This document shows, one piece after another, positions 1 through 32,000 of a stretch of DNA of 32,000 nucleotides. Where the stretch lies: contig JAJETY010000003.1 of assembly GCA_021268355.1 (NCBI GenBank), forward strand, positions 6,782 to 38,781, given 5' to 3'. The notes under the pieces are model-generated. The model worked only from the letters and a program-made list of their open reading frames with translations, did no database searches and was not told the origin of the DNA. The translations under genes were made by a program, and so were the position numbers. The DNA is from Nitrosopumilus sp. Lineage in GTDB: Archaea; Thermoproteota; Nitrososphaeria; Nitrososphaerales; Nitrosopumilaceae. Within the stretch, counting starts at the first letter, position 1. Every line of letters starts with the position of its first letter.

Positions 1-2
1 AA

Positions 3-2000
3 CAAAGAGGTATTACAATTTATCAAGCAAATGTTACTTTACTTTTCCAACAAAAAGGCCAAGAATATGTCATTAACATGATTGATACACCTGGACACGT
101 TGACTTTAGTGGTAGAGTAATTCGTAGTCTTAGGGCAATTGATGGTGCAGTAGTTGTTTGTGATGCAGTTGAAGGCATCATGACTCAAACTGAAACTGTA
201 ACTAGAATGGCACTTGAAGAGAGAGTTAGACCCGTATTATTCATCAACAAAGTTGATAGACTCATCAAAGAACTCCGTTTAACCCCTGAAAAAATGCAAG
301 CACAACTTGCAGAAGTTGTTTCAAACTTTAACCAATTAGTAGATACCTATGCAGAACCTGAATACAAAGATAAGTGGAAAGTATCTATTCAAGATGCCAG
401 TGTGACATTTGGTTCTGCAAAAGATAGATGGGCCATTAACGTTGATTTGATGAAAGAAAGAGGTATTACATTCAAAGATGTTATTGACGCATATCAAAAT
501 GAAAAAGTAGATGATCTAGTTGAAAAGGCACCTTTAGCTGATGCTGTACTAGGAATGGTTGTAAAGCATCACCCAACTCCTGCTCAAGCTGTAAAATATA
601 GAATCCCACAAATTTGGAAAGGTGATTTAGACTCTGATATTGGTAAGGCATTACTTGCATGTAGTGATGATGGTCCTACAATTATGATGATTGTAAACAT
701 GGTGTTAGATCCTGCCGCTGGTCCTGTGGCTATTGGAAGATTATTTTCTGGTACAATAAAGGATGGTCAAACAATTAACATCATTGATGCAAAACGAGAA
801 GGTAGAATTCAATCTGTAAACTTTTTCATGGGAAACCAAAGAGAACAAGTAAGTGAACTAGGAGCTGGAAACATTCCTGCACTATTAGGATTAACTGAAG
901 CTAGAGCCGGCAATACCTTGGCATCAATTAAAGACATTCCTGTGTTTGAGGGTGTCAAATATGTCTCAGAACCTGTTGTTCAAGTGGCAATTGAACCAAA
1001 ACACCCTAAAGATTTGCCTAAACTAGTTGAAGTTCTCAAACAATTAACCATTGAGGATCCAAATCTCATCGTCAAGATTGATGAAGAAAGCGGTGAAACA
1101 ATTGTAGCTGGAATGGGAGTTTTACACTTGGATGTTGCCACTCACCGTATCCAAGATGCCAAAGTTGAGATTGTAACATCTGAACCTTTGATTAACTACA
1201 GGGAAACTGTCAAATCTGGATGTGACCCAATTATGTCAAAATCTCCAAACAGACACAATAAAATTTTCATGAAGGTGGAGCCACTTGAGCCAGCAATTGC
1301 AAACATGCTTAGAACTGGCGAAATCAGTGACATGAAAGACAAAAAGGTTGTTGCTGATTTACTTAAAGGTGCTGGATGGGATACAGATACAATCAAGAGA
1401 GTTATGAAATTTGATTCTCGTGGCAATGTTCTGATTAACGGAACAAAAGGTGTTCAATTTGTACAAGAATCAACTGATTCAATTAATTCTGGATTTGATG
1501 AAGTAATGAAAGAAGGTCCTCTCTGTAAAGAGCAGATGAGAGATTGTAAATTTACATTTACTCACTTTGTCCCTCACGAAGATACTGCACACAGAGGTCT
1601 TTCTCAATTAGGTCCTGCTTCACGTAGAGCATGTATGGGTGCATTACTCACTGCTGGAACTGCTGTTTTGGAACCTACTTTAGCTATTGAAGTTCGTGTT
1701 CCAACTGATCTTGTTGGCAACGTTGCAACAGTACTTTCAGGAAAACGAGGCAAAGTGCTTGACATGGCACAAAAAGGTGCTTCCAGCATTGTTACGGGTG
1801 AGCTTCCTGCTTCTGAAACATTTACTCTTTCTGAAGAGATGAGAGGTCAAACTGCAGGTCGTGCAACATGGAATACTTCATTCAAAGCATGGACAGAAGT
1901 TCCAAAATCGATGCTTTCTGCTGCTGTATCTGATATAAGAAAAAGAAAAGGTCTTGCACCTGATCCTCCAAGAGCAGACGAATTCATAGATAAAGAATAA
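3..2000 (+). CDS. fusA: translation elongation factor aEF-2 (5' end cut by window edge)
   Basis: The frame is open from nt 3 (QRGITIYQANV...INMIDTPGHVDF, a G-domain motif) and continues into listed ORF 78-2000. It has the diphthamide-site context HEDTAHRG and the C-terminal IRKRKGL motif typical of archaeal EF-2. Confidence 0.95.
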   Translation, partial: QRGITIYQANVTLLFQQKGQEYVINMIDTPGHVDFSGRVIRSLRAIDGAVVVCDAVEGIMTQTETVTRMALEERVRPVLFINKVDRLIKELRLTPEKMQAQLAEVVSNFNQLVDTYAEPEYKDKWKVSIQDASVTFGSAKDRWAINVDLMKERGITFKDVIDAYQNEKVDDLVEKAPLADAVLGMVVKHHPTPAQAVKYRIPQIWKGDLDSDIGKALLACSDDGPTIMMIVNMVLDPAAGPVAIGRLFSGTIKDGQTINIIDAKREGRIQSVNFFMGNQREQVSELGAGNIPALLGLTEARAGNTLASIKDIPVFEGVKYVSEPVVQVAIEPKHPKDLPKLVEVLKQLTIEDPNLIVKIDEESGETIVAGMGVLHLDVATHRIQDAKVEIVTSEPLINYRETVKSGCDPIMSKSPNRHNKIFMKVEPLEPAIANMLRTGEISDMKDKKVVADLLKGAGWDTDTIKRVMKFDSRGNVLINGTKGVQFVQESTDSINSGFDEVMKEGPLCKEQMRDCKFTFTHFVPHEDTAHRGLSQLGPASRRACMGALLTAGTAVLEPTLAIEVRVPTDLVGNVATVLSGKRGKVLDMAQKGASSIVTGELPASETFTLSEEMRGQTAGRATWNTSFKAWTEVPKSMLSAAVSDIRKRKGLAPDPPRADEFIDKE

Positions 2001-2656
2001 AAATAGAAGCCCCCCCTTTCGTTCCTAGAAAATCCGATTAATCTAGATTATAATGCCGATTATGATTCGTTAGAAATTGGTTTTATTGTGAAATTATAAC
2101 GAACGTTATGACCTTAGCTGGAAAAAAGAACCACTACAACATCAAATTTCTAAAAGGCTACGGATTTTCAATCAAGGTTAAAGATTCTAAGATTGTTTTG
2201 AAGAATTGTTACGATCCTTTTTCAAAACCTGAGATTGAAGAACACTTTGCTAGAACCATGCCCTACGAAAAGATTGTTGTCTCAGGCAAAGGCTACATCT
2301 CAACAGAAGCCTTGTCGATTTTATCTGAAAATAACAAGCACGTAATCCTACTTGATACATTTGGCAAGCCTCAAGTCTTCTTGAGTCCTATGATGGATTC
2401 ACTAACTGCCACTAGATACAGAATGGCTCAGTATGACACCTTTAGAAATGAGACAAAGCGCAAGTATCTAGCGCATCAGATAGTCAAGGCAAAGCAATTC
2501 AGTTTTCCAATAATTTCCAAAAACTTGGACAATGTCTAATAATTCCCAAAAATACCCCAAATTTTACCCAAAATGGGGTGATTTTAGGTGTAAAAATTAC
2601 CCTTTTACACACATATGCGTTGCCAGTGGAAAGATTTTTTTTTTGAAAAATATCAT
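2001..2656. mobile_element. putative degraded casposon remnant (boundaries not defined; no TIR/TSD found by eye)
   Basis: A Cas1-solo fragment lies directly on the 3' flank of aEF-2. The window has no cas2, CRISPR array or polB. Confidence 0.4.
2108..2539 (+). pseudogene. cas1: Cas1-like (casposase / CRISPR Cas1) N-terminal domain only; the C-terminal catalytic domain is absent
   Basis: The 143-aa ORF reads YEKIVVSGKGYISTEALSILSENNKHVILLDTFGKPQVFLSP...RYRMAQYDTF.NETKRKYLAHQIVKAK. This follows the Cas1 N-domain pattern (IVL.G...IS..AL..L....I.V.FLD..G...G.L.P...R..Q...R..lA..IV.AK). The ORF ends right after that helix, and no continuation is visible in other frames. Confidence 0.65.
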
Positions 2657-2803
2657 CTAGTTTTTGAAGGATTTTTTAAGTACCTCATTCAAAACTTTTG
2701 AATAACTATATGATTTCTTTTCTTTTTCAATCAACTTTGCTTGACGAAGTCGTAACTTTACATCTAGATCTTCATCAATCATTATAGTGACTCTTTTTGC
2801 CAT
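2657..2803 (-). CDS. small ribbon-helix-helix (CopG/Arc-like) DNA-binding protein, 48 aa; below the ORF-track cutoff
   Basis: Hand translation gives MAKRVTIMIDEDLDVKLRLRQAKLIEKEKKSYSYSKVLNEVLKKSFKN*. The KRVTI.IDEDL...L beta-strand plus two helices is a classic RHH signature. An AT-rich TATA-like sequence lies upstream. Confidence 0.5.
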   Translation of the reverse strand: MAKRVTIMIDEDLDVKLRLRQAKLIEKEKKSYSYSKVLNEVLKKSFKN

Positions 2804-3037
2804 ATTATATTACTGTGAAATTAAGAATTTAATACTGTCTACTGATTCCAAAAATGGAACTTAAATTATCTCAAGCAAAATATTTCTGTTCGTATCGTCT
2901 ATCATCTGTTTTTGGTTAAAAATTAATTTTCAGTAAATGCAGTTTAAAAAAATTTATCTAAAAATTAACAACATAATTTTTTTATTAAGATATGATTCAA
3001 TGACTCACTTTATGAATTCAAAAAGTTAATTTTTGAT

Positions 3038-5116
3038 TTATGGACAACCTTCACAATCTGTTGAAATTATTCCATTAAATTTTGCGTATTGGGTATTGGA
3101 ATTTGTCAAATCCGCAAGTGTAAGATCTGCATCGGTAAAATCTGCCTGAATTAATATTGAACTAGTCAAAATAATGCCTTCTAGATTGGCACCTCTCAAA
3201 TTCGCATTAGTTAAATCTGAACCTGCAAGATTGGCAAATTTGATTTCAGAATTTGTAAATATGGAGTTTTTTAGATTAGCCTCAGTCAATTCTATTTTTG
3301 ACAAAATTGCATCAGAAAAATCAGAATTTGTAATTTTGTTATTTTTCAAGGTTAATCCTGTCAAGTCTGTATGTTTCAAAATTACATTGTCAAAGTCAAT
3401 TTCATTCATGCGCACTCCGCCAAAGTTAGATTTTGATAAATCTGAATTTGTAACTTTGATCATATCTAAATCTGCATCAGTAAAATCTACATATTTTGCA
3501 ATTGTGTTGTCAATTACTGCATATCGTAAATCTGCACCCGTCATGTCCGCACCCGTCATATCTGAATCTAAAATTTTTGCAAAGCTTAAATCAACTTCTT
3601 GTAGATTAACATCAACAAAATTCACATTTGATATTGTGCTATCTTTTAGGTTGATACCTTCTAATGAAACATCAGAAAATATTACTTTGATTAGGGTTGA
3701 ATTACTTATAGTTGTGTCTTTGAATAGAGAGTCTGAAAAATTCACATCGATTAGTTTTGCACCCTGGAGGTTAGAATTTTCTAGATTTGAATTTGACAGA
3801 TTAATTCTTTGCAATGTAACATCCGATAAATCTGCAAATCTCAAATCTGATTCATTAATCTCCATATCCTCTAATAATTCGCCTGCTAGATTACATCCAA
3901 TCAAATTTGAAAATGGTTTGATTTCACAATTGTTGATGAAACCTATTACCTGTTCTTCAGTGATTTTGACATCTTTGAGAATTGAGTTGGTTATTATTGT
4001 ATTATCTGTACTTGCTCCTGAAATTATTGAAAATGACAAATCTGCATTACTTAGATCTGCGTTATTCAGATTTACATTAGTCCATATTGAATTAGTCATA
4101 TCTGCCCCTCTAAAATTTGCCCCCTCTGCATTTGATAGTTCAAAGTTAGAATTTGCTAAATTAGCATCAATAAACAATGAATTTGATATGTTTGAGCGTG
4201 CTAAATTGGCGCCTGATAAATTAATTTTATTTAATTTCATATCTGCCAAATTTGATCCCATTAAATTTGCGTTAGACAAATCAGCTTCCTCTAAAATTGC
4301 TTCTCTGAAATCTACCTCATCTAATTTTGCATTCTGGAAATTAACTAATCGAAAATTCGTATTCTCAAATTCTGCATTTGACAAATCTGCCCCAGTTAAA
4401 TCAGCATTATCAAACATAGACCAACTTAAATTACTGTCTTTTAGAATGGCATTTTTCAAATTTGTTTCATCTAATCTAGTTTGAGTGATTTTGCTTTTCA
4501 GTAAATTGGCCTCTTCAAGATTTGAATTAGTGAGAATGGAATTTTTTATTGTTATTTCTTTGAGATTAGCATTTGACAAATCTGCATTTGACAAATCAAC
4601 ATTATCAAAAACAACTCCTTCTAAATTTGAATTAGCGAGAATGGCATTTTTCAAAATTGTTCCTTTCATTACTGAGCCTGATAAATCCTGTTTGGATAGG
4701 TTTGTGTTGCTAAGATCTGTGTTAGTAAAATCTACATTATGAAATGTTGTCCATGTGAAATCTTTTCCAGACAAGTCCGACCCTGTAAAATCTACATCTA
4801 TAATTTTGGCACCAACAAAATTTACATTTGATAAATCCAACCCTACAAACGAAACCCCTGCAATTATTTTCTGTTCTTCAGTATTGGTTATCTCTGAGAA
4901 TTCTTTAGGTTGTTGGTCGATTATAATGATTTCATTTTTGATTAAATATTCCAATGCATTTTTTAATTCTATGTCCGTCATCATGCCTTCAGACCAAAAT
5001 TTAATGGTCGTCTTTATCCATTCTGGAAAAATTTCTGGATCTGTCTGGGCTAATCCTGGAGTAATTGTACCTGAAATTATTAGTAGGGATATAGCAATTA
5101 TTATGCCTTGAATCAT
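3038..5116 (-). CDS. secreted/membrane-anchored pentapeptide-repeat protein (692 aa)
   Basis: An N-terminal hydrophobic signal (MIQGIIIAISLLIISGTITPGLAQ) is followed by a PEWIKTTIKFWSEGMMTDIELKNALEYLIKNEII module. After that come roughly 100 A(D/N)LxX pentapeptide units (ADLSNANL, ANLEGVVF and similar). The C-terminus is CEGCP. Confidence 0.9.
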   Translation of the reverse strand: MIQGIIIAISLLIISGTITPGLAQTDPEIFPEWIKTTIKFWSEGMMTDIELKNALEYLIKNEIIIIDQQPKEFSEITNTEEQKIIAGVSFVGLDLSNVNFVGAKIIDVDFTGSDLSGKDFTWTTFHNVDFTNTDLSNTNLSKQDLSGSVMKGTILKNAILANSNLEGVVFDNVDLSNADLSNANLKEITIKNSILTNSNLEEANLLKSKITQTRLDETNLKNAILKDSNLSWSMFDNADLTGADLSNAEFENTNFRLVNFQNAKLDEVDFREAILEEADLSNANLMGSNLADMKLNKINLSGANLARSNISNSLFIDANLANSNFELSNAEGANFRGADMTNSIWTNVNLNNADLSNADLSFSIISGASTDNTIITNSILKDVKITEEQVIGFINNCEIKPFSNLIGCNLAGELLEDMEINESDLRFADLSDVTLQRINLSNSNLENSNLQGAKLIDVNFSDSLFKDTTISNSTLIKVIFSDVSLEGINLKDSTISNVNFVDVNLQEVDLSFAKILDSDMTGADMTGADLRYAVIDNTIAKYVDFTDADLDMIKVTNSDLSKSNFGGVRMNEIDFDNVILKHTDLTGLTLKNNKITNSDFSDAILSKIELTEANLKNSIFTNSEIKFANLAGSDLTNANLRGANLEGIILTSSILIQADFTDADLTLADLTNSNTQYAKFNGIISTDCEGCP

Positions 5117-5398
5117 ATTGATCGAGGAATATTCTGGAATTTAAGTTAAAATGGGTTATCACGTGAAATTTTAATCAGGTTCAAATAACTAAATTTCCGA
5201 ACAAATTCTTCGAACATGACTGACATCATTTTTACACGCTTCATTGATTTTTCTCTGAATCTCTTTTATCTTCTCATTTGACATGCCTTGTGTGCCCATA
5301 ATCCCATCTGTTTTTTGGCATGATCTAAATCATGCGTAAAATTTTTTTTGATAATTTGACTGAATTTTGCTCATGCTTATCGAAGAAATTTTTTAATA

Positions 5399-5423
5399 GT
5401 CAACCTGTTTATTGTAGGTTGAC
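5399..5423. promoter_or_regulatory. perfect 8-bp/8-bp inverted repeat (gtcaacct-n9-aggttgac) between a TATA-like box and the wHTH gene start; candidate auto-operator
   Basis: Read directly from the sequence. A TATA-like aaattttttaatag lies at 5387-5398, and the gene starts at 5427 (GTG) or 5433 (ATG). Confidence 0.4.
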
Positions 5424-5426
5424 CTA

Positions 5427-6011
5427 GTGAAAATGAGTCAAATTGAGCCTAATCTAATCATATGTGAGCGTGAAAGAATATTTTTAGAACAAATTACAAA
5501 AAACCCTCTATCTCATCACAATTCTCTATTGAAAATTATTGTACCAAAATTTATGGCAAAAACTACTTTCGAGAAAACACGTGATTCTCTGATTGAAAAA
5601 GAGATCATCTATGTTGAATTAAAAAAGAATATGAAATTTTATCGCCTCACAGAAAATTACCTACAAAAAGCCACTCAACACATTGAAAAAACCACTAATG
5701 GTTCTTATCATGATCTTAAAATCCAAATTAAAAGATTAGATACAGATTTTCCTCATAAAGACATAGATGAAAAGATAAACACTGCTAATTCAATTTTACG
5801 GGGACTGTTACAAACTGATAACGGTTTTACGATTTTAGATTCTATTAAAAATCCAAAAAAAACCCTATATCGAGATGAACATTTAACTATTCAGCAATTA
5901 ATTTATCGGGTTTATGATGTCATTCAAAATGATAGGGATTCTGAGTTGTTAATTCCAATAATTATCAGTTTTTTGGGGGTCACATTACCAAAAAATACTT
6001 TATATCAATAG
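5427..6011 (+). CDS. putative winged-helix (wHTH) DNA-binding protein with a helical C-terminal domain
   Basis: The N-terminal ~70 aa fit a wHTH pattern (ERIFLEQITKNPLSHHNSLLKII...TFEKTRDSLIEKEIIYVELKKNMKFYRLTE). The architecture matches ORF 11513-12079. The start may be the ATG at 5433. Confidence 0.6.
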   Translation: MKMSQIEPNLIICERERIFLEQITKNPLSHHNSLLKIIVPKFMAKTTFEKTRDSLIEKEIIYVELKKNMKFYRLTENYLQKATQHIEKTTNGSYHDLKIQIKRLDTDFPHKDIDEKINTANSILRGLLQTDNGFTILDSIKNPKKTLYRDEHLTIQQLIYRVYDVIQNDRDSELLIPIIISFLGVTLPKNTLYQ

Positions 6012-6053
6012 TGATACTCTAGTTATTTATTCAGGTTAATTTGAGGATATTTT

Positions 6054-6284
6054 ATGGGCTTACTCTACACAAAATTTTATATGGATTTTGATGAAGATGA
6101 TTGGAATCAAGTTTCAAACGACCCCATAATATTTGAGACAAAAAAAGAAAATATTACTTTAGAGATTGAAGATGCTTCTCATAACTTTTACAAACTTCAT
6201 TTCAAAAAAGGTGGAAAAATTCAGATGTTTCGAGTAACCGGAAGATTTAGACTTACTTGGAATGATGAAGATATTTTAGATTAA
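6054..6284 (+). CDS. hypothetical protein (76 aa)
   Basis: The ORF has an SD-like tgagga 6-7 nt upstream of the ATG and is co-directional with the wHTH gene. I recognised no motif. Confidence 0.5.
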   Translation: MGLLYTKFYMDFDEDDWNQVSNDPIIFETKKENITLEIEDASHNFYKLHFKKGGKIQMFRVTGRFRLTWNDEDILD

Positions 6285-6317
6285 AAAATTATAATAGGCT
6301 CTCAAAGAACTATTTTC

Positions 6318-6548
6318 ATGTCTTTAGATGAACAGGTATCTAAAATATTAAAAAACTTTGAAAATGCTACATCCAATGAAATAATTGATGTTTTAAAGCA
6401 AATTCAGCCTCAATTTAAGAGTAATTTAACATCTGAATATCTCAATGGAAAAATTCAGAAAATTTTAGAACTTGATGATGAGTCTGAAAAAAAGAAACAA
6501 TGTAAAGCACTAATTCCATATCTTGATTGGTATTTACAAGGACTTTAA
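6318..6548 (+). CDS. hypothetical helical protein (76 aa)
   Basis: ORF with typical composition, third gene of the co-directional cluster. Confidence 0.5.
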   Translation: MSLDEQVSKILKNFENATSNEIIDVLKQIQPQFKSNLTSEYLNGKIQKILELDDESEKKKQCKALIPYLDWYLQGL

Positions 6549-6550
6549 AT

Positions 6551-6976
6551 TTAATCAGAATATTCTTTTATTTTCTTTAATGCGTTTTTTATTGTTCCAA
6601 CATCATTTTTTGCAATTGATAAATCGCCTACTAATTCTAGAAAATATTCATGGCCTGTATTCTGAGCTTTTTCTATATCTGACTCGTAACACATCAGAGC
6701 TTTTTCAAAGAAAGGAATTTCCTCGCTAAGATTTTTTACTGATTGAATGTTGTCAATACTGTTTTTGATTTTTTGAACCACCTCGTCAATTTTTGGAACG
6801 GTTTTCACTGCTTGTTGATTTAAAACTGAAGCAAACATTGCGGCTGAATCTTTGAGTTCTGGACTTTTTGCAATTGTTCTTAATCTCTTACGATAATGCT
6901 CCAATGATTTTAATATGATTTCATACCCTCCCTCATCTTTAAGAAAGATAGCACCCATCCACACTTTTTCAGTCAT
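6551..6976 (-). CDS. hypothetical all-helical protein (141 aa)
   Basis: Clean ORF. The overlapping + strand ORF 6523-6729 has low-complexity composition and is judged spurious. Confidence 0.65.
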   Translation of the reverse strand: MTEKVWMGAIFLKDEGGYEIILKSLEHYRKRLRTIAKSPELKDSAAMFASVLNQQAVKTVPKIDEVVQKIKNSIDNIQSVKNLSEEIPFFEKALMCYESDIEKAQNTGHEYFLELVGDLSIAKNDVGTIKNALKKIKEYSD

Positions 6977-7048
6977 TTACAAAAAATCTAATTGAAGAGC
7001 TATAATTTAGTTGTCCCAAAAATTATTTTTATAAATTATTTTAGAAAA

Positions 7049-7279
7049 TTAATCTCTTGATTCAAAATTTTCTTGAATTGGCTGCTGGTTTCTACTGATT
7101 AGGTATAACAAAATCCCTGCAACTCCAACTCCTATACCTGAGAGACCTACAAAAGTACCGATATTTTTGATTAATCTCAAAATAGGTTCTGTTTGACCAA
7201 TTTCTATAGAATAAAACATTATCAAACCTGCCACGAACATTCCTCCCCCAATAATGAGCATTGATAAACCAGCACGCAT
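7049..7279 (-). CDS. small membrane protein, two predicted TM helices (76 aa)
   Basis: Two hydrophobic Gly-rich segments are present (LSMLIIGGGMFVAGLIMFY and IGTFVGLSGIGVGVAGILLYLI). Confidence 0.6.
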   Translation of the reverse strand: MRAGLSMLIIGGGMFVAGLIMFYSIEIGQTEPILRLIKNIGTFVGLSGIGVGVAGILLYLISRNQQPIQENFESRD

Positions 7280-7390
7280 ACTATGGATTCAATTTTCTAA
7301 TTAATAAATCACCTAAAATTTATGCATAAGTGAATTTTTTTAAGAAGTTATTTTTACTAGATTATAAGAAAATTAACAACAGGTTAAGAT

Positions 7391-8866
7391 ATGTCCCAAT
7401 TGACTCTTATAGAAACAATTCAAAATATACAATCATTAATTGATTCGGGTGATGGTGATCCTGGAAGATTATATCATATTTTAGAATGTCTAAAAAACAA
7501 AAAACCACTATATCACTCTGATCAAGATTATCTTGAGAAAAAATTAAAATCTTCATTCAGTTTTGAAGAAATAACTGAATCTCAAACTGATAGCGATGTA
7601 TTACCAAAAATCCAAGAATTAATTGATTCTGGAATGGGTGATGCTGGAAGATTGCAACATATCTATGATATGATTTTAAAAAATAAACCTCTCTACCATT
7701 CAGATGTCACTTATCTTGAATCTAAAATTAATAAAACAATAATCCCGAACTCTGAAGATACAAAATCTAAAATCGAACTATATGAAATAGAATCATCTTC
7801 ACAGACATTTGAAAGCGAACCCGAAATAAAATCCACTCCTAGAGGAACAATGCCCAAAGATTGGGACAACCCTGATTCAGAAGAAATAGAGAAAATTACA
7901 AAAGACATTGAAAAGGAGGAGGAAAAAATTCAAAAACAAAGATTAATTTCTAATGAAATTAGTGCACATCGAACAAAATTAACCCAATTAGTATCTCATA
8001 GAAAAGAATATGAACAAAAAGTAGCTCAAGAGAAAGAATCGTTAGAGTCACAAATAAAAGAAGAAAGGCAAAAAATTGAAACTCAAACAAAACTTTCTGA
8101 AGAAATCATAATCCAAAAAGAAGAACTCGCTAAAGTTAAAAAAGAACGAACCGAAATTATTAAAAAAATCAATTTAGAAAAAACAAAAATTTCTAAAGAA
8201 CTAGGACATCAAAAAAGACAACTAGTTCAGGCACAGTTAGAACAGGAAAAAATAGAAAAACAAATTGAAACTGAGCAAGATTTACTTGCAAAAATGATTG
8301 AAGAACAAAAAACACGCCTATTTGAACAGGCCTCTATTGCAAATGAAATCAAATCAAAACAGAATGATTTGGAGAAAACAAAGAAGGATTATGAGATAAT
8401 TGTCTCTCAAGTTAAAGAAGAGAAAGAAAGATTTGCAGAATCTGAAAAATTAAAGAATTTGATAAAATCTCAGGAATCTGATTTAATTAAATCGAAAGAA
8501 GAGCGCCTCAACTTGATAAACGTGATTTCCAAAGAGAAAGAGGTGATAGACAAAAAAACAAAGGAGGAAAAAGAGCGACTTAAATCTCAAGAAACCCTCA
8601 TGAAACAACTAAAAAAAGAGCAAAAAATCTACGAATCACTCAAAAAGAAAAGGGAAAAAACCGAGGAACAAATTAGAGTTAAAAATCAAAAACTTAAAGA
8701 AAAACAACAGAAACTAAAACAAGAAATATCTGAAAAAGATAAGAAACTAAAATCATTAGGTTCAAAAATTACAATTGGTAAAAAATCCGTAAAAAATACT
8801 ACAAAAAATACTACAAAAAATACTACAAAAAATACTACAAAAAATACTAAGAAGAAATCATCTTAA
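7391..8866 (+). CDS. coiled-coil protein (491 aa) with a duplicated N-terminal module and a KNTT repeat tail
   Basis: There are two copies of IQ.LIDSG.GD.GRL.HI...L.NK.PLYHSD..YLE.K. These are followed by about 300 aa of E/K/Q-rich heptad-like sequence and then (KNTT)4. Confidence 0.8.
   Translation: MSQLTLIETIQNIQSLIDSGDGDPGRLYHILECLKNKKPLYHSDQDYLEKKLKSSFSFEEITESQTDSDVLPKIQELIDSGMGDAGRLQHIYDMILKNKPLYHSDVTYLESKINKTIIPNSEDTKSKIELYEIESSSQTFESEPEIKSTPRGTMPKDWDNPDSEEIEKITKDIEKEEEKIQKQRLISNEISAHRTKLTQLVSHRKEYEQKVAQEKESLESQIKEERQKIETQTKLSEEIIIQKEELAKVKKERTEIIKKINLEKTKISKELGHQKRQLVQAQLEQEKIEKQIETEQDLLAKMIEEQKTRLFEQASIANEIKSKQNDLEKTKKDYEIIVSQVKEEKERFAESEKLKNLIKSQESDLIKSKEERLNLINVISKEKEVIDKKTKEEKERLKSQETLMKQLKKEQKIYESLKKKREKTEEQIRVKNQKLKEKQQKLKQEISEKDKKLKSLGSKITIGKKSVKNTTKNTTKNTTKNTTKNTKKKSS
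8781..8850 (+). repeat. in-frame 12-bp tandem repeat aaaaatactaca: 4 perfect copies flanked by 2 degenerate copies
   Basis: Perfect copies were counted directly at 8792-8803, 8804-8815, 8816-8827 and 8828-8839. Partial copies lie on both sides. Confidence 0.9.
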
Positions 8867-9472
8867 CTTTAAGGTGATCTCTTCACCATTTCCAATTGAT
8901 GAAGTTATAGTTTTAAGATTTTCATTTGCTTGAATATGTCTAGATAATTTTATCATGTCTTGCTTATATTTTTCAGGATACAGCATATTATCTGTGATGA
9001 TTAATCCACCTATTGATACCATGGGTAAAATCATGTCAAAATATTCAATTACATTTTCCTTATCTGCATCAATTAGTACAAAATCAAAGAATTCTTTGTA
9101 TTTTTCTTCCAAACTCAATTCTCTAAGAATCTGTATGGCCAACCCCTCTCTAATTGATATTTTATCTAAAACCTCCGCATCCTGAAAATTCTTTATTGCC
9201 CTTTCAATCTTTTTAGGATTTTGTTCAATTGTTATTATACTCCCTCCATTTTCATTAATTGCTTCGGCACACCATATAGTAGAATATCCTACAGACATTC
9301 CAACTTCAAGTAAATTTTTTGCATTTTTTAAGCGTATTAGCATATTGAGTAATTCACCTGTTTCTTTTGTAATTGCTAACATTCTCTCATCTCCGGGAAC
9401 ATCAGCCTGTCTTGATTTTTCTAATATCGATTGTTTTTCTAATCGTTCCAATACCTCAAAAATTTTACTCAT
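8858..9472 (-). CDS. class I SAM-dependent O-methyltransferase (family 3, caffeoyl-CoA OMT / YrrM-like)
   Basis: LLEVGMSVGYSTIW is SAM-binding motif I. IITIEQNP, FDFVLIDADKENVIEYFD and GGLIITDNML match the Methyltransf_3 layout. Confidence 0.85.
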   Translation of the reverse strand: MSKIFEVLERLEKQSILEKSRQADVPGDERMLAITKETGELLNMLIRLKNAKNLLEVGMSVGYSTIWCAEAINENGGSIITIEQNPKKIERAIKNFQDAEVLDKISIREGLAIQILRELSLEEKYKEFFDFVLIDADKENVIEYFDMILPMVSIGGLIITDNMLYPEKYKQDMIKLSRHIQANENLKTITSSIGNGEEITLKLR

Positions 9473-9561
9473 TTTTTCTGTATTTTTAAATAATTTTGTC
9501 CTTGTATTAGTATTCTAAGATCATGCTTTTTTATTATTAGATTATATTTACCCATCATTTT

Positions 9562-9948
9562 TTGTTAATCATGGCAGGAAAAACAATCGATCTGCTTGAA
9601 GTCGTTCAAAAAATCATTAATCTAGATTCTAAAATGAGATTTGCCGCAATAATTGATTCTAAAGGTAACATTAGAGAGGCCATAATGAAAACTGGTAAAA
9701 CTAATCTTAAATCTCAAAAGGAAGAGGAACATTTCTGCAAACAAGTTGCACAAAGACGTGCTATGAGAAAAGAATTTGACAGATCTCTTGGTAAAGTTCG
9801 CTATGTGCATGTTGAAAGAGAAAAAGTATCTCAAATGGTTGTATATGCAAAAAGAAATATCATCTATTTTACAATGGAACCTGAAATGCCAATTAACACA
9901 AAAATTAGATTAATTACAAAAATCAAGAAACTTACTGCTGGCCTTTAG
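9562..9948 (+). CDS. conserved hypothetical protein, possibly Roadblock/LC7-like fold
   Basis: The FAAIIDSKGNI...LGKVRYVHVEREKV...IIYFTME pattern resembles Roadblock/LC7, but this is weak and by eye only. The likely true start is the ATG at 9571 (MAGKTIDLL). Confidence 0.6.
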   Translation: MLIMAGKTIDLLEVVQKIINLDSKMRFAAIIDSKGNIREAIMKTGKTNLKSQKEEEHFCKQVAQRRAMRKEFDRSLGKVRYVHVEREKVSQMVVYAKRNIIYFTMEPEMPINTKIRLITKIKKLTAGL

Positions 9949-9981
9949 AAGAATTTCTAAAATAACAAATTAGTTGATATC

Positions 9982-10326
9982 ATGACTTTTCCCAAATATC
10001 TTGGTGATTCAAAGATGTTTGAATATGATAAACATTACAGAGATTGCCAACAGTTTGATAAACCGTTCATTAAAGCAAAAATCAATCCTCAACATGGAAA
10101 TTATTTTGTTCAAATAGATTTGATGCCATGTGATTTCAAGTTCTCAAAAAATGATGAAAAAAAATTAGAAAAAATGATACAAAATGAAAATGACTATCTA
10201 AAGTTAAATTCTGAGCCTGAATTGAATGGTTTTAGCATTACTTCTGAACTTGCATGGTTTGATGGCGTATCTGCTAATAATTTGGATTCTTTTTGTAACT
10301 TCCTTTATGATTTAACTCAGTCTTAA
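9982..10326 (+). CDS. hypothetical protein (114 aa)
   Basis: ORF only; no motif recognised. Confidence 0.5.
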   Translation: MTFPKYLGDSKMFEYDKHYRDCQQFDKPFIKAKINPQHGNYFVQIDLMPCDFKFSKNDEKKLEKMIQNENDYLKLNSEPELNGFSITSELAWFDGVSANNLDSFCNFLYDLTQS

Positions 10327-10529
10327 AATCTAATTAAATTTTTTAAAATTTTATCGATTACTTTCAACTCTTGTCTTCTTTCTTTAATTGTGGTCTCATT
10401 CCATTTTTTTGCAAATTCTGATTTTTGGTCAAGTTTCTCTAATTCTTGAATGTACTTTACAAGATGAATTTTGTAGTCATGTAGCAAATCCAAATGCTTG
10501 TTATGGTTATTCTCTGTTGGAGTTGTCAT
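10323..10529 (-). CDS. small helical hypothetical protein (68 aa)
   Basis: ORF lying 2 nt downstream of ORF 10532-10744, so the two probably form a two-gene operon. Confidence 0.5.
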   Translation of the reverse strand: MTTPTENNHNKHLDLLHDYKIHLVKYIQELEKLDQKSEFAKKWNETTIKERRQELKVIDKILKNLIRF

Positions 10530-10531
10530 CT

Positions 10532-10744
10532 TTAATCATCTGTAATATCTGGGAACATTTCTTTAATTCTTAACTTGTCTTTTTCCATGGCTTCAATTCT
10601 CTTTTCAAGATGATTTTTAATTACTGGATTTGTTTCCAGTTTTTCTTCATCACGTATATCTGATATTGTTTTTGTCAATGAATCATAATATTTGATATGG
10701 TTCTTTCTTGATTCCTCTGATCTGTCTTCATCTTTAACGTCCAC
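10532..10744 (-). CDS. small helical hypothetical protein (70 aa); its C-terminal IKEMFPD motif is shared with ORF 16174-16377
   Basis: ORF with the tail EKDKLRIKEMFPDITDD, compared with EELEKIKKKFPENFFES in ORF 16174-16377. Confidence 0.5.
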   Translation of the reverse strand: MDVKDEDRSEESRKNHIKYYDSLTKTISDIRDEEKLETNPVIKNHLEKRIEAMEKDKLRIKEMFPDITDD

Positions 10745-11243
10745 AATATAATTAGAATTTTCTAAAATAAGTATTTGATGTTTTTATATTATTTGTTATT
10801 TGGATGTGCAACATTTTCTCAAAAAAATCAAATATATTTTTAGATTTTTTTAAGTTTCTATTTTTATATCGTCAATTATCATAATCCATAATATTGGATA
10901 CAAGATATGATGATTATTGATTTTCTTGTGATCATTTGATAGTATAGAGAGAATTAGGCAGTTTTAGGATATGTGGGGAGAGAGCCTAGAATTGAAAATA
11001 TCCTGACACTGGAAAATAAATCAATTAAAAGATTAATTCAATTTCAACTTAGAAAAATCCACTTTAACTGACTTCAAAATTTAAAAAATTTTTAACCTCA
11101 TCTGATTGGTTTCTGTATATTTTCATAAAATTACATGTTAAATTTGAAAATACACGTCAAAAATTAAAAACCTACTATGGATACAACCATAAATTCTATA
11201 GAAAAATTCTACACTAATATTGAAATAAAATTAAGTTTCTTTA

Positions 11244-11516
11244 ATGAAAATTCTTGTAGATGAAAATCTTGACGGAATGGATGAGCGTCTAAAAGAACAC
11301 GGATACGATGCATTAAGTGTTCGTAAATTGAACATGGCTGGAGAGAAACTCGGTTCAGATTTTTCAGTGATTCAATATGCTCAAAAGAATGATTTGATTA
11401 TTGTAACTAAAGATAAAGAATATCGTAAAGCAAGCGAAGAAAATGACTTTCCATTGATTCTTCTTGATGATGAAGAAATACTAAAAGTTATCATAGAAAA
11501 ACTAAAAAATTTTTAA
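11244..11516 (+). CDS. DUF5615 / Mut7-C-type PIN-like domain protein (putative toxin-like nuclease fold)
   Basis: MKILVDENL...LKEHGYDALSVRKL...SDFSVIQYAQKNDLIIVTKDKEY follows the DUF5615 consensus (MK.L.DENL...L...GHDV..V...G..SD.EI...A......I.TKD.DF). Confidence 0.7.
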   Translation: MKILVDENLDGMDERLKEHGYDALSVRKLNMAGEKLGSDFSVIQYAQKNDLIIVTKDKEYRKASEENDFPLILLDDEEILKVIIEKLKNF

Positions 11517-12079
11517 TTAATATTTTTAGAATTTATGTGAGATATTCGTAAATTTGATAAAATTTCATTGAGAAACACATCTTCCGGCTGATGTGAAATA
11601 GTGGACATAATTGCTTGCCAACAATCATCAATTTTTCTATTGATCTGTGGAAACATTTTGTCTTTTCTAAATGTTGGATAAAATGAAAGTAATTTCATTA
11701 TTCCATCTGTGGATTGAACAATTTGTATAAAATGAATTATTGACATTAGTCTTTGATTGAATGAATGATTTTCCATTTTACTGATATCTTCAAAGCTTTC
11801 AATCTCTTCAAAAATAATTTTCACTTCCGAATGCAAATTTTTTAATTGATTATTTACTGATTCGTAGAGATTTACTAATTCATACTCTATATGTGATCTA
11901 CTATGAACTCTTTTTTCAATATCTCCAGATTGCACAAGTGCACTAATTTCTCTGTAGACTGTTTTTTCATTTCCTACCTTTTCCATGACTCTTTTTGCTA
12001 GTTCACCGGCTCTAATCTTTCCATTTTCGTTAAGTATCCTAATAATCTCAATTCTGATAATCTCTGAATTTTTATCCAA
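11513..12079 (-). CDS. putative wHTH DNA-binding protein with a helical C-terminal domain (188 aa)
   Basis: The N-terminus IRIEIIRILNENGKIRAGELAKRV...EKTVYREISALVQSGDIEKRV is a wHTH pattern. The C-terminal segment IQIVQSTDGIMKLLS resembles LLQTDNGFTILDS in ORF 5427-6011. Confidence 0.6.
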   Translation of the reverse strand: MDKNSEIIRIEIIRILNENGKIRAGELAKRVMEKVGNEKTVYREISALVQSGDIEKRVHSRSHIEYELVNLYESVNNQLKNLHSEVKIIFEEIESFEDISKMENHSFNQRLMSIIHFIQIVQSTDGIMKLLSFYPTFRKDKMFPQINRKIDDCWQAIMSTISHQPEDVFLNEILSNLRISHINSKNIN

Positions 12080-12088
12080 TTTTTTCTC

Positions 12089-12322
12089 CTATTTTTGATA
12101 TTTTTCTATAACTTTACTCTGCCCCATCACACTAATCTCTTTTGCCAATTCTTGTAGGATTTCTATCCCTTTTTTGATTGGTTCTTTTGATATCTGTTTA
12201 TTTTCTAATTTCTGTTTCAAGACTAATTTTTCATTATTTACAAAACTGATCAAAGAAACATCTTTCCCCATGTTTAGATTTATAAAAAAATCTACATATT
12301 CTGCAGCACTATCAATGCCCAT
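12089..12322 (-). CDS. hypothetical protein (77 aa), upstream gene of the wHTH operon
   Basis: ORF ending 9 nt upstream of the wHTH gene on the same strand. Confidence 0.5.
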   Translation of the reverse strand: MGIDSAAEYVDFFINLNMGKDVSLISFVNNEKLVLKQKLENKQISKEPIKKGIEILQELAKEISVMGQSKVIEKYQK

Positions 12323-12399
12323 ACTGAATATCCCTTTAAGGGGTATTTGTTTGGAACACTCAAAACTAGATTAAAATAATTTCAAAACTATGCACATGT

Positions 12400-12663
12400 A
12401 TGGATAAATGCGATAGACGTGTTCGTGCATATAAAAACGGAAAAACACTTGATGAGTGTAAAGAACTTGCAGAATCACTTAATCCCAATTTTAAGGATCA
12501 AATTGAACAAAATGGTAGGATTCTCTGGTCTCAAATTCTTGAACAAGTTGATCATGATGAATTAATTTACAAATTTACTCTCAAATTCTTGAGACGTGAT
12601 GGATATGATATAGGCAACTGGAAACGACCTCATGTACAAAAATTCAATCATTGGTTTACATAA
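12400..12663 (+). CDS. hypothetical protein (87 aa)
   Basis: ORF only. Confidence 0.5.
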   Translation: MDKCDRRVRAYKNGKTLDECKELAESLNPNFKDQIEQNGRILWSQILEQVDHDELIYKFTLKFLRRDGYDIGNWKRPHVQKFNHWFT

Positions 12664-12672
12664 AAATTTGAA

Positions 12673-13485
12673 TTAAATTTTGCAACTACCATCTGGATTA
12701 CGTAATTTTTTTGCCATAATGTATGGTGTTACCACAAGTATTGGAATTGAGACTGCAATTAGCAATGTCTGTAATTGTGCTAACGCAAGAGATATTGCTA
12801 TTCCACTAGCAGTTCCAATAAATAAAGAGAAAAATGTCCCTGCACATGTTGGGCATGCAATAAAAGCCCCCACAATCGCTCCCATTCCACTCATTCCACT
12901 TCCTTTTTTGGAAAATGTATATGCACTTACTGCAAGTGATGTATTTAGTGCAACTAGATATGATACGATAATTTGCAATACTAAATTGATTGGAATTATT
13001 TGTAATCCCACGTGCTCACTAAGGTATATTATTATTTTTGGCATATATCCTAATTCTCCACAACATGGTGCAACAAATCCTGAAGGAATCTTTGCACCAT
13101 AGTGTATTGAAAAAGTTACTTCGGGCTGATACACAAGTGTTCCTGATACTAATGCAAAGAAGATTCCATAGCCTACAAATATTGCAACAAAAATTTTCCT
13201 AGATTTTTTATTCCAGGTTACTAAAGCAATGATTGTGGAAAGGTCTTTTTTGTTTTCTTCTATCTTGCCTTTGTGATATCTATACATGCCAAGAGCAATC
13301 GCTCCAAAAGATGCAACCAACGCAATGTAAAATATGTAAGCTATTCTTTGAATTGATTCTATAGCACTGGGTGTGAGTAGTTCTGAATCCTGATACCTAG
13401 CATAAATTATGAATAGTAATGCAATTGCTACAAAACCTAAAACAATTAGTTTTTTCCCTTTACTAATTGAATTTGATTTCTCCAT
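12673..13485 (-). CDS. polytopic membrane protein with conserved Cys motifs (APCCGELGY; ACPTCAG)
   Basis: About 6 hydrophobic segments plus CC and CPTC motifs. It sits immediately downstream of trkH on the same strand. Confidence 0.75.
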   Translation of the reverse strand: MEKSNSISKGKKLIVLGFVAIALLFIIYARYQDSELLTPSAIESIQRIAYIFYIALVASFGAIALGMYRYHKGKIEENKKDLSTIIALVTWNKKSRKIFVAIFVGYGIFFALVSGTLVYQPEVTFSIHYGAKIPSGFVAPCCGELGYMPKIIIYLSEHVGLQIIPINLVLQIIVSYLVALNTSLAVSAYTFSKKGSGMSGMGAIVGAFIACPTCAGTFFSLFIGTASGIAISLALAQLQTLLIAVSIPILVVTPYIMAKKLRNPDGSCKI

Positions 13486-13520
13486 TATCTCTCTTTTTTT
13501 GCATGAGATTAAATTCTATT

Positions 13521-15338
13521 CTAACTTAACCTAGGTACAAAAATGTATATGATTGCAATTATCTCTAACCTTCCAAAGATCATCAAGAATCCTAAAACAA
13601 TTTTTGTTGCTGGGTCTGTATCTGAATCAATTACTCCTGCTGATAACCCTCCTGTTGTTATCACTCCTGCAGCCTCAAAAAATGCATCTTGATAAGGGAC
13701 TTGTTCAGTCTCTGCAAGATGTAATCCTGTAATTGCTGAAATTACTGGAAATAATGCCAAAATTATCAAGGTTGATGTAAGTTCCTTTTTTGTCTGAGTT
13801 GAAAGTTCCTTTCTCTTCACACTGTTAAAAAATGATCTACAATTTTTCAGATGGAATAATCTGAAAATTTTTAGCCCTCCAGCTGTTGAAAAACCACACC
13901 CTCCAATAAACATCAGGACAATTAAGATGGCGTGAGCAATTCCACTTAGTCCTGCTAAACTTTGGAGTTGAAGTCCAGCAGTTGTACTTGCAGAAACAGA
14001 ATAAAATGCACTTTCTAATGGTTCTAACCCACTAATACTAATGAATAATGCGGTAGCTCCACCTAAAACTGCAAAGTAGGTTAGCACTTCTTTTCCTAAT
14101 TTTGGTGCAAGGAATTTTTTTCTTACAAATGCATAATGGAAAGTAAAAGGTAATGCTCCGAGAATCATCGCTCCCATTAAAATCACTTCTTCTTGCCACC
14201 CCAAATTCTCAATAATAGTTGATGATGGCACAAACCCTCCCGTAGCAAGTGTGCTCATTGCCAATGAAAAATCATCTAATAGATTCTCTTGACCAAAGAA
14301 GTATAACAGCATTGCAACAATTACAATGTATACTGCAAAGATTACTGTAATTGTTGAAAATAATTCCTTCATGTGAAGCGTTCTTCCAGAAATAAAACCA
14401 CGCATTGATTGCAATTTTGATTCTGGATAAAATGCAGTAATTACGAGGTAAATGAAACTCATTCCACCTACAAGTTGTGTATAACTTCGATAGAACGTAA
14501 AACTCTGTGTTAGTTCTTCCTCGGGTGTGTTAAACAGAGATATTCCTCCCGTTGTGAAACCTGCAGCACTTGAAAAGAATGCATTTCCAAATACCTCCAC
14601 ATTAGTTTCTTCACAAGGAAATACGTAGAGATATGGTACTGTTCCAAACAATGATAGCAAAAACAGGCTTGAAAAAACTAGAATTGACGCTTGTTGTAGA
14701 TTTAGACTAGATTTTTCTCCATATGAATTCAAAAAGAATCCTGTGACCAACAGCAGAACTGTGGTAAGATAGATTCCTGTAGCAGTAAGTGTGTCTTCTA
14801 AAATTGTTGAAACAATAGCTGGTACCAACAACAAAACCCCTGCAAATTGTAACACAAATCCAAGGTTTCCTAAAACTGCCTTTACTGGAGGACTCAGTAA
14901 TCTGGGCTCGGACGCTGTAGCATCTCTTATGACATTTGCAATTGTTGTTTGGAATACCATTCCAACTACATCATTCTTTTTTGATAAAACCGGTAATTTT
15001 CTAATTTTATTGTCTCTCATTTTATGTAGTGCATCTTGCAATGTTGATTTTTCGTTAATTGTAACTAGAGGTGTTGTCATGATGTCTTTCAATTTTGTAG
15101 CTTCTGCATACACTGTAACATCACTTACTTTACTGAGAATGTCTTCATCTGTAACAATTCCTACTGGTATTCTGTTTTCATCTGTTACGATAATGTCATC
15201 TGTTTCATAATGACGTAACATTCTAGCAGCTTCTCTTGTTAGTGTGTTCTGACTAAGTATCAAAACATCCTTGTCCATGTATTCTGTAACTGATTTATTT
15301 AGAACGTATGAAACTGCACGCTCTGGATTTGTCGACAT
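13521..15338 (-). CDS. trkH: CBS-pair domain fused to a TrkH/KtrB-family cation (K+) transporter
   Basis: The N-terminal ~150 aa are CBS-like (DIIVTDENRIPVGIVTDEDIL; IRKLPVLSKKNDVVGMVF). After that comes a multi-TM region with selectivity-filter-like glycine motifs: GFTTGGIS, LATGGF, STTAGL, FSTAGGLKIFR and VITTGGLS. Confidence 0.9.
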   Translation of the reverse strand: MSTNPERAVSYVLNKSVTEYMDKDVLILSQNTLTREAARMLRHYETDDIIVTDENRIPVGIVTDEDILSKVSDVTVYAEATKLKDIMTTPLVTINEKSTLQDALHKMRDNKIRKLPVLSKKNDVVGMVFQTTIANVIRDATASEPRLLSPPVKAVLGNLGFVLQFAGVLLLVPAIVSTILEDTLTATGIYLTTVLLLVTGFFLNSYGEKSSLNLQQASILVFSSLFLLSLFGTVPYLYVFPCEETNVEVFGNAFFSSAAGFTTGGISLFNTPEEELTQSFTFYRSYTQLVGGMSFIYLVITAFYPESKLQSMRGFISGRTLHMKELFSTITVIFAVYIVIVAMLLYFFGQENLLDDFSLAMSTLATGGFVPSSTIIENLGWQEEVILMGAMILGALPFTFHYAFVRKKFLAPKLGKEVLTYFAVLGGATALFISISGLEPLESAFYSVSASTTAGLQLQSLAGLSGIAHAILIVLMFIGGCGFSTAGGLKIFRLFHLKNCRSFFNSVKRKELSTQTKKELTSTLIILALFPVISAITGLHLAETEQVPYQDAFFEAAGVITTGGLSAGVIDSDTDPATKIVLGFLMIFGRLEIIAIIYIFVPRLS

Positions 15339-15470
15339 TAAGCTACCCTTAGTTAGGGATTTTAAATAATTTGGGGTTACGCTACACTTTTGATCGTCTA
15401 AAATTTTTTTACCTTGTTAAAATGATCATCTTTGATCTCTCAAAACTTGCTATCTTTATAAGCACTGGGC

Positions 15471-15923
15471 GTGAAGATTATGCGTACAATGGATATCAAT
15501 CAAGCACAAGAGCCTGATTATGAATCGGTAAAAATCGATTATGTTGGATTCGTGGACCCTTATGCTGTTGAAGGCATGGTCATTTTGAAATCTGATAATG
15601 GAAAAGAATTTCACATGAGAGCATTTTCTGGCGAAGTTGCCAAACACATTTCAAGCTTTGGCGATGACAAAGTTGGAGATGTAGCCCCCTCAATTTACAA
15701 AATGATTGAAGATATTTGTGAAGAAAATGAACTTGTTCTAGTCAAAGTAAAAATCTATGAGAGTGGAGAGGTTTTACGTGCAAATCTATATTTTACTGGG
15801 AAAAAAGATCTTGTTTTAAGAAATTATCGGGCATCAGATGCTATGGCATTGGCTGCCTATTACAACATTCCAATTCTTGTAAGAAAAACACTATTGAAAG
15901 AAAGTATGGAAGCTGAGACATGA
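15471..15923 (+). CDS. bifunctional nuclease family protein (DUF151/BFN domain)
   Basis: The GMVILKSDNGKEFHMRAFSGEVAKHI...LVLVKVKIYESGEVLRANLYF...RASDAMALAAYYNIPILV pattern matches the DNase-RNase (PF02577) layout. Confidence 0.8.
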   Translation: MKIMRTMDINQAQEPDYESVKIDYVGFVDPYAVEGMVILKSDNGKEFHMRAFSGEVAKHISSFGDDKVGDVAPSIYKMIEDICEENELVLVKVKIYESGEVLRANLYFTGKKDLVLRNYRASDAMALAAYYNIPILVRKTLLKESMEAET

Positions 15924-15964
15924 AATTAGAACAGTTTTTGTCCTAGTATGTTTTTTATTTTATA

Positions 15965-16183
15965 ATGAATGAACAGGAACAATTAATGGATAATCTACTA
16001 AACGTGGATCTTGAAATAATTGACGTTGTACGAGAACTCCATCAAGGAAATTGGGAGTCTGATTCTCACAGAAAACAAGTTGGAGACTTGCTAAAAATTC
16101 GTGACGAGATGGTTCAAAAATTAATGACTGCAAATGAAAGTAATCATCAATGTGATTGTGGTCATGATCATAATCACGAGTAA
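15965..16183 (+). CDS. hypothetical acidic helical protein with a His/Cys-rich tail (HQCDCGHDHNHE)
   Basis: Preferred over the antisense ORF 15960-16229 on composition. Which strand is coding remains uncertain. Confidence 0.4.
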   Translation: MNEQEQLMDNLLNVDLEIIDVVRELHQGNWESDSHRKQVGDLLKIRDEMVQKLMTANESNHQCDCGHDHNHE

Positions 16184-16377
16184 TAACTTTCAAAGAAATT
16201 TTCTGGAAATTTCTTCTTAATTTTTTCAAGTTCTTCTTGAAATTTTTCTATTCTTAAATCTATGTTGATATCTTTTTCTTGGGAATCTTCTTTTTGTTTT
16301 TGCAAAACTTTAATCTGATTTGAAATGGTTCTATACATAATAGAATACTCTGGAAATTTTTCAGGTAATTCTCCCAT
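16174..16377 (-). CDS. small helical hypothetical protein (67 aa), KIKKKFPE motif
   Basis: ORF resembling ORF 10532-10744 in its C-terminal motif. Confidence 0.5.
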   Translation of the reverse strand: MGELPEKFPEYSIMYRTISNQIKVLQKQKEDSQEKDINIDLRIEKFQEELEKIKKKFPENFFESYYS

Positions 16378-16413
16378 TAGCTAGATTAAATATACAACTT
16401 ACTAATACTCGTT

Positions 16414-16806
16414 ATGAAGTTTGGAGTAATTTTTGCACTTTTGATTACAGTGAGTAGCGGATTAGCTTTTGCCGAACCTGTATCAACTCAAATTCCATCT
16501 ACTGAAAAAACCCATTATGTTGATGAACAAATAATGATTATGGCCGATATTTCAAATAATCAAGATATTCCGCAAAACTTTGCTTATCTGACTCAAGTAA
16601 AAAATGAACAAGATATTGTAATTTCTCTATCTTGGTTAACTGGCTCTCTATCTCCTAGACAATCATTTTCTCCCGCACAGTCCTGGACTCCTGTTGAAAC
16701 AGGAACCTTTCAAATTCAAGTTTTTGTTTGGGAAAGTATTGACAACCCCGAAGCTTTGTCACCTCCACTTTCTATGATTGTAAATGTACAACTAAGAAGT
16801 ACTTGA
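16414..16806 (+). CDS. secreted hypothetical protein (130 aa)
   Basis: Signal peptide MKFGVIFALLITVSSGLAFA/EP, with a beta-rich remainder. Confidence 0.7.
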   Translation: MKFGVIFALLITVSSGLAFAEPVSTQIPSTEKTHYVDEQIMIMADISNNQDIPQNFAYLTQVKNEQDIVISLSWLTGSLSPRQSFSPAQSWTPVETGTFQIQVFVWESIDNPEALSPPLSMIVNVQLRST

Positions 16807-16955
16807 TTCTAATCATGCTTCATAATTCGGCAAACTCATCATCTTTCAGTGATAGCTTAGTCGTGGTTAATCATCAGCAGATCGTATTGGCGATTCACAG
16901 TATATTATTTTTGACGTATCAGAACCTTTTTGAAACTTGAAATTGTTTTGAAAAC

Positions 16956-17204
16956 ATGGTTAATTTTGAGAAAGTCTACAAAAAAGTCGCGTTAGCTGTT
17001 ATTGAGAGATGTCATGGTGGTATTAGAATTAAAAAACATGGGCGAATTATTCAGGTTTACGATCCAAAACGTCACATGTGGAGTGATGGTTTGGTTGGAT
17101 TGGTTATCAAAGAAGAGTGTAAACTTGCTAATCTAAGAGACTGGGAAGTATCTAATGTCAGGACCCATATCATTGAAGAACTTCTCTCAAAATCTGATGA
17201 CTAG
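16956..17204 (+). CDS. hypothetical protein (82 aa)
   Basis: ORF only. Confidence 0.5.
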   Translation: MVNFEKVYKKVALAVIERCHGGIRIKKHGRIIQVYDPKRHMWSDGLVGLVIKEECKLANLRDWEVSNVRTHIIEELLSKSDD

Positions 17205-17461
17205 TACGTGACCTTTCTAATCAAATGTGGCTCTTTTAGCATTATTGTGTCGTCTTTTCTAGAAGATAATTCTACGTGCCTTAGATTTAGATTTGTTATG
17301 ATAATTAATGCTTCACATCTACTACATAGAATCGTTTTTCCATCTGATCTTTCTTCTCTAACAACATCGTACTCTAACCTGTCTTCTTTTCCACATGTTG
17401 GACAAAGCCTGGGTAATTTCCCAATTGTGATGATCTCTTTTACAAAGATGGTTCTTCCCAT
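17201..17461 (-). CDS. zinc-ribbon protein (CPTC...CSRC), 86 aa
   Basis: Two CxxC pairs are spaced about 24 aa apart. Confidence 0.6.
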   Translation of the reverse strand: MGRTIFVKEIITIGKLPRLCPTCGKEDRLEYDVVREERSDGKTILCSRCEALIIITNLNLRHVELSSRKDDTIMLKEPHLIRKVTY

Positions 17462-17701
17462 GTTGAATTATTTCTTATTTGCTCAAAAAAGAGTTTGTAT
17501 TGTTAATTGGCTTCAGCAATTCCATTTTGAGCGTCAAACCGTTTAATCACTCAAAGTTAGAATGAATGGTATTCAGTTTATTTCCAATCTAACCAATTAA
17601 CAAAATATGTTGGTTAATTTTCAAAATATGTTTTGTTGTTAAAACCAGAACTAAATATTTACAATATTTATAGATAATTTATGTAATTTTTTATACAAAA
17701 T

Positions 17702-17709
17702 TTTAAATA
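17702..17709 (+). promoter_or_regulatory. consensus archaeal TATA box tttaaata for the candidate ncRNA
   Basis: Exact TTTAAATA about 25-30 nt upstream of the first hairpin (17736). No CDS follows on this strand. Confidence 0.4.
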
Positions 17710-17729
17710 GTAAAATTTCCTATACTATA

Positions 17730-17868
17730 TGATGTCGTTAGTTCAAAAATCTAACGAATAAACTGCGTAGCCCCGCAGAACGATAAAGGCAATCAAACGT
17801 TTTGACGTTTGACCATGAGAGGGAATCTCTCAATGTTCTGCAGTTATGGGGTTGCGCCTTTTAATTTT
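17730..17868 (+). ncRNA. candidate structured ncRNA (about 135 nt), family unknown
   Basis: Hairpin cgttag-n9-ctaacg at 17736-17756. P1 is a 10-bp helix gcgtagcccc/ggggttgcgc (17765-74 with 17848-57) and P2 is a 7-bp helix gcagaac/gttctgc (17775-81 with 17835-41). P2 encloses two hairpins, tcaaacgt-tttg-acgtttga at 17793-17812 and tgagag-ggaat-ctctca at 17816-17832. An oligo-T tract cttttaatttt follows at 17858-68. P1 contains two G-T pairs that would be A-C mismatches on the other strand, which favours the + strand. Confidence 0.5.
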
Positions 17869-17895
17869 CATAGTTACTTTAAAGAGATATTTTTC

Positions 17896-18996
17896 TTAGG
17901 TAACTATTTCATCTAATCTGCCTTCTTCTTGTGCACGTTTAATCTCCATGGCAATTCTTCTTCCTACTCCAAATGTTTGACCGTATTGGTATTTTGTATA
18001 TGGACTGGTAGTTGCAACAATCGGGTTTCCTGGAACTCGCAATGAAACATCATATACAATTAATTCCAAATCTTTTGTAATGACACTTTGAAGAGAAAAT
18101 GGTCCTATAATTCCTGGTGAATATTCCCTTTTTACTGCGTTCACAAATTTGTCTCCCATCTTGAGAACTTTTTCTAATAAGGATTCTCTGATGCTTGCTG
18201 GTGTATGACCTACTTCAATATTTTGTAAATCTATATCAATGTCTAGTTGTTGTTTTGCAGGCAATGCATTAAAGTCCATTAGGTTTGTTTGAAGCCTTCT
18301 TTCGATTCCAATAAAGTCAACTTGGTCTGAAATTGGAGTATGGAAGAAATTGAAATTCATGTAAGTTCCAATCGCCAATTCTTCGATACTGGCTTTTTCA
18401 AGATCTTTTCTTGCAATTACTCCTTGTTTTATTTTTTCTTCCGATTTTTCAACATAATCTTTGTAGGATGAAACTGTGAAAAATGCCCTTTCAAGAGGTC
18501 TGTTCTTTTCTTGAACCTTGACAATACTGGGTTTGTTGATTCTTTTTGGATCTTTGAATAATTTAGGAAATTTTATTCTCGCTTTTTCCAAAAGATAATA
18601 CTGGCCTTTCTTCGCTGTCCTTTCTTCAGCTTGGAATAATTTCCTATTACCAAAAATTGGCACTTTGAAAGAATTCTCAATAGTCTTGTATCCTAAATAT
18701 ACTGTAAGAGAACGATGTGGCACAATGATTGTATTTGAATCTCTTAATTCCTTTTGAATTTTGGCTGATGCCATATCTTTGAATTTATCTAAAACTGTGA
18801 TTTGGTCTGCAATTCTGTTAAATCTCTGATATGGACCTTCTCTGCCTTTTTGACAAAACACCCTAGTTTGAAAGTCCTCATCTTTTGCACCATCCATTAT
18901 CTCAAGTGCAGAATGACTTCCAAGAACTCCAATTTTTACATCTGAATAATCATTAACAATTTTCTTGATCTCAGAACTTTTAATCACACATCTCAT
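17896..18996 (-). CDS. purP: 5-formaminoimidazole-4-carboxamide ribonucleotide (FAICAR) synthetase PurP, ATP-grasp
   Basis: IGVLGSHSALEIMDGAKDE..., an ATP-grasp C-terminal half and a length of 366 aa are typical of archaeal PurP (MJ0136 family). Confidence 0.9.
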   Translation of the reverse strand: MRCVIKSSEIKKIVNDYSDVKIGVLGSHSALEIMDGAKDEDFQTRVFCQKGREGPYQRFNRIADQITVLDKFKDMASAKIQKELRDSNTIIVPHRSLTVYLGYKTIENSFKVPIFGNRKLFQAEERTAKKGQYYLLEKARIKFPKLFKDPKRINKPSIVKVQEKNRPLERAFFTVSSYKDYVEKSEEKIKQGVIARKDLEKASIEELAIGTYMNFNFFHTPISDQVDFIGIERRLQTNLMDFNALPAKQQLDIDIDLQNIEVGHTPASIRESLLEKVLKMGDKFVNAVKREYSPGIIGPFSLQSVITKDLELIVYDVSLRVPGNPIVATTSPYTKYQYGQTFGVGRRIAMEIKRAQEEGRLDEIVT

Positions 18997-19069
18997 TAAA
19001 ATTAGGATCTAATATAGCTAATTTTCATTTTCAGGATCGCTTTAGAGCATAAGATTTTTTTTGAATTGT

Positions 19070-19228
19070 ATGGTGACTCTAGTTGTGCTTTATAATTTTG
19101 AACTGCAAATGGCTGGAATCATTCTATTAACTGCCATGACTCTTGGAGGAATCAGCATTTGGATTAAAAGAAGAAAAGAGAGAAAAGAACTTGAAAAATC
19201 TTTCAATAATGACGAGCCTACTATCTAG
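19070..19228 (+). CDS. possible small single-TM protein (52 aa; may start at the internal MAGIILL)
   Basis: Hand translation gives ...MAGIILLTAMTLGGISIWIKRRKERKELEKSFNNDEPTI*. This is a hydrophobic helix followed by a basic stop-transfer segment. It is below the ORF-track cutoff. Confidence 0.3.
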   Translation: MVTLVVLYNFELQMAGIILLTAMTLGGISIWIKRRKERKELEKSFNNDEPTI

Positions 19229-19285
19229 TGCTAAAAACACCATTTCATCTAATAGATAAAATAGCCTGAATGAAAATTCAATTTA

Positions 19286-19843
19286 TTGAAACTGATTATA
19301 GGAATTACTGGAAGTACTGGAGTAATATACGGAATACGTATGCTAGAGACTTTGAAAAAACTTAACATCGAAACTCATTTGATTATGTCTGAGTGGGGAG
19401 CAAAATGCATTCCTATGGAAACTGAATTCACCGTAGATTATGTAAAATCTCTTGCTACCCAAGTCTCAGACGAAAAAAACATGGCTGCAAGTATTTCAAG
19501 TGGAACTCATAGAATTGATGGAATGATTGTTGCTCCATGTAGCATGAAAACATTGGCTGCAATAGCAAATGGGTATGATGATACCCTTGTAGCACGAGCA
19601 GCTGGGGTTTCAATAAAGGAATCACGTAAACTAATTTTGATGGTACGAGAAACACCTTTGTCTGCAATTCACTTGGAAAATATGTTGAAACTATCTAGAT
19701 TAGGAATTATTATTTTACCTCCCGTCACGGAATTTTATACCAAACCTAAATCCATTGATGATATTGTCAATCATGGTGTTGGAAAATGTCTTGATCAATT
19801 TGACATTGATCATAATTTATACCCTAGATGGGGAACCTCCTAA
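19286..19843 (+). CDS. ubiX: flavin prenyltransferase UbiX
   Basis: MKLIIGITGSTGVIYG..., MIVAPCSMKTLAAIANG and LMVRETPLS are UbiX/Pad1 motifs. TTG start. Confidence 0.9.
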   Translation: MKLIIGITGSTGVIYGIRMLETLKKLNIETHLIMSEWGAKCIPMETEFTVDYVKSLATQVSDEKNMAASISSGTHRIDGMIVAPCSMKTLAAIANGYDDTLVARAAGVSIKESRKLILMVRETPLSAIHLENMLKLSRLGIIILPPVTEFYTKPKSIDDIVNHGVGKCLDQFDIDHNLYPRWGTS

Positions 19844-20277
19844 ATCAATTGCCAAAATTTTCTTTTGAAAAAACTAGTAATGCAAATAGAAACATCATCT
19901 ATGAGACTTTTTCAGATTATGAGAATTATCAAAAAATTTGCCCAAAATTTTTCCCATCTGTAAGAATTCGTTCTGTTAGAGATAACGTAGCTGTTGTTGA
20001 AGAACATTTGATTTTAGGTGATGATGAGCTTGTCATAATGGCTAAACATGTAACTAATAGACCCGTACTGCACGAGGTCTTTGTAATTGGAGGGGATGCA
20101 AAAGGCTCTCACATACAAGAACAATTCATAGAAATGGACAATGGTACAAAAATATTGATTGATGTAGATTTAAAATTAAAAGGAAAAATGAAACTTGGTA
20201 GTGTTTTTTCGAAAAATAGATACCAATTAAGTTATGAAGAGATTCTAGATAATTTGATAAAAATTGCAGAGAATTAG
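19828..20277 (+). CDS. SRPBCC (START/polyketide-cyclase-like) superfamily protein, tentative
   Basis: Size and pattern (...YENYQKICPKFFPSVRI...VVEEHL...) are consistent with SRPBCC. It overlaps the end of ubiX by 16 nt. Confidence 0.5.
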   Translation: MGNLLNQLPKFSFEKTSNANRNIIYETFSDYENYQKICPKFFPSVRIRSVRDNVAVVEEHLILGDDELVIMAKHVTNRPVLHEVFVIGGDAKGSHIQEQFIEMDNGTKILIDVDLKLKGKMKLGSVFSKNRYQLSYEEILDNLIKIAEN

Positions 20278-20456
20278 TCCGATTTTGCTTCTTTATCTTT
20301 GAATTCTTTCAATTCTTTTTCACCTTCAATCTTTCCCTTTTCAAATTCACCTTTGGCCTTTCCGAAGGTTTTAGCAAGCTCAGGAATTTTTTTAGCACCA
20401 AAAATCAATACGCCAATAACTACAACCAAGACGATGATTTCTGTACTTCCAAGCAT
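20274..20456 (-). CDS. tatA: twin-arginine translocase subunit TatA/E
   Basis: A 60-aa protein with an N-terminal TM helix followed by FGAKKIPELAKTFGKAKGEFEKG, the TatA hinge/amphipathic motif. Confidence 0.85.
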   Translation of the reverse strand: MLGSTEIIVLVVVIGVLIFGAKKIPELAKTFGKAKGEFEKGKIEGEKELKEFKDKEAKSD

Positions 20457-20481
20457 TATCCACTATTCTTTGATTTCAGAT

Positions 20482-21273
20482 TTAAGTGTTCGACTTTTTT
20501 CTCTCCTTATGCTCGATGAATATCATGCCTGTAGCATACAATGCAATCATTGGACCTGCTACAAACATCATTGTGACTCCTGTTCCATCTGGAGTGATCA
20601 CTGCCCCAAAGATAATTATGATTACTATGGCATAACGGATATTCTTTCTCCAAAAATCTACATCTACCATACCTGATGCTGCTATTGCATACATTACAAG
20701 TGGAAGCTGAAATGAAAAACCAAATGCTAGCAAAAATTGTAAAACAAATGTCACAAACTCCATTACATTTAGAAAAGTGACTAAACCTGCACCTTCTCCA
20801 TATCTGTACAAAAATTCTAACATGTATGGAATGACAACATTGTATGAAAACACACAACCTGCAATAAACAATCCTAATGCTGGCAATGAAATGTTTCTAC
20901 TAACATTGATTTCATTTTCTTTCAATGCTGGCTTGATAAATCCTACAAGTTCTTTTATGATGACTGGCATTCCTATTACCACTCCCACCAATGCTGCAAC
21001 ATACATTTGAGCAAAGAATGCTTGTCCTGGGGCTGTTTGAATTAATTGTACGCTTTCTGGAACCAAATTAATTCGCATATGATTTGTGATTTGAGCTGCA
21101 ATATTCTGAAGTGGTTCTAATGTAGGATAATACAAAGTAGATTCATTGATCTGAAATGGCTCTGCATGAAACATTAACAGAAATGCGGAAATCCCTCCAA
21201 TAACAAGAACAATACGTACTAATCTTTTTCTTAATTCTTCAAGATGCTGATTAATACCTTCAAATTCGGACAT
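20482..21273 (-). CDS. tatC: twin-arginine translocase subunit TatC
   Basis: HLEELRKRLVRIVL at the N-terminus, 6 TM segments and a length of 263 aa. Confidence 0.9.
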   Translation of the reverse strand: MSEFEGINQHLEELRKRLVRIVLVIGGISAFLLMFHAEPFQINESTLYYPTLEPLQNIAAQITNHMRINLVPESVQLIQTAPGQAFFAQMYVAALVGVVIGMPVIIKELVGFIKPALKENEINVSRNISLPALGLFIAGCVFSYNVVIPYMLEFLYRYGEGAGLVTFLNVMEFVTFVLQFLLAFGFSFQLPLVMYAIAASGMVDVDFWRKNIRYAIVIIIIFGAVITPDGTGVTMMFVAGPMIALYATGMIFIEHKERKKSNT

Positions 21274-21302
21274 CTGATGTCTTTGATTCTAAACTATATC
21301 AA

Positions 21303-21770
21303 TTATGTGGGGATTGGTAGTAACTTTGCTTCTGGTAGTCCTGCTTCTTTTAGGGCTTCAGCAGTAATTCCTTCAAATTCTAATGATATTATGGCTTTTG
21401 TGTTAAATTTGGATTCCATTTCTTTTGCTAATTCTGAAATGTCTTTTGCAGCGTAGATTTCTTTTGAATCTTTTAGGAATATTCTCTCCCCTTTTTCCAT
21501 CTCTTTACCATTGTATTTCCCTTGTAAGAACTTGGTAATTTCTGGCAATTCTTTTCTATCTATATTATTGTGAAAATAACAGATTCCTTTAACTGATTCA
21601 TAGTCATATGCTGTTCCATTTCTATACATGAAAACACCGATAAAATGTGCCTCATCTTCTGGCTCTCTCACACATTTTATTTCCCAATTCAATAAATTGC
21701 TCTCATCGTATGTGTATCCTCCTAATTCATCTGATGTAATTTTCCAATACCTCATTCTGCCCTTTGCCAT
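21303..21770 (-). CDS. hypothetical protein (155 aa)
   Basis: Clean ORF downstream of tatC on the same strand; no motif recognised. Confidence 0.65.
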   Translation of the reverse strand: MAKGRMRYWKITSDELGGYTYDESNLLNWEIKCVREPEDEAHFIGVFMYRNGTAYDYESVKGICYFHNNIDRKELPEITKFLQGKYNGKEMEKGERIFLKDSKEIYAAKDISELAKEMESKFNTKAIISLEFEGITAEALKEAGLPEAKLLPIPT

Positions 21771-22039
21771 GATAAAATATTGAGAATTATTCTGATATAA
21801 ATTCCATCTCTATGTGACTACAAATTTCTGTCTTCTTTTATACTAAATCAAGGTAATTGCGATATGGTATCTAGAATTACAGTAGTGTTAAGTCCATCAA
21901 ATATTGAAAAACTTTGAAACATTCAAGCAAAGATGATTAAGACAACAACAAATTCTGTTAGCTTTTCACATGTCCTAAATCTGGTAGTATCTGAGGGCTT
22001 GAAAAAATTCAAGACAAGAGAAAAAATAAAAATTATTCA

Positions 22040-22450
22040 ATGATTAACTTTATTTCTAATTATATGCAATCTCCAGAAAATCCATTGTATCCAATAGAAA
22101 TTGACGATTATCCTAAACTCTTCGATTATGTGCTGACTGCCGATGGCCTGGTTTTCTTTCAATCTTTGAAACGAAATTATGTTTTAGGAAAAGAAATGAC
22201 ACAAGATGAATACAACAAACTTCGTTTGTTGTATGTGTACTATGCAACTGGAAATAGAAATATTTCTGAAGTATTTAGATGGCAGGAACTATGTGTAACA
22301 CTAGATAATATGGGAATACCTGAAAAGGAAATGTATCAATCTAAAGAAAATTTGAAGGATACGAATCTAATAACTCAAAATCCATACTATGTGTCTGGCC
22401 TATATCGAAAATATACTGATTATGTAAAAAGCAAGATGAATTCAAAGTAA
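22040..22450 (+). CDS. hypothetical protein (136 aa)
   Basis: ORF only. Confidence 0.6.
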   Translation: MINFISNYMQSPENPLYPIEIDDYPKLFDYVLTADGLVFFQSLKRNYVLGKEMTQDEYNKLRLLYVYYATGNRNISEVFRWQELCVTLDNMGIPEKEMYQSKENLKDTNLITQNPYYVSGLYRKYTDYVKSKMNSK

Positions 22451-22499
22451 CCAATTCTGGGCTGGGTATTATCTGCACAACACAAGTCCTCAGAATTGG
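22451..22499 (+). terminator. 9-bp perfect inverted repeat ccaattctg-n31-cagaattgg starting directly after the stop codon of ORF 22040-22450
   Basis: Read directly. No oligo-T follows, so a terminator role is speculative. Confidence 0.25.
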
Positions 22500-22573
22500 A
22501 AACTTGACTTATAATTCCAAAATAAGTATAAAAGCACAAAATTTTTCGGAAGATAGATAACCTCCATTCAATT

Positions 22574-22846
22574 TTGCAAATTATTATGGTAACATATGAT
22601 GTCCGTGTAACAATTGAAAATAAACCTGGCATTAGTGATCCTGAAGGGGATACCATCCTTAATGACTTGGTACTAAAAGGAACTCACAAAACCGTTTCAA
22701 AAATCAGAATGGCAAAAATGCTAAAATTCACCATTAAAGAAAAAGATAAGAAAACAGCACAATCAAAAGTTCAAGAGATATGTGATGAATTAAGAATATA
22801 CAATCCGATGGTCAGCAAAGTCACAATAGATGTTTTTGAATCTTAG
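22574..22846 (+). CDS. purS: phosphoribosylformylglycinamidine synthase subunit PurS
   Basis: MVTYDVRVTIENKPGISDPEGDTILNDL... is the PurS signature (V.V..K.GV.DPEG). The probable true start is the ATG at 22586. Confidence 0.85.
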   Translation: MQIIMVTYDVRVTIENKPGISDPEGDTILNDLVLKGTHKTVSKIRMAKMLKFTIKEKDKKTAQSKVQEICDELRIYNPMVSKVTIDVFES

Positions 22847-23292
22847 GATTTTTCAATATGCTTATTTTCTAACATTCCATTAACCCTCAGCCTACTAAGA
22901 AATTTTGCCAAATTAGTCTGAGTTAACAATTCCTATTGATCCTTCATTTTCTAGAATTATGAAAACAAAGGTCTCAACATCTTTAAAACTATATTTTTAC
23001 TTCGTGTATCAGTATTTACAAATTTGAAATTCCTTGATGTTGTAAGATTAATCAAAATTTATGATGATTTGAGATCATGGGCAGTGGGTATGAATCAAGT
23101 CTCTTTCAGTAACAACTGATGGTTTTTGCTCATTCATAATGACTAAACATATCTCATTTTTTCTTAGAATATTAGTACAAAATGGACTACCTTATCCTTG
23201 TTCACTAATAGCACTTCTTGCAATATCTCAGGAACATCTGTTATCCGATCAGAATAACTCTTCGGCTACTAGTAATTTTTGACTAGACTCAA

Positions 23293-23300
23293 ATTAAATA
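23293..23300 (+). promoter_or_regulatory. TATA box attaaata about 26 nt upstream of the purQ GTG start (leaderless-type promoter)
   Basis: Read directly; the spacing is typical of archaeal TATA-to-TSS distance. Confidence 0.45.
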
Positions 23301-23321
23301 TCGCTAGATCTATTTCCAATT

Positions 23322-24002
23322 GTGAAAGTTGCAGTTGTAGTTTTTCCTGGCAGTAATTGTGATCGTGACATGTATCATGTTTTGACTGATGTCTTTAATG
23401 TTGACGCTCAGTATTTTTGGCATGAAAAACCCTTACCAAAGAATATTGACGCTGTAATTCTTCCAGGTGGATTTTCTTATGGTGATAGACTTCGTGCAGG
23501 TGTAATTGCTGCACACAGTCCAATTATTAAAGATGTTAAAAAAATTGCAAAAAAAGGAATTCCTATTCTGGGAGTCTGTAATGGGTTTCAAATTTTAGTA
23601 GAATCTGGCCTCTTACCTGGTGTATTACTCAAAAATGAATCTCTGAACTTTATGTGTGAGTGGACAAATCTAATTGTGGAAAATAACAAGACTCCGTTTA
23701 CAAATCAATTCAAACTACAACAAAAAATTCCAATCCCTATAGCTAATGGTGAAGGTCGATACTATGTTGATGATGACACTTTGAAACAATTGAAGAAAAA
23801 AAATCAAATTGTTTTTAGATATGATCAAGTAGTGAATGGGTCTTCAAACAGAATTGCAGGAGTCTGTAATGATGATGGAAATGTTGTTGGTATGATGCCT
23901 CATCCCGAAAGAGCAGTCGAATCAGCAATTAACCCAATTGACAATAAACCATCATCACTAATTTTTGAATCATTATTATCTAAAATGGGTGTGAGCAATT
24001 GA
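23322..24002 (+). CDS. purQ: FGAM synthase glutaminase subunit PurQ
   Basis: VAVVVFPGSNCDRD, the nucleophile context GVCNGFQIL and MPHPER are class I glutamine amidotransferase / PurQ motifs. GTG start. Confidence 0.95.
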   Translation: MKVAVVVFPGSNCDRDMYHVLTDVFNVDAQYFWHEKPLPKNIDAVILPGGFSYGDRLRAGVIAAHSPIIKDVKKIAKKGIPILGVCNGFQILVESGLLPGVLLKNESLNFMCEWTNLIVENNKTPFTNQFKLQQKIPIPIANGEGRYYVDDDTLKQLKKKNQIVFRYDQVVNGSSNRIAGVCNDDGNVVGMMPHPERAVESAINPIDNKPSSLIFESLLSKMGVSN

Positions 24003-26164
24003 GTTTAGAACCTCAAGAATTATCAGAACTCAAATCCAAAATTGGAAGAGATCCAACCCCAACTGAATTGCAAATTGTCGCAGCAGAATGGTCTGAACAC
24101 TGTTCCTACAAATCCTCTAAACGACATCTCAAAATGTTGCCTATGAAAGGACCTTTGGTAATTACAGAGAAAGGTTATGATTCAGGTGTTTTAGACGTTG
24201 GCGATGGTTATGTGGTAACCGCTCACATTGAAAGTCATAACCATCCTTCAGCCGTAGAGCCATATGGTGGAGCTGCCACTGGCGTTGGTGGAGTGATTCG
24301 TGACATTCTTTCTGCTGGAACCCGACCAATTGCAATATTTGACGGATTAAGATTTGGAGATATTGAAAAAGATCAACAAGCTAGATGGCTATTCAAAAAT
24401 GCAGTTACTGGAATCGCTGATTACGGAAACTGTTTAGGAATTCCAACTATAGGTGGCGAAGTTGAATTTGATCAATGTTATGAAAATTATGCTTTGGTTG
24501 ATGTTGCGGCAGTAGGGTTTGGTAAAAAAGAGAATTTGATAAAAAATCATGCCAAAAAAGGAGATGTTGTTGTCTTAATGGGTGGTTCAACCGGTAGAGA
24601 TGGTATTGGAGGGTCTCAATTTGCATCTGATTCCTTGGAATCTGAAGATCGTTCTGCTGTTCAAATCCCTGACCCTTTTATTGAAAAATTAATCATAGAA
24701 GCAATTTTGGAAGCAAGAAATGCAAATCTTATTCATGCTATGAAAGATTTGGGTGGTGGTGGATTATCCTGTGCCATCTCTGAAACTGCCGATGCCTTGG
24801 AGATCGGAATTGAGATGGATGTTGACAAGGTACTCACTCGAGAATCAGACATGCACCCTGATGAAATTATGGTTTCTGAATCCCAAGAGAGAATGTTGAT
24901 TGTGACTAGTAAAACGAAATTTAAAAAATTACAAGATATATGTAAAAAATTTAGAATCGGTTGCTCTGTAATTGGAAATGTAAAATCAGATAATCAAATG
25001 CATGTAAAAAAAGGAAAAAAGACATTTGCAAATTTACCTACGAACGTTGTGGCAAACGCAACACTTCTTGACTTGCCATCTAAAGAGCCCTCTTATCTTA
25101 AAACAATTCAGAAAGAAAAGAAACTGAAAAAAATTTCCGACTATTCAAAAATTATGATGAAATTACTTTCATCTCCAAACATTGCAAGTAAGATTTGGGT
25201 TTACGGACAATATGATCATGAAGTTGGAATTAGAACCGTGGTGAAACCTGGAAGAGATGCATCTGTCTTAAGATTAGATAATGGAAAATTTCTATCAGTC
25301 AAGATTGATGGAAATCCAAAACAATGTTACATTAATCCTAGAGAGGGGGCAATTGGTTGCTTTGAAGAAGCCTGCAGAAATGTTGTTTGTACTGGCGCAA
25401 AACCTATTGGAATGCTAGATCATCTTCAATTTGGAAATCCAAAGGATCCTGAAATCTTTTGGACATTTTTGGAATCTCTAAGGGGATTAACAGATTTTGC
25501 AAAAGATTTTGAAATTCCTTGTGTTGGTGGAAAAGTTAGTCTGTATAATGAGACTCCTAAAGGTCCTATCAAACCTACTCCATTGATTGGCGTAATTGGG
25601 TTGATTGACAAACAACCTCAAATCCCACAAAAAATCTCAGATGATGATTGTCTGATAATTTTAGGTGAAACCAAAGATGAACTTGGTGGTTCAGAATATT
25701 ATGAATATATTCACAAATTTATTGGTGGCAATTGCCCAATAGTTGATTTTTCTGAATCAAAGAAAAACATGAAATCAGTTTTAGAAATAATTCCAAAAAA
25801 ACTTTTGAAATCTGTTCATGATTGCTCCAAAGGTGGCTTGGCAATTGCAATTTCTGAGCTGTCATTAAATAACCAAATTGGATGTAGCGTGGATTTGGAT
25901 AAAGTTCCAGGAAAAAAATTGGATGTTGATAGAATATTGTTTTCTGAAAGTCATTCTAGATATCTTTTAGCATTTGATAAAAAAAATCTCGTAAAAATTG
26001 AAAAAATTCTCAAAAAGAACAAAACATCATTTAGTATTATAGGTAAATTTGGGGGAGAAAAAATTCAATTCGTTATGGGGAAAAACTCCATTATAGATCT
26101 AAGAGTTGATAAAGCGCAAAAAACTTGGTTAAATTCGTTAAGGGACTTGGTGTTACATGGATAA
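23999..26164 (+). CDS. purL: FGAM synthase subunit PurL (small, archaeal/Gram-positive type)
   Basis: EWSEHCSYKSS, ESHNHPSAVEPYGGAATGVGG.IRD and the duplicated AIRS-type domains. The TTG start overlaps the purQ stop by 4 nt. Confidence 0.95.
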   Translation: MSLEPQELSELKSKIGRDPTPTELQIVAAEWSEHCSYKSSKRHLKMLPMKGPLVITEKGYDSGVLDVGDGYVVTAHIESHNHPSAVEPYGGAATGVGGVIRDILSAGTRPIAIFDGLRFGDIEKDQQARWLFKNAVTGIADYGNCLGIPTIGGEVEFDQCYENYALVDVAAVGFGKKENLIKNHAKKGDVVVLMGGSTGRDGIGGSQFASDSLESEDRSAVQIPDPFIEKLIIEAILEARNANLIHAMKDLGGGGLSCAISETADALEIGIEMDVDKVLTRESDMHPDEIMVSESQERMLIVTSKTKFKKLQDICKKFRIGCSVIGNVKSDNQMHVKKGKKTFANLPTNVVANATLLDLPSKEPSYLKTIQKEKKLKKISDYSKIMMKLLSSPNIASKIWVYGQYDHEVGIRTVVKPGRDASVLRLDNGKFLSVKIDGNPKQCYINPREGAIGCFEEACRNVVCTGAKPIGMLDHLQFGNPKDPEIFWTFLESLRGLTDFAKDFEIPCVGGKVSLYNETPKGPIKPTPLIGVIGLIDKQPQIPQKISDDDCLIILGETKDELGGSEYYEYIHKFIGGNCPIVDFSESKKNMKSVLEIIPKKLLKSVHDCSKGGLAIAISELSLNNQIGCSVDLDKVPGKKLDVDRILFSESHSRYLLAFDKKNLVKIEKILKKNKTSFSIIGKFGGEKIQFVMGKNSIIDLRVDKAQKTWLNSLRDLVLHG

Positions 26165-27626
26165 AACTCAGCATATTCTTGATGACAAACCAAAAGAAAA
26201 TTGTGGTGTTATTGGCATCTATAGTCTAAGTGGAACTAATGTAATTCCAATGGCAATTGATGCATTACGTGCTTTGCAACATCGTGGACAAGAAGCATGG
26301 GGTCTTGCAATTCCAAATAAACCTCCACTCAAAAGATTGGGTCTGGTATCTTCGGCTTCCTCCGAATTCAAATCAATTTCAGAAGAATATTCTTCTCCAT
26401 GTGTTATAGGTCATGTTCGTTATTCTACCATGGGAAGAAGCTCATTAGAAAATGCTCAACCGCTTAAAGTAAAGGATCTTTGTGTGGCACATAACGGAAC
26501 AATTGCCAATGTTCAAGAATTATCTAATTTGGTTGGTGGTTGCTCATTTACACCTCAAAACGCAAGTGATACTTTGGTTGCTGCTCAAAGACTAGTTTCA
26601 TTAATTTCTGAAAATGGACAGATGGGAAAGGCCTTGTCAGTCCTCAAAAATGAAATGGTTGGCTCTTATTGCTTTACTTTTATCTCTGATGATAATTCAG
26701 TTTATGCTGCACGTGATCCTAAGGGATTCCGTCCTATGGTTTTGGGTCATAAAGAGTCTGACGATACTTACATAGTGGCATCTGAATCATCTGCAATTTC
26801 TGCTGTTGGTGCCAAAATGCAGCGAAATGTAACTCCTGGTGAACTAATACGAATAAGTAAAGATGGGATTAATACTGAAATGTTTTCAGATGATTCAAAA
26901 CGGGCACATTGTTCTTTTGAATTCACATACTTTGCTCATCCAACAAGCAATATGGAGGGAACTAACATCTATGTTGCAAGAAAAAATATTGGAAGGTACC
27001 TTGCAAGAAAATTCCCAATCAAAGATGCTGATTTAGTTATCCCCGTACCTGATTCTGCAAGACCTGCAGCCTTGGGATATGCTCAAGAACTTGGTGTTTC
27101 GTTTGATGAGGGATTACTCAAAGATAGATATAGCAAAAAAGGACCATTGAGAAGTTTCATTGAACCTCACCAATCTGACAGAGTTGAAATTAATCGTTGG
27201 ATAATTCCAATTAGGGAAATTATTGATGGCAAACATGTTGTTGTAATAGATGATAGTCTAGTTAGAGGCACCAGTTCAAAAGCCATTATCAAAGCCCTGA
27301 GGAGAGCTGGTGCAAGAAAAATCAGCATGGTGATAACATATCCTCCAATAAAATTCCCTTGTTATGCTGGAATTGATTTTCCATCACAGGAGGAACTTGC
27401 AACATTTTCCAATGGAAAAGACATGTCTGATGAAGAGACAATAGATATGGTGAGAAAAAGTATTGGTGCTGACTTTTTAGGGTATAATGATGCTGAAAAT
27501 CTGGCAGCTGCGGTAGGAATTTCTGCCGATTCTATGTGCTTTACATGTTCTTCTGGCAACTATGATTCACTTGGAATCACTCCTGAATTCAAAAGTAGAG
27601 AAGAAATTAAAGGGGAGGCAAATTAA
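26157..27626 (+). CDS. purF: amidophosphoribosyltransferase PurF (propeptide plus Cys nucleophile; Cys pattern consistent with the Fe-S type)
   Basis: ENCGVIGIY (Ntn Cys), the PRTase motif VVVIDDSLVRGTS and C-terminal CFTCSSGNY. It overlaps the end of purL by 8 nt. Confidence 0.95.
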   Translation: MDKTQHILDDKPKENCGVIGIYSLSGTNVIPMAIDALRALQHRGQEAWGLAIPNKPPLKRLGLVSSASSEFKSISEEYSSPCVIGHVRYSTMGRSSLENAQPLKVKDLCVAHNGTIANVQELSNLVGGCSFTPQNASDTLVAAQRLVSLISENGQMGKALSVLKNEMVGSYCFTFISDDNSVYAARDPKGFRPMVLGHKESDDTYIVASESSAISAVGAKMQRNVTPGELIRISKDGINTEMFSDDSKRAHCSFEFTYFAHPTSNMEGTNIYVARKNIGRYLARKFPIKDADLVIPVPDSARPAALGYAQELGVSFDEGLLKDRYSKKGPLRSFIEPHQSDRVEINRWIIPIREIIDGKHVVVIDDSLVRGTSSKAIIKALRRAGARKISMVITYPPIKFPCYAGIDFPSQEELATFSNGKDMSDEETIDMVRKSIGADFLGYNDAENLAAAVGISADSMCFTCSSGNYDSLGITPEFKSREEIKGEAN

Positions 27627-27628
27627 AT

Positions 27629-27907
27629 ATGAAGGCAATTTGGAATGGTCAAGTTATCGCAGAAAGCGATGATACCGTTGTTGTTGAGGGAAATCACTAT
27701 TTTCCAATAGATTCAATCAAGAAAGAATATTTTCAAAAAACCGACATGACTAGTTTTTGCGGTTGGAAAGGAATGGCAAATTACTATTCTGTTACTGTAA
27801 ATGGGAAAACAAACAAAGATTGTGCATGGTACTATGCAGAACCAAATGATGCTGCTAAGAAAATTAAAGGCATGGTTGCATTTTGGAATGGCGTCCAAGT
27901 AAAGTAG
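27629..27907 (+). CDS. DUF427 domain protein
   Basis: KAIWNGQVIAESDDTVVVEGNHYFP..., CGWKGMANYY, AWYYAEP and VAFW match the DUF427 pattern. It starts 2 nt after the purF stop. Confidence 0.8.
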   Translation: MKAIWNGQVIAESDDTVVVEGNHYFPIDSIKKEYFQKTDMTSFCGWKGMANYYSVTVNGKTNKDCAWYYAEPNDAAKKIKGMVAFWNGVQVK

Positions 27908-27911
27908 CCAA

Positions 27912-27919
27912 TTTAAATA
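27912..27919 (+). promoter_or_regulatory. consensus TATA box tttaaata about 28 nt upstream of the GTG start at 27943
   Basis: Read directly. Confidence 0.4.
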
Positions 27920-27942
27920 ATATCTAAACTATACTGGATTTT

Positions 27943-28329
27943 GTGAAACAATACTCAATTCTTCTTTGCATTGGTGTTGGTGTTATCGTAACAATTGGCA
28001 TAATTTTTGGTGCAGATTTTGTCAAATTTTCTGTAACTACTCAAGATCATGCAATTTTTGTTGATCCTCTTTTAGATGAACAAGGGATGTTTACTATGGG
28101 TAGGGTCACAATTCAAAATATTGGGGCAAAACCAATTACTAATCTTCACATAAATTTTGGTGATGGCGACATATTAGATATTCAAACTCTTAAAGTGGGT
28201 CAAAAGATTATTGTCTCACCTCCGCCTGAAAATTCAATGGAATTTGTGATGATTAGTGCTGATAATGACATATTTGTAAACAAAGCTTATCGAGAAATGC
28301 CAAAAATGGTAGGTATGATGGGTTCTTAG
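27943..28329 (+). CDS. membrane-anchored hypothetical protein (128 aa)
   Basis: N-terminal TM segment (ILLCIGVGVIVTIGIIFG) and a beta-rich ectodomain. GTG start. Confidence 0.6.
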   Translation: MKQYSILLCIGVGVIVTIGIIFGADFVKFSVTTQDHAIFVDPLLDEQGMFTMGRVTIQNIGAKPITNLHINFGDGDILDIQTLKVGQKIIVSPPPENSMEFVMISADNDIFVNKAYREMPKMVGMMGS

Positions 28330-28362
28330 CAGTTAAATTCTCTAATTGCCCAGTAACATTAC

Positions 28363-29187
28363 TTGGAATTTCTCACTAGTGGAAAGGTAAAGGATCTATA
28401 TGATGTGGATGAAAATACATTGCTCTTCAAATTCAGTGATCGTGTTTCAGCTTATGATGTAAAATTCAAACAAGATATTCCTAGAAAAGGTGAGGTTCTC
28501 TGCAAATTTGCTGAATTTTGGTTCAATGAACTAGATGTTCCAAATCATTTTGTCAAACGTGAATCTCAAACAGAAATTCTTGTAAAGAAGATGAAGATGC
28601 TTCCAATAGAGTGCGTGGTTCGAGGCTATTTTTATGGTAGTTTGGTAAGTAGATGGAAAAAAGGTGAAGTCAAAATCCCTGATGGGACAGATACTACTTT
28701 GGCATCTAAACTTCCTGAACCAATTTTTGACCCGACAACAAAATCTGAGCATGATATTCCAATTGATAAATCAAAAGCAATTGAAATGAATTTGGTAACT
28801 GAAGATCAGTACAACTGGCTAGAAAAAACCTCCATTGAAATCTACAAAAAGATGGCCAAGATTGCTGATGATGTTGGTTTTATCTTGGCTGATTTGAAAT
28901 TAGAATTTGGAATCTTGGAAGGGCAAATAACATTGGGTGATTCAATTGGGCCTGATGAGTATCGTTTATGGCCAAAAGATTCCTTTGAAGTTGGCAAAAT
29001 TCAAGAAGCGTACGACAAACAACTTTTACGTGATTGGTTAACTGCAAACGGATACCAAAAACAATTTGATGATGCTCGTGATGCTGGAGAAGAACCAATT
29101 CCACCTGAAATTCCATCTGAGATTATTTCAAAAATGACCGAACGTTATGTTACTGCATACGAAAAAATTTCTGGCAAGTCTCTTTGA
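28363..29187 (+). CDS. purC: SAICAR synthase PurC
   Basis: GKVKDLYDV...[10 protein letters not shown] and LADLKLEFG are SAICAR synthetase motifs. TTG start. Confidence 0.93.
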
Positions 29188-29397
29188 AATTATTTTTGTG
29201 CTTTATGTTGACTAAAGGTTAACTTTCAACTCGAATTGTATTTTTGAAAATTATGATATTTGTATCCTGATTACCTATTTTGAGACCTTTCCCTCCAGAT
29301 CATTGGTTTTTTGATGATTTACTAGAAATTTTGGACCGCTACAAGAATCGTTTATCCGTTACAATGTATTTTGTAGTGCTGTTACTTTTATTATCTT

Positions 29398-29419
29398 CAT
29401 TACGATAATTATTGTAATG
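29398..29419. promoter_or_regulatory. near-perfect 22-bp palindrome cattacgataat|tattgtaatg (10 of 11 pairs), flanked by direct gttacaat repeats
   Basis: Read directly. It lies about 117 nt upstream of the ArsR-family gene. Confidence 0.3.
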
Positions 29420-29535
29420 GTTACAATAAATTTAGTAGGGTTATCATATTTTTAGAAATGAAAAAAAAATGATGCGATTAGACAAAAAAATATGATACAA
29501 GGATCTTTTAGATCAGAATTGAAGGTAATCTCAGT

Positions 29536-30039
29536 ATGTCTACGTTATTAGAAAAGCCAATCAAAGTTAATCGTATTGTTACGACAAGTATTGAACACGC
29601 CCGAGCAATTGAAGACCCTGCACGTGCAAAAATTGTTGAAATTTTATATCATCAATCCTTATCTGCTGAACAGATTACAAACGCATTGAAAAAATCTGGT
29701 TTCAAAAAAGCACTGACCACAATCCGCCATCATTTAGAAATTCTAAAGGAGTCTGGGTTAATTGAAATTGTAAAAATCGAGGAATCTAGAGGAGCAATCA
29801 CTAAATTTTACAGCACTTCCACAAAACTACTTGATTTTCAAACCCCTGAAGATTTTGAATCTACGTATTCTAAACTCATAGACAACACTTCTACAAAAAT
29901 TGAGAAAATACTTCAAGGACTAACCCCAAAGACCAGAAAGACTAAAGGAAAGAAATCTGAAGAATATTCTCAATATTTGGTAATGGAAATAATGAATCGA
30001 GCTATGACTAATGTTTTAGAAAATTCTGGTAAAAAATAA
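29536..30039 (+). CDS. ArsR-family wHTH transcriptional regulator with a C-terminal extension
   Basis: RAIEDPARAKIVEILYHQSLSAEQITNAL...TIRHHLEILKESGLIEIVK is the ArsR/SmtB HTH pattern. Confidence 0.8.
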   Translation: MSTLLEKPIKVNRIVTTSIEHARAIEDPARAKIVEILYHQSLSAEQITNALKKSGFKKALTTIRHHLEILKESGLIEIVKIEESRGAITKFYSTSTKLLDFQTPEDFESTYSKLIDNTSTKIEKILQGLTPKTRKTKGKKSEEYSQYLVMEIMNRAMTNVLENSGKK

Positions 30040-30076
30040 TCGCTACATCTAAGTATTTCTTGAAAGAAATTCTTTC

Positions 30077-30397
30077 ATGGTTCGTGTGTTTTACACTCAG
30101 AAAACAGAAGATCTGATAGAAAAGATGACTCTTACAAATTGGCGTCAACATGTTCAAGAAGAACTAGGGCAACAACATCAGGATATGTCGGATAATTGGA
30201 AAATGTGTGCGATTGGAGAGAGAATAAAGATTGAAGGTAAAGATCTTGAATCAATTAAAGATCTTTCACCTGAAGCGATCAGATTAGGATATGAATTTTC
30301 AGTAGCAATGCAAGAAAAAGATAATGAAAAAGCACTAGAAATTATTACAAAAATTGAATTACTTCCAACGATTTGGAGGGATGAAGTAAATGGATGA
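30077..30397 (+). CDS. hypothetical protein (106 aa)
   Basis: ORF that overlaps the next gene by 8 nt, so the two are probably an operon. Confidence 0.6.
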   Translation: MVRVFYTQKTEDLIEKMTLTNWRQHVQEELGQQHQDMSDNWKMCAIGERIKIEGKDLESIKDLSPEAIRLGYEFSVAMQEKDNEKALEIITKIELLPTIWRDEVNG

Positions 30398-30794
30398 AAA
30401 AGCTAAAAAATTATTTTCTGAAAAAAATCTTGTTTTCATTGCTACTATAATGAAGGATGGCTCTCCACAAGTCTCACCTGTATGGGCAAATTATGAAGAT
30501 GGTTATGTCTTAGTTAATACTGCTGAGGGTCGAATCAAACACAAAAACATTTTACATGATCCTCGAGTTGCAGTATCTGTTGTTTCGAAAGATAATCCTC
30601 TTGACATGACAACTATTCGCGGTGTTGTTGAAGAATTAATTCCAGATTATGATTACAAACATGCCGATAAATTAACACAGCAATACATGGGACGTGACAG
30701 TTATCCATTCAAACGTGATGGTGAAAAAAGAATTATTCTTAAAATAAAACCTAACAAAGTTTTTGTTTTACCTGAATTGAAAATGTCAGAGTGA
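30390..30794 (+). CDS. pyridoxamine 5'-phosphate oxidase (PPOX) family / flavin- or F420-binding split-barrel protein
   Basis: LVFIATIMKDGSPQVSPVWANYEDGYVLVNTAEGRIKHKNILHDPRVAVSV is the PPOX class pattern. Confidence 0.8.
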   Translation: MDEKAKKLFSEKNLVFIATIMKDGSPQVSPVWANYEDGYVLVNTAEGRIKHKNILHDPRVAVSVVSKDNPLDMTTIRGVVEELIPDYDYKHADKLTQQYMGRDSYPFKRDGEKRIILKIKPNKVFVLPELKMSE

Positions 30795-30803
30795 AAATTT
30801 AGA

Positions 30804-30831
30804 ATGTTTCTAAATTCGAATTTAGAAACAT
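30804..30831. terminator. perfect 28-bp palindrome atgtttctaaattcgaatttagaaacat between convergent genes
   Basis: Every position was verified base by base. It begins 10 nt after the PPOX stop and could act as a bidirectional hairpin terminator or a protein-binding site. Confidence 0.45.
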
Positions 30832-30871
30832 AGTTAATTTAGGATTACAGAAAAAAGTTTGCCTAGACAGC

Positions 30872-31249
30872 TTAACGTCGACGTTTAGTAGCTGCCTTTC
30901 TCTTTGGAGCTGCCTTTCTTTTTGGAGCGGCTTTTCTCTTTGGAGCGGCTTTTTTTGCTGCAGTTTTTCTCTTTGGAGCTGCCTTTCTTTTTGGAGCGGC
31001 TTTTCTCTTTGGAGCTGCTTTTTTTGCTGCAGTTTTTCTCTTTGGAGCGGCACTACGTTTTGCGGCGGTTCTCCTTTTTGGAGCTGCTTTTTTTGCTGCA
31101 TTTCTTTTACGTGCTGCCTTTCTCTTACGAGATGCTGCTGCTGCTGCTGCCTCTGCTGCTTTTTTTGCTGCATTTCTTTTTCTTGTTTTTGCTGCTTTTT
31201 TAGCTGCTTCGGCTCTTTTGGCTCTTGACATTGCCATGATTTTTTTCAA
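30872..31249 (-). CDS. Lys/Ala/Pro-repeat highly basic protein (histone H1 C-terminal-tail-like / AlgP-like), putative nucleoid-associated
   Basis: The sequence is ...AAKKAAPKRKAAPKRKAAPKRKTAAKKAAPKRK..., with 23-aa repeats. The probable true start is the ATG at 31237 (MAMSRAK), with a TATA-like ccatataac about 28 nt upstream. The other two frames are repeat artefacts. Confidence 0.7.
   Translation of the reverse strand: MKKIMAMSRAKRAEAAKKAAKTRKRNAAKKAAEAAAAAASRKRKAARKRNAAKKAAPKRRTAAKRSAAPKRKTAAKKAAPKRKAAPKRKAAPKRKTAAKKAAPKRKAAPKRKAAPKRKAATKRRR
30901..31050. repeat. 69-bp tandem repeat, 2.2 copies (copies 1 and 2 differ at 1 of 69 positions)
   Basis: Units at 30901-30969 and 30970-31038 were compared directly. 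A partial third copy follows. Confidence 0.9.
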
Positions 31250-31339
31250 AAATAATGTGTGTTATATGGTAAAAGTCACACAAAATTGTTTAAACTATAG
31301 TAAAATTTGACAATTATTTTTGATTTAATGTAATAGCGA

Positions 31340-31891
31340 TCAACAATTTGTTATGCAAACTACAGCTGTATCTACTGTTGATTGTTCTTTTTGAGGTCTA
31401 ATGATTATTTTGTAACTTTTTTCTTCATCAAATGGAATATCAAACTGTGTTGTTTTTTCAACTATTTTGTTTGGTTCCAACCATTCTAAAAGCAGATCTT
31501 TTGATGAAAATTCCCCATAAACTGCCTCATGTTTTTGCTCTTTTTCATCTACCATGTAGAATTGCCCTCCTGAAAGTAGGGTTTTCTCCTCATTTCCTAT
31601 GTATTTTGCAGTTATTCCGACCATGACAAAGGTATTTTCAGGTTTAGTATCCTTGTCACCTTCATGTGTTCCTTCAAATGTGATGGTGTACTCTACAGGT
31701 CCTACTGTGACTATTTCCCCTGCATTTGATTCGATGAAATTAGTCTGATATTGTGTATACATATACATCGCCGCTGCCATAGATGCGATTATTACTCCAA
31801 TTACTATGACTGCGCCTAGTCCTGCCACAAAAACATCACAGGTTTTTGGTATATAGTTGCATAGTTTAAGAACATCTTGACAAAATTTCAA
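31340..31891 (-). CDS. membrane-anchored DUF4352-like (Ig-like beta-sandwich) protein
   Basis: An N-terminal TM segment (VFVAGLGAVIVIGVIIASMAAAMYMY) is followed by ...FVMVGITAKYIGNEEKTLLSGGQFYMVDEKEQKHE..., the DUF4352 pattern. TTG start. Confidence 0.6.
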   Translation of the reverse strand: MKFCQDVLKLCNYIPKTCDVFVAGLGAVIVIGVIIASMAAAMYMYTQYQTNFIESNAGEIVTVGPVEYTITFEGTHEGDKDTKPENTFVMVGITAKYIGNEEKTLLSGGQFYMVDEKEQKHEAVYGEFSSKDLLLEWLEPNKIVEKTTQFDIPFDEEKSYKIIIRPQKEQSTVDTAVVCITNC

Positions 31892-32000
31892 AAATCAGAA
31901 AAATGAAAACAATCTCTAAACCAAATATGTGAAAATCTGTCTAACCATTTACCCTGATTTTTCTCTAATTTTCAACTGTGGTGTTGGTCTTTTTTGGGAA

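Follow-up and report, generated by a model that had tools for sequence, protein, structure and literature searches.

Does the short open reading frame (ORF) that follows the aEF-2 (EF-2) gene at this locus come from a casposon, and how much of such an element is left? The window, that is, the whole 32-kb stretch of DNA that was analysed, opens within the aEF-2 gene, whose 3' part lies on the plus strand from 1 to 2000 and ends with the stop codon TAA at 1998–2000. A first-pass annotation had read the ORF as a truncated Cas1 gene and the locus as the decayed left end of a casposon, with the other modules deleted or replaced.

For comparison, one genome per species was scanned with the aEF-2 C-terminus, which gave 80 Nitrosopumilaceae loci, each followed downstream for up to 10 kb. 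The empty and fully occupied sites were those of other species than the window, and the closest aEF-2 showed 88% nucleotide identity. The last 199 residues of the window aEF-2 were 90–97% identical in amino acids to the aEF-2 of the 80 loci, and EF-G/EF-2 Pfam domains were present in the homologue at locus L007. TIR occupancy was counted by the motif after the aEF-2 stop in 78 loci. The limits of the insert were taken from a blastn search of the window against the loci and from direct reading of the boundary.

The ORF behind aEF-2 is the N-terminal part of a casposase

The ORF lies at 2108–2539 on the plus strand, as first annotated, encodes 143 aa and starts 107 nt after the aEF-2 stop. The suggested check against the Pfam Cas_Cas1 profile gave a significant match (E 7.4e-10, 38.9 bits; gathering cut-off, 22.3 bits), in which residues 19–129 corresponded to profile positions 7–108 of 283. 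The NCBIfam cas1 models matched the same stretch with scores under their full-length cut-offs, as expected of a fragment. In BLASTP, the stub was 71% identical over 123 aa (E 5e-62) to the biochemically characterised family-1 casposase of Ca. N. koreensis AR1 (sequence from Krupovic et al. 2014, Additional file 2; PMC4046053). Furthermore, it was 67% identical to the 334-aa casposase at locus L012.

Structural comparison gave the same answer. The best solved structure by sequence was the casposase 6opm_A of Methanosarcina mazei (E 8.9e-6, query 12–132 against chain 20–140). The AF2 (AlphaFold) model of the stub reached a pLDDT of 85–91 over residues 9–92, and its top Foldseek match was again 6opm (E 7.5e-9). 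The top 50 matches were all Cas1 or casposase, and among the Foldseek matches the identity to CRISPR Cas1 structures was 10–25%.

Homology to the full-length L012 casposase ended at residue 132 of 334 (nt 2503). Cas1 homology in the stub thus covers residues 1 to about 132 (2108–2503), and the last 11–14 residues or so form an unrelated tail. The assignment to the Cas1 clade of family-1 casposases likewise applies to residues 1 to about 132 only. The catalytic Glu, His and Asp/Glu motifs lie beyond residue 140 in full-length proteins and are missing from the stub, as had been noted. Further Cas1 similarity was found by tblastn in no frame of the window, which thus has no intact C-terminal catalytic domain. 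An independent metagenome contig, L088, carries 2030–2607 with one mismatch, and therefore the region is not an assembly artefact. It is beyond reasonable doubt that the ORF encodes an N-terminal fragment of Cas1.

The aEF-2 3' end carries a casposon target site and a left TIR

The 3' end of aEF-2 is targeted by the family-1 casposons of thaumarchaea (PMC4046053, section 7, with EF-2 listed in Table S1; PMC6563490, section 8), which bears out the annotation. EF-2 is the commonest target of thaumarchaeal casposons, and a tandem pair at an EF-2 site has been described (PMC6563490). In N. koreensis, the target-site duplication (TSD) comprises 13 bp, ATTGATAAAGAGT, with a short leader before it, an ATAA ruler and the key positions A1, A11 and T13, and the casposon TIR terminates in TTCTA-3' (PMC8464041).

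The window has the left copy of the 13-bp TSD, ATAGATAAAGAAT, at 1986–1998 on the plus strand, and its last base is the first letter, T, of the aEF-2 stop codon. This 13-mer is the positional homologue of the experimentally defined N. koreensis TSD (PMC8464041) and retains A1, A11, T13 and the ATAA ruler at positions 5–8. The same 13 nt are perfectly duplicated at both element ends in L012, L007 and L083.

The left TIR core, AAAAATAGAAGCCCCCCCTTTCGTTCC, follows directly at 1999–2025 (plus strand). It matches the published TIR of NitAR1-C1, the left end of the L012 casposon and the reverse-complemented right end of the latter. The motif occurs once in the window against a chance expectation of 0. 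The junction of ATAGATAAAGAAT with AAAAATAGAAGCCCCCCCTTTCGTTCC has the architecture of the L012 casposon base for base, and the order TSD, AAAAA-TAGAA and C-run at 1986–2025 is common to the L012 casposon and the TIR/DR of NitAR1-C1. The run of seven C at 2010–2016, which had been noticed where a TIR would be expected, lies inside the left TIR and is therefore part of it. The first two A of the TIR finish the stop codon. Insertion thus leaves the gene undisrupted, since the TIR begins after the stop-codon T and restores TAA.

Directly 3' of the aEF-2 stop, the TIR motif was present in 16 of the 78 loci, and it was missing from the empty sites L009 and L010. At all 16 loci with the motif, the stop is TAA followed by AAA; a TAG stop was seen at many of the loci that lack the motif, L009 and L010 among them.

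The subterminal region and cas1 5' leader (2026–2107, plus strand) contains the motif ATGATTCGTTAGAAAT at 2062–2077 and A/T-rich boxes of promoter-like appearance, which may have a promoter role. The short inverted repeats reported for the junction are located at 2066–2078 and 2091–2103. In its general form, ATGATT(T/C)GTT(G/A)GAAAT, the subterminal motif belongs to Cas1-proximal ends, about 65–80 nt in from the tip of the casposon. It was found in the window, L007, L001, L034 and the right end of L012; the PolB-proximal end of L012 lacks it. It may serve as a cas1 promoter element or as a casposase-binding site.

The insert is about 1 kb long and has one end

The empty sites define how far the insert can extend. 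At L010, 44 nt without any TIR separate the aEF-2 stop from the end of the pentapeptide-repeat gene, and homology to the window resumes at 3019 (L010 position 616). At L009 and many other loci, about 40 nt after the aEF-2 stop comes the sequence equivalent to window 5386 onward. From 5386, the window is syntenic with many Nitrosopumilus genomes and aligns to about 15–17 kb. Hence, the casposon-derived insert covers at most 1999–3018 (about 1.0 kb). The reading as a casposon left end held for the end itself, its TIR and its target; the stretch 3019–12700, which had been thought to hold the replaced interior, is host DNA. The low G+C content of 2001–12700 had also been considered as one large casposon island. 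Since the sequence from 5386 onward is syntenic in many genomes and 3019–5385 is present at the L010 empty site, the low G+C is no sign of such an island.

The remainder of the insert, 2504–3018 (515 nt), ends where synteny with L010 resumes. It resembled none of the L012 casposon proteins, and its nucleotide sequence was matched nowhere in the casposon-bearing loci. A 48-aa ORF with a ribbon-helix-helix (RHH)-like pattern lies within it on the minus strand (2657–2803 including the stop) and gave no Pfam match. Six other Nitrosopumilaceae loci carry homologues of this ORF (MAKRVTIMIDEDLDVKLRLRQAKL...) with 49–68% identity, at scattered places that are not near casposon ends, and a paralogue of 35% identity occurs in the window at 21861–22004. 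The pentapeptide-repeat protein gene (3038–5116, minus strand; Pfam Pentapeptide E 3e-104) belongs to the host flank outside the casposon and is a strain-variable host gene. At the right boundary, about 16 nt of the L010 spacer are missing, which suggests that the deletion of the right end also took a little of the flank. Immediately left of 3019, a GAATTC with resemblance to the aEF-2 leader was weighed as a trace of the right end. It was treated as a coincidence because it is only 6 nt long and the next bases are flank homologous to L010.

The right end itself was searched in several ways. A 24-mer of the TIR, allowed up to 3 mismatches, had no inverted counterpart in the window, which therefore lacks a pair of TIRs. 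Local alignments of the expected right TIR plus TSD against 2040–13000 scored no better than the shuffled-sequence controls. No G-run of at least 5 occurs between 2017 and 5974. A second TSD copy was not found either; the most similar 13-mer in 2040–5450 has 2 mismatches, falls within the cas1 ORF and adjoins no TIR. The first annotation had found neither a distal TIR nor a TSD, and the 24-mer, local-alignment and 13-mer scans gave no match above chance.

Other casposon parts were searched by tblastn with all 15 ORFs of the L012 casposon against the whole window (E up to 10). The protein-primed PolB gave a best E of 0.72, in agreement with the earlier statement that the 32 kb hold no family-B polymerase. 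None of the 14 ORFs other than Cas1, PolB included, matched the window (all E ≥ 0.15). The suspicion that further casposon pseudogene fragments lie in 2001–12700 was not borne out, as Cas1 residues 1–132 alone were matched. Neither a CRISPR-like array, as already reported, nor a tRNA was detected in the window.

One further model treated the stub as the duplicated 5' end of cas1 within a long TIR. It was prompted by two convergent Cas1 genes at L003. The window has no second copy, and the L003 copies are about 49% identical and form no DNA inverted repeat, so that this model was ruled out. An Ala/Lys/Arg-rich ORF at 30872–31249 (minus strand), built on 18/36/69-nt tandem repeats (AAKKAAPKRK...) and overlapped by antisense ORFs, is unrelated to the casposon relic.

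Casposons and scars at related loci

Locus L012 (Nitrosarchaeum sp. ECS25A1, JAILWJ010000001.1) contains a complete casposon of about 8.8 kb at the aEF-2 site. On its left, aEF-2 ends in ATCGACAGAGAGT, followed by AAAAATAGAATCCCCCCATTTCGTGC; on its right, GCACGAAATGGGGGGATTCTATTTTT is followed by ATCGACAGAGAGT, which gives a perfect 26-nt TIR and a perfect 13-bp TSD. The element encodes a protein-primed PolB of 594 aa (Pfam DNA_pol_B_2 E 1.2e-28) and the 334-aa Cas1 (Pfam E 1.6e-42). At L012 19409–20330, a second left end (AAAAAGGCAACGCCCCCC) comes right after the complete casposon and its right TSD. This second element has a 144-aa C-terminal fragment of PolB on the minus strand, and the site is thus a tandem of one intact and one decayed element.

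Within 10 kb of aEF-2, the L012 element was the only complete one seen. Besides the 16 loci with a TIR scar, there were roughly ten more degenerate cases. Cas1 N-terminal stubs after aEF-2 measured 77 (L019), 84 (L034), 143 (the window) and 234 aa (L007), and Cas1 was missing from the downstream flank in 77 of the 80 related loci. C-terminal PolB fragments were observed at L033 (11428–12207), L061 (13193–13765), L042 (11255–11596) and L018 (11119–11273). Each follows a TIR motif within about 0.5–3.2 kb past aEF-2, and its strand and side are those that an insertion opposite to that of the window would give. Cas1 stubs in one orientation and PolB stubs in the other show that the end abutting aEF-2 is the survivor.

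A database search yielded 199 relatives of the stub, the best 120 of which are all 95–250 aa long. Many short relatives are located on contigs of 0.5–3 kb and were probably cut by the contig ends. The stubs on long contigs are genuinely truncated, with varied endpoints (116–250 aa) and each with its own junk tail. They occur at aEF-2 (L007), at the leuB 3' end (L001, L003–L006) and at other places (L002, L089, L090), and at L091 one stub lies within an element that still has PolB.

Two shorter elements with both ends were observed at the aEF-2 site. The element of about 3.0 kb at L007 (3188–6224) has both TIRs (right, 6186–6211) and the perfect 13-bp TSD ATTGACAGAGATT on both sides. It holds the 234-aa truncated Cas1 together with redoxin and DsbD-like genes, has no PolB, and is a deletion derivative that may still be a candidate for mobilisation in trans. 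The element of about 3.0 kb at L083 (10599–13602) has casposon TIRs of about 55 nt (2 mismatches in the first 26) and the perfect TSD ATCGACAAAGTAT. Its four ORFs (172, 220, 228 and 153 aa) include neither Cas1 nor PolB. It looks like a non-autonomous casposon, a class that we did not find described in the casposon papers cited here.

The 3' end of a leuB-like gene (Iso_dh) is a second integration hot spot (L001, 9870–10003; L003, L004 and L005, 9270–10010). The gene end ...CTCT is followed by AAAAATAGAACCCCCCC, the TIR again completes a TAA stop, and Cas1 stubs come next. The leuB gene is not among the casposon targets given in the 2014 and 2019 papers (EF-2, purD, intergenic). L003 also carries a near-full-length divergent Cas1 at 11351–12418 (minus strand; 356 codons with one in-frame stop), which is 45% identical to the L012 casposase and convergent to a stub of 135 aa at a distance of about 1 kb. 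At L004, residues 6–45 are all that is left of the divergent Cas1, and the two contigs are otherwise identical and differ by this deletion.

Four MAG contigs (L008, L020, L046 and L077) stop at the aEF-2 stop or within about 20 nt of it, and L046 breaks off in the TIR. Casposon ends thus seem to interrupt assembly, so that casposon occupancy would be under-counted in MAGs.

Comparison with known casposons

The closest described elements are NitAR1-C1 of Ca. N. koreensis AR1 and NitSJ-C1 of Nitrosopumilus sp. SJ (PMC4046053, PMC8464041). They share with the window the aEF-2 3' target, a TSD that ends on the stop-codon T and a near-identical TIR start (AAAAATAGAA-C-run-TTCG-TTCCTA), and the 71% casposase identity extends over the remaining part of the window stub. 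Their cas1 also apparently lies on the aEF-2 side, judging from adjacent GenBank gi numbers in the supplement. These elements measure 8.2 kb, whereas the window relic measures about 1 kb and its Cas1 is cut at residue 132 or so of about 334. Unlike them, the window has no protein-primed PolB, conserved small genes, right TIR or second TSD, and no small ORF between the TIR and cas1. The L012 casposon has the same target and TIR core as the window and differs in being intact, in its length, in its opposite orientation with PolB beside aEF-2 and in the decayed tandem element after it.

A closer parallel in kind is given by the family-2 solo-TIRs of M. mazei (IR1 locus; PMC4779613). They are also one-ended relics at a preferred site and are commoner there than complete elements. 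The window relic differs from them in belonging to family 1, in its Nitrosopumilaceae host, in its protein-coding target and in the 5' casposase piece kept besides the TIR. It shares their defining state, one TIR at a known target and no complete element (PMC4779613). Therefore, the feature derives from a family-1 casposon, lacks most functional attributes of one and is best filed with casposon remnants.

Proposed history of the relic

The feature is very probably the decayed left end of a family-1 casposon at the canonical aEF-2 site, reduced by one or more later deletions to a neutral relic. A family-1 casposon would have inserted itself at the final 13 bp of the aEF-2 coding sequence, its canonical target, in the orientation that put cas1 beside aEF-2, as in NitAR1-C1. 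One or more later deletions would then have removed everything from about cas1 codon 132 onward. These deletions would have taken away the catalytic domain and protein-primed PolB, the conserved small genes, the right TIR together with the second copy of the target site, and some 16 nt of downstream spacer. Still in place are the left TSD copy, the left TIR, the cas1 leader and the 143-aa open stub, followed by about 0.5 kb of DNA that shows no link to known casposon parts.

With no active site, one end only and no polymerase, the remnant cannot transpose, and most likely it is evolving neutrally. The aEF-2-proximal end probably persists because leftward deletions would hit an essential gene and because the TIR supplies the last two bases of the stop codon. 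The pattern of survivors fits deletions barred from an essential gene better than selection for the Cas1 domain.

Synonymous sites are saturated among all available copies of the stub (pS 0.85–1.0), and the sole close relative differs by one base. From this saturation and the empty sites in the nearest relatives (at most 88% aEF-2 nucleotide identity), we infer that the aEF-2 stubs of different species are independent insertions and not one ancient event.

Alternative explanations

It is improbable, though the best of the alternatives, that the stub has been kept for a function. The N-terminal domain, once expressed, would attach to full-length casposase subunits or to casposon ends. It would thereby inhibit or regulate incoming family-1 casposons in a trans-dominant manner, as truncated transposase repressors do. 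The ORF is in fact intact with its own leader and start codon, and the 129 homologous codons run uninterrupted within a region of about 31% GC. Its N-terminal domain is predicted to fold confidently. The stub keeps D110, R113 and K117, which have been tied to oligomerisation and activity of the N. koreensis casposase (Wang et al. 2021, PMC8464041), and D110 and R113 are conserved interface residues. At residue 46, a nearly invariant W is replaced by H, and the lone population variant, the single difference between the window and L088, is non-synonymous (Y104C) at a conserved Tyr.

The shortness of the best 120 database homologues would also suit a selected domain, but many of these matches are the probable products of contig ends described above. 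Truncation points range from 77 to 250 aa, some of them within the N-terminal domain. Remnants of the opposite orientation keep the PolB C-terminus, which indicates that position, not function, decides survival. Furthermore, tandem insertions at occupied sites exist (L012; NitNF5, PMC6563490), so that occupation does not block reuse of the site. Marginally less probable still is the proposal that the expressed stub poisons or regulates incoming family-1 casposases as casposon immunity for the host or the resident element, in which case stubs would be selected rather than junk.

The relic is very unlikely to be part of a still mobile, non-autonomous casposon derivative moved by a casposase in trans, as the elements of about 3 kb at L007 and L083 may be. 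Those PolB-less elements lend the idea its plausibility, as they have both TIRs and perfect 13-bp TSDs at the same site, L007 with a 234-aa Cas1 stub. The window, however, shows no inverted TIR (up to 3 mismatches of 24), no second TSD and, from 2017 to 5974, no run of five or more G, and its right-end alignments in 2040–13000 remain at the shuffled level.

That the stub is a pseudogene from a CRISPR-Cas adaptation module, or else an ancestral host gene without relation to casposons, can be dismissed almost entirely. The stub has the N-terminal beta-rich fold and Pfam family of CRISPR Cas1 (A. fulgidus 4N06, E. coli 3NKD), but its identity to CRISPR Cas1 structures is far below the 71% to the N. 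koreensis casposase. The window has no array-like repeats or leader, and no Cas2 was recognised among the neighbours of the gene, which are aEF-2, the RHH-like ORF and the pentapeptide-repeat gene. Directly upstream, the gene is bounded by a casposon TIR and the canonical target. The loci without a downstream Cas1 (77 of 80) include the clean empty sites L009 and L010, two of the nearest available relatives with downstream sequence, so that the gene is not ancestral core content.

Significance for casposons of marine ammonia oxidisers

The decayed casposon end in the window is a clear case of a known relic type, not a new system. It shows that family-1 casposons leave recognisable one-ended scars at aEF-2, and in this they resemble the family-2 casposons of Methanosarcina. 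For a survey of casposon dynamics, the PolB-less elements, the leuB target and the scar frequency are more useful than the window relic. The comparison set outlines a casposon life cycle in marine ammonia oxidisers, with scars at 16 of 78 loci against one intact element, insertions in both orientations, two-ended elements without PolB and a hot spot at leuB. Such scars could mark past casposon activity, and they could help to ask whether non-autonomous casposons are mobilised in trans.
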